A stretch of DNA of 64,000 nt, from the NCBI GenBank assembly GCA_965205865.1, contig CBDBHR010000030.1, positions 704,001-768,000 on the forward strand, given 5' to 3'. The notes below the pieces were generated by a model. That model was not told the origin of the DNA. It did no database searches and saw only the letters and a list, made by a program, of their open reading frames with translations. The translations under genes and the position numbers were made by a program. Below are positions 1 through 64,000 of this stretch, in pieces; within the stretch, counting starts at the first letter, position 1, and each line of letters starts with the position of its first letter. Origin of the DNA: a bacterium (lineage in GTDB: Bacteria > SAR324 > NAC60-12).

Positions 1-1659
1 CTCCTGCTGCTCCTCTACCGTGGTGGCGGCCAGCATGTTCTCGAAGTACTCGTCAAACTCAGCGTCGATGACGTTCTGGTCCCGCCACCCGTTTTTCGAC
101 CACGTATCGGCGATGGCATTGCTAAAACCGGGATACTCGGCGCCATGTACATCCGTCCTCAACCCGAGATAGGGACAGTCAAACGGGTTCTGACTGCACT
201 CATTGCCTTTCTGTTGGTGTGTCGAGCGTAAAATCACCTGGATCTCGACGTCGATGCCGATCTGCCTGAGGTAATCCATGGCGATCTGGTAGTAGCCGAG
301 GTCGAAGAACTCGTAGTGCTCATAGACGGTCTTGAAGCGAACGCCGTCCGCCCCGCGCGGAAGGCCGGCCTCGTCCAGCAGCTTCTCGGCCGCCTCGGGA
401 TCGAACCGATACCACTGCGCGATCTCCTCGGGCCACTCCTCGAACGGGACCGCATACCCGAGCACAGCCCTGCCAAAACCGCCGACGGGCGTCGTATCGG
501 ACCACCCCTGATGGTAGGACTCGGAGATGGCGTCGAAGTCTATGGCCATGTTGAGGGCCCGGCGCACGCGGATGTCGTTCCAGGGTGCGATCTGGTTGTC
601 AAAATTGAACCCCGTCTCCGCACGAAACGAAAACGTGGTAAGCTGCAGCTCGGGATTGGTCTTCTGCAGACTCAGGGCCTGGTCGACGCTGGAGAGGTGG
701 GAGTTCATCCCCCACCCCATCCAATCCGCCTGCCCCGAGCGCATCAGGGACAGCCTGGTAGCCGGGTCAAAGACTATCAGGAGCTCGATCTGATCGGCGT
801 AGGGCAAACGGTTGTCGGGGAACTTCTCGTCGAAGCCCCAGTAGTCATCGATCTTGGTGTAGGTCCACGAGCTGCCCTCCACCACGTCAGTGAGCTGGTA
901 GGGCCCCGTTCCGGTCACGTTGCGCCAGTCTTGAATGTCCCCGAATTGCTCGACGACCTCGCGGGCGACGATGTAGCAATGAGCACAAACGGTGAGTGTC
1001 TTCAAGGCATCGAGAAAGGGAGCTTTCAACTTGAACACGACCGTCGAATCGTCGGGAGCGGTGATCGAATCCCACTCCATCTTAGGCAGCGAACCGATCC
1101 CTATATCCTGCCCCGGCTCGCCGCCGTCAAGGCCCAGGAGCCGGTTGAAGCTGTAGGCGATATCGTGGGCGGTCAGCTGACGGCCGTTCACCGGCGCCTT
1201 TTTGTGCCAGAAGACGTTATCGCGAATCCTGAACACGTAGGTGAGCGGATCCGGGTTCTCCCAGCTCTCAGCCAGCTGTCCCCTGACGACCTCTTCGGGC
1301 AGGTAGAGCGTGTTGAAGCCGTACACACTCCGGTCGAATGCCCAGTCGCCAACACCCGGCTTCTCGTTGACCAGCCCGATCAAGCCCCCCGCGCTGTAAA
1401 CGAAGTAGGGATCGATGCCCTCCGGCTCGAAGGTCGCAATCAATCTGATCGTGCCGCCATATTTAGGAGCACTCACCATCTTTCCGGTGGATGGATCTTT
1501 GACCATCTTCTGCGCGACCACCATGGTCGGGCTGACCCCGAAGGCGGCCACCATCAGGGTGAGGGTGAGCAATAATGATTGCAGTTTTGCAGCAGACCAA
1601 ACGCCTGCCGGGTTCCGCCCCACGAGAGGGGCAAAAAGTTGCTTGAAATACATGTACAT
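1..1659 (-). CDS. ABC transporter substrate-binding protein, family 5 (peptide/nickel); 3' end runs off the window
   Basis: Translated by hand at both ends: MYMYFKQLFAP...KMVKDPSTGKMVSAPKYGG and LGYYQIAMDYLRQIGIDVEI...AATTVEEQQE. AAGGAG SD upstream; close paralogue of 36166..38103. Absent from the ORF track because no stop lies in the window. Confidence 0.9.
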   Translation of the reverse strand, partial: MYMYFKQLFAPLVGRNPAGVWSAAKLQSLLLTLTLMVAAFGVSPTMVVAQKMVKDPSTGKMVSAPKYGGTIRLIATFEPEGIDPYFVYSAGGLIGLVNEKPGVGDWAFDRSVYGFNTLYLPEEVVRGQLAESWENPDPLTYVFRIRDNVFWHKKAPVNGRQLTAHDIAYSFNRLLGLDGGEPGQDIGIGSLPKMEWDSITAPDDSTVVFKLKAPFLDALKTLTVCAHCYIVAREVVEQFGDIQDWRNVTGTGPYQLTDVVEGSSWTYTKIDDYWGFDEKFPDNRLPYADQIELLIVFDPATRLSLMRSGQADWMGWGMNSHLSSVDQALSLQKTNPELQLTTFSFRAETGFNFDNQIAPWNDIRVRRALNMAIDFDAISESYHQGWSDTTPVGGFGRAVLGYAVPFEEWPEEIAQWYRFDPEAAEKLLDEAGLPRGADGVRFKTVYEHYEFFDLGYYQIAMDYLRQIGIDVEIQVILRSTHQQKGNECSQNPFDCPYLGLRTDVHGAEYPGFSNAIADTWSKNGWRDQNVIDAEFDEYFENMLAATTVEEQQE

Positions 1660-1954
1660 GGGAACTCCTTATACAAGAGATTGACAATACTTCACCCAGC
1701 CATTGAGCCCATCGAAAGAACGGGTGCTCGAACGCCCGGATGAGGAACAAAAGATTCCCGGGGAGAGATGAATTTTTTCATTTTATCTCTTTCTCCAGCA
1801 ATCCTATGGCACAAAGTATGAATTATCATCATCATCATCATGAAATCAAGATAAAAATGCACTTTGGATTATTTTTTTGATTTTTTTTTTGGGGGGGGGG
1901 GTTAGGGCAGTGATTCCGTTTAATTTGAGAAGCAGGATTAGTCATTGCGAGCAA

Positions 1955-2040
1955 CTCTATCAAATGTCTTTTCTCAGATTCCCCTGAATCCAACGTATCC
2001 AACGTGTTTTTTCATTGCGGTATTTTTTCTTCCAATTGCT
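1955..2040 (-). pseudogene. Short degenerate internal fragment of the Rpn/DUF2887 gene
   Basis: Aligns by eye to ~10018-10105 (ctatcaaatgtct...gaatccaacgt...gtattttttcttccaatt). Confidence 0.7.
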
Positions 2041-2044
2041 CCTC

Positions 2045-2263
2045 TCCCTTTCTCTTCCCATTGCGAATCATTTAATATTGTTTGCTTTGCGGTCAATGTG
2101 TGATCGTTTATTTTGATTCGACTGATAATAACTCGAGAAAAAAGTGCCAACCAGACGGTTCACTGGACGCCCACCCCTGTGTTTTTCACCAAATTTTGTG
2201 CTAGAATTGTCAGTTCATCTTTAGGACACTGGTCATTATCGGGTGGGCGCATGTGACCCTGAC
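2045..2263 (+). repeat. ~220-bp direct repeat of 10672-10888 (Rpn upstream region plus attC-like site)
   Basis: Near-identical sequence in both copies. Confidence 0.95.
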
Positions 2264-2270
2264 GTTATGC
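2145..2270 (+). other. attC-like integron cassette recombination site
   Basis: tgccAAC-N5-GGTTCAC-tggacgcccaccc ... gggtgggcgca-t-GTGACC-N5-GTTatgc; 126 bp; L boxes pair with one extrahelical base. Confidence 0.75.
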
Positions 2271-2419
2271 ATTGCACTAGGACAGTTTCGATGACAGATG
2301 ACTCGTTGAACGCACTCGCTAAGGTTCTAAACTCAAGGTACTTAGATATCTTTAATATTTTGTTCCAGTGAGCTATTATAGCGATGAGTTTCCTATCCCC
2401 CCTATGAAACAGAGAGTCT

Positions 2420-2689
2420 ATGAGAGTACCAAGTATTGATGGACATCGCACAAAGATAGAAAAAGTTTGCAAGGATAATAATATCTCATTTCTTGGTTTA
2501 TTCGGCTCCTACGCTCGTCATGAAAACACGGAGGAGAGTGATATAGATTTACTCATAGATTTTTATGAAACGAAAAGCCTTTTAGAAATTGCCCACATTC
2601 AAAATATCCTCAGTGATATCCTGCAAAGGGGACATGTACAGCGGCATCCCAACTCTACTGTTTTATGCCTGCTGTTACGTGTTCCCTAA
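2420..2689 (+). pseudogene. Minimal nucleotidyltransferase (MNT antitoxin-like); C-terminus replaced by MITE sequence
   Basis: LFGSYAR...SDIDLLIDF motif; sequence after ~2627 is the MITE; no HEPN partner seen. Confidence 0.8.
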
Positions 2690-2730
2690 TTTTGTGTATC
2701 CATACTTCTAACTTATTTAAATTTCATTCC
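2628..2730 (-). mobile_element. Truncated inverted copy of the 158-bp MITE
   Basis: Reverse complement matches 42743-42850; ends ...atttcattcc followed by TAA. Confidence 0.85.
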
Positions 2731-2901
2731 TAAGGGGGCTGAGGATGGAGGGTAAGCAGAAGGAAAAAAAGATAAATTTCGGTACGCCTTCCGCGCCCGG
2801 GTAGCGTTTCCTTATCCCCAAAAATATCATCCATCCTACTTTTGGCTTTCCTTGTGTACACAGTTGTGTTATTTGCGGTTCACACCAAAATGGGAGGTAT
2901 C

Positions 2902-3132
2902 ATGGACGCCTATAATGTGCGAGAAACGAGGGAAAATCTGTCCAAATTTTTTTAATCCGGAAAAACGGTTGAAATCAAGCATCCCACCCATCCTGTCATT
3001 ATTATACCCAAAGAGAGATACTTTGAATTAGAAAAGGAGTTGATGAATCTCTACATGGATCTAGCTGAAGTGAGATCCAAGAAAAAGTATTCTACCGAGG
3101 AAAATGAGAGGGGACTCCCTGACATTGAGTAG
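2902..3132 (+). pseudogene. Phd/YefM-like antitoxin with in-frame stop
   Basis: GGAGG SD; MDAYNVRETRENLSKFF*SGKTVEIKHPTHPVIIIPKERYFELEKE... Confidence 0.6.
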
Positions 3133-3143
3133 GAGATTCAGAG

Positions 3144-3212
3144 GCCTAGCCAGGTGCTCAACCGAAGCGCATTCTGTGCCTGGTTAGGGTTTTGGTTGAG
3201 CACGCCGACTAA
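3144..3212 (+). repeat. Degenerate attC-like palindrome, homologous to 42924-42993
   Basis: gcctagc-N5-gctcaacc...ggttgagc; the upstream flank also resembles 42904-42923; AAC/GTT cores are mutated. Confidence 0.45.
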
Positions 3213-3330
3213 TTTATTTGCCAGCATTGTTTGCTAAAATAGAAATCAATGATACAATTGAGGTAAATTGATAAAAAATGTAAATCCACGAATTAGTCAT
3301 TGAATTGCTATTCGGATCGGGAAAGGGGTT

Positions 3331-4002
3331 ATGAAAAAATTTGGGATCTTACTCTTCGGAGCAGGGATCATGGGGCTGCAGGCTCTGCCGGTTTATGGAC
3401 AACCCACCATTGGATTTACCCAGGAAGATCGAGAGCGCATCATTCGGCTGGAAACGACCTTAACACTTTTTATGGAAGCCACCGATCAGCGCTTTGAACA
3501 AGTAGATAAGCGCTTTGAACAGGTGGATCAACGCTTTGTCGAATTAAGGGAAGATATAAATATCCGCTTTGTCGAATTACGGGAGGATATGAACAACCGC
3601 TCGAAACAGGTGGATCAGCGCCTTCTCGAATTACGGGAAGATATGAACAACCGCTTTGAACAAGTGGATAAACGCTTTGAACAAGTGGATAAACGCTTTG
3701 AACAGATGATGGATATGCTGCAACTGATTGCCGGCATCTTTACCGCCCTGACCCTGGGAGTGATCGGCTTTGCTTATTGGGATCGACGCACCATTATTCG
3801 TAAAGCCAAAGAAGAGACCCTGGAAAAGCTGGAAGGGAAGGCCGCCCCTAAAGAAGAAGCGATCATCGAGCGGGCTGTGGCTCAAGCGGTGCAAGAAATC
3901 AAAAAAGACCATCGTCTGCAAGACTTGATTGCTGCACTACGAAAATTGGCCGCCACCGACCTGCCTCTGGCAACCGTGCTCAAAGAATTTCATTTATTGT
4001 AG
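3331..4002 (+). CDS. Membrane-anchored coiled-coil protein with RFEQVDK / RFVELREDMNN tandem repeats
   Basis: Signal-like N-terminus, 21- and 33-nt repeats at ~3489-3703, TM helix LIAGIFTALTLGVIGFAYW. Confidence 0.85.
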   Translation: MKKFGILLFGAGIMGLQALPVYGQPTIGFTQEDRERIIRLETTLTLFMEATDQRFEQVDKRFEQVDQRFVELREDINIRFVELREDMNNRSKQVDQRLLELREDMNNRFEQVDKRFEQVDKRFEQMMDMLQLIAGIFTALTLGVIGFAYWDRRTIIRKAKEETLEKLEGKAAPKEEAIIERAVAQAVQEIKKDHRLQDLIAALRKLAATDLPLATVLKEFHLL

Positions 4003-4316
4003 CTTCAATCACGCTCCTCTCTAGATAAATGGGGTCAGGCTTTCGTTATTGTTAATCATGACCCCATTTCTAGTATCGGGTTTGATTCTGATTGGGTTGA
4101 TCCTCAATTCCTCAAAAAACCAATATACCTGGTAACAGATTATCCATTAAAAAATCAACTATTGATCCAGGTATTTATTTTCCAAAAAGGTATACCTGTC
4201 CTCCCCGACAATCCGCTGGGGACAGTTGGCCCTGATAACTTGGGATCGCATTAAATTGGAAGAAGAATAAGCAGTCTAATGGAAAATAGAGTTGAAAGCC
4301 ATCTCCTTTTGTCCAC

Positions 4317-5285
4317 TTACCGGTCGAAAGGGTTGATCAGTCTGGCCAGGAGACCTCGTTTGGGTTTCCCCGTGGTGCCGTAACTGCCCTCACCGCCCCG
4401 CAGCCGGGGATCGAGCAGATCCCGCATGGCATCGCCGAACATGTTGAGACTGTAAACGGTAATAGTCAGGGCAAAACCAGGCCAGAGCGCCAGCCATGGC
4501 GCCTGCTCCATGAACTCACGCCCTTCCCGGCTGAGCATCGCTCCCCAGCTGGGAACCTCGATGGGTAGTCCGAATCCGAGGAAGCTCAGCGAAGCCTCAC
4601 TGATAATCACCCCGCCGATGTTGATGCTGAAGATGATGATGACGGGGGCCATAATATTGGGCAGGACATGGCGGATCAGGATTTGGGTCGTGGGGGTGCC
4701 CACGGCCCTGGCTGCCAGAAAATAGTCATTCTCTTTGACACCAATCACGGCGCCTCGGATGACTCTGGAACCGCCGATGCCTCCGGTGATCCCCAGGACC
4801 ACGATGATCTGGAGGAGACCCTGTCCCACGATGGACATGACGGTCAGCAAGAGCAGCAGCCCCGGGAAGGCCATCCAGGCATCGACAAATCGCTGTACCA
4901 CCAGGTCGAATTTCCCGCCAAGGAATCCTGAAGTGACGCCAATCAGGGCAGCCACCACCACATTGATCGTGGTCGCGGCCAGACCAACCACTAACGAAAT
5001 ACGAGCCCCATGGATCAGGCGGCTCAAGAAGTCTCGCCCCAACCCGTCGGTACCCAGCAGATGCCGGGCTGATGGAGCTTCAAGCATGGCTAACAAGTTT
5101 ATTTTATCATAGGGATAGGGAGTCACCACATCGGCAAAGATAGCGACGAAAATCAATATCAATACGATCATCCCGCAGGCAGTCCCCAGTGGCTTCTCCC
5201 GCCACAGCCTGATGAAGAAATCCGCAAACCGGTCCCGTCGTTTGGATTCATTGATTGTGAGTGGTATTTCTTGGGGGTTGTTCAT
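4317..5285 (-). CDS. ABC transporter permease, DppC/OppC-like
   Basis: LLGTDGLGRD, YFLAARAVG...RHVLPN, SLSFLGFG, DAMRDLLDPR. Confidence 0.95.
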   Translation of the reverse strand: MNNPQEIPLTINESKRRDRFADFFIRLWREKPLGTACGMIVLILIFVAIFADVVTPYPYDKINLLAMLEAPSARHLLGTDGLGRDFLSRLIHGARISLVVGLAATTINVVVAALIGVTSGFLGGKFDLVVQRFVDAWMAFPGLLLLLTVMSIVGQGLLQIIVVLGITGGIGGSRVIRGAVIGVKENDYFLAARAVGTPTTQILIRHVLPNIMAPVIIIFSINIGGVIISEASLSFLGFGLPIEVPSWGAMLSREGREFMEQAPWLALWPGFALTITVYSLNMFGDAMRDLLDPRLRGGEGSYGTTGKPKRGLLARLINPFDR

Positions 5286-5307
5286 GTTCTCGATTTTTCT
5301 AAAATAC

Positions 5308-5605
5308 AGTCCCAGAGGGACGAAAGGGAATTTCCCGGCGATTCATCGCTGGGAAAGGAACCCCCCCTCCTCAGCTAGTCCCAGAGGGACGACACTTCTT
5401 CGATCTAGCGAGTTACTCCCATAAGGAAAAAGGCGCTTTTTGATTTCAGGAGTAATCATCTCAATTCGGTTTTTTGTGCTAAAGACACAATGAAGATGAT
5501 TGCTGAGGTAGGAATGGGACATGAAACCTCATTGTTGTGTCGTCCCTCCGGGACTTTGAAGGAGACTGTCTTTTGTTCCCAGCTTTCTTTCGTCCCTCCG
5601 GGACT
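5308..5605. repeat. Cluster of REP-like palindromes (GTCCC-N3-GGGAC family) flanking a tnpA fragment
   Basis: agtcccagagggacga x2, cgtccctccgggact x2, cccggcgattcatcgctggg. Confidence 0.8.
5418..5522 (-). pseudogene. tnpA: N-terminal fragment of an IS200/IS605-family (Y1) transposase
   Basis: GAGG SD; MSHSYLSNHLHCVFSTKNRIEMITPEIKKRLFPY matches the HxVFSTKxR N-terminal motif. Confidence 0.75.
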
Positions 5606-5653
5606 TCGTCTGACAGACGAATCTCAAACCTATATTTACCAGAAACATAACGA

Positions 5654-6607
5654 CTATTCATACCGGATCCTGGGGTCTAAATAAGGATAAATCAGGTCGA
5701 TGAGGAGATTGAACAGCACCACCCCGGTGGCGAAAAACAGGTTGATTCCGGAGACCATCGGGTAGTCTCGGTCCGTGAGGGCATTCAGCAAGAGACTACC
5801 GATCCCTGGCAGGTTAAAGATGTTCTCCATGATCACCGCCCCCCCGACCAGGATCGGCAACTGCAGACCGATCAGGGACACCACCGGGATGAGGGCATTT
5901 TTGATAGTGTGTCGGATCACTATGATCCGCTCCTTGAGCCCCTTTGACCAGGCGGTGCGGATATAGTCCTGCCGGAGCACCTCCAGCATCATGGTGCGCG
6001 TCATCCGCATGGTGGCGGCAGACATGGCCGTCCCCAGAATCAGGCTGGGGACGATGAACACTCCCAGATTCCCCAGTGGGTCTTCCACAAAAGGGATCAT
6101 CTTCAACGGTGGCGTCCAATTCCACCAGATGGCCGGGTAGAGCATGACCATCAGGGCCAGCCAGAAGTTCGGCGTGGCCAGGCCGATGATGGCCAGGGTG
6201 CGCCCCCCGTAATCGGCGATGGTATCCTGGCGAATCGCCGAGTAGATGCCCACCGGCAGCGCGATCACGAGCCCGATGACAATTGCCAGGAGACCCAGCT
6301 CAAGGGTGACCGGCAATCTACCTATTATCTTCTCCTCCACCGCCCCACGGCCCATCAGTGATTCGCCAAGGGTGCCGTGCCGGAAAATATTTCCTGTCCA
6401 GCGTCCATACTGCACCCAGACAGGCACGTCCAATCCCAGCCTGCGCTCAAGAGCCTCACGGTCTACCGTACCCGTGAATTCAGACCTAGCCACCATTGCG
6501 TCTATTACACCGCCGGGGATGAAGCGGACGGAAAAGAAGACGATGAGGCTCAAAGCGAACAGGGTAGGGATGACGAGCAATAACCGCCTGAGGATATAGG
6601 CTCTCAT
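5654..6607 (-). CDS. ABC transporter permease, DppB/OppB-like
   Basis: MRAYILRRLL, MLEVLRQDYIRTAWSKGL, YPYLDPRI. Confidence 0.95.
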   Translation of the reverse strand: MRAYILRRLLLVIPTLFALSLIVFFSVRFIPGGVIDAMVARSEFTGTVDREALERRLGLDVPVWVQYGRWTGNIFRHGTLGESLMGRGAVEEKIIGRLPVTLELGLLAIVIGLVIALPVGIYSAIRQDTIADYGGRTLAIIGLATPNFWLALMVMLYPAIWWNWTPPLKMIPFVEDPLGNLGVFIVPSLILGTAMSAATMRMTRTMMLEVLRQDYIRTAWSKGLKERIIVIRHTIKNALIPVVSLIGLQLPILVGGAVIMENIFNLPGIGSLLLNALTDRDYPMVSGINLFFATGVVLFNLLIDLIYPYLDPRIRYE

Positions 6608-6617
6608 GGGAAACCCC

Positions 6618-8420
6618 CTAATGACCCATTGCTGCCTTCAGCTCACTATCAATCCAGAGGCGGGACCATATGACAGGAGCACGGTTCATGTGTCCGAGCT
6701 CGATTTCCCCGTTAAAACCTATGACCCACGGCTGGTACACTTCGAACCATGGTTGGACAGGACCCCATACGTACCAGTGCTGCTCTACCGCATACATATC
6801 TGCCTCTTTGACCAACCTCTGCTGCTCCTCCATGGTGGTAGCGGCTGCGACGGCTTCAGCCAGGGCATCATAAGTCGGGTCACTGACTCCCGAGCGGTTA
6901 AACTTAGAAAGGGTCGAGTGAAGCTCGGAGGTCATCCAAGAGGAAGGGAGATATTTGACCGACGTGACTGCCGTCGTCATACCTTGCTCCAGAGCCTTGA
7001 CACGAGCAGTCCACGCCGGAATGTTCGCCAGCGGCGTGAGTTGAACCTGTACGTCAACGCCAATCTTTTTCCAGTAGTCGGCGACTGCCGGATGCCATCG
7101 TGCAAAATTCCAGGAATCCACGGAATCCACGTTGGTCCTAAATCGAATGCCGTCGACGCCCCTCGTATACCCTGCCTCGTCAAGGAGCTTCTCAGCCCCT
7201 TCCGGGTCATAGGTATAGTATCCCTTGATCTCTTCGGGCCACTCTTCAAATGGGGTGCTCCATGCCGTTTGCTTCTTGTGTATCATCCCTTGAGGTGTCG
7301 GGTCGGGGGCATAAGCCTTCCAGAAGCTAGTGCTCAGTGTCTCGAGGTCCAGCGCCATCTGCATTGCCCGGCGCACCCTGATGTCGTCAAAGGGCGGCTT
7401 GGTCACGTTAAGGGCATAGCCATGATCCGACCGGAAGGAATACGTATAAACCACGATTTCGGGGTTGGTCTTCCGGAGGCTCTCTACATCTTCGAGATTG
7501 GGGGGGGCACTCACGCCTTGACCAAGGTAAGCAACCTGACCTGTGCGCATTGCCGCCAGACGCGTTGCCGAGTCCGTCATGACCAGTCTCTCTACCTTGT
7601 CAATATAGGGCAAGCGGTTCTCCGGGTATTTTTCGTCGTAGCCCCAGTAGTTGGGGTTCTTGCTAAAGGTCAGAGAGCTGCCGTCGACCAAGTCAGCTAT
7701 CATCCAGGGCCCGGTGCCGACCAGGTTCCTCCAATCGTTAGCGTCCCCGTGTTCCTCGATTACCTCGGGGGGGTATATAAACGTGAGGGGATCGTCGATG
7801 AGGATCGCCAGCGCAGCCAGGGATGGCTCCTTTAGCTTCATAACAACCGTATATTTGTCGGTGGCCGTTACCGATTCGAATGGCACATTTTGTAAATTGA
7901 TCCGGAACTCGGAAGGTTCGGTATAGCCGCTGCCCAGACCCGTCATGCGGTGAAAGTTATATTCTACGTCCTTGGCGGTCAATTCCCTCCCATTCATCGG
8001 TGCCTTGTCGTGCCAGTAGACGCCCTTGCGGATGTGGAAGATATAAGTCAGGGGGTCGGGTTGCTCCCAGCTTTCCGCCAGCGCCCCCGTTTGGAAAGAC
8101 TCAGGTGTGAACGCGGTTCTAAAGTCCCATACGTCCCTGTCTAGTCCCCAGTCCCCCATGCCCAGCTTCTCTAAAACGCCAGCGGTGTAGACCGACACCA
8201 CAAAATGCGCGACGTGGTGGTCTATACCCGGGGGCTCCCAGCCCTGAGCTACCGTGAGCACCCCGCCATACTCAGGCGCGGTCACCATCTCACCGGTGGT
8301 GGGGTCTTTGACCATCTTTTTCTCAGCCGCGACGGCTGAACTGACCCAGAGCATGGTCACGCTCAGGATGAAGGCCAGCAGGATTGCACTGAAGGTTGAT
8401 TTGCTTTTTTGATTATCCAT
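6618..8420 (-). CDS. ABC transporter substrate-binding protein, family 5
   Basis: Signal peptide after MDNQKSK; KDPTTGEMVTAPEYGG, GALAESWE, VGTGPW, PPFDDIRVRRAM. Frame is open to 8696; alternative start at 8531. Confidence 0.93.
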   Translation of the reverse strand: MDNQKSKSTFSAILLAFILSVTMLWVSSAVAAEKKMVKDPTTGEMVTAPEYGGVLTVAQGWEPPGIDHHVAHFVVSVYTAGVLEKLGMGDWGLDRDVWDFRTAFTPESFQTGALAESWEQPDPLTYIFHIRKGVYWHDKAPMNGRELTAKDVEYNFHRMTGLGSGYTEPSEFRINLQNVPFESVTATDKYTVVMKLKEPSLAALAILIDDPLTFIYPPEVIEEHGDANDWRNLVGTGPWMIADLVDGSSLTFSKNPNYWGYDEKYPENRLPYIDKVERLVMTDSATRLAAMRTGQVAYLGQGVSAPPNLEDVESLRKTNPEIVVYTYSFRSDHGYALNVTKPPFDDIRVRRAMQMALDLETLSTSFWKAYAPDPTPQGMIHKKQTAWSTPFEEWPEEIKGYYTYDPEGAEKLLDEAGYTRGVDGIRFRTNVDSVDSWNFARWHPAVADYWKKIGVDVQVQLTPLANIPAWTARVKALEQGMTTAVTSVKYLPSSWMTSELHSTLSKFNRSGVSDPTYDALAEAVAAATTMEEQQRLVKEADMYAVEQHWYVWGPVQPWFEVYQPWVIGFNGEIELGHMNRAPVIWSRLWIDSELKAAMGH

Positions 8421-8434
8421 CTTTTTCCTTTCTT

Positions 8435-8612
8435 TTTTTTGATTAAAAACAAGATTTAGGATTGATTTAAAACCTGCTTTCGCTCCCGAAAGCACGTTCT
8501 CGACGTTTTCTCTACTTTTTTGACGGTTCATGGTGCTCCTTTCTGCTTTTTGATTAAAAACAAGATTGCGGGTTGCTTTAAAACCTGCTTTCGTTCTCGA
8601 CGTTTTCTCTAC
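8435..8612 (-). repeat. Imperfect tandem duplication (111-nt period) upstream of and in frame with the SBP gene
   Basis: tttttgattaaaaacaagatt...ttaaaacctgctttcg..cgttctcgacgttttctctac present twice. Confidence 0.85.
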
Positions 8613-8879
8613 ACATTGGGTCTCCTTCATTTTGGAGTGATCAAAAAACCGATTCATTGGCTCCAGGATGGGGCAATGAACCAGAAACCGACGCACTCAG
8701 GCGCCGATGATTTTCCAAATTCCCCATTGCCGTTCCGTTCCTGGAACGGGGAACGAGGGATCTTAAGGATCTCTCCCTGATGTCGAGATAATACAAGGGA
8801 GTAGAACTTGGGATTGGGGACTTGAGACTTGTTGCTTGAAACTTATTACTAGGAACTGGGAACTGGGAACTGGTTTTTA

Positions 8880-8908
8880 AGTATACTTCATAGCCACCTC
8901 ATTGTCAA
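8880..8908 (-). promoter_or_regulatory. Sigma70-type promoter for the SBP-dppB-dppC operon
   Basis: TTGACA-N17-TATACT on the minus strand. Confidence 0.75.
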
Positions 8909-9164
8909 TATTTTTTATACTTGAAACAGGTTAATTTCAGACTTTCATGCCATCCTGACGGTCCGCCGATGTGGCAAATCGAAGGATCGCCTTATTGCTT
9001 TTCCGTCCTATCTCAGGGCATAAAGTTAATAAATTTCTTGCCAATCTCTAACGGTATTTTAACGAAATGCGGTGAAAATCTTGCTCAAATGTAACAAAAT
9101 CTGACAGCTTTCAGTGACAGAATAAAGGGATTAAAATGGTAAGTCAAGCATTTCTCAAAAAAAA

Positions 9165-9385
9165 AGGTAACTATTCGGGTCTCTGAAAAAACCGTTTAGT
9201 TAAAATCGTTTAAAAAAGATTCCCGGGGAGGATCGATCGTTTTCACGTCCTTCCACGATATTGTTCAATCGATCGGGAACCCTCTCATTCACCAAAACAA
9301 CTTAATAATGGCATGATTATAGCACAAAACAACGCAATTTCAACCCCCTGATATAAAATAAATGCGGGATTCGCAAAAAAAATAA
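9165..9385 (-). promoter_or_regulatory. Conserved promoter/operator/structured-leader module, copy A
   Basis: Homologous to 38190-38415 and 38453-38640; TGCG-N5-CGCA palindrome, TTGAAA-N16-TATAAT, stem followed by a T-run. Confidence 0.7.
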
Positions 9386-9481
9386 AAAAACGATAAATCA
9401 AGGAGATCCGCTCCTTTATGATATGGATAAAGCAAAAAGAGTAATTGGGGAACAAATACGGAAGATTAAAAAATTTCCTTT

Positions 9482-9629
9482 AATTTAAATAAGTTAGAAG
9501 TATGGATACGCAAAATTAGGGGACACGTAACAGCAGGTATAAAACAGTAGAGTTGGGATGCCGCTGTACATGTCCCCCAATTTTGCTCACACCATTGGAA
9601 TAATTACAGGTTATTTAAGGTTTGTTCCC
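9482..9629 (+). mobile_element. MITE copy, left end truncated
   Basis: Near-identical to 42750-42900. Confidence 0.85.
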
Positions 9630-9687
9630 TAGAATGTTGAAAAGTTCGTGTCTCTGATTAGGAATTAGGGAGACTTTTGCAAACTTT

Positions 9688-10545
9688 TCAGGAGAGATTG
9701 AGTTGTGATTGGAGTTCTTGAAGGAGGGTCTGTAACTCTTCTTCATTTTTTCGATTTAACTCTTTTTCAGGAGTCACTTCTTGTTTGAGAAGTTTTTGGG
9801 CCATCTGGATTTGACCGATAACTTTCCCTTTTTCCAGTCCTTTTTCCAGTCCTTTTTCCAGTCCTTCTTGTAATCCCTCTTCCAAACCTTGTGATTTTCC
9901 GATTTGTATCAATTCTTTTCCGGCGACTGTTTCGTCTAATGGTGTCAGTTTGAGCATCGTTTGTATCTCCTCTCTTGTCAGTTTAGAAAACTTCTCCAAA
10001 ATAGCATAGGTTAACAATTCTATCAAATGTCTCTTTTCGAATTCTGAAGAATCCAACGTCTCCAGCGTGTCTTTCCATTGAGGTATTTTTTCTTCCAATT
10101 CTGCTCGACTCTCCAAAACCAAAGGTTCCAAAACCATCAGGGACTTGTGAAGATGTCCTGCTTTTTTAAGACAGTCGGCTAAATGGACTTGGATCAATTT
10201 ATTCGGAGACCGGCAGGAAAACGGAAGATCGTTGGGATCATATTTTTCATCCACATACAGCACAATGGCGATGAAGGGTTTATCATCCTCATTTTGAAGA
10301 TAATAAGTCGTCAATTCTTGAAAGAGACGCCACAGAATTTTTTTATCGCCGTAGCCTTGGACCTCGAAAAAGAGATTGGGGCCTTCTCCATCAGTGCGCC
10401 TGAAAAACCCATCGAGTCGTCTTTCCACTCTTTTGAGAGTGATGCTCTCAAAGACATACGAACCCTGTAAATTCAATTGAAGCAATTTGATCAGAGCATC
10501 GGGTGCTAATTTAAAAAATTCATAAAACAGTTCATCCGTTCTCAA
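9688..10545 (-). CDS. Rpn-family / DUF2887-type PD-(D/E)XK protein
   Basis: Likely TTG start after GGAG; RTDELFY, RLDGFF, FFEVQ motifs; C-terminal (GLEK)n repeats. Confidence 0.85.
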   Translation of the reverse strand: MRTDELFYEFFKLAPDALIKLLQLNLQGSYVFESITLKRVERRLDGFFRRTDGEGPNLFFEVQGYGDKKILWRLFQELTTYYLQNEDDKPFIAIVLYVDEKYDPNDLPFSCRSPNKLIQVHLADCLKKAGHLHKSLMVLEPLVLESRAELEEKIPQWKDTLETLDSSEFEKRHLIELLTYAILEKFSKLTREEIQTMLKLTPLDETVAGKELIQIGKSQGLEEGLQEGLEKGLEKGLEKGKVIGQIQMAQKLLKQEVTPEKELNRKNEEELQTLLQELQSQLNLS

Positions 10546-10769
10546 AAGATGTCTCCGTTTGGTAAGGTTTGAGAGGAATGGCTTCCCCTGTCTTATCAAT
10601 CTGTTAAAATAATCTCAATTCATTTGATTTCATCAGTCTTGTCTGTTCGTAAACATTCACAAGCATCCATCCTATTCTCTCCCCATTGAGAATCATTTTA
10701 TATTGTTTGCTTTGCAGTCAATGTGTGATCGTTTATTGTGATTCGACTGATAATAACTCGAGAAAAAAG

Positions 10770-10895
10770 TACCAACCAGACGGTTCACTGGACGCCCACC
10801 CCTGTGTTTTTCACCAAATTTTGTGCTAGAATTGTCAGTTCATCTTTAGGACACTGGTCATTATCGGGTGAGCGCATGTGACCCTGACTTTGCGC
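10770..10895 (+). other. Second copy of the attC-like site; R' reads TTT instead of GTT, coinciding with the probable IS1380 end
   Basis: Matches 2145-2263 apart from two substitutions, then diverges. Confidence 0.6.
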
Positions 10896-12324
10896 TTCTC
10901 AAATAGCATGAAAATTTTATTGATACCTACTGAAATCAGATTTTGATCATCAAATCCATGGATGTTTGAGTGAGAATGAGCATCAAAATGCTGTTTTCAG
11001 ATGTGGAAAGTCTTCATTTCTCATGTCATGGACGCACTCATCCCCTTAAACTTTAATGTTTTTGTTTTTTAATTGAAGCGAAACCCGTTGATCAGATTGG
11101 CGCCAATGCATGCTGGCAGGTGGCAAATAGTTGGTCCAATTGCAAGCGCTCAAAGGTCGTTTTGGGTATTTTCAAGATCAGTTTTCCGGCATGACGAAGC
11201 AGTTTGCCTGCCGTATCAAGAAACTGGCGCCGGAAGGTATCAGCATACATCGTTACCGCAATCACCGGCTTGCTGACGTCTTCTTTGCAGGCTTCGAAGA
11301 GGTTATTGCCAAGCAGCATCAGATAGTAGCATGCGGTATTGGAAATGAAGTCCTTGAAGGGTAGTTGTCGATGACCAAAGTTTTTCAGCGCCCGGTTGGC
11401 CAGTTCATCCTTTCCCCGTCCGTGGTACGAGCCTAAGATTTTTCTCCGCTTCAGCTAACCGATGTTCAGTCGTTCACGGGTTTCAAAGATTTTTTCGTTA
11501 AAAAAAGCGGTGTCCATGCGCAGCATGATTGGTACATCATCCCGGTATTCGCGGCGAATCCTTTTCACGATTTAAACCAGCATCTTCTGAACAGTTTTCC
11601 CGTGATTCGAATGTTTGCTACCTCCGCGAAAAACTGCGTCAACCATATAACGACCCCAATTCATCTGCAGGGAATGAAATCCTTTGACATTCTTGTAAGT
11701 CGGCTGGACGCCATGGCGTTTCAGGGCATCATCATTATCAAGTACCATCGAATCCGGACCCAACACAATCACCGTTGGACAAGTCTTCTTCAGTCTCCGC
11801 ATAAACAGCATCTGCGGCAGATGACGGAACAGGTAGACTCGTACAAAAGAGAACTTTCCAAAAAATCTTTTCACGGTATGCGAGGAGGCAAGGTCTTGCT
11901 CACTGCATGACAACAACGCGGCATAACCCTCGTCCCTTTTGAGGTGATCGAACCAACTGAGATGACGGCTGCTGCCGTCCATGAAAAAACAGAGTATCTG
12001 CGCAAAAAAATCAGAGACAGCAATACCTTTTTTATTTTTACGCATCGAAGCAAACATCCTTTCGATGATCGGCATCAGCCGAATGCTTTGCAGATACTGG
12101 GCAAAAAAGGCCAATCCGGCACGACTTGTCAAGTGTTCATCGGTTGGCTGAATGGCATCAATTACCTGTTTCTTTTTATCCTGAACTGTTATATCTTTTT
12201 CCATAAAGTTCTCTACCTTTTGGGTTGTGTTGGATTTTGTGAATGTTTTTGTGTTAACCACTGAAATATAACACATTTTTCTCAAGGTTAGGAGCTTTTT
12301 TTATTACGAATCGATCAACTTAGG
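10883..12324 (-). mobile_element. IS1380-family element with fragmented transposase
   Basis: LTSRAGLAFF, DSMVLDNDD, VKGFHSLQMNW, DAVFRGG, then stops and frameshifts; C-terminal FRRQFLDTAGKLLRHAG; weak IRs CCTAAGTT / CCTGACTT. Confidence 0.85.
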
Positions 12325-12578
12325 CTTCAGTAAAATATGGAAGAAAATCAGAGTATGATGTTCCTGATGAAGTCTTTATGGTTCTAGCGTTAAAAAAAGG
12401 AATTTTGGATGACACGAAGGGAATCATCAAGTATCATGTCGCCTTCGACAATGTATAACAAGTAACCGAACGAGAATTGGCGTGAAGGACAATCAGAACT
12501 GGCGGAGTGGTATAACACTTTCAGTCAGCGGGAATCCCTGCAAAGCACTCAACCTGAGTGAAGAGAAAGGAGACTACA

Positions 12579-13328
12579 ATGCTGACCCAGGAGCAAATTG
12601 ACAAATATCATGAGGAGGGCTTCGTGATTCCTGATTATCGCCTGCCGTCTAAAACCCTGGAGGCGATCAAAGACAATCATGACCTCTTGTTAAAACGACA
12701 TCCTGAATTTCGGGATTACTGCCCGGCCCTGCTGGTCCATGACACGGCCTTCCTGAACTATGCGCGTATCCCGGAAATTGTCGAGATGGTGGCCCAGGTT
12801 ATTGGAGAGGATATTTTACTCTGGAATGCGAGTTTTTTTGCCAAACCGGCCCACAATGGGAGCAAAACCCCCTGGCATCAAGATGGCGAATACTGGCCCA
12901 TGCGGCCTTTGGCCACTTGTTCGGTTTGGATTGCTGTGGACGATTCGACCACAGAGAATGGCTGTTTGAAAGTCATCCCAGGCTCCCATCGTGCTAAAAA
13001 GTTGTACAAACATGACAAGAATCCAAGCCCAGGGCTCGCGTTGGCCATGGAACTGCAAAAATCGGAATTTGATGAAAGTCAAGCCGTGGAACTGGTCTTG
13101 GAAGGCGGACAGATCTCGCTCCATGACGTTTATCTCATGCACGGTTCGGAGCCCAACACTTCTGACAAACACCGTCGCGGCATGACCCTCCGTTATATGC
13201 CCACCACTTCGGTGTATCGCCGGGAAATTGAAGCAGAGGGCTTCAAGGGGTTAGGGCGACAACCGCGTCCGTTACTTCTCATTCGTGGCGTTGATCGATC
13301 CCAGCAGAATGATTTTGTCCTGCACTAG
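12579..13328 (+). CDS. Phytanoyl-CoA dioxygenase family (Fe/2OG) protein
   Basis: AAAGGAG SD; FFAKPA, WHQD, WIAVDD, LKVIPGSH, HGSEPN..R motifs. Confidence 0.92.
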   Translation: MLTQEQIDKYHEEGFVIPDYRLPSKTLEAIKDNHDLLLKRHPEFRDYCPALLVHDTAFLNYARIPEIVEMVAQVIGEDILLWNASFFAKPAHNGSKTPWHQDGEYWPMRPLATCSVWIAVDDSTTENGCLKVIPGSHRAKKLYKHDKNPSPGLALAMELQKSEFDESQAVELVLEGGQISLHDVYLMHGSEPNTSDKHRRGMTLRYMPTTSVYRREIEAEGFKGLGRQPRPLLLIRGVDRSQQNDFVLH

Positions 13329-13599
13329 GAAAGTCAATCTTGCTGACGGGGCGGCAACTTGGGCATCCAGTCAGAAAAACAAGCAGCTCTGGGCATCGAC
13401 TACAGTGTAGCCAGTGCCCTTGAACTGCCATTTGATGCTTCCCTCTTCGACTTTGCCGTCGGAGTCATCACCACCGGCTCTGCCGGTGGCTTGAGGAAGC
13501 CCCCAGGATGATGGAATCTGCCCATTTCGTACTCTGTATCAAAAATGACGATTATCCTGCTTCTTTAGAACGATGGAAAGTCTATCGGAGGCTTCCTGA

Positions 13600-14130
13600 T
13601 GAAAATGGGTGATTCTCTGGGGTTGGGGCATACTAGTGTCCGCTCCTTTTTGGAGCTATTGGCTCAAACCTTTGTCATTCGGATCCTGGGACCGTATCAC
13701 TCCAACATCAAAAAACGACTTGTCAAATCCCCCAGTGTTTTATTCGAGACAGCGGCTGGCCAAGGCAGTGCTCCACAATTTATTGGGACTTGAATCCTTA
13801 AATGATCTTTTAGGACATCCGGTTTATGGCGCCTCTTGGGAAGGATTTGTTTTGGAAAATATCCTAACGGCGCTACCCAACCGGAATGCCTCCTTTTATC
13901 AAACCTCTCATGGCGCGGAAATAGATCTGATTCTGGACAAGGACAACCGAAGAATAGGTATTGAATGCAAAGCCTCCAGCGCACCTCGAGTGAATCGAGG
14001 ATTGTGGAATGTGATCGAGGACCTGGAACTGGAAAAACCTGGCTCATTGCCCCCGTCAATGCGCCTTATCCGGTGAAGCAAACCGTGGTTGTCAGTCCTT
14101 TGAGGGCTTTTATCGAAGAAATGACCAAGT
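13600..14130 (+). pseudogene. AAA+ ATPase / DUF4143 C-terminal remnant, frameshifted
   Basis: KRLVKSP, GASWEGFVLE, GAEIDL, IECK segments spread over three frames. Confidence 0.8.
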
Positions 14131-14183
14131 ACTGCTATCAGGAAATGGTTGACCCTCTGTTCAGGTTATAATGAGTCCTGTTT

Positions 14184-14260
14184 GTCATTCCGGGCGAAGA
14201 CCGGGAATCCAAGGGATTTACCCTAGAAATCCCAGATTCCGGATCAAGTCCGGGATGACA
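14184..14260. repeat. REP-like inverted pair (GTCAT family)
   Basis: gtcattccgggcgaagaccgggaatcc ... gattccggatcaagtccgggatgac. Confidence 0.8.
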
Positions 14261-14413
14261 CAAAATGGATCAATCACTTCGTAACGCCTGAATCAGGATG
14301 CTTGAACTTTCAGAGTGAAATGCTGGAATCTATTGTTCATAACTGCGTTCATCGCAGTCGATGTGGATAGCATATTGATTCAGAGGATTATCAGGAAGCT
14401 CTGTTAAAATGTA

Positions 14414-15844
14414 TCACGGATTTGCCCCTTTATCCTGATTGGACGAGAGTGGTAGTTCAAGGGTCACTTTCAAGCCAGGATTTCGATTTTCAGCCCAAAT
14501 GCGCCCCTGGTGCCATTCAGCAGCTCTTTGGGCAATGGCCATTCCCAATCCGCTACCATTGTTTTTTTGTCCCCGGGTTTCATCGACCCGGTAAAAGGGA
14601 TTGAAAAGCACTTCGAGGCTTTCTTCCGGAACGCCAGGACCTTGGTCTTCCACCACGATCAGCGCAAAGCGTTGCTCGTTTTCGATGCGCAGGGCCATAT
14701 TGACTTCAATAGTGGTGTGGGCGGGAGCAAATCGAATGGCATTGCGGACTATATTTTCAATGGCGCTGCTCAAAATCGAAGCATTGCCTTGGAAATGGCA
14801 GAATACGCGGTGGACCAGTTGGACCTCTTTTTCCTGCGACTCTGCTTCAAAATGAGTGTCTTCGATCAAATCCGAGATCAAAGCAGAAAGTTCCATCCAT
14901 TTCTTCTCTTCCCCGACGAGGCGATTGTCCAGCCGTGACCATTGAATGACTTGGGCGATCAGGCGGTCTAACCTACCGATTTCCAGTTCAATGCGGTCAT
15001 GTTCGGGATCTGTATCGCGGGTCTTTTTACGAGCCAGTGCCAGCGCTATCTGTAAGCGGGTCAACGGAGAACGCAGTTCATGGGAAACATCCATCAGCAG
15101 ACGTTTCTGAGCGCCTACCAGATCGTTCAATTGCTGCGACATGATGTTGAAATCATGACCGAGTTGTCCAATTTCATCTTTCCGCCGACTCACTCGGGGG
15201 CTCACCTGCGTATCGAAATCGCCTTGGGCAATCCGCCTTGCTGCAGATTGCAGTTGTCGAATCGGAGCGACCAGATAGGAGGCCAGCAGCAGGCAAAATA
15301 AGCCACTGACAGTCAAAGTGGTGAGAAAGAAGATCCATTGTCCGGAAAGGATTTGCCACAGTCGCCAGAACACATGATCGGGATAGGGATTGGTGAGGTA
15401 GAGTTGATAAAATTCATTTCCCACAAGAAGTCGATAGGGTCCCACCAGCACAAGACCATCTTTCAAGGCGATTTCGAATTGACGACTCTCCCGTGTTTGC
15501 TCATAAAAATTCTGCAACGCATGCGACACCCTTTGTCTTCCAAGCGACCGTCCTTGGTTGTTGAACAAATACATATTTCCGGGAAGATTCACAGGCCTCC
15601 GATTGGATCTATTGGCTCGTTGCAATCGTCGGGAAGGTTCATGCTCCAGGCGTTTGCCATGGATTTCAAGATCATGAAAAAGTCCGTGTCGCTCGGGGAA
15701 ATAGATGGCCGGATCAACGACAAGGGCAATGACGACGATCAGGCTGACAACCAACGTCGTCATCGTCAGCCAGAACCAGAGGAAGATTTTCCAGAAAAGA
15801 CGGGTCCAGGGTTTGTAGAGCCAGGATTGCCATTCCAAGCGCAC
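14414..15844 (-). CDS. Sensor histidine kinase, CpxA-like
   Basis: Two TM helices, HAMP, DVSHELRSPLTRL H-box, ENIVRNA, DQGPGV, GSGLGMAI. Confidence 0.93.
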   Translation of the reverse strand: MRLEWQSWLYKPWTRLFWKIFLWFWLTMTTLVVSLIVVIALVVDPAIYFPERHGLFHDLEIHGKRLEHEPSRRLQRANRSNRRPVNLPGNMYLFNNQGRSLGRQRVSHALQNFYEQTRESRQFEIALKDGLVLVGPYRLLVGNEFYQLYLTNPYPDHVFWRLWQILSGQWIFFLTTLTVSGLFCLLLASYLVAPIRQLQSAARRIAQGDFDTQVSPRVSRRKDEIGQLGHDFNIMSQQLNDLVGAQKRLLMDVSHELRSPLTRLQIALALARKKTRDTDPEHDRIELEIGRLDRLIAQVIQWSRLDNRLVGEEKKWMELSALISDLIEDTHFEAESQEKEVQLVHRVFCHFQGNASILSSAIENIVRNAIRFAPAHTTIEVNMALRIENEQRFALIVVEDQGPGVPEESLEVLFNPFYRVDETRGQKNNGSGLGMAIAQRAAEWHQGRIWAENRNPGLKVTLELPLSSNQDKGANP

Positions 15845-15853
15845 GAGCCTCCT

Positions 15854-16543
15854 TCACTCAGTGATATAAAAATAGCCGGATCCTCTCACTGTTTTGATGC
15901 GTGGAGAACCATCCGGTTTTTTTCTGATTTTACGACGGACATTGCTGACATGCATGTCGATGGCCCGGTCGTACTCCATCAGTTTCCGTCCGAGGGCCAA
16001 TCGGGTTAATTCACCACGATCCACCAGCATCCCGGCTCGTTCCACCAGAATTTTTAAAACCAGAAACTCGGTCGCCGTCATTTCCAGCAGTTGGCCATTC
16101 CGCTTGATTTCCCGGTTCAGGAAATTGATGGAGAGATCATCAATTTCCAGCAGTGGTGGTGACGATTCAGGGACATCTACACTTTCGCTACGACGTAATA
16201 TCGCTTTTATGCGTGCGACCAATTCACGGTGATTGAATGGTTTGGGCAGGTAATCATCCGCTCCAATTTCCAATCCGATGATGCGATCGACATCATCTCC
16301 TCGTGCTGTCAGCATGAGCACCGGAATTTTGGATTGCTGTCGGATGCGTTTCAGTACCTCGAACCCATTCAATTTTGGCAAGGTGACATCCAGCAAAATC
16401 AATTGATGCTCTCCTGACAAGGCAGTCTCGACCCCGCATTTACCCTCGTGCACTGCAGTCACGGAAAATCCTTCCAGGGTCAGATACTCTGTTAAAAGCT
16501 GGCAAAGCTCCAAGTCATCATCGATCAATAAAACACTACTCAC
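15854..16543 (-). CDS. OmpR-family response regulator, CpxR-like
   Basis: LLIDDD, LLDV, MLTARG, DDYLPKPF, RAIDMHVSNVRRK. Confidence 0.95.
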   Translation of the reverse strand: MSSVLLIDDDLELCQLLTEYLTLEGFSVTAVHEGKCGVETALSGEHQLILLDVTLPKLNGFEVLKRIRQQSKIPVLMLTARGDDVDRIIGLEIGADDYLPKPFNHRELVARIKAILRRSESVDVPESSPPLLEIDDLSINFLNREIKRNGQLLEMTATEFLVLKILVERAGMLVDRGELTRLALGRKLMEYDRAIDMHVSNVRRKIRKKPDGSPRIKTVRGSGYFYITE

Positions 16544-16619
16544 AGTCGGGAATTGAGAAAATAGTTATAACCTGGGTCCCTGACAAAAACTATTCTCTTA
16601 CCAGGGACCTGCCACAATG

Positions 16620-17060
16620 TCAGATATCTGACTTCGCGGCGTTTGAGTCAGAATCCAAGAATCGTGGAAGAAGCTGGTATCCATAGTCCTCTGGTATAAA
16701 GCTCTGATGTCTTTCCTTCAGGTTTCCCCAGTAATGACCACTTTTTCCGCGACGATGGTGTTTACCTCTTCCTTTCCCAAAATCGTTTCGCGTTTCTTCC
16801 AACTGCTTCAACTGCTCTTCGTTGAGTACCGCTTTAAATTGTTCGCGGGTCTCATTTTGCAGTGCGCGCATCTGCTTTTGCAACGCTGCTTGTTTCTCGT
16901 CTGATTCCTCAATAATTTTACGCAAACTTTCTTTCTGCTCTTCACTGAGTTCCAGCCGCTCTTGCAGCCGGTCCAAATAGCCGTCAATAGAATGAGCGGC
17001 AACCACGGCACCCAGCAACAAACTGATACCGATCACACTTCCAACAATAACTTTTTTCAT
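16620..17060 (-). CDS. Periplasmic Spy/CpxP-like helical protein
   Basis: Signal peptide; LSEEQ and VLNEEQ (LTxxQ-like) motifs; upstream of the cpxRA-like genes. Confidence 0.7.
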   Translation of the reverse strand: MKKVIVGSVIGISLLLGAVVAAHSIDGYLDRLQERLELSEEQKESLRKIIEESDEKQAALQKQMRALQNETREQFKAVLNEEQLKQLEETRNDFGKGRGKHHRRGKSGHYWGNLKERHQSFIPEDYGYQLLPRFLDSDSNAAKSDI

Positions 17061-17161
17061 AATGTCCTCATTTCAATTTGGTTCAACAAATCGGATGCCG
17101 TCCTTCGACATCCTCTGAAGTCATTATACGTAATCCAATGTTTTTTGAGGGTCAACGGCGT

Positions 17162-17177
17162 GTAAATGTTTTGTAAA
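17162..17177. promoter_or_regulatory. Possible CpxR-type tandem binding site
   Basis: GTAAA-N6-GTAAA about 100 bp upstream of the CpxP-like gene. Confidence 0.5.
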
Positions 17178-17546
17178 TTATTTCGATCTGCATCCATCAT
17201 CAATTTCTGATTGAAAGTTGCCTTTGTCATCGTCTGTAAAACCAAAAACACGGAACAAGTCCAAGTCTCCGGTATTTCGGCAACGGCGCATGTGAAAGAG
17301 CAATTGGAGTTCGCTCGATAATTATGGAAGGATCTCCAGTTCCAGTTTTGCAAGCAGAGGAGAAGGGTTGCTATTCTGAATTGCGCATGCCTTACTGAGG
17401 GCACGGGGTAGCAAGCCGTAGATATAATGTTCTGCCGTACGTACTTTGTTCCAAAAAAATGGCTTCCGGGTTGTTCTCGAGTAACGATGCGTCGCTTTGC
17501 CGGCGCCCAGTTTTCGCGTTTTCTTGGAAATCGATGGATTGATCAC

Positions 17547-18557
17547 TCAATGGGTTAATTCTTCCTTTAAAATCTCAGGTACCCCTTGGGCATCCTGAAG
17601 ATTGGCATAGTACAAATTTGCCCAATGCAATCGAGCGCCTTTCAGATTGGCGCCTTTCAGGTTCGCGCCTTTCAAGTTGGCGCCTTCCAGGTTGGCGCCT
17701 TCCAGGTTGCTGTCTTCCAAATCCACATACTCTAAGTTGGCCTCTGAAAAACTGCCATTGCTCAAATCCAGTCCATACAAATCCGCTCCGGAAAGATCCA
17801 CTCCATCGAGCTGACGAAATCCTTGACGAATAGAAGCTTCCAAACGGAGCATGGAATGCACTCCTTCTTCGTCCAACCCCCGGACCACCCATGCCGGGAG
17901 ATCTTTTGTCTTTTGCAAGCGCGCCCCTTCCAAATTGGCCCATTTCAAAGGGTTATTTTTAAAATACGCCCCGATGAGGTTGGCATTTCCCAAATTGGTC
18001 TGATTCAGTTTAGTCATCTCCAGATTAGCGAAAGCTAAATTTGCGGAGTTCAAATTCGCCCGACTCAAATCGGCTTCCCTTAGGTCCGACTTGCTCAAAT
18101 CAGCATTTCGCAAGTCGGCCCCATACAAAAAGGCTTGAAACAAATGACTTTCCGTAAGAATCGCTTTTCTCAGGTTGGCAGCAAGGAATTTGCTTTCACG
18201 CATACGCGCTTTCTGCAATTTGGCGCCTTCCAAATCGGCACCGTCCAGGATGGTGTTTTCCAAATTGGCAGCAATCAAAATCGCACCTTTCAAATTCGCT
18301 CCTTTGAGTTGGGCGCCTTGCAAATTGGCTTTTTGTAAATTGGTTTTACTCAAATTGATGCGATTGAGCACCATATTCTTCAAAGAAACCCCCCTCAGAT
18401 CCAAACCCCTCAGTTTGTTGCGGGAAAATTGGCAATGGGTAAGATCGGTATGGGGTTTAGGTGCTTGACATTGACCCTTTGGGAGATCTTGCGCAGGGGA
18501 TTCGTGGAATCCCCCAAGCCAGGAGAAGACCAGTATGAGACTAAAGAGCACCCGCAT
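17547..18557 (-). CDS. Secreted pentapeptide-repeat protein
   Basis: Signal peptide; extensive A(N/D)LxG repeats. Confidence 0.93.
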   Translation of the reverse strand: MRVLFSLILVFSWLGGFHESPAQDLPKGQCQAPKPHTDLTHCQFSRNKLRGLDLRGVSLKNMVLNRINLSKTNLQKANLQGAQLKGANLKGAILIAANLENTILDGADLEGAKLQKARMRESKFLAANLRKAILTESHLFQAFLYGADLRNADLSKSDLREADLSRANLNSANLAFANLEMTKLNQTNLGNANLIGAYFKNNPLKWANLEGARLQKTKDLPAWVVRGLDEEGVHSMLRLEASIRQGFRQLDGVDLSGADLYGLDLSNGSFSEANLEYVDLEDSNLEGANLEGANLKGANLKGANLKGARLHWANLYYANLQDAQGVPEILKEELTH

Positions 18558-18601
18558 GGCAACAGCTCAAAGAAGTGAGTGTTTGCTGGGGAGAGGGAAA
18601 A

Positions 18602-19831
18602 TTAAAGTTTCTTAAACAAAAGGGAAGCATTGGTGCCGCCAAAACCAAAAGAGTTCGATAATGCGATCTTGAGCTTGCGTTCCTTTCCTTGATTTGGTGT
18701 CACATCCAGATCGCACTCAGGGTCCAAATTGTCAATGTTGATGGTTGGAGGCACAAAATCATGCTGGAGCGCTTTCACGGTAACCACCGCTTCCACTGCT
18801 CCGGCCGCTCCCAAAAGATGTCCCATCATGGATTTGGTCGCACTGATCGAAATTTGTTTGGCATGATCTCCTAAAACAGATTTGATGGCCTGCAATTCAT
18901 TAATATCCCCTGCAGGGGTGGAGGTGGCATGGGCATTGACATAATCGACATCCTCCGCATTGATCGCAGCATCCTTCAAGACCATTTTCATAGCACGCGC
19001 CGGTCCTTCCACAGACGGGGCCGTGATATGGAAGGAGTCGGAACTGAAACCGTATCCAACCAACTCGCAATAAATACGGGCATCCCGCTTTTTTGCAAAT
19101 TCCAGATCTTCAAGAATGAGAATGCCGGATCCTTCGGAAAAAACGAAACCATCCCGTTCCTGGTCATACGGCCTGCTGGCCCGTTCAGGTTCATCATTAC
19201 GCGTACTGAGAGCTCGCATGGCAGCAAATCCACCAATGCACAATTTTGTGACGGAGGCTTCTGTTCCTCCTACAATCATCGCTTTGGCATCACCACGTTC
19301 GATCATGCGGGCAGCATCCCCGATAGAATGATTCGAAGAGGCACAAGCCGAAACCGTCGATGTGTTATAATTTTTTGTGCCAAAAATCAGGGAAATCTGC
19401 CCAGCCACCATATTTGCCAGCACCATTGGAATGAAGAAAGGAGAAATCCTATCAGGTCCTTTTTCCTTCATGAGCAACAGATTTTTTTCAATCATCGGTT
19501 GTCCACCGATCCCAACTCCTATGGAAGCGCCAATGTCATACTGCAAATCCTCCGTGATTTCCAAGTTCGCGTCCTGCAATGCTTCTTGGGCTGCGGCAAT
19601 GGCATAATGGATGAAGGTGTCCATTTTTTTGACTTCTTTGGGAGGAATGACGGAGGGGATCTCAAAATCATGGACTTCTCCCGCAATCTGGCTTTTTAAA
19701 TCGGAAGGATCAAATTTTGTGATGCGTCCCGTACCTGAGATTCCGTTGCGGCTGGCTTCCCAGACTGATTCCAGATTGTTTCCGATCGGACAAATAATGC
19801 CTAATCCAGTGACAACAACACGTCTACGCAT
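18602..19831 (-). CDS. fabF: 3-oxoacyl-ACP synthase II
   Basis: RRVVVTGLG, SACAS, NAHATST, SNSFGFGGTN. Confidence 0.97.
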   Translation of the reverse strand: MRRRVVVTGLGIICPIGNNLESVWEASRNGISGTGRITKFDPSDLKSQIAGEVHDFEIPSVIPPKEVKKMDTFIHYAIAAAQEALQDANLEITEDLQYDIGASIGVGIGGQPMIEKNLLLMKEKGPDRISPFFIPMVLANMVAGQISLIFGTKNYNTSTVSACASSNHSIGDAARMIERGDAKAMIVGGTEASVTKLCIGGFAAMRALSTRNDEPERASRPYDQERDGFVFSEGSGILILEDLEFAKKRDARIYCELVGYGFSSDSFHITAPSVEGPARAMKMVLKDAAINAEDVDYVNAHATSTPAGDINELQAIKSVLGDHAKQISISATKSMMGHLLGAAGAVEAVVTVKALQHDFVPPTINIDNLDPECDLDVTPNQGKERKLKIALSNSFGFGGTNASLLFKKL

Positions 19832-19900
19832 GAGAATGATTTATTTAACAAGTGAAAAAATTAGAATAGCCTGTAAAATCAAAGATATGACGGAATTATC

Positions 19901-20137
19901 TCAACCCTCCTGCGCGGCCTGAATATGTTCAATCGCGATTTTAACCGTCGTGATTTTTTCAGCAATTTCATCTGGAATCGTGATGTCGAACTCTTCTTCG
20001 AAAGCCATCACCAATTCAACTGTATCCAGAGAATCTGCCTCCAAATCATCAGCAAAATGTGAATCCGGCGTGATTTCATCTTCATCGATTCCCAACTGCT
20101 CGCTTATAATTTTTTTTACTTCTGCTTCAACATCCAT
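19901..20137 (-). CDS. acpP: Acyl carrier protein
   Basis: [17 protein letters not shown]; start set at MDVEAEV. Confidence 0.97.
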
Positions 20138-20399
20138 ATTTTTCATTCCTTTTTTTGAAAACTTAACATTGCGCCCATGGATATACAATTTTTCATTATT
20201 TTCGGGATGAGGGAACGAGGAGGAAAAAACAGAGTGATTCTGCTTTGCAAACCCCCATCCCACATTGATGAAAATCATGGAATGACTTTCTGGTACTATA
20301 TCCTGAATTGGGCGAACTTTGAATAAAAGTCAAACTTTTTTACTGAATTTGGGAGAGAAACCGATGGTTTGTTCAGCCGAGCATTTCCCCAAGGTCCTC

Positions 20400-21137
20400 T
20401 CAATACATTCCTCCATTGACATGCAATGTCGTCCCGGTGATATAGTCTGCCTGATCCGAAACGAGAAAATGAACAGCTCGGGCGATGTCATCAACCGACC
20501 CCATTCGCCCTAAGGGAATTCGCTCCAAAATGGCTTGGGACTGTTTCTCATCCAACTCCCCCGTCATGTCGGTTTCGATGAAACCCGGGGCCACAGTGTT
20601 GCAGGTTATATTACGATTGCCCAGTTCCAGGGCGAGAGATTTACTGAATCCCAGAATTCCGGACTTGGCAGCACTATAATTCACCTGCCCTGGACTTCCG
20701 GTAAATCCAACCACTGAAGTGATATTGACAATACGGCCATAGCGCTGACGAATCATGCCGCGAATGATTGTTTTCGTGACGTTGAACATGCCTGTCAGAT
20801 TTACATCCAATACTTCGTCCCAATCGCTCCGTTTCATCCGTAAAAACAAGATATCGCGGGTGATGCCTGCATTGTTGACCAAAATATCGATTTTGGGAAA
20901 AGATTCTTGGGCAATACGGAGCATTTCTTCCACCGCCTTCAGATCAGACACATTCACTTGAAATGCCAGGCAGCGTCGCCCGGTGGCTTCAATCGCCGCC
21001 TGGGTTTGATCTGAATATATTTTGTTGCGATTTGTAAAAATAATATCGGCACCTGCCTTTGCGAGAAAAATTGCAACGGCTTGGCCAATACCCCGCCCTG
21101 CTCCCGTGACCAAGGCAACACGATTCTCTAAACTCAT
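20400..21137 (-). CDS. fabG: 3-oxoacyl-ACP reductase
   Basis: TGAGRGIG, NNAGITRD, YSAAK, VNGGMY; context. Confidence 0.96.
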   Translation of the reverse strand: MSLENRVALVTGAGRGIGQAVAIFLAKAGADIIFTNRNKIYSDQTQAAIEATGRRCLAFQVNVSDLKAVEEMLRIAQESFPKIDILVNNAGITRDILFLRMKRSDWDEVLDVNLTGMFNVTKTIIRGMIRQRYGRIVNITSVVGFTGSPGQVNYSAAKSGILGFSKSLALELGNRNITCNTVAPGFIETDMTGELDEKQSQAILERIPLGRMGSVDDIARAVHFLVSDQADYITGTTLHVNGGMY

Positions 21138-21193
21138 GGACCTCCCTCTGTCGCTTCGAACCCTGAAAGGCGTCCCGGATTTATCCTAACCAA

Positions 21194-22453
21194 TCAACGC
21201 ACTTTGAAATACAAAATGATGGTAAACACAAAAAGCCAGATGGATTTCAAATGCATCAACCAAATCACTTTGCTGTGGATATCTTGCGGATTGAGCAATT
21301 TTTCTTCTTCCGGTATGGAACGAAGTCCAAACTTTTGTAGAAAGAGCAACCATACCGACTCCACTTCAGGCTTTTGCTCCGAATAGGTCCAAAGCTGCTG
21401 CAAATGATGGTGGTATGGGGAGCGCAGAAAAAAACGGTAACGCTCCGCCATAAAACGACCTTTCCACCATAGCATGCATTTGAAGAATAGACGTTGAATG
21501 ATGGTGGAAAGAACGGAAAAGACAAAAATTCCACCCACAATGGGAAGAAAAAGTTCTGCCTTGACGAAGATAAACATGGTAGAAATGATACTACCCAAGG
21601 CCAGCGCTCCCAAATCTCCCATATATATCAAAGCAGGTGGCGCATTGTAACGTAAAAAAGTAAAACCGGCACCGATGATCCCCATAGCCAGGACACTTAA
21701 TTCTTTGATATCCGGAGACAAGAGGGGAATCTTCAATCGGGTAGCCCATTCCGCTTCTCCTCCAATATAAGCCACGGAGGCCACAAAAAGCGAACACGTC
21801 ATCAGCGGCATGGTGGCCAGAGAATCCATACCATCGGTCAAATTGACCGCATTGGCGCCTCCCACGATGATCAAGAGCATGAAGGGAATAAAAAGGTATT
21901 TGGGCAAATACGGATACCAATCTTTCAAGGGTACAAAGGGCACTACCAGATGTCCGTCAATGTCGACGTGGAGATAAAGTGCGAGTACTACAATCAAGGC
22001 AACTGCAAACTCAGTAAGCAATCGATTTCGCCCGCTGATGCCATCAGCTTTGTTGCTGTACCAGTTCCTTTTTTCCTCTCCGGATTCAATTCTTCGTTTA
22101 TGAATCACCTTGGCTACATCGTCAAGCGCACCAATCATGCCAAAGGCTATCATGATGATCAACAGAGCAATAATATACTGATTCAGATTGCACCATAGCA
22201 AGACAGAAACCAGAATTGCCAAAATCAAAACACCTCCCCCCATGATTGGAGTCGCACCTGCATAAGGTCGTCCTCTCGTTGAAGCGGTAAGGGTTAAATC
22301 GGAAGTGATCCCTTTTTCCCGGAACAATCGAATGATTTTTGGCATCAACAGGACAATGACTGCGTATGTGGTGAGGAAAGTCATCCCTCCCCGAAACAGA
22401 ACGGACTTGAAAATCTGATAGTGCCAGATTGAATAAAGAACTGCGGCAAACAT
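21194..22453 (-). CDS. mraY: Phospho-N-acetylmuramoyl-pentapeptide transferase
   Basis: TPIMGG, GALDD, NAVNLTDGMD, IYMGDLGAL, PYHHH. Confidence 0.9.
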   Translation of the reverse strand: MFAAVLYSIWHYQIFKSVLFRGGMTFLTTYAVIVLLMPKIIRLFREKGITSDLTLTASTRGRPYAGATPIMGGGVLILAILVSVLLWCNLNQYIIALLIIMIAFGMIGALDDVAKVIHKRRIESGEEKRNWYSNKADGISGRNRLLTEFAVALIVVLALYLHVDIDGHLVVPFVPLKDWYPYLPKYLFIPFMLLIIVGGANAVNLTDGMDSLATMPLMTCSLFVASVAYIGGEAEWATRLKIPLLSPDIKELSVLAMGIIGAGFTFLRYNAPPALIYMGDLGALALGSIISTMFIFVKAELFLPIVGGIFVFSVLSTIIQRLFFKCMLWWKGRFMAERYRFFLRSPYHHHLQQLWTYSEQKPEVESVWLLFLQKFGLRSIPEEEKLLNPQDIHSKVIWLMHLKSIWLFVFTIILYFKVR

Positions 22454-22598
22454 AAAGGATTATCAGCAGCAAAACTCCGGTGGTCTCGAAGTCCAGTGAG
22501 TTTTATGAGAAGATGGATGGCGGAGAGAATGACATATGGAAAGGCAGACCCCCGTTGAAATGCAAGGACGGTTTGCCAGGACTCAGCCGTTCACTTCC

Positions 22599-23168
22599 CT
22601 AAATCGTCATGAGTTCGGTCTCTTTCTTTTTTGTCAATTCGGTGACTTTGTCAATGTGCTCATTCGTTTTTTTCTGAATGGTGTCCAGGGTCGATTTTTC
22701 TTCGTCTTGGGAAATGTGTTTATTTTTTTGCAATTTTTTTATGTTTTCGTTTGCCTCACGGCGGACATTCCGCAACGCAATCTTGCAGTCTTCTCCCATC
22801 TTTTTCACCTTTTTAGCCAATTCTTTGCGTCGCTCTTCCGTAAGAACGGGCAAAACTGCCCGGATGATGTTTCCGTCTTGAGAGATCATCAATCCCAAAT
22901 TGGCCCGTTGGATCTCACGTTCCATATCTTTGATGATATTCTTATCCCAAGGATTGATCACCAGCAATTGAGGTTCGGGGGTTGAAATCGTTCCGACCCG
23001 AGACAGGGGAGTGGGCGTGCCATAGTAGTCGATTTTAATAGCATCCAGGATGGCAGGAGTAGCCCGCCCCGTACGTACTGTGATAAAATCTTTTTTCAAG
23101 TTTTCAATCGTGTTGTCCATTTTATAGTCCATAGTTTCCAAGACTTCTTCAGTGGTTTCAGCACTCAT
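22599..23168 (-). CDS. frr: Ribosome recycling factor
   Basis: VRTGRA, LTEERRKEL, RNVRR. Confidence 0.97.
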   Translation of the reverse strand: MSAETTEEVLETMDYKMDNTIENLKKDFITVRTGRATPAILDAIKIDYYGTPTPLSRVGTISTPEPQLLVINPWDKNIIKDMEREIQRANLGLMISQDGNIIRAVLPVLTEERRKELAKKVKKMGEDCKIALRNVRREANENIKKLQKNKHISQDEEKSTLDTIQKKTNEHIDKVTELTKKKETELMTI

Positions 23169-23899
23169 AATCCATCTCCATCAATGATCGTTCCAACATC
23201 ATTACCACAAATGGCATTCACAATGGAATTTTCGGTGCCAATGTTGACAACAATAATCGGAAGGTTATTATCTTTACAAAATGCAATAGCCGTCGCATCC
23301 ATGACTTTCAAATTTTTTTCCAGGACTGTCTCATAAGAGAGTTGATGATAGCGCACAGCATCGCTGTGAATTTCCGGATCTTTATCATAAACCCCATCGA
23401 TTTTAGTGGCTTTTATGACGACATCCGCCCCAATTTCAGAGGCTCTCAAGGCAGCAGTCGTATCGGTTGTAAAAAAGGGATTTCCGGTTCCTCCGGCAAA
23501 GATGACAATCCGTCCTTTCTGCAAGTGTCTGTCCGCACGGCGTTTGATGTAAGGTTCGGCGAACGCATGCATTTCAATGGCCGACATCACTCGGGTTTGG
23601 TAACCACGTTGTTCCAGAGCATTTTGCAGACACAGGCCATTGATCACCGTGGCCAGCATTCCCATGTGATCACCTGCCACTCGGTCCATGGCGTACGGTG
23701 AGGACCGGGTGCCGCGAAAAATATTTCCACCACCAACCACGATTCCGATCTCCACTTTCAACTGATAAATAGCAATGATGCTTTCGGCAATACGAGCAAT
23801 GACGTCATAATCAAACACCGTTCCACTCGTGCCTCCAAAGACTTCTCCACTCAGTTTCAATAATATGCGCTTGTATTTTGGTAGCACGCCTTCCTTCAA
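23165..23899 (-). CDS. pyrH: Uridylate kinase
   Basis: LLKLSGE, GGGNIFRG, GTGNPFFTTD. Confidence 0.97.
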   Translation of the reverse strand: MKEGVLPKYKRILLKLSGEVFGGTSGTVFDYDVIARIAESIIAIYQLKVEIGIVVGGGNIFRGTRSSPYAMDRVAGDHMGMLATVINGLCLQNALEQRGYQTRVMSAIEMHAFAEPYIKRRADRHLQKGRIVIFAGGTGNPFFTTDTTAALRASEIGADVVIKATKIDGVYDKDPEIHSDAVRYHQLSYETVLEKNLKVMDATAIAFCKDNNLPIIVVNIGTENSIVNAICGNDVGTIIDGDGL

Positions 23900-24759
23900 A
23901 ATTGGAACTTGACAAAATCGGTTAAGGCGATGCCCACTCCCACGGTCTTGCTGGTTTCGCTGAGCAATCCCTCAATGGTTTGTTCAGGAATTTTCACAAA
24001 AGGTTGGGAAAGTACACAGATTTCTTTTTTGAATTTCCTCATTCTGCCTGCAATCATTTGCTCGATAATATTTTCAGGTCTGCCCGAATCCCGTGCTTGA
24101 GCAACAAATATTTCTTTTTCCTTTTCAAGCACTTCTGCGGGAATTTGATCTTCGCTGATCGCTTCTGCCTGAGAGGCGGCAATATGCATGGAGATGTCTT
24201 TCGCCAAAGGATCCAAAAGCGTGTGTTCAACAGGTTGTTCTGTTTTTAAAGCAACGAGGACTCCGATTTTTCCCGTCATATGGACATATCCTCCCACCAC
24301 TCCAAAATCAACCTGCAAGGCTTTTGCTTCCAAAAATTGTATATTTTCTCCCAGTTCTCCTATAAATCGCATGAGCATGTCTTGCACCGTGCCCTCGAGA
24401 TCTGCCTGCTGCTGAAAAGGTTGGTTCATGAAATCTGCCACTCCATGCGTAATGGCTTGCTCTGCCAATTGGCCCAACAGACTGCGGAATTTTTCATTTT
24501 TTGCCACAAAATCCGTCTCACATGCGATTTTGACCAAGGCTGCCTTCTTTTTGTCGCTGGCAATGGCAATCCCCACACCACCTTCCCGGGTTTCCCGCGA
24601 TGATTTTTTAAGAGCTTTGACTTGGCCTGTTTTACGCAGTAGTTCTTTAGCAGCATCCATATCCCCTTGTGTTTCCACCAGGGCTTTTTTGCACTCCATC
24701 ATCCCGACACCACTGATTTCGCGCAATTCTTTGACCATACTCGCAGTAATTTGTGTCAT
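23896..24759 (-). CDS. tsf: Elongation factor Ts
   Basis: VKELRE..G.GMMECKKAL, CETDFVAKN. Confidence 0.97.
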   Translation of the reverse strand: MTQITASMVKELREISGVGMMECKKALVETQGDMDAAKELLRKTGQVKALKKSSRETREGGVGIAIASDKKKAALVKIACETDFVAKNEKFRSLLGQLAEQAITHGVADFMNQPFQQQADLEGTVQDMLMRFIGELGENIQFLEAKALQVDFGVVGGYVHMTGKIGVLVALKTEQPVEHTLLDPLAKDISMHIAASQAEAISEDQIPAEVLEKEKEIFVAQARDSGRPENIIEQMIAGRMRKFKKEICVLSQPFVKIPEQTIEGLLSETSKTVGVGIALTDFVKFQF

Positions 24760-24804
24760 AGAAATATCTTTTTCTTAGTTTGAATTGTTTAAATTGATGA
24801 TTTT

Positions 24805-25677
24805 TTAGACCCTGTCTTCTTCACGCGGCTCCGAATCGATATTATCAGCTTTGCCGTCCTCATGAGCCTCCTCGGATTCTGGTGACTCCTGATCTTCTTC
24901 CTTAACGGCTACAACCGCTTTCTGCAATTGCTCTTCTGCAATGGATTCTTCCGGTTGCGGCGTCATAGATTCTTGCTGAAGACGTTGGACCCGCTTCACC
25001 TTTCCTTCCTGTACTGCCGTTGCAATGACATTCGCATAGAGCTTTATGGCACGAGGGGCGTCATCGTTACCAGGAATAGGAAAGTCAATACCTTCGGGGT
25101 TGCAATTGGTATCGACAATCGCAATTATGGGAATATCGAGTTTTCGGGCTTCTTTCAGAGCAATATGCTCCTTGATGCAATCCACAATAAAAATAGCGCC
25201 GGGCAATTGTTGCATTTCTTTGACGCCCCCCAAGGATCGTTCGAGTTTCTGGCGTTTTCTCTCAATTTGCAACGCTTCTTTTTTGATCATTCCAGGATAC
25301 GCTCCTTCCGGACCGGCTAACTCTTCATAATTCTTCATGCGGGCAACCGACTTGCGAATTGTTTCAAAATTCGTCAGCAAGCCGCCCAGCCAACGCTCGT
25401 TGATGAAAAAGCTACCACTGCGCTGCGCCTCTTCCCCCAGGATGTCCCGGGCTTGGTCTTTTGTTCCGACAAACAAAATCGATTTTCCCCCTTCTGCCAA
25501 TTGACGGGTGTATTCATAAGCGATTTTGAGTTTGCGAAGCGTCTGTCTCAGGTCGATGATATGAATGCCATGTTTGGCTCCGTAGATATACGGTTCCATC
25601 TTAGGGTTCCAACGGCTGGTTTGATGCCCAAAATGAACACCGGCTTCGATAAATTGTTTTAACGAGACAACTGCCAT
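24805..25677 (-). CDS. rpsB: 30S ribosomal protein S2
   Basis: AGVHFGH, RWLGGLLTN, PGNDDA; acidic tail. Confidence 0.97.
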   Translation of the reverse strand: MAVVSLKQFIEAGVHFGHQTSRWNPKMEPYIYGAKHGIHIIDLRQTLRKLKIAYEYTRQLAEGGKSILFVGTKDQARDILGEEAQRSGSFFINERWLGGLLTNFETIRKSVARMKNYEELAGPEGAYPGMIKKEALQIERKRQKLERSLGGVKEMQQLPGAIFIVDCIKEHIALKEARKLDIPIIAIVDTNCNPEGIDFPIPGNDDAPRAIKLYANVIATAVQEGKVKRVQRLQQESMTPQPEESIAEEQLQKAVVAVKEEDQESPESEEAHEDGKADNIDSEPREEDRV

Positions 25678-26092
25678 ATTTTTATCTCCATGTAAATGGC
25701 GCAAAAAAGGATTCCTTAAGGCAGGAACACTTTATAAGGTTCCACTGCTTCAAAAGGGTGGAAACCAAGAGCGTTTCTTAATGCGCTTAAACGTCGTATA
25801 GTAGGAACTATCAACAAAGAAAATCTTATCTATTTAGAAGATCTGCGTAGTTATTGCAAGCTTTTTCTCGATGTCGGGAATTGTCAGAGTGGGATAGTGA
25901 TGTCTGTGCGTTTGCGCAAAATTAAATTTTTTTTTGTAGAACAGCCGATATCCGACATTTTAAATGAGACTGGGAAACAGTTGCTTGACTTTCTTCTTTC
26001 CACTCTGGATCTATCTGATAATATTGCTATACTGATATCAAAATGGATTCCTCGAGGGAAAAGAATAAATCGATTAAAAAAAGGAAACTGTC

Positions 26093-26599
26093 ATGGGCAT
26101 GAAACGGATCGCTATTTATCCCATCAGCGCAAATCCACCGACCTGGGGACATGGAGATATTCTGCAACGCGCTGCCAAACAATTTGATCACGTTTATTGG
26201 GCTGCTGCCGTCAATGTTCAGAAAAAATATCTCTTTTCTCCCGAAGAGCGTGTGCAAATGATGGAAGAGTATGTCAAGCATTATCAATTAGACAACGTTA
26301 CGGTAGAGGCTTATAGGGGCAGCACCGTCCGCTATGCAGAAAAGAGAAAAGCCCGGGTTATCATCAAAGGTTTGCGGAATTTTACCGATTTCCATGGAGA
26401 ATTGGAACAGTCGATGGGCAATCTGGGAATCGACAATTCTATTGAAACCTTTTGTATGTTTTCCCACCCGCATCTGTCGGCATTGAGTTCAAGCCTGGTT
26501 AGAGAATTATCCTTTTTGGGAGAGAATATTGACTCCTATGTTCCCAGCTCCGTGGCCCGAATGGTTGCTGAAATTTTATCCCGACAAAATTCTTATTGA
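26093..26599 (+). CDS. coaD: Phosphopantetheine adenylyltransferase
   Basis: IAIYP..ANPPTWGH, IKGLR, LSSSLVRE. Confidence 0.9.
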   Translation: MGMKRIAIYPISANPPTWGHGDILQRAAKQFDHVYWAAAVNVQKKYLFSPEERVQMMEEYVKHYQLDNVTVEAYRGSTVRYAEKRKARVIIKGLRNFTDFHGELEQSMGNLGIDNSIETFCMFSHPHLSALSSSLVRELSFLGENIDSYVPSSVARMVAEILSRQNSY

Positions 26600-26642
26600 C
26601 GATTCTTTTCTTTAAAAAACAAAAATCGGACTGCCTTCTGCA

Positions 26643-27362
26643 ATGAAATTTCTCAAGTTCTCCTCTCTCAAATATATCATCGCCCCGCCGGTCACGTTGC
26701 TCCTCTTTCTGTCGTTGTTGTCGGCAAGTTTTTATGATCCTACCTTTTTTCATCAATTGTATCCGGTCGCAGGTATTCAAAACTGGTGTGGCATCCCGGG
26801 AGCGTTGTTAGGAGGAACGTTGATTGAGCTCTTCGGTCCTTCTGCTTTATTAGTCCCATGGTTTGTTTTGAAGCTTTCCTTTTCTGCTCAAAACTACCTG
26901 CACCGAATTTCTACTGCATATTATGCCGTCACACTTATGCTCTCGATTTCTGTTGCGCATCATTTGTGGTCACCAGTCTCCCTTACCGAGTTGTCCAACT
27001 CCGGTTTCATAGGTTATCCGGGTTATGCAGGCATACTAGGTGCGCAATGGCTACAAGAAACTCTAGGTTCAGACATAACGAATATTCTGACAGGAGCAAT
27101 TGTGGTTTTTTGCACGGTCAGGCTTTTTGATGAGCTTCCGTTTAAAATGCTTTTTTCCGCAGTCCTGTATATCAGTTTCTCGCTACCATCCTATCTTCTT
27201 CAGCGGTTGTGTCGTCCATTGATTCCAAAAATTTTTTATACATTGACCAGCCACTTTCCCTGGTTAAAACCCCAACTTCCTTTAACGCGGACGCCTTCTC
27301 CTTTCGATCCGGATTCTCCATCTACCAATCCTATGGCAAGTGGGGATGAACAATCTCATTAA
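26643..27362 (+). CDS. Membrane protein resembling a stand-alone FtsK 4TM N-terminal domain
   Basis: YDP...QNWCGIPGALLG...LFG and GILG motifs; no motor domain. Confidence 0.65.
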   Translation: MKFLKFSSLKYIIAPPVTLLLFLSLLSASFYDPTFFHQLYPVAGIQNWCGIPGALLGGTLIELFGPSALLVPWFVLKLSFSAQNYLHRISTAYYAVTLMLSISVAHHLWSPVSLTELSNSGFIGYPGYAGILGAQWLQETLGSDITNILTGAIVVFCTVRLFDELPFKMLFSAVLYISFSLPSYLLQRLCRPLIPKIFYTLTSHFPWLKPQLPLTRTPSPFDPDSPSTNPMASGDEQSH

Positions 27363-27375
27363 AGACGGAAACTCC

Positions 27376-28374
27376 ATGCAATCCATCGGATTGGGAATTG
27401 ATACTACTTTTGACGACACGTCCATTGCCATTCTGAAAGGAAAGTCGCAGATTTTGGCCAATGTCACACTATCCCAATACAAAGATCACGAAGAATTTGG
27501 AGGTGTCGTTCCTGAACGCGCCTCTCGTAAACATATGGAAGTGATCAATCCTTTGATTGGAGAAGCTTTGAAGCAAGCGGGTTTAAGGTTTGATGATTTG
27601 CATTATATTGCCGTTTCCAATCATCCTGGATTGCTAGGTTCCCTCCTGGTTGGCGTGACTGTTGCGAAAACGTTGTCCTATGCACTTGATCTTCCTCTGA
27701 TCGGAGTCAATCATGTGGAGGCGCATCCTTATGCCAATTTTTTATGCTATGACAAGATTTTCTTTCCAATTATCCATTTGGTAGTGGCCGGTGGGCATAC
27801 CTTGCTCTTTCATGCCCGCAATCATTTCGACTACGATATCGTCGGTCGCAGCGTGGACGATGCCGCAGGAGAATGCGTGGATAAAGTGGCAAAGATGTTT
27901 GGACATCCGATGCCGGGAGGTCCTGTCGTGGATCAGTGCGCCCTCCGGTCGTCCCCGGATCGATACTTTTTCCCTCGACCCGTGTTGAGCCAGGATCACA
28001 CCAATTTTTCTTTCAGCGGACTGAAAACTGCTATGTTGCGTTTTCGGGAAGCTCACCCTGAAGCCCTAAAGGATGAAAGTGGGGTGCTTTCCAGTTTTTT
28101 TCAAAGTATCGTTGAGGTCTTGTTGTTCAAGACTTTCAAAGCCGTGCAAGAATTTCAGGTCCACAGGCTTTCAGTATCCGGAGGACTGGCAGCCAGCAAG
28201 AAACTAAGGCATTGTTTTGAAGAGCAATGTCGGGAAAAAGGCATTGAACTGTTTTACCCGCCTCCTCAATTGTGTACGGACAATGCAGCAATGGTCACCT
28301 GCCTGGCCGCCTACAAATTCGAAGCAGGATTAATCGATGACTTGAGTCTTGGAGTTTTCGCCAATTTGAACTGA
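27376..28374 (+). CDS. tsaD: tRNA threonylcarbamoyltransferase TsaD
   Basis: GGVVPERASRKH, NHVEAH, GGHT, DDAAGE, FSFSGLKT, CTDNAAM. Confidence 0.95.
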   Translation: MQSIGLGIDTTFDDTSIAILKGKSQILANVTLSQYKDHEEFGGVVPERASRKHMEVINPLIGEALKQAGLRFDDLHYIAVSNHPGLLGSLLVGVTVAKTLSYALDLPLIGVNHVEAHPYANFLCYDKIFFPIIHLVVAGGHTLLFHARNHFDYDIVGRSVDDAAGECVDKVAKMFGHPMPGGPVVDQCALRSSPDRYFFPRPVLSQDHTNFSFSGLKTAMLRFREAHPEALKDESGVLSSFFQSIVEVLLFKTFKAVQEFQVHRLSVSGGLAASKKLRHCFEEQCREKGIELFYPPPQLCTDNAAMVTCLAAYKFEAGLIDDLSLGVFANLN

Positions 28375-28390
28375 AAACTCATCCTCGAAA

Positions 28391-28418
28391 AAGCCTGTCC
28401 TCGCGGAAGCGGGGATCC
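28391..28418. repeat. REP-like palindrome between convergent genes; also at 30339-30365
   Basis: aagcctgtcctcgcggaagcggggatc present twice. Confidence 0.75.
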
Positions 28419-28422
28419 TCCT

Positions 28423-29355
28423 TCAATGAATCACCACTTGAGCCGCTTCTCTTAGTGTTTTCAAATACGTTTGCAAGGCCGTCTGATGTTTTTGGACGAA
28501 GAGTTGGTTATAGTATTGAATTTTCTCTGACTCCTCCGGATTGCTGCAATCGATTTCCTTGTTGTATTTGACATCCTGGAGGTAGATCAGATGGTAACCA
28601 ATCTCGGTCTTCACCAGTCCGCTGAGTTCTTTGAGCTTCAAAGAAAAGGCAGCAGAGTCAATTGTCGGCAGTAGTTCTCCTTTTTGAAAGGAACCAATGA
28701 TTCCTCCCGTTTTCCGGGCATTGGGATCGTCCGAATGGGATCTTGCCAAATCTGCAAAGTCTTCTCCTTCACTCAGAGCTTTTCTGACCAATATTTCCTT
28801 ACGACGCGCTTCTTCTTCAGAGCCTCGAAACAAAATTTGGGCGATTACTATTTTTTTAGTCTGTTCGGTGTTTTCTTGACAGAGTTTTTGTATTTCCTGG
28901 TCTGTCACACGGATTTTCACGTCGATTTCCCGGGCGATCGCCCGTTGCTTGAGAGATTCTTTGGCGACCATTTCTTTTAAGATTTCCGCAGTATAATTCT
29001 TGAGAACTTGCGGATTTTCCTGGGCCAAGCGGTTGATATGTTGCTCGATTTCAGCATTGCTCACTTCAATATTCAATACTTTGGCCCGATCCAATACCAA
29101 CAATTCATTGATCAAATACTCAATGGTTGTTTTTTCCAATTGGAGCAGTTGCTGTTCCCTCTCCGGACCCCCAGGGACGGATTGCATGATTTGGGCGCGA
29201 TTGGTTGCAATGGCTTCCTGGACTTCGTTATTCGTGAGGATCTCGTTGTTCACGATAATCTTGATAAAATCGAGTACTCTGGTCTCTGTCCATGCTTGGC
29301 TCATGCCGAGCATGAAGAAAGAAGCGCAGAGCAGGATTGTCAATTTATTCTTCAT
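28423..29355 (-). CDS. SurA-like parvulin peptidyl-prolyl isomerase
   Basis: Signal peptide; IVNNEIL, GEDFADLARSHSDD, GYHLI. Confidence 0.88.
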   Translation of the reverse strand: MKNKLTILLCASFFMLGMSQAWTETRVLDFIKIIVNNEILTNNEVQEAIATNRAQIMQSVPGGPEREQQLLQLEKTTIEYLINELLVLDRAKVLNIEVSNAEIEQHINRLAQENPQVLKNYTAEILKEMVAKESLKQRAIAREIDVKIRVTDQEIQKLCQENTEQTKKIVIAQILFRGSEEEARRKEILVRKALSEGEDFADLARSHSDDPNARKTGGIIGSFQKGELLPTIDSAAFSLKLKELSGLVKTEIGYHLIYLQDVKYNKEIDCSNPEESEKIQYYNQLFVQKHQTALQTYLKTLREAAQVVIH

Positions 29356-29361
29356 GGAATG

Positions 29362-30189
29362 CTATCTCGCGTAGTCGTGATTGAGGGTAGTGAAACGGGA
29401 CTGCGACCATCGTTCGGCTTTTTTTCGTAGTTGATCAATGGGCAATTTTTCCGGACGTTCGAACGAATGAACAAGCACACGCTTGAACAAACGATCATCC
29501 AGAAAATAATCGGTTTGTCCGGGATATTCCAGTTTTTCGTAAGATGTCATTTTTTCAAAGGCAATGCGGATCAGGTGTTCTTCTTCGCCATTACGAATTT
29601 GGTAATGGATAGCTTTCAAAAAAAAAGTTTGTTTGTCCACCAGTGCAAAGTGATTGCTGCGCAATTCCCCAACCCGATAATGGATATTGTATTCAGGGTC
29701 CCGATAAAAAGAAATTTCATTGCCTTGGATATAGACTTCTCGCAAGGCCCTTTGCCACTCTTCCGGACGTTGAACGATGAATCGAAGATAATGCGGGAGG
29801 ACATCCATTTTCAAAAAATGCCTTTTGGACTGGGTAACAGCATCGACCACAATCCCATTTGATTCATAATAAAAATGCAACAATTCCCCGGCATGATCCC
29901 ATGTTTCCACAACCAGCATACCCTCCTGCCAGTGAATGGTTTGTCGATATCCCAATGCTGTCGAGGAAAGGGGTTGATGAGAGGAATTGTCGGCCTGCGC
30001 AAATGGATCAAAAACCTGCACCGAAGTGGTGAAAATCACCCGGTCCCACTTTCGAGTTTTTTTTTGAATGTATTGCCACAGATCTTCCCAATTGAATTGG
30101 TATGCATTACCGGGTGCTTGCCAACATATGAAAAAAATCAAGCACAAATGGATTTTCATATTCCATAGAAGATTCTTTTGCAATCTCAT
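29362..30189 (-). CDS. Hypothetical exported protein
   Basis: 275-aa ORF with signal-like N-terminus, GGAG SD, in an operon with the surA-like gene. Confidence 0.75.
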   Translation of the reverse strand: MRLQKNLLWNMKIHLCLIFFICWQAPGNAYQFNWEDLWQYIQKKTRKWDRVIFTTSVQVFDPFAQADNSSHQPLSSTALGYRQTIHWQEGMLVVETWDHAGELLHFYYESNGIVVDAVTQSKRHFLKMDVLPHYLRFIVQRPEEWQRALREVYIQGNEISFYRDPEYNIHYRVGELRSNHFALVDKQTFFLKAIHYQIRNGEEEHLIRIAFEKMTSYEKLEYPGQTDYFLDDRLFKRVLVHSFERPEKLPIDQLRKKAERWSQSRFTTLNHDYAR

Positions 30190-30522
30190 TTCTCCGTCCG
30201 CTTACTTGCCATTTCGACTTTCTAAAAAATACCATACATGCATCACGATGGCTATGCCATTCACCATGGCGACCAGAATCACCTTGGACATCCTGGGAGG
30301 TTCGTTCCTCTCGTCCTTGCAGAGTTATTGGAAACGATAAGCCTGTCCTCGCGGAAGCGGGGATCGTCCCTTCAAGAATCCTCTTTGTCAAAGAAGGGGA
30401 AAATCAACGAAAATGTTTCGACATTTTCATTCAAACATACGATAGTCAGCATCAGACTTCTCAGTGAAATTCTTTTCCAAATGCGAGTGGTCGTTCTTAC
30501 CTTTAAAAAATATGGAGACGTG

Positions 30523-31686
30523 ATGGGAGAAACACTATTTACCTCAGAAAGTGTAACGGAAGGCCATCCCGATAAAATGTGTGACACTATTTCCGATACG
30601 ATTCTCGATGCCATGTTGTCGAAAGACCCTCGAAGCCGGGTTGCCTGCGAAACCCTGGTGACAACGGGCACGGTGATGATTGCCGGCGAGATTACCAGCA
30701 AGGCTCAAGTAGATTTACAACAAATAGTAAGGGCGGCGATCCACGAGATTGGCTACCGCGATTCGAAAATAGGATTTGACGGCGCAACCTGCGCGGTTTT
30801 GATAGCATTGGACAAGCAATCGCCTGACATTGACCAAGGCGTCAGTGAAAACGAATCAGCCGGCAAGGAACAGGGTGCGGGAGACCAAGGCGTGATGTTT
30901 GGATTTGCCTGTGATGAAACTCCCCAATTAATGCCACTACCGATTGCCCTGGCTCACCAATTGACGGAAGGATTGACGACTCTAAGGAAAAACAGAGCCC
31001 TCCCTTATCTTCGCCCTGATGGAAAATCCCAGGTAACCGTGCGCTATGTGAATGGAAAACCGGTCGAAGTGACAAACGTAGTTATCAGCACTCAGCATGC
31101 GGAGGACATCGATCAAAAAACCATTCGACGAGACATGATTGAAAAGCTCATTAACTCCGTAATCCCTTCTCATTTTTTGACTCCGCGGACAATCTATTAC
31201 ATCAATCCAACCGGCAAATTTGTCATTGGTGGCCCACAAGGGGACGCAGGGTTGACCGGACGAAAAATTATCGTAGACACGTATGGCGGGATGGGACGCC
31301 ATGGTGGAGGCGCTTTCTCCGGGAAAGATCCTTCTAAAGTAGACCGGTCCGCAGCCTATGCGGCCCGCCATGTTGCCAAAAATATTGTCGCTGCAGGATT
31401 GGCAAGTCGTTGTGAAGTCCAATTGGCTTATGCCATTGGAGTATCGGACCCTGTTTCTGTGGCTGTAGATACGTTTGGTACCCATCGAACCTCGGAGGAC
31501 ACAATTTCTCAATTGATTCGAGACAATTTCAACTTGAAGCCCCGCGGGATTATCGAGAGTTTGAACCTGCTGAGACCGATTTATAAAAAGACGGCTGCCT
31601 ATGGCCATTTTGGTCGGGAATTGCCTGAGTTTACCTGGGAACACATAGACAAGGCGCATCAACTGAGACAACAAGCCGGACTTTAA
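30523..31686 (+). CDS. metK: S-adenosylmethionine synthetase
   Basis: [28 protein letters not shown]. Confidence 0.98.
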
Positions 31687-31760
31687 CTTCAAGTCCCCGA
31701 CGGACTCCTGCAGAGATCCGCGCAAGCCAGTATCTGTTGTCCGGCATGTGAAGCCGCTTG

Positions 31761-32030
31761 ATGATCACTGAAACTATCACAATCGCCAATCGTCTGGGTC
31801 TGCATGCAAGAGCCGCAGCTCTTTTAGTCAAACTCTCCAACACCTTCCAATCTGAAATTCAAATGCGGCATGGAGGCAATTCCGCCAATACGAAAAACAT
31901 CATGGAAGTCTTGATGCTGGCGGCAACCCGGGGAACTATGCTCAATGTTTCTGCGCAAGGAGTGGATGAAAAACAAGCTATGCTTGCAGTATTGGAACTG
32001 ATTGCCAACAAATTCAACGAAGCAGAATGA
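31761..32030 (+). CDS. ptsH: Phosphocarrier protein HPr/NPr family
   Basis: NRLGLHARAA; G.DE..A. Confidence 0.9.
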   Translation: MITETITIANRLGLHARAAALLVKLSNTFQSEIQMRHGGNSANTKNIMEVLMLAATRGTMLNVSAQGVDEKQAMLAVLELIANKFNEAE

Positions 32031-32878
32031 CGATGTCCCCCTTCATTACAGGGAAAACCAAAGTATATGGAATACTTGGTTTCCCCATATCTCACACTTT
32101 CTCACCTCCTCTTCATAACTCGGCTTTCCGCAAGTTCCGAATTGAAGCTGCTTACCTGCCCTTCGAAGTCCAGCCTGAGTCCTTGCAAGCAGCAATCGAG
32201 GGAATCCGCAGTTTGCAAATTGCGGGGGTGAACGTGACCATTCCCCACAAAATCAATGTATTGCCATTTCTTGATGATATCACGCCGACCGCGCGCTTGA
32301 TAGGCGCAGTCAATACAATCCGCAATGACCGCGGCCGCCTGATTGGTACCAACACCGATGGTCATGGATTCATTCGCTCCCTCTCCCAATTTTACTTTGC
32401 GCCTGAAAATCAAACTATTTTGATGCTCGGAGCCGGGGGATCGGCTCGCTCCATTTTGGTGGCATTGGCAGAAAGCAAGGCAAAGCGTATATTTCTTATC
32501 AACCGCACTACCGAAAAAGCTCAGCTGCTTGCTGAAGAATTTTCTCCCCATTTTCCGGATACGGAAATACGAGTGGAGACCTTATCGAACCTTTTCCATC
32601 ATCCTGTTGATTTGCTGATCAACACCACCAGCCTGGGCATGAAAGACGAGGGAGTTCCAGTGGATCTGGCCCAATTTCAGACTCTTGGTCGCGTCATCGA
32701 TATCATTTATTCTCCTCGACAAACGCTCTTGCTAAAACAAGCGGAACAGCTTAAAATCCCTTTCGTCAACGGAATTGGAATGCTTCTCTACCAAGCATGT
32801 GAAGCATTTGAATTTTGGACGAATCGAAATGCGCCTGTTGCTTCCATGGAAAAACAACTATTAGCCATCTTGCATTAA
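32027..32878 (+). CDS. aroE: Shikimate dehydrogenase
   Basis: HTFSP, NVTIPHK, GAVNT, NTDG, GAGGSAR. Confidence 0.96.
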   Translation: MTMSPFITGKTKVYGILGFPISHTFSPPLHNSAFRKFRIEAAYLPFEVQPESLQAAIEGIRSLQIAGVNVTIPHKINVLPFLDDITPTARLIGAVNTIRNDRGRLIGTNTDGHGFIRSLSQFYFAPENQTILMLGAGGSARSILVALAESKAKRIFLINRTTEKAQLLAEEFSPHFPDTEIRVETLSNLFHHPVDLLINTTSLGMKDEGVPVDLAQFQTLGRVIDIIYSPRQTLLLKQAEQLKIPFVNGIGMLLYQACEAFEFWTNRNAPVASMEKQLLAILH

Positions 32879-32925
32879 GGCGTCGCCCTCTTTACGGCTC
32901 GACTTCTTCCATCCCGAATCAAATC

Positions 32926-34329
32926 ATGTCTTCCATCGTTTTTGAAATTGACGTTGCTGTTGAAAACGGATCATCCGGAGATACGGAATCATCTCCCACC
33001 ACCCCGACGGTATGGACTGTATCGCAACTAACGCGGCATATCCGTCTCACTATAGAGAAACAATTCCGATCTCTCTTGTTGGAAGGGGAACTTTCCAATT
33101 TCAAACGATCCGCGCAAGGCCATCTTTATTTTCAGATTAAGGACGACCGGAGTCAAATCCGCGGGATCATGTTTCGACAGGCAGCCAACTCCTTAAGATT
33201 CAAGCCTGCAGATGGACTTGAAGTCATTGTTCAGGGGCGCATCACGGTCTATGAACCAAGGGGAGAATACCAGATCCGGGTCTCTTCTATGGAACCCAAA
33301 GGATTGGGTTCGCTGCAACTTGCTTTTGAACAGTTGAAGGAAAAACTGCAAGAGGAAGGATTATTTGATTCCAGTCACAAACAAAAGATTCCGTTTTTTC
33401 CAAGGCGTATCGCAATTGTGACCTCGGCAACCGGTGCGGTGATCCATGACATGCTCCAAGTGCTCAAGCGCCGTTGTCCGAGTGTGTCAGTGCTGATTTA
33501 TCCGGCTGCCGTTCAGGGTGAGCAGGCGGTTCCTTCCCTGGTCGAAGCAATTGAATATTTCAATTCTCTTCAAGAAACGCAACAAATCGATGTGATGATC
33601 GTCGGTCGCGGCGGCGGATCGATTGAAGATTTATGGGCATTCAATGAGGAGAAAGTGGCGCGCGCCATTTTTCATTCCAAAATCCCCGTTATTTCCGCAG
33701 TCGGTCATGAAACGGATTTCACGATTGCCGATTTTGTCGCCGATGTGAGGGCGCCAACTCCATCGGTTGCCATGGAATTGGCCGTTCCTTCGCTGCAGGA
33801 TCTGCTGCAGATGCTGATGCTTCAGGAACAACGATTGCAGCGGGTGATGCAGCAACAAATTCAACAAAATCTGGATCTTATCCGCGCCAAAACCCGGCAA
33901 TTGCGCATTCCTGATTTTATTGTACACCAACACAAACAGCGTCTGGACGAACTTTCCCTGCGACTTCATCATCACATCACGCGCCCCTTGCAAACGCAGG
34001 AACAAAATCTCCGCCGTTTACACGAGCAGCTTGTTTTATTGAACCCACTCCAAATAATCGAATTACATCAAAACAATCTGGCAAGACTGGAAGAGAGACT
34101 GCACTATCTGCTTGAAAATCAATTACGGCAAACTCGGGAACGGATGAATCAACGCATGTCACTTCTCGACTCATTGAGTCCTATCAAGGTCATGCAACGA
34201 GGATATGGGGCTCTATTTAACAGTGCAAAGCAACCCATCCATTCTGTTGACTCGATTGAAGTTGGAGAAGCGCTTTCCGTCCATTTACAAGATGGCACTC
34301 TGAACACTGTTGTTCAAAATAAAACGTAA
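32926..34329 (+). CDS. xseA: Exodeoxyribonuclease VII large subunit
   Basis: GELSNF, GHLYF, RGGGSIEDLW, VGHETD, RAPTPS. Confidence 0.96.
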   Translation: MSSIVFEIDVAVENGSSGDTESSPTTPTVWTVSQLTRHIRLTIEKQFRSLLLEGELSNFKRSAQGHLYFQIKDDRSQIRGIMFRQAANSLRFKPADGLEVIVQGRITVYEPRGEYQIRVSSMEPKGLGSLQLAFEQLKEKLQEEGLFDSSHKQKIPFFPRRIAIVTSATGAVIHDMLQVLKRRCPSVSVLIYPAAVQGEQAVPSLVEAIEYFNSLQETQQIDVMIVGRGGGSIEDLWAFNEEKVARAIFHSKIPVISAVGHETDFTIADFVADVRAPTPSVAMELAVPSLQDLLQMLMLQEQRLQRVMQQQIQQNLDLIRAKTRQLRIPDFIVHQHKQRLDELSLRLHHHITRPLQTQEQNLRRLHEQLVLLNPLQIIELHQNNLARLEERLHYLLENQLRQTRERMNQRMSLLDSLSPIKVMQRGYGALFNSAKQPIHSVDSIEVGEALSVHLQDGTLNTVVQNKT

Positions 34330-34582
34330 TTATTCAGACGTAGGGACTGCTCTTGAAGAGACCTTAAAAAAACATGAATAAGGAACATATTTGATTCAGC
34401 GATTCACTCCTGGTGAGAAAGCCTATACGCGAAAATTCAAAACATGCTTGAAAAGATTGCATGAACAATCCTTAATAATTGGGAAGTGCGCCACTGTTAA
34501 AGAATCTTTTTTGCCTTTTCCTAATTTCGATGCTCTATAGAACCAATCAAGAGAAATTTAACAATAAAAAACAAAGGAAAAC

Positions 34583-34777
34583 ATGAACGCCATCATTACG
34601 GAAATCTCTCCCCAGCTCCAACTGAGTATGCAAAAACTGGTTGATGAAGGATAGTTCAAGAATATCAATGAACTAATGGAAGAAACGATACGGCGTTACT
34701 TAGAGTTTCACTCAATGGATTTGATGGAGCAATTCATCCAAGAAGATATTGCTTGGGGACTCCATGGCAAGGACTAA
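34583..34777 (+). pseudogene. CopG/RHH-like antitoxin with internal TAG
   Basis: MNAIITEISPQLQLSMQKLVDEG*FKNINELMEETIRRYLE...EDIAWGLHGKD. Confidence 0.65.
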
Positions 34778-35039
34778 ATCTCAATCATCCGTTGTCTGTG
34801 ATGTAGATCCCCTAATTCATCTAGATGAACTAAATCAGCTAGACCTACTTGAAGATTTTTCTAAAGTATTTATTACCAATACGGTATGGAATGAAGTACA
34901 AAAGTATTGATCTATCGACTTTTCTGAAGCCCTGTTTGAAGTAATTGCAGATCCTCCAATTGATGCTCAATTAACCACAATATCACGGGCATTTTTGTCT
35001 ACATCCCTGAGAAATCTCGACAATAGCAATAGCTCGTAA
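34764..35039 (+). pseudogene. PIN-domain (VapC/DUF3368-like) toxin remnant
   Basis: VVCDVDPLIHLDELNQLDLL..F.KVFITNTVWNEV then TGA; overlaps the antitoxin stop. Confidence 0.65.
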
Positions 35040-35063
35040 GCAGCAAAATCTACGGCGGCCCCT

Positions 35064-36038
35064 TTACTTGTATTGGATTCGTGGATCCAGGTAGAAGTAG
35101 AGGAGGTCGATGAACAGGTTGGTCGTCATGACCACGGAGGCAAAGAAGAGGTTGATCCCGGAGATCAGCGGGTAGTCCCGGTCGGAAAGCGCATCGATCA
35201 TCAGACGTCCCAGGCCCGGGATGGCAAACATCTGCTCCATGATCACCGAGCCGCCGACGAGGATCGGCAGTTGCAGACCGACGAGCGTCACCACCGGGAT
35301 CAGCGCGTTCTTGATGGCGTGCCGGAAGATGACCAGGCGCTCTCTGAGTCCCTTGGCCCAGGCTGTACGGATGTAATCCTGCCGGAGCACCTCCAGCATC
35401 ATCGTGCGGGTCATGCGCATCGTGCCCGCTGCCAGATAGGTCCCCAGGATCAAACCCGGAGCGATGAACATACTAAGGTGGGTGAGGGGGTCGTCGCCAA
35501 TGCGTCTGAGCCGCAGCGGCGGAGACCAGCCCCACCAGATCCCCGGAAAGATGAGGATGATCAAGGCCAGCCAGAAGTTGGGCGTGGCCAGTCCGAAGAT
35601 GGCGAAGGAGCGGCCCACGTAGTCGCCCAGGGTGTTCTGCTTGATTGCAGAGTAAATCCCGATGGGCACTCCGATCAGCAGACCGATGAGGATCGACACC
35701 AGACCCAGCTCGATGGTGACCAGTAACCGGCGAGTGATCAGCTGGCCGACCGGTTCTGGCCGCAGCAGTGGTTTGCCGAGGTCGCCGTGCAGCAGGATGC
35801 CGCCCATCCAGCGTGTGTACTGCACGTACGCCGGCACGTCCAGCCCCAACCTGCGCTCGAGCTCCGCCCGGAGTTGGGCGTCGTTTTCAGCTGTACTACC
35901 CGACGATTCAACCATTCTGAACATGAGGAGGTCGATGACGTTGCCGGGGATGAAGCGCACCGAGAAAAAGACCAGGATGGTGACCAGGAAAAAGGTGGGA
36001 ATCATCAGCAGGACCCTCCGGATGATGTACGTTCTCAT
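35064..36038 (-). CDS. ABC transporter permease, DppB/OppB-like
   Basis: Paralogue of 5654..6607. Confidence 0.95.
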   Translation of the reverse strand: MRTYIIRRVLLMIPTFFLVTILVFFSVRFIPGNVIDLLMFRMVESSGSTAENDAQLRAELERRLGLDVPAYVQYTRWMGGILLHGDLGKPLLRPEPVGQLITRRLLVTIELGLVSILIGLLIGVPIGIYSAIKQNTLGDYVGRSFAIFGLATPNFWLALIILIFPGIWWGWSPPLRLRRIGDDPLTHLSMFIAPGLILGTYLAAGTMRMTRTMMLEVLRQDYIRTAWAKGLRERLVIFRHAIKNALIPVVTLVGLQLPILVGGSVIMEQMFAIPGLGRLMIDALSDRDYPLISGINLFFASVVMTTNLFIDLLYFYLDPRIQYK

Positions 36039-36165
36039 GGCCTCTATCGCATGGTTTCTGACGGAGCTGCGCCGGAGTGCAGCTCCGTTATTGCAATGAT
36101 AACTGATTGGGCTCCAACCGCATCCATCGAACTGACAGAATCCAGCTCAGAACCCAATCCTTGCT

Positions 36166-38103
36166 TCACTCCTTGTCGATCCAGAGGTACTGGAAGATGG
36201 TGCTGCGCTGATGCCCACCGAGTTCGTTTTCCCCGTTGTAGCCCTTGATCCACGGCTGGGTGGCACCAAACAGGGGAGAGATGGGCCCCCTGATGGTCCA
36301 CTGCTGCTCGATGACGCGCATGTCGGCCTTCCGCATCCACTCCTTCTGCTCCTCTATGGTAGTAGCGGCCGCTGCGTTCTCGTAGTTCTCGTCAAACACG
36401 GGGTCGCTGTTGTTCTGGGGATGCCAGCCGTTTAGCGACCAGTACGTCGCGAGGGAGCCCATGACACTGGGATGCGCCATGCCCCATACATCCGAGCGCA
36501 TACCGAGCATTGTGTGCTTCTGGGCCTTCTGAACCATGTCCGCAAGTTGTACGATCTGGATCTCGACGTCGATGCCAATCTGCCTGAGGTAATCCATGGC
36601 GATCTGGTAGTAGCCAAGGTCAAAGTACTCAAAGTGCTCATAGATGGTTTTGAAGCGAACGCCGTCCGCACCGCGCGGATAGCCGGCCTCGTCCAGCAGG
36701 TTTTCCGCCGCCTCGGGGTCATACCGATAGTACTGCTTGACCTCGTCGGGCCACTCCTCGGAGGGCATGAAATACCCGAGCACCGCTTTGCCAACACCGC
36801 CGACCAGGCTCGCATCGCCCCAACCCTGCATGTAGTTCTTGGCGATGGCCTCGAAGTCGATGGCCATGCTGATGGCCCGGCGCACCCGGATGTCGTCGAA
36901 GGGCGGTTTCTGTTTGTTCCAATTGATCGCCGTCTCCGCACGATAGGCAAACGGCCAGAGCACCAGGTCGGGATTGGTTTTCTGTAGATTCACCGCCTGG
37001 TCGACATTGGTGAGGTGCGAGTTCATCCCAAACCCAATCCAATCCGCCTGACCCGAGCGCATCAAGGACAGTATCGCCGCCGGGTCGTTGACGATAACGT
37101 ACTCGACCTGGTCTGCGTAGGGCAACCGGTTGTCGGGAAATTTCGGATCGTTGCCCCAGTAGTTATCGTTCTTGGTAAAGGTCCACGAGCTTCCCTCCAC
37201 CACGTCGGTCAGCTGATAGGGCCCCGTTCCGGTGACGTTGCGCCAGTCTTGAATGTCCCCGAATTGCTCGACTACCTCGCGGGCGACCACGTACGATAGC
37301 TGCTCGACGAGTATACTCTTCAGGGCGATGAGACTGGGCTCGCTCAACTTGAATTCCACGGTGAAATCGTCGGTAGCGGTAACCGACTCCCACTTGAGTT
37401 TCCCCACGTCAAATTGCGCTATAATCGGGCTCGGCTCACCACCGCTGAGTCCCAGGACCCGGTGAAAGGTGTACTCGACATCATGCGCAGTCAGGGGCCG
37501 GCCGTTCACCGGCGCCTTGTCGTGCCAGAAGACGCCGTCGCGGATCTTGAACACGTAGGTGAGCGGATCCGGGGTCTGCCAGCTCTCAGCTAACTGCCCG
37601 GTTAGGGCCTCCTCGGGCAGGTATAGCGTGTCAAAGCCGACGACGCTCCGGTCGGCTGCCCAGTCCGCGATGCCCAACTTCTCGTTGACCAGCCCGATCC
37701 ACCATCCCGCAGTACCCGAGAAATAAGGGTCGCTTCCCAGCGTCTTCCAATTCAGGATCGGTGTGATCGTGCCGCCATATTTGGGCACGGTCACCATCTT
37801 CCCGGTGGATGGGTCTTTGACCATCTTCTGCGCGGCCACCACAGCCGGAAAAACCCCGAGGGTGGCCACCATCAGGGTCAGGGTTAACAACACTGCTTGT
37901 ATTTTTGCAGCAGACCAGGAGCCTGCTGGGATGAGCCCCAATACGGGGGCGACAAGTTTCTTTATACTACTCATAAAAACCTCTTTTAATTGAGGGTGTT
38001 GAGAACGATTCACCCGCCAGGGGGCGAATCGGATTTTCGCGGCAGACACGACGTCTGCCACGCTAAGCCCCATGACGGGGGCGACAAATTTCTTAAAATA
38101 CAT
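36166..38103 (-). CDS. ABC transporter substrate-binding protein, family 5 (alternative start 37974)
   Basis: KDPSTGKMVTVPKYGG, GQLAESWQ, TGTGPY, PPFDDIRVRRA. Confidence 0.93.
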   Translation of the reverse strand: MYFKKFVAPVMGLSVADVVSAAKIRFAPWRVNRSQHPQLKEVFMSSIKKLVAPVLGLIPAGSWSAAKIQAVLLTLTLMVATLGVFPAVVAAQKMVKDPSTGKMVTVPKYGGTITPILNWKTLGSDPYFSGTAGWWIGLVNEKLGIADWAADRSVVGFDTLYLPEEALTGQLAESWQTPDPLTYVFKIRDGVFWHDKAPVNGRPLTAHDVEYTFHRVLGLSGGEPSPIIAQFDVGKLKWESVTATDDFTVEFKLSEPSLIALKSILVEQLSYVVAREVVEQFGDIQDWRNVTGTGPYQLTDVVEGSSWTFTKNDNYWGNDPKFPDNRLPYADQVEYVIVNDPAAILSLMRSGQADWIGFGMNSHLTNVDQAVNLQKTNPDLVLWPFAYRAETAINWNKQKPPFDDIRVRRAISMAIDFEAIAKNYMQGWGDASLVGGVGKAVLGYFMPSEEWPDEVKQYYRYDPEAAENLLDEAGYPRGADGVRFKTIYEHFEYFDLGYYQIAMDYLRQIGIDVEIQIVQLADMVQKAQKHTMLGMRSDVWGMAHPSVMGSLATYWSLNGWHPQNNSDPVFDENYENAAAATTIEEQKEWMRKADMRVIEQQWTIRGPISPLFGATQPWIKGYNGENELGGHQRSTIFQYLWIDKE

Positions 38104-38189
38104 AGGGTTCTCCTGATAAAAAGTTGAAGGAATAACAATTTATTTTCGGCTGACTTGATTTCAGCATAGGCTTCTCCTTATAAAAAAAT

Positions 38190-38415
38190 GTAACTATTCA
38201 GGTCTCTGAAAAACCCTTTTAGTTAAATATCATTAAAAAAGATTCCCGGGGAGGATCGATCGTTTTCAATTCCTCTCACGATATTGTTCAATCGATCGGG
38301 AACCCTCTCATTCACTAAAATAACTCAGTGAAGGCACGATACTAGCACAACAACAACAACGCAATGTCAACCCCCTGAGGTAAAATAAATGTGGGATTCG
38401 CAAAAAAAAATAAAA
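38190..38415 (-). promoter_or_regulatory. Conserved promoter/operator/leader module, copy B
   Basis: Highly similar to 9165-9385. Confidence 0.7.
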
Positions 38416-38452
38416 ATCAATAAATCTGCTCAAATCCGGGGACAGTCAGAAG

Positions 38453-38640
38453 CCGTTTAGTTCAATAACTTTGAAAAAAGATTCCCGGGAAGGATCCATC
38501 GCTTTCACGTTCTTTCACGATATTGTTCAATCGATCGAGCGGGAACCCCTCTCCTTCCCTAAAACTACAAGGCATGATTTTAGCACTACTGCACAGCCTC
38601 AAGCCCCAAATGAAAAAATGCGGAATTCGCAAAAAAATCA
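38453..38640 (-). promoter_or_regulatory. Conserved promoter/operator/leader module, copy C (tandem, more diverged)
   Basis: aaagattcccgg.aggatc...acgatattgttcaatcgatcg...gggaacc...tgcggaattcgca. Confidence 0.65.
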
Positions 38641-38964
38641 AAAAATCAAGAAGGGGGGTGATTGATTTATTTGAAAATTGTGTAAGGCAAGGGCTCATGA
38701 GCTTCCTTTGAGCAGCGAAAGAGCAGGAACGGAGAGCAATGCTCGTGGGGTAACGGGTTGAGATCATTTTGCCAGTGTATTTCAACCCCATTTCCTCTCA
38801 AGGGAATTCGTTGAACATTGGTAAAATCGTTTGGAGCAGGTATTCCAGCAGATTGGTGGCATCAATGTGTTTCATCGTTTCTCTAAGATATGAAGATTCC
38901 ATAACATATTGAATTTATTAAATTCTTATCTCGAACTCAGGTTAGCTTAAGAAAAGAAAATCGA

Positions 38965-39370
38965 ATCGGGTAGGTAGTGGTTTTTCTCCGCTATTTCAAC
39001 ACACCACACTGCATGTGGACCCGCACAGGGCGGTTCTTTGTATTGAAGCGGACTTTGATCCATAATTGTTTGACCAACAATAATCTTTGCTCGTCAAACC
39101 ATTTGTTCGTCATTCCATGTTGGGTGGCTAAGGTTCTCGAAAGGAACCAGTAACTTTTGCTACTGAGACCGGACAAGATTGCTTGCCTCTTGTTGGCTCC
39201 CAGCTCAAGGAGATTTCGGATTCTATTTTTCGGACGTTTCCATTGTTTCCAATCATAGTTCAATGTCAGGCAATACCCGCTGAGCTAAACGTTGCGCTTC
39301 AAGGTTTTTCCATTCATGAGCAATGGCAGGATCTAATTTGCTCCAACGGAGCATATAAGGTAAAGAGGTC
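38965..39370 (-). mobile_element. Group IIC intron 3' remnant (maturase C-terminus plus domains V-VI)
   Basis: WKQWKRPKNRIRNLLELG...SSKSYW.LSRTLATQ.GMTN; D5 gaaccgccctgtgcgggtccacatgcagtgtggtgt; ends tacccgat. Confidence 0.85.
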
Positions 39371-39381
39371 AAGTCTTGACT

Positions 39382-40267
39382 TTAACCCATTTTGAAAGGG
39401 TTGATCAGTCGGGCCAGGGGGCCTCTTTGTTTGATTGTCGCCCCATAGCGGCCTCCTCCACCCCGCAGCCGGGGGTCGAGCAGGTCCCGCATGGCATCGC
39501 CAAACATGTTGAGACTATAGACGACGATTGTCAGGCAAAGTCCCGGCCAGAGCGCCATCCGGGGTGCCATCTCCATGAACTCCCGCCCTTCCCGGCTGAG
39601 CATCCCTCCCCAGCTCGGCACTTTGAGGGGCAGCCCGAATCCGAGGAAGCTCAACGACGCCTCACTGATAATCACCGCCCCGATGTTGATGGAAAAGATG
39701 ATGATGACCGGAGGGACAATATTGGGCAGGACATGGCGCATCAGGATTCTCCCTTTCGAGCAGCCAATCGCCAAGGCGGCCTCAAAATAGACATTCTCTT
39801 TGATGCCAATCACGGCGCCCCGGACCACTCGGGAGCTGCCGATGCCGCCGGCGATCCCCAGGACCACGATGATCTGAGGGAGACCCCGTCCGGCGATGGA
39901 CATGATGGTCAACAACAAAAGCAGCCCCGGGAAGGCCATCCAGGCATCGACAAAGCGCTGCACCGCCAGATCCACTTTTCCTCCCAGGAATCCGGAAATG
40001 CTGCCGATCAGGATGGCGAGGAGCACATTGAGCGCGGTTGCGGCCAGACCGACCGTTAAGGAAATTTGAGCCCCGTAGAGCAGGCGGCTGAGGAGGTCTC
40101 GTCCCAACTGGTCGGTCCCCAGGAGATACTTGTCGGATGGCTCCTGCATCCGGTCAAAGATGCTGACTTTATCATAGGGAAGCGGCGCCAGCACATCGGC
40201 AAAGACCGCCAAAAAAATAAAGATCAAGACAATGATCCCGCCGAACGTCCCCAGCGGTTTCTCTTTA
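39382..40267 (-). pseudogene. DppC-like permease lacking its 5' end
   Basis: Paralogue of 4317..5285 from KEKPLG onward; native start deleted. Confidence 0.8.
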
Positions 40268-40295
40268 ATAACCGCCTGATGATATAGATTCTCAT
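40266..40295 (-). pseudogene. First 10 codons of a dppB-like gene fused out of frame to dppC
   Basis: GAGG SD then MRIYIIRRLL. Confidence 0.7.
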
Positions 40296-40304
40296 GGGAT
40301 ATAC

Positions 40305-40400
40305 CTCTTTCCCCCCTTTCGCAAAAGGGGGGCCAGGGGGGATTTCATTGTACATGGCCTGTAAAATCCCCCTAAATCCCCCTTTTTCAAAGGGGGACTT
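40305..40400. repeat. REP-like palindrome pair (CCCCCTTT..AAAGGGGG family)
   Basis: cccccctttcgcaaaagggggg ... ccccctttttcaaaggggg. Confidence 0.75.
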
Positions 40401-40411
40401 GTCTATAAACA

Positions 40412-40717
40412 CTAATGCCCCATTTCTTTCTTCATCGCACTATCTATCCAGAGGCGGGCGAAGACATGGAGATCCGCATAATCTACAAGCTTGCTTTCAC
40501 CGTTAAAACCTGTGAGCCACGGCTGGACCGCCACAAAACTTTGGGCCATCGGAGTCCAGATCTGCCAGAACTCCTCTATTGCCCACATATTCAACTCATT
40601 AGACAGCCTGTTCATCTCCTCGATGGTAGTAGCTTCTGTGGCAGCTTTCCACTTGGCGTCATACTCAGGCAGCGAGACGTTGGAGGAGTTCCATAACGCT
40701 TTCGTTGTATAGATCAT
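40412..40717 (-). pseudogene. C-terminal fragment of a family-5 SBP
   Basis: ATTIEE...QPWLTGFNGE...RLWIDSAMKKEMGH matches the paralogue C-termini. Confidence 0.85.
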
Positions 40718-40780
40718 AGGGGGACTTTGGGTCGGACCGGATTATTTTATAGGTTTGACCGTTCGCAGCAGTCATATTTT

Positions 40781-40970
40781 AGTCCCGGAGGGACGAAAGG
40801 AAATAGCCCAGCCATTTATGACTGGGGATAGATTTTGATGGTGGATCCAGTCCTGGAGGGACGACACTGAAAGCGCACTGAAGAAAAAGTGTCGTCCCTC
40901 TGGGACTAAAAAGGTTTTGTGGCATGACCCAGCCATAAATGGCTGGGCTATGCTCTGTCACCCTTCCAGG
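40781..40970. repeat. REP-like cluster (GTCCC family), BIME-like inverted arrangement
   Basis: agtcccggagggacga, cccagccatttatgactggg, gtcgtccctctgggact, cccagccataaatggctggg. Confidence 0.8.
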
Positions 40971-41112
40971 GTTTTCTCACCTTCACCTGTGTGAGATCGA
41001 GTTGATCAAATTGCACTTTTTCCTTTGATGAAAATGATGTCTGGTCTTATTACTCAGAAACGACGGGTAGCGTCATATTTTGTTGGTATTCCTGAAAAAC
41101 GTTGTCCCTGTG

Positions 41113-41928
41113 ATAGGAGTCAGGAAGGCATTAGCCTCCCTGCCCTCCGAACCGTGCGTGCGGTTCTCCCGCACACGGCTCTCCAGTCGTTGGTTTCCTC
41201 ATCGGGATTGGCTCGCTACCCATCGGGCTTCTTTCATGGTGAAAAGTCCGAGTTGCGCAAAGAAGAGATCTCCTTTGACTCCGTTACCCAGAGCCGCCAA
41301 CATACGTTCGATCCATATCGTTGTTTCCACCCAACTCCAATGAGGAGAGGCTTCTGTTTCCAGGTTAGTCATCTCCGACACTTTGGAAACTCCTTTCTCT
41401 TGAGGATCAACTTGATGAACTTCTCGTATCCAACTTCCTACCCCGCTTCCCTCTTCGGGATTTTGCTTCTCCCGCCTTTCATGAAGCCTGCCTGTCAATT
41501 CAGGTTCGTGTTTGTTTTCCCTGTTAGCCATCTGCTTTCCCGATGGTGTCACAATATCCTCACCTTGTTGAAAGACACAACTCCATTACGGTACTATCAG
41601 GGTTCTGACTCCTCTACCTCTCACCAAAGGCAGAGGTCTCCCTGCTTCTCTCGCTTAACCTTCCTGATGTTCCGTCCCCAACCACGTTATGCGCCTGACC
41701 CTCGTTTTATCCACCACCGCAACGGGATCAGTGAGTTTCAGACTTCGCCACGAATGAGCAAGCTCGTCGCTAACATGCCGCCGAATCGGGTTCGTTCTCC
41801 TACGGACCACCATTTCGCCTCCGGTTGCTCCCCACCCCGCCTCATGGCGACGCAGTTACCTTCGGCTACAGCTGGTTTACCATGGCACGGACTTCCACCG
41901 CGCTGATTAAGCGCCTTCCCAGGCGCAC
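41113..41928 (-). mobile_element. Full-length group II intron ribozyme with internally deleted ORF
   Basis: 5' GTGCG; D5 gagagccgtgtgcgggagaaccgcacgcacggttcgga; D6 ending CCTAT; residual ORF joins WSWVETTIWIERMLAALGNGVKG directly to FFAQLGLFTM. Confidence 0.9.
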
Positions 41929-42016
41929 TCATCCTCGCGAAAGCGGGGATCCAGAGGGCTGGAGCTTAAAACCCTGGAACGCCAGCCCGGTGGATTCCCG
42001 CATGCTCGGGAATGAC
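41929..42016. repeat. REP-like inverted pair (GTCAT family), target of the intron
   Basis: tcatcctcgcgaaagcggggatcc ... ggattcccgcatgctcgggaatgac. Confidence 0.8.
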
Positions 42017-42209
42017 AATTTAGACAAGTTTCAAAAAACACGTTGAGCCTAGTGTTTTTCAGCTTTGGTCAGCATTACCCGTCGTTTCTGATTTATTAAG
42101 CTGTCAAGAGCGACTTGAGGTTTGAAATAAAACCTTCAGCCAAAGGCGATTTCATTGAGAACTATCAAAAAAGGAAACGAAAGACAAGCAGAAATTCTTT
42201 AACCCTCTT

Positions 42210-42487
42210 TCTCCCTGCAGATTCAGCGGACAATCCTCTCTTTTTGAGATCCTTGAAAAACTCTCTCCAGTTGGAAGCGGATTCCTTGTCTCCACCAAGC
42301 GCAGTAGGGAAAACAATTCATCAGGACTCTGAAGTTGATTGAACAATTCTTTGAACTCCGCTACACTCACTTCTAATTGCATGGGTCTTTCTCCTTATTG
42401 ATGGTTAATGTATGGCTACGCCAACCTACTGGGAAAGCCCCATGTCTTCAAGTCTTTCAAAAATTCACACAATTTATTTTACACCAC
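42210..42487 (-). mobile_element. IS256-family remnant
   Basis: Terminal ggtgtaaaataaattgtgtgaa; N-terminus MQLEVSVAEF; internal GDKESASNWREFFKDLKKRGL in another frame. Confidence 0.75.
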
Positions 42488-42491
42488 TGAA

Positions 42492-42680
42492 ATGTCGCCC
42501 ATTGTTGAAACTCGTAATTAAATAGGATTTTCACAATCAGATTTTGCAAAATTATTAGGTGTGTCTAAACGAACTTTACAAGATTGGGAGCAAGGGAGAC
42601 GGAAACCTAGTGGTCCAGCGAGATCTTTATTGATACTTGCCGAAAAGCGTCCAGAGGTGTTGCAGGAAGTTTTTTGTTAA
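42492..42680 (+). pseudogene. XRE/HigA-like HTH antitoxin, 5' truncated, with internal TAA
   Basis: TRN*IGFSQSDFAKLLGVSKRTLQDWEQGRRKPSGPARSLL. Confidence 0.8.
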
Positions 42681-42742
42681 AAAGTAACACTTTTTGCTAA
42701 CCGGTCCCAATCATGATTCCTTCAAAATGTTCAACATATTAA

Positions 42743-42900
42743 GGAATGAAATTTAAATAAGTTAGAAGTATGGATACGCAAAATTAGGGGACACGTAACA
42801 GCAGGCATAAAATAGTAGAGTTGGGATGCGCAGCGGTGTACATGTCCCCCAATTTTGCTCACACCATTGGAATAATTACAGGTTATTTAAGGTTTGTTCC
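42743..42900 (+). mobile_element. 158-bp MITE, complete copy
   Basis: Imperfect TIRs GGAATGAAATTTAAATAA / TTATTTAAGGTTTGTTCC; TAA on both flanks; internal hairpin. Confidence 0.85.
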
Positions 42901-42923
42901 TAAATTGAGCTGGAGATTGAGCG

Positions 42924-42993
42924 GCCTCACCCGGTGATCAACCGGAGCGCCTTCTGCGCCCGGTATGCGTTTCGGTCGCATAGCAGATTGGGC
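42924..42993 (+). repeat. Degenerate attC-like palindrome, homologous to 3144-3212
   Basis: gcctcac-N5-gatcaaccggagcgc...gcgtttcgg...attgggc. Confidence 0.45.
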
Positions 42994-43162
42994 GATTGAT
43001 TGGAGCTGACTCTGACGAGATAATATTAACCTCGGGGGCAACCGAGTCCAACAAACTCGCTTTATTGGGAGTAGCCAAGCGTGCCTTGCCTAACTCGTGG
43101 CGTTCGCTAACCTAGCATTGAGATGGAAACATTTTATCCTTCACCATTGCATGATAAATTGT

Positions 43163-44257
43163 ATGACTTCTGCTGATAAAATCACTGTTGGGTTGTTATG
43201 CGGTGGCCGCAGCGGAGAGCACAAAGTTTCTCTGATCTCAGCCTTGAACATTCAAAAAGCACTTGATCCCGACAAATATAACGTTGCAGTTATCGGTATC
43301 GAACGATCAGGAAATTGGTATTTGAGTTGGGACGAAACCTACATTCACCACTCCCAAGACATTCGACATGTCTCATTGAACGTGTCGAAACCGGTTGTAC
43401 TGCCGCTTCTCAATGGAGATTTGATCGAAAAAGAGACTCAAAGAAGTCTTGCAAAAATAGATGTTTATTTCCCAATCACCCATGGTCCATACGGAGAGGA
43501 TGGAACACTGCAAGGATTTTTGCGTTCTTTGCAAGTTCCTTATGTGGGAGCCGATGTGACAGGATCCGCAATCAGCATGGACAAGGATGTCAGCAAGCGT
43601 CTCTTGCGAGACAGTGGAATGCCTGTTACTCCCTTTATCACCGTCAAAGAGCCTCATGCAATCTCGTTTGAAGAAGCATCAATGCAATTGGGAACTCCCT
43701 TATTTGCCAAACCCTGCCGCCTGGGTTCTTCTTTGGGAGTTTCTAAAATTTCCAATCCTGCCGATTTTGAGCAGGCAACCAACAAAGCATTTCAGTACGA
43801 TCGAAAAATCTTGATAGAGCAAGCAGTGGAGGGAAGAGAAATCGAATGCGCTGTTTTGGGAAATACTGATCCTAAGGCCTCGGAGGTATTAGGAGAAATC
43901 GTTCCCAGGGACGAGTTTTATTCTTATCAAGCAAAATATGTTCAAGAGGACGGAGCGAAATTGTTCGTTCCTGCCCAACTGCCTGCCGATGTCACTGAAA
44001 ATGTACGCCTGGCAGCAATTGCAGTTTACACCATCTTGGAATGTGAAGGGATGGCACGGATTGACTTCTTTGTGAAGGACGATGGTTCTTTTATCATCAA
44101 TGAAGCAAACACTCTCCCTGGATTTACCAATATCAGTATGTATCCCAAATTATGGGAAGCCTCGGGGCTCTCACAAAGGCAGTTACTGGACCGCTTGATT
44201 AAATTGGCCCTTGAGCGTTTTCAAAGAGAAAAAAAGCTGCTCATTTCTGAAAAGTAG
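43163..44257 (+). CDS. ddl: D-alanine--D-alanine ligase
   Basis: GGRSGEHKVSL, HGPYGEDGTLQG, GSSLGV, NEANTLPGFT. Confidence 0.97.
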   Translation: MTSADKITVGLLCGGRSGEHKVSLISALNIQKALDPDKYNVAVIGIERSGNWYLSWDETYIHHSQDIRHVSLNVSKPVVLPLLNGDLIEKETQRSLAKIDVYFPITHGPYGEDGTLQGFLRSLQVPYVGADVTGSAISMDKDVSKRLLRDSGMPVTPFITVKEPHAISFEEASMQLGTPLFAKPCRLGSSLGVSKISNPADFEQATNKAFQYDRKILIEQAVEGREIECAVLGNTDPKASEVLGEIVPRDEFYSYQAKYVQEDGAKLFVPAQLPADVTENVRLAAIAVYTILECEGMARIDFFVKDDGSFIINEANTLPGFTNISMYPKLWEASGLSQRQLLDRLIKLALERFQREKKLLISEK

Positions 44258-44259
44258 AG

Positions 44260-44739
44260 ATGATGAGATTGTTAACTTCTCCTCATTTAAACGTGGTTTT
44301 GGTTGAACCTCAAATTCCTCCGAATACAGGCAATATTGCCCGGCTTTGCGCGGCAACGCAATGTCATCTCATTTTATTGGGAGAACTGGGCTTTGAACTT
44401 TCAGATCGATATCTCAAACGAGCAGGGCTTGATTACTGGGAATTTGTCAGTTGGGAGCATCAACTCGATGCCGAATCATTTTTTAACTCGTTCCCTGCCG
44501 AACGCTTTCACTTTCTGACAGTCCATTCCAATCGCCCTTACACTAAATGTATTCCCCAAAAAAGTGACTATTATTTTTTTGGAAAAGAAACATCCGGACT
44601 TCCCAAAAAATGGCTTTCACAATATGAGGATCGTTGCTATACCATCCCCATGTGGAATTCTCAAATACGTAGCCTGAATTTGTCCTCCGCAGCTGCCATT
44701 GTGATTTATGATGCCCTTCACCGCATCCTTCATTTCTAA
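44260..44739 (+). CDS. trmL: tRNA (cytidine34-2'-O)-methyltransferase
   Basis: EPQIPPNTGNIAR, RAGLDYW, FGKET, RSLNLS. Confidence 0.96.
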   Translation: MMRLLTSPHLNVVLVEPQIPPNTGNIARLCAATQCHLILLGELGFELSDRYLKRAGLDYWEFVSWEHQLDAESFFNSFPAERFHFLTVHSNRPYTKCIPQKSDYYFFGKETSGLPKKWLSQYEDRCYTIPMWNSQIRSLNLSSAAAIVIYDALHRILHF

Positions 44740-44759
44740 CCCGACTCTAAAATATTTTT

Positions 44760-45383
44760 ATGTTATTGAGTATCAACCCTGTAAGTCCTCAACAACGCTT
44801 GATTGACAGAGCCGTTTCCATTCTGCAGAACGATGGAGTGATTGTCTATCCGACAGATACGGTTTATGGCCTTGGATGCAGTATATTCAGCAAAAAAGCA
44901 ATGGCTCGTATTTGTCAGATAAAAAATAGAGATCCAAAAAAACCTATGAGCTTCATCTGTAGCAGCGAAAGTCAAATTCAAGAATACACTCAAGGGATCC
45001 CAACTCCTATTTTTAAAATCATACGCCGGTATCTGCCAGGCCCTTACACTTTTATTTTCAATGCATCCAAGGTAGTTCCACAAATGATGCTTACCAGACG
45101 AAAAACCCTAGGATGCCGATGGCCGGATCATTCCATTGCAATCAAACTTGTCGAAACATTGGGAAATCCTATCTTGAGCACCAGTTTACTCACTTCCGAA
45201 GAAACACTATACGACGATGCTGTCTATTTGCATGAAGAATACAAAAAACTTGTTGATTTGGTTATCGACGGCGGGACTATTTTTGCTGAATATTCAACTA
45301 TTGTCGATTTCACGATTTCTCCCCCCGCAGTGGTTCGGCAAGGAAAAGGGGAGACGAATTGGATAGAGAAAATTTTTGTATGA
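44760..45383 (+). CDS. Sua5/YciO/YrdC family threonylcarbamoyl-AMP synthase-like protein
   Basis: YPTDTVYGLGC, LPGPYTFI, STS, STIVD. Confidence 0.92.
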   Translation: MLLSINPVSPQQRLIDRAVSILQNDGVIVYPTDTVYGLGCSIFSKKAMARICQIKNRDPKKPMSFICSSESQIQEYTQGIPTPIFKIIRRYLPGPYTFIFNASKVVPQMMLTRRKTLGCRWPDHSIAIKLVETLGNPILSTSLLTSEETLYDDAVYLHEEYKKLVDLVIDGGTIFAEYSTIVDFTISPPAVVRQGKGETNWIEKIFV

Positions 45384-45703
45384 AATGAAAGCATTTTGTT
45401 GTAACCTCGTGGACAGGATTAGAACGGTATTCTGTGAAGTCACTTCATCTCTCAATATCGTCTATCGGAGAAATATAGAGACTCTAATTGTTAAACTGAC
45501 AGAAAAAAATCATAGATTTTCAAAACTTTAAAGACTGATCCCAATTTCATGAAAATCCCTCAAAGTAATCGTTAAAATTGTTAAAATTACAATTTGCTTG
45601 AAAACCAGTGACAATTATTTTTTTAAATTATTTTTTAATATCAATAACTTAAATTTAAATTTACAAATTTACAAACATTACTGATATTACGATGAAATAA
45701 TTA
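45384..45703. other. AT-rich intergenic region, candidate replication origin
   Basis: Upstream of dnaN; IHF consensus TATCAAtaacTTA at 45639; repeated TTGTTAAA / TTTACAA motifs. Confidence 0.45.
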
Positions 45704-46840
45704 ATGGAAATTCTAATTAAAAAAGAAATCTTAATCAGTGCCCTTCAGTCTATCCATTCCATAACCGATAAGAGTTCTGCCAAACCAATTCTTTCCAATT
45801 TCCTTTTAAAATCTTTGGACGATGAGCATGGCATTGACGGGGAAAGTTGCGTTGAATTCTCTTCCACTGATTATGAAATCACAATTATTGGAAAATTCCC
45901 TGCTCAGATTATCGAACATGGGAGCATTTGTATTAGTGCGCGAAGAGTGTATGACATTTGTAGAGAGTTTCCAGGAGAAGAAATCCATATAAAATCCACA
46001 GACCAACTGTGGATTCATGTCACTAGCGGAGTTTCTCAGCTCAAACTTCCTTCTATTGATGTTGGTCTTTATCCACAGGCAAATTTGGAAAATTTACCTG
46101 AAAAAGTGATCACAACAGCAGAAGACCTGAAATATTTTATTGAAGCTACTTTGTTTGCTGCGCAGACGAATGAATCTCGCAGAAACTTGATGGGCGTGTG
46201 TCTGTCAATAATTGATGAAAAGACAACACGTTGGCTTGCCACGGATGGACATCGATTGGCTCAGTTCATTGGTAGCGTACCTTCTACGGTTTCTGAAAAT
46301 GTGTTCGAGGTAATCATTCCGAGGAAAGCACTGCAGGAAGTCAGTAAAGCGGCAGATCTATTTATTGATCCCGTCGAAGTTTCTTTTGATGATCGAACGC
46401 TTCAATTTTTCAGTTCATGCTTTACGATTCAGACGCGTCTGATTGAAGGAAAATTTCCAAATTGCGATCCAATCATTCCCAAAGACAATGATTTTTCTAT
46501 CGTGGTGGATCGAGAACGATTGATGAGTTCCTTAAGGATCGTTTCTTTGATCAGCAATGAAAAACTGAAGCCTGTCAAAGTGACGATTTCTCCTGAGAAG
46601 CTTATTTTGGAAAGCGAAAAAGCGGAATATGGAGAAGTGCGGGATGAAATTGTAATCAATCATTCCGGAGAGGAATTCCAGATTGGCTTCAATGCCAGGT
46701 ATTTACTGGATGTGCTCCATGTGCTGCATGGCGAAGAAATTCTACTGGAATTCAAGAATGCCATGAGTCCTTGTCTGATCAAAGATCCTACGGATGATTC
46801 TTTCCTTTCCGTAATCATGCCTTTGCGAATTGAATGGTGA
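45704..46840 (+). CDS. dnaN: DNA polymerase III beta clamp
   Basis: PILSN, ATDGHRL, IIPRK, RLIEGKFP, IGFNARY, VIMPLR. Confidence 0.97.
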   Translation: MEILIKKEILISALQSIHSITDKSSAKPILSNFLLKSLDDEHGIDGESCVEFSSTDYEITIIGKFPAQIIEHGSICISARRVYDICREFPGEEIHIKSTDQLWIHVTSGVSQLKLPSIDVGLYPQANLENLPEKVITTAEDLKYFIEATLFAAQTNESRRNLMGVCLSIIDEKTTRWLATDGHRLAQFIGSVPSTVSENVFEVIIPRKALQEVSKAADLFIDPVEVSFDDRTLQFFSSCFTIQTRLIEGKFPNCDPIIPKDNDFSIVVDRERLMSSLRIVSLISNEKLKPVKVTISPEKLILESEKAEYGEVRDEIVINHSGEEFQIGFNARYLLDVLHVLHGEEILLEFKNAMSPCLIKDPTDDSFLSVIMPLRIEW

Positions 46841-46930
46841 ACTCCATAGAAGTAAAGAAAAGAGGGGCCTGATGCGTAACAATGTCGTTCCAAAATCAGA
46901 AGACTTCCTGATGCAACAAAGGAAAGTTTG

Positions 46931-48010
46931 ATGGTCATCCATGTCTTGGAACTGCATCATTTTCGCAATTATACCCGTCTAAAAATTGAATTTTCTCCTC
47001 GGATAAATTTTATTTGGGGGAGCAACGGACAAGGGAAGACGAATCTAGTCGAAGCGCTGTATTATCTCTGCAACTTGGATTCTTTCCGCACTCGTAAAAT
47101 TATTCCACTTTTACAGGATAGAAAAGAGTTTGCCTTGCTCAAATCTTCGATTGAGCGAAACAACGTCCTGCTTTCCGTTCAAATCAATCTTTCCAAAAAA
47201 GGGAAAAAAGTCTTATTGAACCAAAAACTTTCTCGTAAGACTTCGGAGCATATCCTTTCTTTCTTTTCTCTTGCCTTTACTCCGGAAGATGTTCCTTTGT
47301 TTCGGGCGTATCCCCATGAAAGAAGACGCTTTTTTGACCGGACTCTATCATTTGTGGATGCTTCTTATTTTTCTGATATACAGGAATTGAATCAATTGTA
47401 TGCACACAAAAATGCCCTCCTGAAAAGAAAAGAAAGCTCTCAAATTCCTCTTTGGAATGAACTCCTTTTGAAGATCAGTCAAAAAGTAACGAGACGGAGG
47501 TATGATTTCATTCAGGCGCTCAATTGCGATTTGAGCAATTATTTTAAGAAAATGACGGGAAGGCCTGAAAGATTGGTTTTGGAGTATCAACCTTCTTTTG
47601 GAGAAAAGTGTTATGACCATCCCGAGTTGATGAAAGAGATGTTGCGGAAAATCATGGAAAGGGAACTGAATTACGGGTATGCCCTGCTTGGGCCTCATCG
47701 AGACGATTATCGTTTGTTTCTGGACGATCGCGGAGATCGTGACTTTTTTTCACAAGGAGAACTACGCGTTACGAATTTGTCTTTAAAAATGTCAATAAAT
47801 CAACTATTATCAAAGAGATATGGCTTTTATCCCGTACTCATTTTCGATGACCTATTCTCAGAGCTGGATCCTCATGTGAATAAGAACGTATTGCAATTAT
47901 TCACTGAATTGAAAAACCAGATTTTCGTCACCTCTGCAGATATTTCTCCAAATTTGATAGCTCATGGAAAAACCTTTCATATTGCGAATGGCAGCCTCAG
48001 CAATTGCTGA
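46931..48010 (+). CDS. recF: DNA replication/repair protein RecF
   Basis: FRNY, GSNGQGKTN, GPHRDD, SQGE, DDLFSELD. Confidence 0.96.
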   Translation: MVIHVLELHHFRNYTRLKIEFSPRINFIWGSNGQGKTNLVEALYYLCNLDSFRTRKIIPLLQDRKEFALLKSSIERNNVLLSVQINLSKKGKKVLLNQKLSRKTSEHILSFFSLAFTPEDVPLFRAYPHERRRFFDRTLSFVDASYFSDIQELNQLYAHKNALLKRKESSQIPLWNELLLKISQKVTRRRYDFIQALNCDLSNYFKKMTGRPERLVLEYQPSFGEKCYDHPELMKEMLRKIMERELNYGYALLGPHRDDYRLFLDDRGDRDFFSQGELRVTNLSLKMSINQLLSKRYGFYPVLIFDDLFSELDPHVNKNVLQLFTELKNQIFVTSADISPNLIAHGKTFHIANGSLSNC

Positions 48011-48147
48011 AAATTGGAATTCTCTTATTTTTGCGAGCAATCAAGAATATTGGTTTTTAATGGAGTGAAAATATGCTTTTCAGACTGAATGAAAGGATCA
48101 GCAAGTTTTTGAAAAATGCTTTGGACACAATTATGTCGCTTCAATGA

Positions 48148-50550
<2,403 letters not shown>

Positions 50551-50566
50551 CCCTGATTAGGAGACC

Positions 50567-51931
50567 ATGTCTCAGTCATTACCGATTCTCGCCATTGTGG
50601 GGCGCCCCAACGTAGGAAAATCAACACTTTTCAATCGTCTGCTCAAACGTCGTGCTGCCATTGTAGAAAACACTCCAGGTGTCACCAGAGATCGAAACTA
50701 TGGAACGGCCCATTATGGAAACTATTTGTTTTTACTCATTGATACAGGAGGGTTTGAGCCTGAAACAAAAGGAATCATGGAGCAAATGCGTCTGCAATCC
50801 CAACTGGCCGTGCAAGAAGCGGATGCAATCATTTTTTTGACGGATGCGCGAGAAGGTTGGACACCGGATGATGCGGCGATCTACCGCTTTCTCAGTCAAT
50901 CCGATAAACCAGTTTATTTTGCCGTCAATAAAGCAGATAGCGCAAAACAGCAATTCGATGTTTATGATTTTTATCAATCGGGGACTGACAACCTCTTCGC
51001 CATCTCTGCCCAGCATGATTTGGGCATGGAAGCGCTTTTAGAAGCAATCCATCAAACCATTCCCCTCGTCTTTTCTGAGCAAGAGGAAAGTTTCTCATCT
51101 CAAATCAAGGTGGCGCTTGTCGGACAGCCCAATGTGGGGAAATCCTTGCTGATCAATGCGATTCTTCAGGAAAGCCGAATGGTGGTTGATGAATCTGCAG
51201 GAACCACCAGGGATCCCATTGATAGTCAATTTCGACGTGGTACTGATGAATTTTTACTGATCGATACGGCAGGGATTCGACGAAAGAGCAAAGTCAGTCA
51301 GAAAATAGAAACATTCAGCATCGTATCGGCACTGAGGGCAATCGAACGGTCTGACGTGGTACTATTGGTAGTTGATGGAACTCAGGAAATCACCACCCAA
51401 ACCGCAAGGATTGCCGGCTACGTTTGCGATCGTAAAAAAGCAGTTGTGATTGTCGTCAACAAATGGGATTTGGTGAAAAATCACCGATCTGCTCAGGAAA
51501 TACTCAAGGAGGCCGTTTATGCAAAACTGCCTTTCATCGAATATGCGCCAATTGTTTTTGTAAGTGCTAAAACAAGCCAGCGCGTCTTAAATATATTCGA
51601 TTTGGTGATCCGGATTCATCAGCAGTATATCCGCCGTATCCAAACTTCGGACTTGAACACGATTTTGGAACTAATTGTCCGCAAACATCCTCCTCCTATC
51701 AAATCCGGACGACCAACCCGGATATACTACGGTAGTCAAGTCGTAACCTCTCCTCCTACTTTTGTTTTTATGACCAATAATCCCGACAAAACCAACTCCA
51801 GTTATGAACGTTACATGGTCAATCAATTGCGTTATCATTTTGGCTTTCAAGGAACACCATTAGAAATTATTTGGAGAAAACGAACTTCCAAATTCAGCAA
51901 GCCTTATCCGGCGCAAAAAAAATTGTCGTGA
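50567..51931 (+). CDS. der: Ribosome biogenesis GTPase Der
   Basis: Two G domains (GRPNVGKS, GQPNVGKS). Confidence 0.97.
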   Translation: MSQSLPILAIVGRPNVGKSTLFNRLLKRRAAIVENTPGVTRDRNYGTAHYGNYLFLLIDTGGFEPETKGIMEQMRLQSQLAVQEADAIIFLTDAREGWTPDDAAIYRFLSQSDKPVYFAVNKADSAKQQFDVYDFYQSGTDNLFAISAQHDLGMEALLEAIHQTIPLVFSEQEESFSSQIKVALVGQPNVGKSLLINAILQESRMVVDESAGTTRDPIDSQFRRGTDEFLLIDTAGIRRKSKVSQKIETFSIVSALRAIERSDVVLLVVDGTQEITTQTARIAGYVCDRKKAVVIVVNKWDLVKNHRSAQEILKEAVYAKLPFIEYAPIVFVSAKTSQRVLNIFDLVIRIHQQYIRRIQTSDLNTILELIVRKHPPPIKSGRPTRIYYGSQVVTSPPTFVFMTNNPDKTNSSYERYMVNQLRYHFGFQGTPLEIIWRKRTSKFSKPYPAQKKLS

Positions 51932-51970
51932 ATTTTCAAAGTTTAAGGATCAGATTTCCAAAAGGAAAGA

Positions 51971-53143
51971 ATGCCTCATTATCTGTGGAAAGGGGTGAAT
52001 GTTCATGGCTACCCTGAAGAAGGCGCCATTGAAAGTCCTAATACAGGAAAAATCCTGGATGAACTTAGAAAGAAAAACATTTTCAAAGTCCACTTTCACC
52101 GTATTTTTAATCGCAGACTTCAATTACCTCTCAATCAGGACATAATAGTCCATTTTTTAACCCAATTGTATCGGTTGTTGGATTCCGGGATAGAACTGGT
52201 GGACAGCCTGAGCTTCATCATTCGTTACCAGGCCAATACCTTGTTTGGCTATATTCTCTGCGCATTGAGACAGGATATTCAAGAAGGCAAATCGTTGTCG
52301 GATGCGTTTTTGCGTTTTCAAGCCAATTTCCCCCCTATCTTTCTCCATTTGATTGCAGTGGCGGAAAAATCGGGAAATTTGAAAGGAGTGGTGGAGGAAT
52401 TGTTGATTTTTTTTGCATTTCAAAACAGATTTGCTCAAGAACGGCGTAAACTGCTGACCTATCCTCTCATTGTTTCCGGGATCGTTGTGATCTTGTTTTT
52501 GGGTATTTTATTTTTTGTCATTCCCAACTTTAAAAGTATGTTCGCCGCTTTAGGTGATGACTTACCTCTGACGACCCGGGGATTGCTCATTCTCAGTGAT
52601 TCCTTGCTTACAACACCTCAGTATTGGGTTGCAGGCGGGGCAGTGGGTATTGCCGGATTCGGCTATTATTGGCGTATTGCTGATTGGGGAAGGATCTTAT
52701 TTTTCGTTCCCGGTCTGCATGGGATTGAACAATCCATCCGTTTGCTTTTTTATGCTCGCTCCATGATGATTATGTTGAAATCGGGTATGCAATTGAGAGA
52801 GGCATTAGCAATCTCAGAATCTTTGTTTTCAAAACGCTTGCGAGAGGAAATACGGGGAGTGCATCAACAAATCGATTCCGGAAAGTCGTTGGTGGACGCT
52901 TATAGCAGTAGCTCCCTCTTTCCTCCCCTTTTTGTCCATTTGGTCGCTGTCGGAGAATCCAGCGGACATTTGGTGCCCACTTTTGATCGCATTGCAGCTC
53001 TTTATCAGGAAATGCTTGAAAAACGGATGAATTTGCTCAATTCCTTGATAGAACCAATTTTTACGGTGGTATTGGGTTTGGGAATTCTGATTATTCTGCT
53101 TTCCATTTATTTGCCGATTTTCGAAATGGCCGGTCGTTTCTGA
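51971..53143 (+). CDS. Type II secretion/type IV pilus platform protein (GspF/PilC family)
   Basis: Two T2SSF repeats; EKSGNL, TYP, GESSG, LIEP, IYLPIF. Confidence 0.92.
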   Translation: MPHYLWKGVNVHGYPEEGAIESPNTGKILDELRKKNIFKVHFHRIFNRRLQLPLNQDIIVHFLTQLYRLLDSGIELVDSLSFIIRYQANTLFGYILCALRQDIQEGKSLSDAFLRFQANFPPIFLHLIAVAEKSGNLKGVVEELLIFFAFQNRFAQERRKLLTYPLIVSGIVVILFLGILFFVIPNFKSMFAALGDDLPLTTRGLLILSDSLLTTPQYWVAGGAVGIAGFGYYWRIADWGRILFFVPGLHGIEQSIRLLFYARSMMIMLKSGMQLREALAISESLFSKRLREEIRGVHQQIDSGKSLVDAYSSSSLFPPLFVHLVAVGESSGHLVPTFDRIAALYQEMLEKRMNLLNSLIEPIFTVVLGLGILIILLSIYLPIFEMAGRF

Positions 53144-53157
53144 AGGGAAGGTTGTTG

Positions 53158-54324
53158 TCAGAGTCGATAGATTAATGTTTTTGGTATCACCCATTTGTAA
53201 TGGGGGATCAACCATATTCCTGCTACGTCTGCAGTTTCTATCAACTGTCCTTGCGTATTTCGAATGTAAATCGGTACAATTCTAAGTCTCCTGCCCTCCG
53301 GTGTAATAAACAACAGTTCTTCATCTGCATGAAAGGGTTGTCTTGAAATCAGGGCAATATGTTGGTCCTTGATCGATTCGACGACATACGCCACTAGATT
53401 CTTTCCGTGATCACTCAAGTGTTTGTTTTTTAAACGCTGAATGGGACGGTCGGTTCGATTGGATCTAAAAAATCCATGGATTGTATGGACCGGCCATTGT
53501 GCCTTGATTGATTTGACCAGTTCTCCATCGTAATTTTCTCTGAGGGAATCAATCTTTTGAATCCATTCAAAGGATTTGACGAACCTCAAATCAATTCTAA
53601 GGGTATGGAGCGCTGTTTCCCGCAATACGGGCAGGAGGTCCAACAGAAACAGGTCGTAGTAATGAAACATGAAGGTGCCATGACGGTTTTCCAGGGTGGG
53701 ATAATGATGGTGCTGTTGAGTATCACTGGCTACGATTGTTTCAAAAGAAGATTGGGAAGTGTTTGGGAAGGGACGTAGCAATGAGCGTGGCGTATAAAAT
53801 AAAAGAATTCTGCCCAATCCAAGGATTTCACAAGAAGATTCTAACTCGGAACAGTATTGTTTCAAAGTCGTTCCCGGAAGCTCCGTAGAAAGCACCAGAC
53901 GTTTCAGTTGTTCGCCAAAATAGTCGCGCCACTGCTGGAGACTGACCAAATTGTGATTGCCGGTTTCAACAATCAAATGAAGAGGTACATCAGGGAAGTG
54001 CTGACGTATCCACTGGGCAATCCCGACATCCTGTACTCGAACCGCAGCAATTTTAGATAAAGGCAGTTGATTGAAAATTTTTGCCCCACGGAGCAAATCG
54101 GATTCGCTGGCCAGGATATCCCATTGCGCAATCGGAGAAAATCCTTGTTTAATGGCCTCGGGGATCAACGCTTTTATTTCAGCGGTATCAAGTGTTCCAA
54201 AACGACTGAGATCTTCATGCTCCAGGATAATTTCACGGATGGAAGTCGGTTGTAGAAGTGACAGTTGGCCAGGGGTGGTCACATATGTATTGAAGGTCAA
54301 TCTTGCTGGAGCCATAGACGGCAT
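53158..54324 (-). CDS. U32 peptidase-family protein
   Basis: RLVLSTEL, EILGLG...YTPRSLL, ENRHGTFMF...DL. Confidence 0.7.
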   Translation of the reverse strand: MPSMAPARLTFNTYVTTPGQLSLLQPTSIREIILEHEDLSRFGTLDTAEIKALIPEAIKQGFSPIAQWDILASESDLLRGAKIFNQLPLSKIAAVRVQDVGIAQWIRQHFPDVPLHLIVETGNHNLVSLQQWRDYFGEQLKRLVLSTELPGTTLKQYCSELESSCEILGLGRILLFYTPRSLLRPFPNTSQSSFETIVASDTQQHHHYPTLENRHGTFMFHYYDLFLLDLLPVLRETALHTLRIDLRFVKSFEWIQKIDSLRENYDGELVKSIKAQWPVHTIHGFFRSNRTDRPIQRLKNKHLSDHGKNLVAYVVESIKDQHIALISRQPFHADEELLFITPEGRRLRIVPIYIRNTQGQLIETADVAGIWLIPHYKWVIPKTLIYRL

Positions 54325-54998
54325 TGCTCTGAGGTGATTTGAAAGGCGGGTACGTCATGGCGGATTCTGCGTTGCCGTATGACAAGCACACGGTTGGATA
54401 ATTCCAAACCTAACTCATATTGATGAGTGACCATCAATATGGTGCCCCCTTCTTGATGGAATCGTTTTAAATATTCTTGAAACAACTTGGTGGAGTTTTG
54501 ATCCAATCCTGAATACGGTTCATCCAGAACAAGAAGTTCTGGTTCGCACAAGATCAACTTTGCAATGGTTAAACGTTTGACCATCCCACTGCTGAAAGTG
54601 TAGACAGGCAAATGTCTCGCGTAATCCAAGGCAACGAATTTCAGAGTTTTTTCAATTTGCCGGGATAGATTTTTGACAGCATGAAGATTCCCAAACACTC
54701 TTAAATTTTCAGTGGCGGTTAAATCCGCATACAAGCGGCTTTCGTGAGCAATACTGGCAGTCGCCTGGCGCAGTTGATGAGCAACTTCCCGAAAACGGCT
54801 GCCTTTGAAAAAAATTTCTCCTTCACTGGGACGTGTCAGAGAACAAATGATTTGCAATAACGTGGTTTTTCCAACTCCGTTGTTTCCTAACAAAAGGGCG
54901 CAGTCCCCCATCATGATATCAAGATCGATGTTATGCAAAACAGTACGAAAACCATAACGTTTAGAAACATTGCGCAAGTTAATCAAAGGTGAATTCAT
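54297..54998 (-). CDS. ABC ATP-binding protein, CcmA-like
   Basis: GNNGVGKTT, FSSGM, LDEPYSGLD. Confidence 0.88.
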   Translation of the reverse strand: MNSPLINLRNVSKRYGFRTVLHNIDLDIMMGDCALLLGNNGVGKTTLLQIICSLTRPSEGEIFFKGSRFREVAHQLRQATASIAHESRLYADLTATENLRVFGNLHAVKNLSRQIEKTLKFVALDYARHLPVYTFSSGMVKRLTIAKLILCEPELLVLDEPYSGLDQNSTKLFQEYLKRFHQEGGTILMVTHQYELGLELSNRVLVIRQRRIRHDVPAFQITSEQCRLWLQQD

Positions 54999-55023
54999 GG
55001 AAGATCTGCGTGTGACAACCAAC

Positions 55024-55866
55024 TCATGGGATATGAAAATTTTGGTTAAACACAATTTTATTATTTTTATCCCATATGATAATGCGTATCGCTGTAAATG
55101 AACTTTGTTTTGGTTTTTCCAATCTTTTTGAAAAAGGGAGGAAGTGTTTGATTGAAAAGGGAAGCGCGGTTTTGGAATCAAACTCAATCTCTTGATTCAA
55201 TCGTTCTGCTGTCAAAGGAAGAATGTTCACAAATCCGGATTGTGCTTCTTTATGGGTGCTTCTCAGATTGAAGCGGACAGCAAAACTATTTTTATCGGAT
55301 TTAATTTGCGTCTGATCGATGAAGAATGTTTTATTTTCGTTACCGGAGAAATCGCCGGGTGCTGAAGAGAACTTATTTAGTTGTTTTTCCAAATCCTGCA
55401 ATTGTCTGGAAAGAGATTGGGTATCCTGCAAGTATTCTTGTTGTTGATTTTCAAGAGTTTTAACTTGGATGTCGCTATTTTTGATCATGAAGCTTAGATC
55501 ATTGATTTCCAATTGATATTCAAAAATTTTTTCCCGGATTCCCAGTTGAGTTTGAGAATTTGAGTGTTGGGTGGTTTGCAGAGTTGTCAGGGAATCGCTT
55601 GTCTCTTGCAGTTCTTTTTGCAACGTGGATATTTGTTGTTGGAGTTGTGCTGAGTTCTCTTCGAGTTTTTGAGTGAAAGAATTTTCAGTTTCATGCGTGT
55701 TATGCAGCGCTGCTGTTATATTTTCGTGGATGAGAAATTGATATACCGTGAGAAAAAACAGTGCCAGGTAGATCACCGTTATGGAAACTCCCGTTTGAAT
55801 AACTGCAGTGCGCTTGATTTCCCAATGACCCCGGGGACCGATGATATGATATTTGACTTTGTTCAT
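55024..55866 (-). CDS. Hypothetical single-TM coiled-coil protein
   Basis: 280-aa ORF coupled to dprA (ATGA overlap). Confidence 0.8.
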   Translation of the reverse strand: MNKVKYHIIGPRGHWEIKRTAVIQTGVSITVIYLALFFLTVYQFLIHENITAALHNTHETENSFTQKLEENSAQLQQQISTLQKELQETSDSLTTLQTTQHSNSQTQLGIREKIFEYQLEINDLSFMIKNSDIQVKTLENQQQEYLQDTQSLSRQLQDLEKQLNKFSSAPGDFSGNENKTFFIDQTQIKSDKNSFAVRFNLRSTHKEAQSGFVNILPLTAERLNQEIEFDSKTALPFSIKHFLPFSKRLEKPKQSSFTAIRIIIWDKNNKIVFNQNFHIP

Positions 55867-57041
55867 CGTCCTGAGATAGTAATTGGTTTTTTGGAATTAT
55901 TCTCGAGTTGGAACGCTTCATTGAGTTGATATCGCTGCCCTTCCAGGGACTGCACGGTTTCCGTTAGTTCCAATTCAACCAGCAATCCTAACAATTCATT
56001 GATTTCTATTCGAGTTTCTGAATAAAGAGAATCGATATCCTGCATACCTGAATCAAGCGCTTTTATTATTTTGCGTTGATGTTCAGAAAATGCTGAAAGG
56101 TCAATGCTCCGATCTGGGGTAAAATCGAAAGAGAACTTTGTTTGCAAATTTTTGGAGTAAGAAACTTGTAATTCCTCCAAAATGTCTTTGGCGTGAACAA
56201 CGAGTTTGGCGTGATGTCGGGAAATCAATTGATTAGCGCCCCGACTGGTGGAGGCCTCTACGTTTCCTGGCAAGGCAAAGACCTCCCGATTGTGTTGAAG
56301 TCCGAATGCCGCCGTAATGAGGGCTCCACTTTTTTGACCTGCTTCTGTCACCACAATTCCCTGGGACAATCCACTGATAATTCGATTACGGATTGGAAAA
56401 TTACGGGCCAAAGGTTTCATGCCCATGGGGAATTCTGAAATCAAAGCGCCTTTAGACTGGATTTCTTGTGAGAGGCGATAATTTTCAGGGGGATAGATAT
56501 GCTTTAAGCCACCGGCCAGAACCGCAATTGTGGACAATCCTGCATCCAAAGCCGATTGGTGGGCCACGGTATCAATTCCCCGAGCCAACCCACTGACGAT
56601 AACCAAATTGGGCATTACTTCCGCCATTTCGAATATCAAACGCTTTGTATTCTTTTTTCCATAAGATGTGCAAATCCTTGAACCCACCACCGCAATGCAA
56701 GGAGATTCTATTTTTTGCAAATCTCCTTGACAATAAAGGATTGGAGGAGGCGCTGGTATTTCTCTCAATTTTTCCGGATAGCGGGGTGATTCGAGGCAGA
56801 TCAATTGAATGCCATTTTCCTCGATCAACCGGCGTTCTATTTGAAAACTGACCATGTCTTTCGCATTTGCAATGCGATTGGCCATCTTCACTGAAATGCC
56901 ACTTTGCCGGACTAGTTCTTCTGCGGACACACGTAGCAGGTTGTCGATACTCTTATAATGCCGAAGAAGTTGGCGAAGGGTTTGAATCCCCAGATCCGGA
57001 ATCAAATTCAACGCCAACCAATTCATTTCCGGAGTGTCCAT
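55863..57041 (-). CDS. dprA: DNA-processing protein DprA
   Basis: AVVGSR, VSGLARGID, FPIRNRIISGLS, SGALIT. Confidence 0.96.
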   Translation of the reverse strand: MDTPEMNWLALNLIPDLGIQTLRQLLRHYKSIDNLLRVSAEELVRQSGISVKMANRIANAKDMVSFQIERRLIEENGIQLICLESPRYPEKLREIPAPPPILYCQGDLQKIESPCIAVVGSRICTSYGKKNTKRLIFEMAEVMPNLVIVSGLARGIDTVAHQSALDAGLSTIAVLAGGLKHIYPPENYRLSQEIQSKGALISEFPMGMKPLARNFPIRNRIISGLSQGIVVTEAGQKSGALITAAFGLQHNREVFALPGNVEASTSRGANQLISRHHAKLVVHAKDILEELQVSYSKNLQTKFSFDFTPDRSIDLSAFSEHQRKIIKALDSGMQDIDSLYSETRIEINELLGLLVELELTETVQSLEGQRYQLNEAFQLENNSKKPITISGR

Positions 57042-57085
57042 TGGGACTCCTGTTTTCTGAAGAATCATTGAGGTAATGGGATCAA

Positions 57086-57541
57086 CTAACGAAAGAACTT
57101 CAGTGCCCGTTCCACTTCCCGGTCCTCATCTTTTCGCTTCATGCTCTCGCGTTTATCATAGATTTTTTTCCCTCGTACCAAAGCCAATTCTACTTTGACT
57201 TTCCCATTTTTAAAGTAAAATCTCAGAGGAATCAAGGTTCGCCCTTTTTCTCGAAGCTGTCCGTAGAGTCTGCGAATTTCTTGTTTATGCAACAACAGCT
57301 TACGTTCTCGGAGGGGTTCATGATTGACCCGGTTTCCAAATTCATAAGGACTGATGCGCAAATGGAGCAAGAAAATCTCCAAGCGCTCATTGATCCGACA
57401 ATAGCTATCACTTATATTGATCCCGCTGTTACGCAGGCTTTTTACCTCAGTTCCCTTCAATGCAATGCCTGCTTCAAAAGTTTGAATGATTTCATATTCA
57501 AATCGTGCTTTTCGGTTTGTAGCGATGATTTTAATACTCAT
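57086..57541 (-). CDS. smpB: SsrA-binding protein
   Basis: NRKARFEY, EAGIALKGTEVKS, RKLLLHK, YDKRE. Confidence 0.97.
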   Translation of the reverse strand: MSIKIIATNRKARFEYEIIQTFEAGIALKGTEVKSLRNSGINISDSYCRINERLEIFLLHLRISPYEFGNRVNHEPLRERKLLLHKQEIRRLYGQLREKGRTLIPLRFYFKNGKVKVELALVRGKKIYDKRESMKRKDEDREVERALKFFR

Positions 57542-57632
57542 CAAATAACTGTGGCGAGGAAGGAAAAGGCAATGAGGAATGCCTGACAAATCGGTTGTTA
57601 CAAATCACAACGTCAGAATCACGGATATCCAT

Positions 57633-59039
57633 TTATAAAGAGTCGTGTTCCTGCAAATCAGCAGGAGTTTTAAGTCGCGTCTCAGCCCATCGCATGGCAT
57701 CATGCAATTGATTCAATTTACCGTCCAACTGCAACTCAAAACTTTCTCGAATCAATTGTCCTACCAGCGGTCCGGGAGTCATGCCTAATTTCAGCAAATG
57801 ACGACCTTTCAAGATAGGGTGAGGCGCATTATCTTTGACATCAAGAGCTTCGGCACGCTCCAGCAACCAATCTCGGGCGGGAAATACTCTTGCGAGAGCC
57901 TCCTGAGTGGTCCTGCCAAAGTGATCTGCAGTGGCAACGCGGATCAACTCGGGAATAGGCACCCGCATGGCAAGACGTCGAATCGCGCCATCTGTCACCC
58001 GCGTCCTCGCTTGGTACAGCAAGGCAGGTTTCAAATGCTCTCTCACATAGATTTTCACCGACTCAATTAGAATCTGTTCGTCGCTGAGACGTCTGAGAAA
58101 GGATTCTGTGGGTTCCAAACCTTTTACATCATGAGCAGGGCTTCTCCAGTGTCCTTCTTTGAAAACCGTTGTTGCTGGTTTTCCAAAATCATGACAAAGC
58201 GCACCAAACATGAGACGTATGTCCTTCTTTTCGTCATTCTGCCTCAATTTGGCGGATTCATCCATCACCATGAGCGTGTGAGTCCAGACGTCTCCTTCCG
58301 GATGCCAGACAGGGTCTTGGGGAACGCCGATCAATGCTCTTAATTCCGGAAAAAATTTCAAGACACCTAAATCCAGCGCCGCTTTCAGGCCGATAGAGGG
58401 AAATTTTGCCCTGAGAAACAATTTTTTAAACTCTTCGAATAATCTTTCTTTAGGGAGTTCCTGCAGATCAAGATTTTGACAGATTTTAAGCGTTTCCGGC
58501 GCAATTTTTAATTCAAAACGAGCCGCAAACTGCATGGCCCGTAGAACTCGTAAGGGATCTTCCGTAAAAGCGGGACCAATATGTCGAAGCGTGCCTTGCT
58601 GCAGATCCAGTCGACCTTGAAAAGAATCGTATATTTTGCCGTTGAGAATATCATACCCCATTGCATTAATAGTGAAATCCCGTCGAGCAGCAGCACTGGC
58701 AAAATTCATGTTTGGATCAACATCGATCATAAATCCTTTGTGACCTGGTCCGCTTTTATTTTCGGTACGAGGCAGGCTGAAATCATATTCATTTCGAGAG
58801 GTTGATAATTTGAAGATTCCAAAGTGTTTTCCAACTGCGGCAACATGACCAAACGTCGTTAAAACGGATTCCAACCTCGAAGGTAAAAGATGATAAACTT
58901 CGATGTCTAAATCTTGGGGAATGGGATGTTGTAAGAGAAAATCACGGACGGACCCACCGATGAGTAACGCTTTTCCCCCTGCATTTGAAATTGCCCGGGC
59001 AATAGCAATGATCTCCGAATCCAATTTGATTTCCGGCAT
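57633..59039 (-). CDS. cca: CCA tRNA nucleotidyltransferase with HD domain
   Basis: GGSVRD, DLDIEV, RRDFTINA, EDPLRVLR, HPEGDV, HDFGK. Confidence 0.88.
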   Translation of the reverse strand: MPEIKLDSEIIAIARAISNAGGKALLIGGSVRDFLLQHPIPQDLDIEVYHLLPSRLESVLTTFGHVAAVGKHFGIFKLSTSRNEYDFSLPRTENKSGPGHKGFMIDVDPNMNFASAAARRDFTINAMGYDILNGKIYDSFQGRLDLQQGTLRHIGPAFTEDPLRVLRAMQFAARFELKIAPETLKICQNLDLQELPKERLFEEFKKLFLRAKFPSIGLKAALDLGVLKFFPELRALIGVPQDPVWHPEGDVWTHTLMVMDESAKLRQNDEKKDIRLMFGALCHDFGKPATTVFKEGHWRSPAHDVKGLEPTESFLRRLSDEQILIESVKIYVREHLKPALLYQARTRVTDGAIRRLAMRVPIPELIRVATADHFGRTTQEALARVFPARDWLLERAEALDVKDNAPHPILKGRHLLKLGMTPGPLVGQLIRESFELQLDGKLNQLHDAMRWAETRLKTPADLQEHDSL

Positions 59040-59161
59040 AATTGTCACCAGTGCGAGCAAGAAAAAGATTGGGTTAAAAACCTGTTTCCAGTCACCGTTA
59101 ATATCGAAACTTGACAAGATTGCGGTTTTTAACCAGTCGGAGAAGGCAGACTATTTAACGG

Positions 59162-60091
59162 TCACAAGTGCTTGATGAAATAAGGAATCGTGTTTTCAAG
59201 TCCCTCTGCCAGGGAAACCATTGGCTGCCAACCAAGCTCCTTTTTTGCCAATGCAATATCGGGTATCCGCCTGAAGGGATCGTCGTCTCTTTTTGATTTC
59301 AGCATAATTTTAGATGGGGATCGTGTCAGTTCGATAATTTTTTCTGCTAATTCCAAAATGCTAAACTCCACTGGATTACCAAGGTTGACAGGTCCCACAA
59401 AATTTTCTTTGCGCATCATGGAGACGATCCCTTTCACAAGATTGTCAATGTAACAAAAGGAACGTGATTGCTCACCATTACCATAAATGACAAGAGGCTC
59501 TCCCTTCAGTGCAGCTACAATAAAATTGCTCACAACCCGACCATCATCAAGATTCATGCGAGGACCATAGGTATTGAAAATTCTTATGATTTTGCAGTCA
59601 ACTTGGTTTTGACGATGGTAATCCATCGTTAAGGTTTCTGCCACTCGTTTTCCTTCATCGTAGCAACTGCGAATGCCAATCGGATTTACCGAACCCCTAT
59701 ATTCTTCAGGCTGCGGATGAATTTCAGGATTGCCATAAACCTCAGATGTGGATGCCTGCAAAATCCGGGCTTTCACCCGTTTTGCCAATCCTAACATATT
59801 GATTGTACCCATTACGCAGGTTTTAATTGTTTTAACAGGATTGTACTGATAGTGAATCGGGGAAGCCGGACAGGCAAAATTAAAAATCCAATCCGCTTCC
59901 AACAAGATGGGTTCCACAATATCGTGTCGGATGATTTCAAAACCAGGATTGGCAAGAAGGTGTTCCACATTCTTTTTACTTCCAGTAAAAAAATTATCCA
60001 GACAAATGACTTCATGCCCTGCATTCAAGAGATACTCACAGAGAAACGAGCCAATAAAACCGGCACCTCCCGTGACCAATGCCTTTTCCAT
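59162..60091 (-). CDS. UDP-glucuronate decarboxylase (UDP-xylose synthase) family SDR
   Basis: [41 protein letters not shown]. Confidence 0.93.
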
Positions 60092-60560
60092 AGATTGTTA
60101 TAAAAAAAGTCATAATTTGTATTTTATTTAACATTTCCAGCAAATGAAATAAATTAAATTTCATTCAAATTCAGGGTATAGCACGAAGGTCATGGTTGTT
60201 TATCTCCATTTTGGTTTGAGAAGTGATTCAAAAGGAGGAAGAATATTAGAGCGGTCCGAGGTATCCCTTCTTGGAAGATTATGATAGAAACTTATGTATT
60301 TCCACATTCAATTATATCGATACCTTGATAAACAAGTCAAATTTCAATGAATGCGTAGCAAGAAATGGAAAAGCAACTCACCATTTGTCCTGTTGCGCAT
60401 CTATGATACGTTCCATTTGAATCCGAGTCTGCCCTGATTTTTTAGGAATTTGGGTTGAGAGACTCCCCCGTTCGTTACCCTCCTGTCAAGGTCAGTGAGA
60501 TTAGCAGGTGGAATTCGCAAGGGGGTTGATGAGATCTTAACATCCAGATAAGAGGAAAAA

Positions 60561-61613
60561 ATGTTTCAAGAAGATAAGAAAAAAGAATTACAATTAGCCA
60601 TTTCACAAATCGACCGCCAATTTGGCAAAGGTTCGATAATGAGATTGGATGATACCAGTACGGCTCATTTCCCCTCCGTCAGTACCGGCATAATCGGATT
60701 AGACATTGCATTGGGGATTGGCGGATTTCCCAAGGGGAGAATAACGGAAATCTATGGACCAGAAGGAACCGGGAAAACCACAGTTGCGCTTTGTGCTATT
60801 GCTGAAGTTCAAAAACTGGGTGGCACGGCCGCTTTTATCGATGCAGAACATGCATTGGATGTGGCAAATGCAAAAAAACTCGGGGTTAAAATTGATGAAC
60901 TCCTTCTTTCCCAACCCGATTATGGGGAGCAAGCTTTGGAAATATCAGATATTTTGGTACGCAGCAAAAGTGTCGACATTGTCGTCGTCGATTCAGTAGC
61001 TGCCTTGGTACCAAAAAATGAGTTGGAAGGAGAAATGGGAGACTCCCATGTTGGATTACAAGCACGCTTGATGTCCCAAGCATTGCGAAAATTGACGGGC
61101 TCTGTGGCCAAATCAAACACCCTCTTTATATTCATCAATCAATTGCGGATAAAAATTGGTGTAATTTTTGGCAATCCAGAAACCACAACGGGAGGAAATG
61201 CGCTCAAATTTTACTCCAGTATGCGGCTGGAAGTGAGAAAGGGGTCTTTAATCAAAAAAGGTGATGAGACGACTGGACATCAAATGAAAATAAAAATTGT
61301 CAAAAATAAAGTAGCCCCTCCCTTCCGTACAGTCGAGTTTGACCTTTTTTACAATAGGGGCGTGTCTAAGCTGGGAAGCCTTTTGGATTGTAGCGTTTCG
61401 GACGGAATCGTACAAAAAAGCGGGACCTGGTATTCTTATGATGGGGAAAGAATGGGACAAGGGCGTGAAAATTCTGAAAGGTTTTTAGAGGAAAACCCAA
61501 AGATGATAACAGAAATTGATCGTAAAATTAGAGAAGCCCATCATCTTGCAATTCCATCAGAAGGAATAAGCCCATCTTCTTCTGAGGAAAGCAAAGAACA
61601 ACCTGTAAGTTAA
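60561..61613 (+). CDS. recA: Recombinase A
   Basis: [45 protein letters not shown]. Confidence 0.98.
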
Positions 61614-61767
61614 AATCTTGCGAGCAAGCTAATAAACTCGCTCATCCCTCCTTAGGGAATAGGACGTACCAGTGTGAGAGAAATATCGATCATGGCGAAA
61701 TCAGCGGTGGCAAAACCGGCAACAGGATTGCCATCCGGAGTCATACTGATATTTGGAAAGTGTATAT

Positions 61768-61843
61768 GTCATCCTCGCGAAAGCGGGGATCCGGATTTCA
61801 GTCTGGTTGCATACCTCCGGATTCCTGCTTTCGCAAGAATGAC
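61768..61843. repeat. REP-like inverted pair (GTCAT family)
   Basis: gtcatcctcgcgaaagcggggatccgg ... ccggattcctgctttcgcaagaatgac. Confidence 0.8.
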
Positions 61844-61989
61844 AAGGTTTCTCTAAGATATGAAGATTCCATTTTCTGGTAGTCGACAAGGACTGCGATG
61901 TTCAGATTCGTCTGTGATTTCGCTGGTTGCAATTAATGCAAGGTTTCTCAGAAAGTGACAAGGACTGCGACAGATGTGTCAGAACATTG

Positions 61990-62990
61990 TCAGAACCACC
62001 AACCGGTGTAATGGTCCATTCGGCACTCAGACCCTTCTCTCCCTTTTTTCCTGAAGAAGGGCCGACATAACCTGAATGTAGAGAAGATCCGATACACCTT
62101 CGACGACGAGGCTGTTTGGGCCAATGAAAAGTGTTTGATAAATCTCGTAACCAAGGGCTCCTTGCAGTGGAAATAGACTGTCTGGTGTTGCATCAAGAAC
62201 TTCAGTGATGACCTGTGTCCCTTGTTGTTTATCGGAGAGATTGTCTTAGTTTGGCTCAATGCTCAGGTCCTGGACAATGCGCACTCGATCAAAATACTTA
62301 GCCTCGACCATGAACGGTGAATGAGTCGTATAGATGAGTTGATGATGGGGTTTGAGTTCCTTTTCAAAGTAGCGAAGAAGGTCTTCCTGAGCTTTCGCAT
62401 GCAAAGAGAGACCTGGTTCGTCCAAAAGTAGAATAATCTTCTCATTCTTTTTGCGAAGCTGAGAATACCATGCGAGGAAAGAAAAGAACCAGACAAAGCC
62501 CCGGGAACGGGTACCAAGCGCCGTGCTCACCATGTGTTTCATGTCGTTTACACGACCCCAGATGTTCATTCCCTTTGTCATATGCGGTGGGTCATTGAGT
62601 AGGGCTGGGCGGATGTCAAACTTCAACCGAAGGTGTTGATTCTGGGACCAATAAGTGAGCACTTTCTGCGTAAGTTGATTTTCGGCCGCTTCAAGCTTGG
62701 CAAGCAACGCTTCCGTCCGCCCCGGCGCAACAAGTTGGTTCAAGTCCAATCCGGCAAGGTCGATTAATCCCAGGAGTGGATGGTCTGGCTCTTCAAGAGC
62801 ATCGTTTTTGCCTCGTTCCATGAGAGCATCAAGGTTGTCCTGCCCCTTCATCTGGTAATACTCGTCGAAGTAGAGAAACTTCGGAATACGGATACTGAGA
62901 GTATGTTGGTAAACGATGCAATTTACACCGTCGTCAGAGATATCTTGAAGCATCGACTTGAGCTCCTGCACAACTTCCGTCTCCTGCCCT
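61990..62990 (-). pseudogene. OLD-family ATP-dependent nuclease remnant (ABC-ATPase C-half plus TOPRIM start)
   Basis: RSRGFVWFFSF, LLLDEPGLSLH, YTTHSPFM; in-frame TAA at 62246 then VVEGVSD; Walker A half missing. Confidence 0.8.
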
Positions 62991-63189
62991 CTATCACTGC
63001 ATATGAGTTGATAGTCTCTGAAAAAGTCTCTTTATTGACAATTGCCAATTTCAGACAGAGAGCAGTGCAGAGAAATCGAGAAAATGACTGTGAGACAAAG
63101 CGAAAATAAATAAATCTCGCTGTTGCCCAAACACTTTGATATACTTATTGAAAATTAGTGTTTTGTTGTTCTCTTCTTTGAGGAGTATC

Positions 63190-64000
63190 ATGCTGAGACA
63201 TCCCATTTCTCCGACGGTAGACTGTATCTTCAAGGCCATTTTAGGGGCAGAGGAAAACAAAAATTTACTGGTTGATTTTCTCAATAGTGTTCTTGCTCCG
63301 CAGTCTCCCATTTCGGATGTCGAAATCCTCAATCCTTACAATGAACGTGAATTTTATAAAGATAAGTTGACGATTGTCGATATCAAAGCCAAAGATGAAA
63401 ATGGGACGGCCTACCAGATAGAAATTCAATTATCGGTTTTTTCTTATTTGCCGGAGAGAATGCTCTACACGTGGAGCGACATCTACCAGTCCCAGCTAAC
63501 AAGCGGGGAAAAATTCTCAGAATTACGTCCGGTTATCTCCATTTGGCTGTTGACTGAAAACCTGTTCCACCAAAGCCCAGCTTACCATCATCACTTCCAA
63601 ATGCTCGATGAAGCGCACCAACAACGATTATCGGAGCATTGCTCAATCCACACGTTAGAATTGGAGAAATGGCAGTTTTCCGAGACACTGAACCCTGAAG
63701 GTGAATGGCTTTATTTTTTTAAGGAAGCCGAGAATTGGAGAGAATTACCCGAAATCATCAACACCCCTAAAATGAGGCAAGCGATGGCAGTCTTAGAGAG
63801 ATTTTCTGAAAAAGAAGCGAATTATCATTTATACCAAGCCCGTCAAAACGCCATCCGTGAGGAACAAACAAGGCAGAAACTTTTAGAAGAAGCTCTACGA
63901 GATAAGGAAGAAGCGGTGCGAGACAAAGAAGAAGCGGTGCGAGACAAAGAAGAAGCAGTGCGAGACAAAGAAGAGGAGAAAGCGAAAAATAATCGTCTCA
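63190..64000 (+). CDS. Rpn-family PD-(D/E)XK nuclease/putative transposase; 3' end runs off the window
   Basis: GAGGAG SD; PTVDCIFKAILG, VDIKAKD, QIEIQ, RMLY; C-terminal (RDKEEAV)n repeat. Confidence 0.9.
   Translation, partial: MLRHPISPTVDCIFKAILGAEENKNLLVDFLNSVLAPQSPISDVEILNPYNEREFYKDKLTIVDIKAKDENGTAYQIEIQLSVFSYLPERMLYTWSDIYQSQLTSGEKFSELRPVISIWLLTENLFHQSPAYHHHFQMLDEAHQQRLSEHCSIHTLELEKWQFSETLNPEGEWLYFFKEAENWRELPEIINTPKMRQAMAVLERFSEKEANYHLYQARQNAIREEQTRQKLLEEALRDKEEAVRDKEEAVRDKEEAVRDKEEEKAKNNRL
63898..63975 (+). repeat. 21-nt coding tandem repeat, about 3.5 copies
   Basis: cgagacaaagaagaagcggtg repeated. Confidence 0.9.

Follow-up and report, generated by a model that had tools for sequence, protein, structure and literature searches.

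Results

An ORF-less group II intron behind a repeat hairpin

The window, by which we mean the whole 64,000-nt stretch of SAR324 DNA analysed here (G000:C30:704001-768000, where G000 is the genome under study and C30 one of its contigs), carries a group II intron on its minus strand, between called ORFs and directly behind a short hairpin of a dispersed repeat family (Table 1). The genome itself is 91.9% complete and assembled in 30 contigs. An earlier sequence-only reading had proposed an 816-nt intron with a GTGCG start, domains V and VI and a CCTAT end, and this anatomy is borne out: the Rfam model of domains V/VI (RF00029) matches at 41183..41113 (-) with 50.9 bits against a gathering score of 40, and the ends are exact, with GTGCGCC starting at 41928 and CCTAT ending at 41113. 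The hallmarks of a group II ribozyme are thus present, namely the domain V/VI match, the GTGCG start, the TAT end and the bulged A of domain VI, in a ribozyme that measures about 462 nt without the ORF. Within domain I, the α-α′ loop-loop pairing covaries among introns (GCCAA/UUGGC, GCCAC/GUGGC, GCCAU/AUGGC, ACCAC/GUGGU). The letters AGGAA occur at intron positions 264-268, a candidate for the AGGAA of the ε′ region described for class IIC introns.

On the intron's strand the 5′ exon ends in ggatccccgctttcgcgaggatga, a hairpin followed by GA, and the 3′ exon opens with cacagg. Removing the intron joins 41112 (G) to 41929 (TCATCC...) and yields GTCATCCTCGCGAAAGCGGGGATCC on the plus strand, which is identical at 25/25 bases to the intact repeat near position 61,768, as the same reading had claimed; the pattern had 0 matches in 100 shuffles. 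At least five hairpins of this family lie in the window, the occupied one included. Genome-wide, the regular expression GGATYC...GGRATGA has 214 matches, with 185 of them 24-26 nt long and 160 followed by CA, and a scan that checked for stems returned 296 hairpins versus 22 in the reversed sequence. The family, at about 200 hairpins per genome, consists of short imperfect palindromes that are dispersed and present in many copies, and in these respects it is a REP family. The proposal that the intron homes into a multicopy REP family therefore holds as to the hundreds of hairpins, several of them in the window, but needs correction in one respect, as the hairpin is one arm of a larger composite repeat. 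Many family hairpins are arms of such larger dispersed repeats, and three uninterrupted paralogues of the host repeat (C23:24575-24766, C23:12746-12847 and C28:110471-110662; 79-90% identity) span the insertion point. The genome also contains 15 Y1_Tnp matches.

Table 1 Features of the intron, its target hairpins and the host repeat (window coordinates).
Feature	Position	Strand	Details
ORF-less group II intron	41113..41928	-	816 nt, 5′ GTGCGCC ... CCTAT 3′; sister copies, exact 816-nt skip in public contigs
Domain V	41149..41181	-	33 nt; AGC triad, 2-nt bulge, 5-nt loop GAGAA, 4-bp distal stem
Domain VI	41113..41147	-	bulged A at 41120, 8 nt from 3′ end
EBS1 (UCAUUC, intron 172-177)	41752..41757	-	in 11-nt terminal loop of domain I (intron 166-182)
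EBS3 (G, intron 247)	41682	-	pairs with first 3′-exon base (C, 41112)
Domain I hairpin carrying α (AAACCA)	41869..41884	-	from alignment of copies
Terminal loop carrying α′ (GUGGU)	41707..41720	-	from covariation and consensus fold
Remnant ORF in domain IV, 117 aa	41199..41552	-	RT N-terminus fused to RT C-terminus
Occupied REP-type hairpin, GGATCCCCGC TTTC GCGAGGAT GA	41929..41952	-	last 6 nt (41929-41934) are IBS1
Partner hairpin, same family, inverted orientation	41990..42016	+	unoccupied target
Composite host repeat, ~210 bp, inverted ends CGACGGGTA...TACCCGTCG	41061..42084		holds both hairpins; split by the intron
Intact 25-nt hairpin repeat (empty target)	61768..61792	+	identical to rejoined exons
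Two more family hairpins	14185..14258		14185-14208 minus, 14236-14258 plus

A shared deletion at several insertion sites

Two RT/maturases from metagenomes, P0002 with 471 aa and P0004 with 481 aa, align with the 117-aa remnant in domain IV, which comprises their N-terminus through ...GNGVKG followed by their last 21 residues, with FFAQLGLFTMKEARWVASQSR as the C-terminus. About 355 residues, covering RT0-7 and X, have been deleted in frame from the RT of the window copy, and the fusion of N- and C-terminal peptides that the sequence-only reading described is confirmed by this alignment. A Pfam search of the remnant returned nothing significant, and with N- and C-terminal remnants only the window intron does not encode an RT/maturase. 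P0002 and P0004 score 392 and 398 bits against the NCBIfam model of group II RT/maturases (TIGR04416; cut-off 300), and the Pfam domains precomputed for them, RVT_1 and GIIM, do not include an endonuclease. The in-frame state of the remnant looks incidental, since the frame is broken in other copies, by a 2-nt deletion at the junction and an internal TAA in those of G001, a species of the same genus, and by an insertion with stops in copy C23b.

A BLAST search of the genome recovered full-length copies at C29:587673-588492 (98.4% identical) and C23:120929-121742 (C23a, 96.5%), a further copy at C23:187328-188242 (C23b) that is split at 694/695 by a duplicate of ~95 nt of its own positions 348-442, and a 5′ fragment at C28:322040-322279 that holds positions 1-236 and has no 3′ end of its own. 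The tally for the genome is four full-length copies, one 5′ fragment and several internal or 3′ fragments; truncated or rearranged copies are those at C28, C29 (partial), C23b, C30:114088 and C3. Copies within the genome are 96-98% alike. All five copies with a 5′ end begin directly behind hairpins ending in GGAATGA or GGATGA, and these five hairpins have five different stem sequences and unrelated flanks on both sides. The 3′ exons of all four full-length copies begin with C, and the boundaries are base-exact at every site, falling between GA and C with EBS1 and EBS3 paired throughout. Intron matches were found in 8 of the 41 genomes searched, G000 included. G001 has two 93%-identical copies, which look like a duplication given their near-identical flanks and spacing of ~6 kb; among related genera, G017 has three sites and G007 one, all behind the same kind of hairpin. 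Sister copies at unrelated sites, named by the sequence-only reading as an outcome that would speak against it, are not what we found, as the copies lie behind hairpins in 5/5 cases here and in three related genera. No orthologous empty site was readable in G001, where synteny breaks at this intergenic region. Copies in the two species are 92-93% alike versus ~80% for ddl, the one neighbouring gene region compared.

The deletion junction, GGAGTCAAAGGAG joined to ATCTCTTCTTTGCG, is identical in C30, C29, C23a, C23b and G001, at non-identical sites, with small secondary indels in C23a and G001; G017 has a different deletion, which kept more of the RT and removed most of domain V. One deletion junction at several unrelated sites indicates that the ORF-less form spread after the loss of the RT, and such spread requires an RT supplied in trans. 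We infer mobilisation in trans from this shared junction at different sites, an argument for post-deletion spread that has been used for the TeI3 introns (Mohr et al. 2010, PMC2882425). One may postulate instead that the copies were spread passively at the DNA level, carried along with a MITE-like host composite or moved by repeat recombination or gene conversion and not by reverse splicing; the hairpins are part of larger dispersed repeats, the G001 pair looks like a duplication, the C29 copy has a tandem partial duplicate that includes its flank, and the C28 copy looks recombined. The five different stems with their unrelated flanks, the base-exact boundaries with both exon pairings, and the existence of uninterrupted host-repeat paralogues all argue against such passive copying, however, and we consider it very improbable.

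Recognition of the target

Domains I-III of the window copy were aligned with those of 23 RT-bearing relatives, drawn from 80 loci of named genomes that include Desulfosarcina alkanivorans, Rhodoferax, Sulfuricella and Thiocystis, and the resulting alignment of 24 lineages yielded a consensus fold. EBS1 of the window intron can base-pair with the final six exon nucleotides, GGAUGA or GAAUGA, of all sister copies. Across the 24 lineages the EBS1 loop is hypervariable and covaries with the 5′ exon: in one fixed register, 6/6 pairs form in 16 lineages, 5/6 in five and 4/6 in three, while non-cognate exons gave a mean of 3.67 pairs and reached 6/6 in 21 of 538 comparisons. For EBS3, pairing to the 3′ exon's initial base holds in 24/24 lineages (G:C in 20, U:A in three and G:U in one), and the only introns with U as EBS3 are the three that have A at the start of the 3′ exon. 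The EBS-REP complementarity that the sequence-only reading had put forward as a check is therefore seen for EBS1, which pairs with the last six bases of the hairpin exon and covaries with it in relatives, but not for EBS2. A comparison of every domain I 6-mer with exon positions -7 to -20 in the 24 lineages revealed no EBS2, the best column having support in 5/24; recognition, like that of IIC introns, here consists of hairpin, IBS1 and IBS3. The exon varies at positions -7 to -12 among the sister sites, and domain I is unchanged. A 10-bp EBS2-like match in L084 was rejected, as it is not kept in the close relatives of that intron.

A predicted hairpin precedes all 31 distinct sites of RT-bearing relatives, at a distance of 0-7 nt in 30 of them and of 15 nt in one; some of the sites belong to copies that share a genome. 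The mean fold energy of the last 30 exon bases at these sites is -10.2 kcal/mol, lower than the -5.5 kcal/mol of 310 control windows (Mann-Whitney p = 2.5e-9). The intron appears to land in REPs because the matching hairpins of this genome are a REP-like family that ends in GGAATGA immediately before the insertion point, with CA following. Relatives in Burkholderiales and Rhodocyclaceae have GAUUCC as EBS1 and lie behind the other arm of the same type of repeat, directly after GGAATC; the arm of a REP-type hairpin at which related introns insert thus changes with the six bases of EBS1.

Class assignment

Introns of class IIC use a stem-loop in the place where IBS2 would be, together with IBS1 and IBS3, and are described as having an IBS1-EBS1 pairing of 3-4 bp and a domain V in which CGC replaces AGC and the distal stem is 2 bp shorter (Toor et al. 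2006, PMC1702495). In the window intron, insertion just downstream of a stem-loop, the lack of an EBS2/IBS2 pairing and the IBS3-EBS3 pair agree with this description, but the length of EBS1 (6/6 pairs in 16/24 lineages) and domain V, without CGC or a short distal stem, do not. The triad is AGC in 22/23 RT-bearing relatives, CGC being found in L088, and AGC in all copies here. Searched against solved RTs, P0002 gave 212 and 206 bits to IIC structures (7uim and 6ar1), 154 to T.el4h and 140 to LtrA; on the same two IIC structures, the RT of the genome's classic IIC intron scored 399 and 290 bits and a non-C control 157 and 132. Judged by bit score, the similarity of P0002-type RTs to solved IIC RTs is intermediate. 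Among Rfam models of domains I-IV, the only match was RF02001, weak at 25-35 bits, and for relatives L123 and L132 no such model matched.

One explanation for these observations is that the intron is a relic of canonical class C, with nothing that sets its lineage apart. The best solved relatives of P0002 are IIC RTs, the target is a hairpin read without EBS2, the AGGAA letters are present, and the sole Rfam model matched is one that the genome's classic IIC intron also matches, at 110.9 bits. The AGC triad, the 5-nt loop and the distal stem of 4 bp in domain V, the six pairs of EBS1 where three to four are expected, the low RF02001 scores and the gap between P0002 and the genome's own classic IIC RT speak against this explanation, which we regard as unlikely. 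In targeting, the intron behaves as IIC introns do, and its membership of class C is uncertain; given the AGC domain V, the 6-bp EBS1, the intermediate RT scores and the weak RF02001 match, we file the intron as an endonuclease-less lineage with IIC-type targeting, without assigning it to a class.

Search for a helper RT

The RT-bearing parent for which the sequence-only reading had proposed a genome search did not appear, as no cognate RT was found and the closest was 41% identical. A tblastn search of the genome with the remnant peptide returned ORF-less copies only; in 41 genomes (G000 and 40 relatives), full-length identity to P0002 was at most 41% (in G001) and no more than ~39% in G000; and no metagenomic locus exceeded 70% identity when scanned with P0001. 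Reviews describe ORF-less bacterial introns as almost always having a closely related IEP in the same genome (including Zimmerly & Semper 2015, PMC4424553). Other intron RTs do occur in G000. The classic IIC intron is present in three copies with an RT of 460-461 aa, encoded for instance at C26:165925-167304, and its 5′ exon ends in TTGT after a hairpin; a 1958-nt intron that we call family B has four full copies, an RT of 473-477 aa, encoded for instance at C26:286714-288144, and an RF02005 match of 158.5 bits; and one further intron RT lies at C30:878679. A second intron family in the genome comprises at least 20 ORF-less copies, with cognate RTs present.

State of the ribozyme and an intron-less junction in public assemblies

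The ribozyme of the window copy looks intact by alignment. It keeps 130/139 domain I-III columns conserved in at least 22/23 RT-bearing relatives, all nine changes being common to every copy aligned, G017 included, and 53/56 conserved columns of domains V-VI, where two of the three changes amount to a compensatory replacement of a G-C by an A-U pair in domain VI. Private to the window copy is the change of CAGCCATG to GCTG in the α hairpin, which weakens the stem, and a C to U change in this copy leaves a G:U pair at the foot of domain VI. Between copies, ribozyme and ORF remnant have diverged to about the same extent (1.3 versus 1.4% within the genome; 4.7 versus 7.1% between C29 and G001), which gives no clear sign of selection on the ribozyme.

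At least half of the sampled words of the stretch were present in 11 public runs, of which four (X1, X4, X5 and X12) were examined; all four are sets of contigs, which carry no strand, ends or expression levels. Contigs of three runs contain the joint 41112>41929, which skips exactly 816 nt and confirms the boundaries of the intron to the base. X4 and X12, metatranscriptomes of one study, each have one joined contig, of 365 nt at depth 17.9 in X4 and of 496 nt at depth 16.4 in X12. The shorter side of the joint measures 142 nt in the first and 223 nt in the second, and each aligned piece has 1-2 mismatches. X1, a run of unstated kind, also contains the joint, there with a shorter side of 25 nt and a depth of 5.64 versus ~5.8 for single-copy flanks; its intron body has a depth of 25-34, about five times that of the joint, and occurs only as the variant without the 4-nt lesion of the window copy. 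In X5, which is probably DNA, a contig runs across the filled 5′ junction (41902-42151) with no mismatch, and no joint was found. A joint at 41104>41929 with 8 extra letters was rejected for this locus, as it comes from a paralogue. A 252-nt skip was also seen in X1. Uncovered parts of the stretch, and the lack of an unspliced junction of this locus in the two RNA runs, were given no weight.

The joint is either spliced RNA or an intron-free allele of close strains, and contigs cannot separate the two; the depths in X1 lean slightly to the intron-free allele, and such an allele would imply that the insertion is recent. These data also bear on a scenario in which all copies are fossils, made under an autonomous parent, in a lineage that is now immobile and decaying, the public joint being the ancestral empty allele. 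The lack of a cognate RT in the genome or its 40 relatives, the equal divergence of ribozyme and ORF remnant, the private lesions of the window copy and the truncated and rearranged copies would all fit such a scenario, and in X1 a joint as deep as single-copy flanks beside a lesion-free intron body fits the DNA of a strain without this insertion. An empty allele whose flanks differ by 1-2 mismatches per contig piece would nevertheless point to a recent insertion and hence to recent mobility of the ORF-less form, and the 96-98% identity of the copies in the genome and the retention of nearly all conserved ribozyme positions likewise argue against long decay. We take this scenario seriously, as a minority possibility.

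Discussion

Our results are best explained by an element that is a non-autonomous deletion derivative of an endonuclease-less intron lineage with IIC-style targeting, spread by an RT supplied in trans, and we give this reading a probability of about 80%. In the mechanism we propose, one ancestral copy would have lost nearly its whole RT/maturase ORF, after which the shortened intron would have reached further hairpins through reverse splicing and reverse transcription, served by an RT acting in trans. Each target would be chosen through an upstream DNA hairpin, the six base pairs that UCAUUC of EBS1 forms with GGAUGA or GAAUGA of IBS1, and one C-G pair between IBS3 and EBS3. The anatomy and base-exact boundaries, the exon pairings with their covariation, the deletion junction common to different sites and the intron-less joint in public runs are direct observations; retromobility, the trans-acting RT and its identity, and any present activity of the window copy are inferred.

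A stronger version may also be considered, in which a lineage outside canonical class C uses hairpin, IBS1 and IBS3 and has an ORF-less derivative that undergoes splicing in vivo and that recently spread across SAR324-type REP hairpins without a cognate RT in the cell. We think this quite unlikely to hold in full. If it did, it would imply a promiscuous 'driver' RT from an unrelated intron family of the genome, or splicing that is independent of a maturase, and the 92-93% identity of copies in species whose ddl regions are ~80% identical would then point to horizontal transfer of the non-autonomous intron as well. Neither hairpin targeting nor the movement of ORF-less derivatives in trans is new; less ordinary here are that no closely related IEP was found, that domain V is non-canonical, and that copies of two species are closer than ddl. 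Targeting by hairpin plus IBS1 may extend beyond canonical class C. The genome pairs a hairpin-homing ORF-less lineage that has no close RT with an ORF-less family that has cognate RTs, and this pairing lends itself naturally to studying how stripped-down introns proliferate when RT specificity is relaxed. Accounts of how spliceosomal introns arose often include such proliferation as a step.

Our literature search, with most subscription journals outside its scope, returned no paper on REP-homing ORF-less introns and none with both 'SAR324' and 'group II intron'. The closest analogues in targeting are the IIC introns (B.h.I1, O.i.I1, GsI-IIC and the E. rectale IIC intron), which, as described, resemble the window lineage in having no RT endonuclease, in inserting a few bases behind a stem-loop, in recognition through IBS1 and IBS3 without EBS2, and in a small ribozyme (PMC1702495, PMC4424553). 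Unlike these introns, the window lineage has the AGC domain V with a 5-nt loop and a distal stem of 4 bp, its 6-bp EBS1-IBS1 pairing overlaps the 3′ arm of the hairpin, and the hairpins are REP-type repeats without a U-run, not terminators. Some of these features recall classes IIE and IIF, whose described idiosyncrasies are a 5-nt domain V loop, an α′ at the end of a stem-loop and a length of 450-700 nt without IEP (Nagy et al. 2013, PMC3753933). Compared by description only, the window intron agrees with them in domain V loop, terminal-loop α′, size and AGC triad, but an apparent EBS2-IBS2 pairing is described for those classes (PMC3753933) and none was found here, the best candidate being seen in 5/24 lineages. 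Relatives of the window intron occur in Kuenenia, Geobacteraceae and Rhodocyclaceae, groups for which class F or unclassified introns have been named (Toro & Martinez-Abarca 2013, PMC3552965).

For the loss of the ORF, the nearest parallel is the ORF-less TeI3 introns of Thermosynechococcus elongatus, in which one ORF deletion with the same break-points is likewise found in all copies and N- and C-terminal remnants persist (Mohr et al. 2010, PMC2882425). The TeI3 introns differ in being chloroplast-like IIB introns with sequence-specific targets and in having related IEP-encoding introns in their genome, where the search of G000 and 40 relatives gave no RT above 41% identity. With respect to the landing site, IIC-attC introns and REP-targeting insertion sequences share with the present intron the use of a repeated, structured DNA motif as a safe place to insert, although by-eye inspection revealed no attC-type motif in the family hairpins. 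A group II intron of Pseudomonas putida KT2440 has been described with 2/9 of its copies associated with REPs (Tobes & Pareja 2006, PMC1525189); by comparison, every copy of the present intron with an intact 5′ end is associated with a hairpin.

Distribution of the ORF-less lineage

The ORF-less REP-homing intron, a group II intron found behind a REP-type hairpin, is also present in a sister species of the same genus (G001), which carries two copies (Table). Copies from the source genome and from this species are 92–93% identical, compared with ~80% for the neighbouring ddl region (window 43116–44998), and this difference suggests that the ORF-less intron may have spread horizontally or may have a much more recent common origin. 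The metagenomic protein P0003 (513 aa), a gene-calling chimera, combines the remnant peptide (the fused RT termini left in the ORF-less intron), with translation running on across domain V in a shifted frame, and a gamma-glutamyltranspeptidase. It reveals that a different organism carries a further ORF-less copy of the lineage upstream of ggt. L088, from a gammaproteobacterial MAG, has the 5′ end GTACG and, alone among the 23 aligned RT-bearing relatives, a domain V triad of CGC; both AGC and CGC triads are therefore present in the lineage.

Within the source genome, duplications occur at two copies. The full copy on contig C29 is followed, after ~100 nt, by a tandem partial duplicate (C29:587335–587571) of the intron 3′ end (positions 580–816) together with its 3′ flank, and one copy on C23 (C23b) has a ~95-nt repeat of its own positions 348–442 inserted at 694/695 (C23:187451–187545).

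Beside the window locus, two mutually inverted Acido-Lenti-1 motif matches adjoin the intron-bearing repeat, the plus-strand one lying inside a ~100-nt dispersed repeat (eight copies in the genome). The neighbouring ABC-transporter permease gene (window 39392–40283) has ~40 paralogous matches in the sister species at 76–82% nucleotide identity.

Intron and RNA-motif coordinates (contigs are those of the source genome unless marked G001)
Feature	Location	Strand	Bits (gathering score)
Acido-Lenti-1 (RF01687)	window 40781–40826	-	46.9 (37)
Acido-Lenti-1 (RF01687)	window 40928–40973	+	44.7 (37)
REP-homing intron	G001 C1:1237728–1238546		
REP-homing intron	G001 C1:1243876–1244694		
REP-homing intron 5′ fragment + ORF-less family-B intron	C28:322040–322973		
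Family-B intron, full	C26:286295–288252		
Family-B intron, full	C29:631162–633118		
Family-B intron, full	C29:732457–734414		
Family-B intron, full	C30:423583–425540		
Classic IIC intron	C26:~165810–167770		
Classic IIC intron	C15:~7060–9015		
Classic IIC intron	C25:~23740–25697		

Other group II introns in the genome

A second family, family B (1958 nt; RT of 473–477 aa; RF02005 at 158.5 bits), is represented by four full copies and many short ones (e.g., C28:322281–322973), with at least 20 ORF-less copies that have one deletion junction in common, joining positions 571 and 1836. Most copies are inserted behind GGGGTCAGGC(T/C); at the few sites whose flank was read, another palindromic repeat ends with these bases. 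In some copies a ~900-nt insert, probably a nested intron, interrupts the sequence at 400/401. Y1-transposase genes (15 PF01797 matches, e.g., in the region C29:722638–745882) also occur in this genome, and at least two of them (C30:423155–423481 and C29:725125–725451) lie no more than a few hundred bases from a family-B 3′ end.

The two families meet on C28, where a REP-homing intron fragment ends at position 236 (GGGTCAGGC) and an ORF-less family-B intron starts exactly there. Because the DNA beyond the latter is the usual host repeat of family B, this locus looks like a former twintron that recombined later.

A classic IIC intron is present in three copies (RT of 460–461 aa; RF02001 at 110.9 bits). 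Its 5′ exon ends in TTGT, with an upstream hairpin in at least one copy, and its RT matches that of GsI-IIC at 399 bits.
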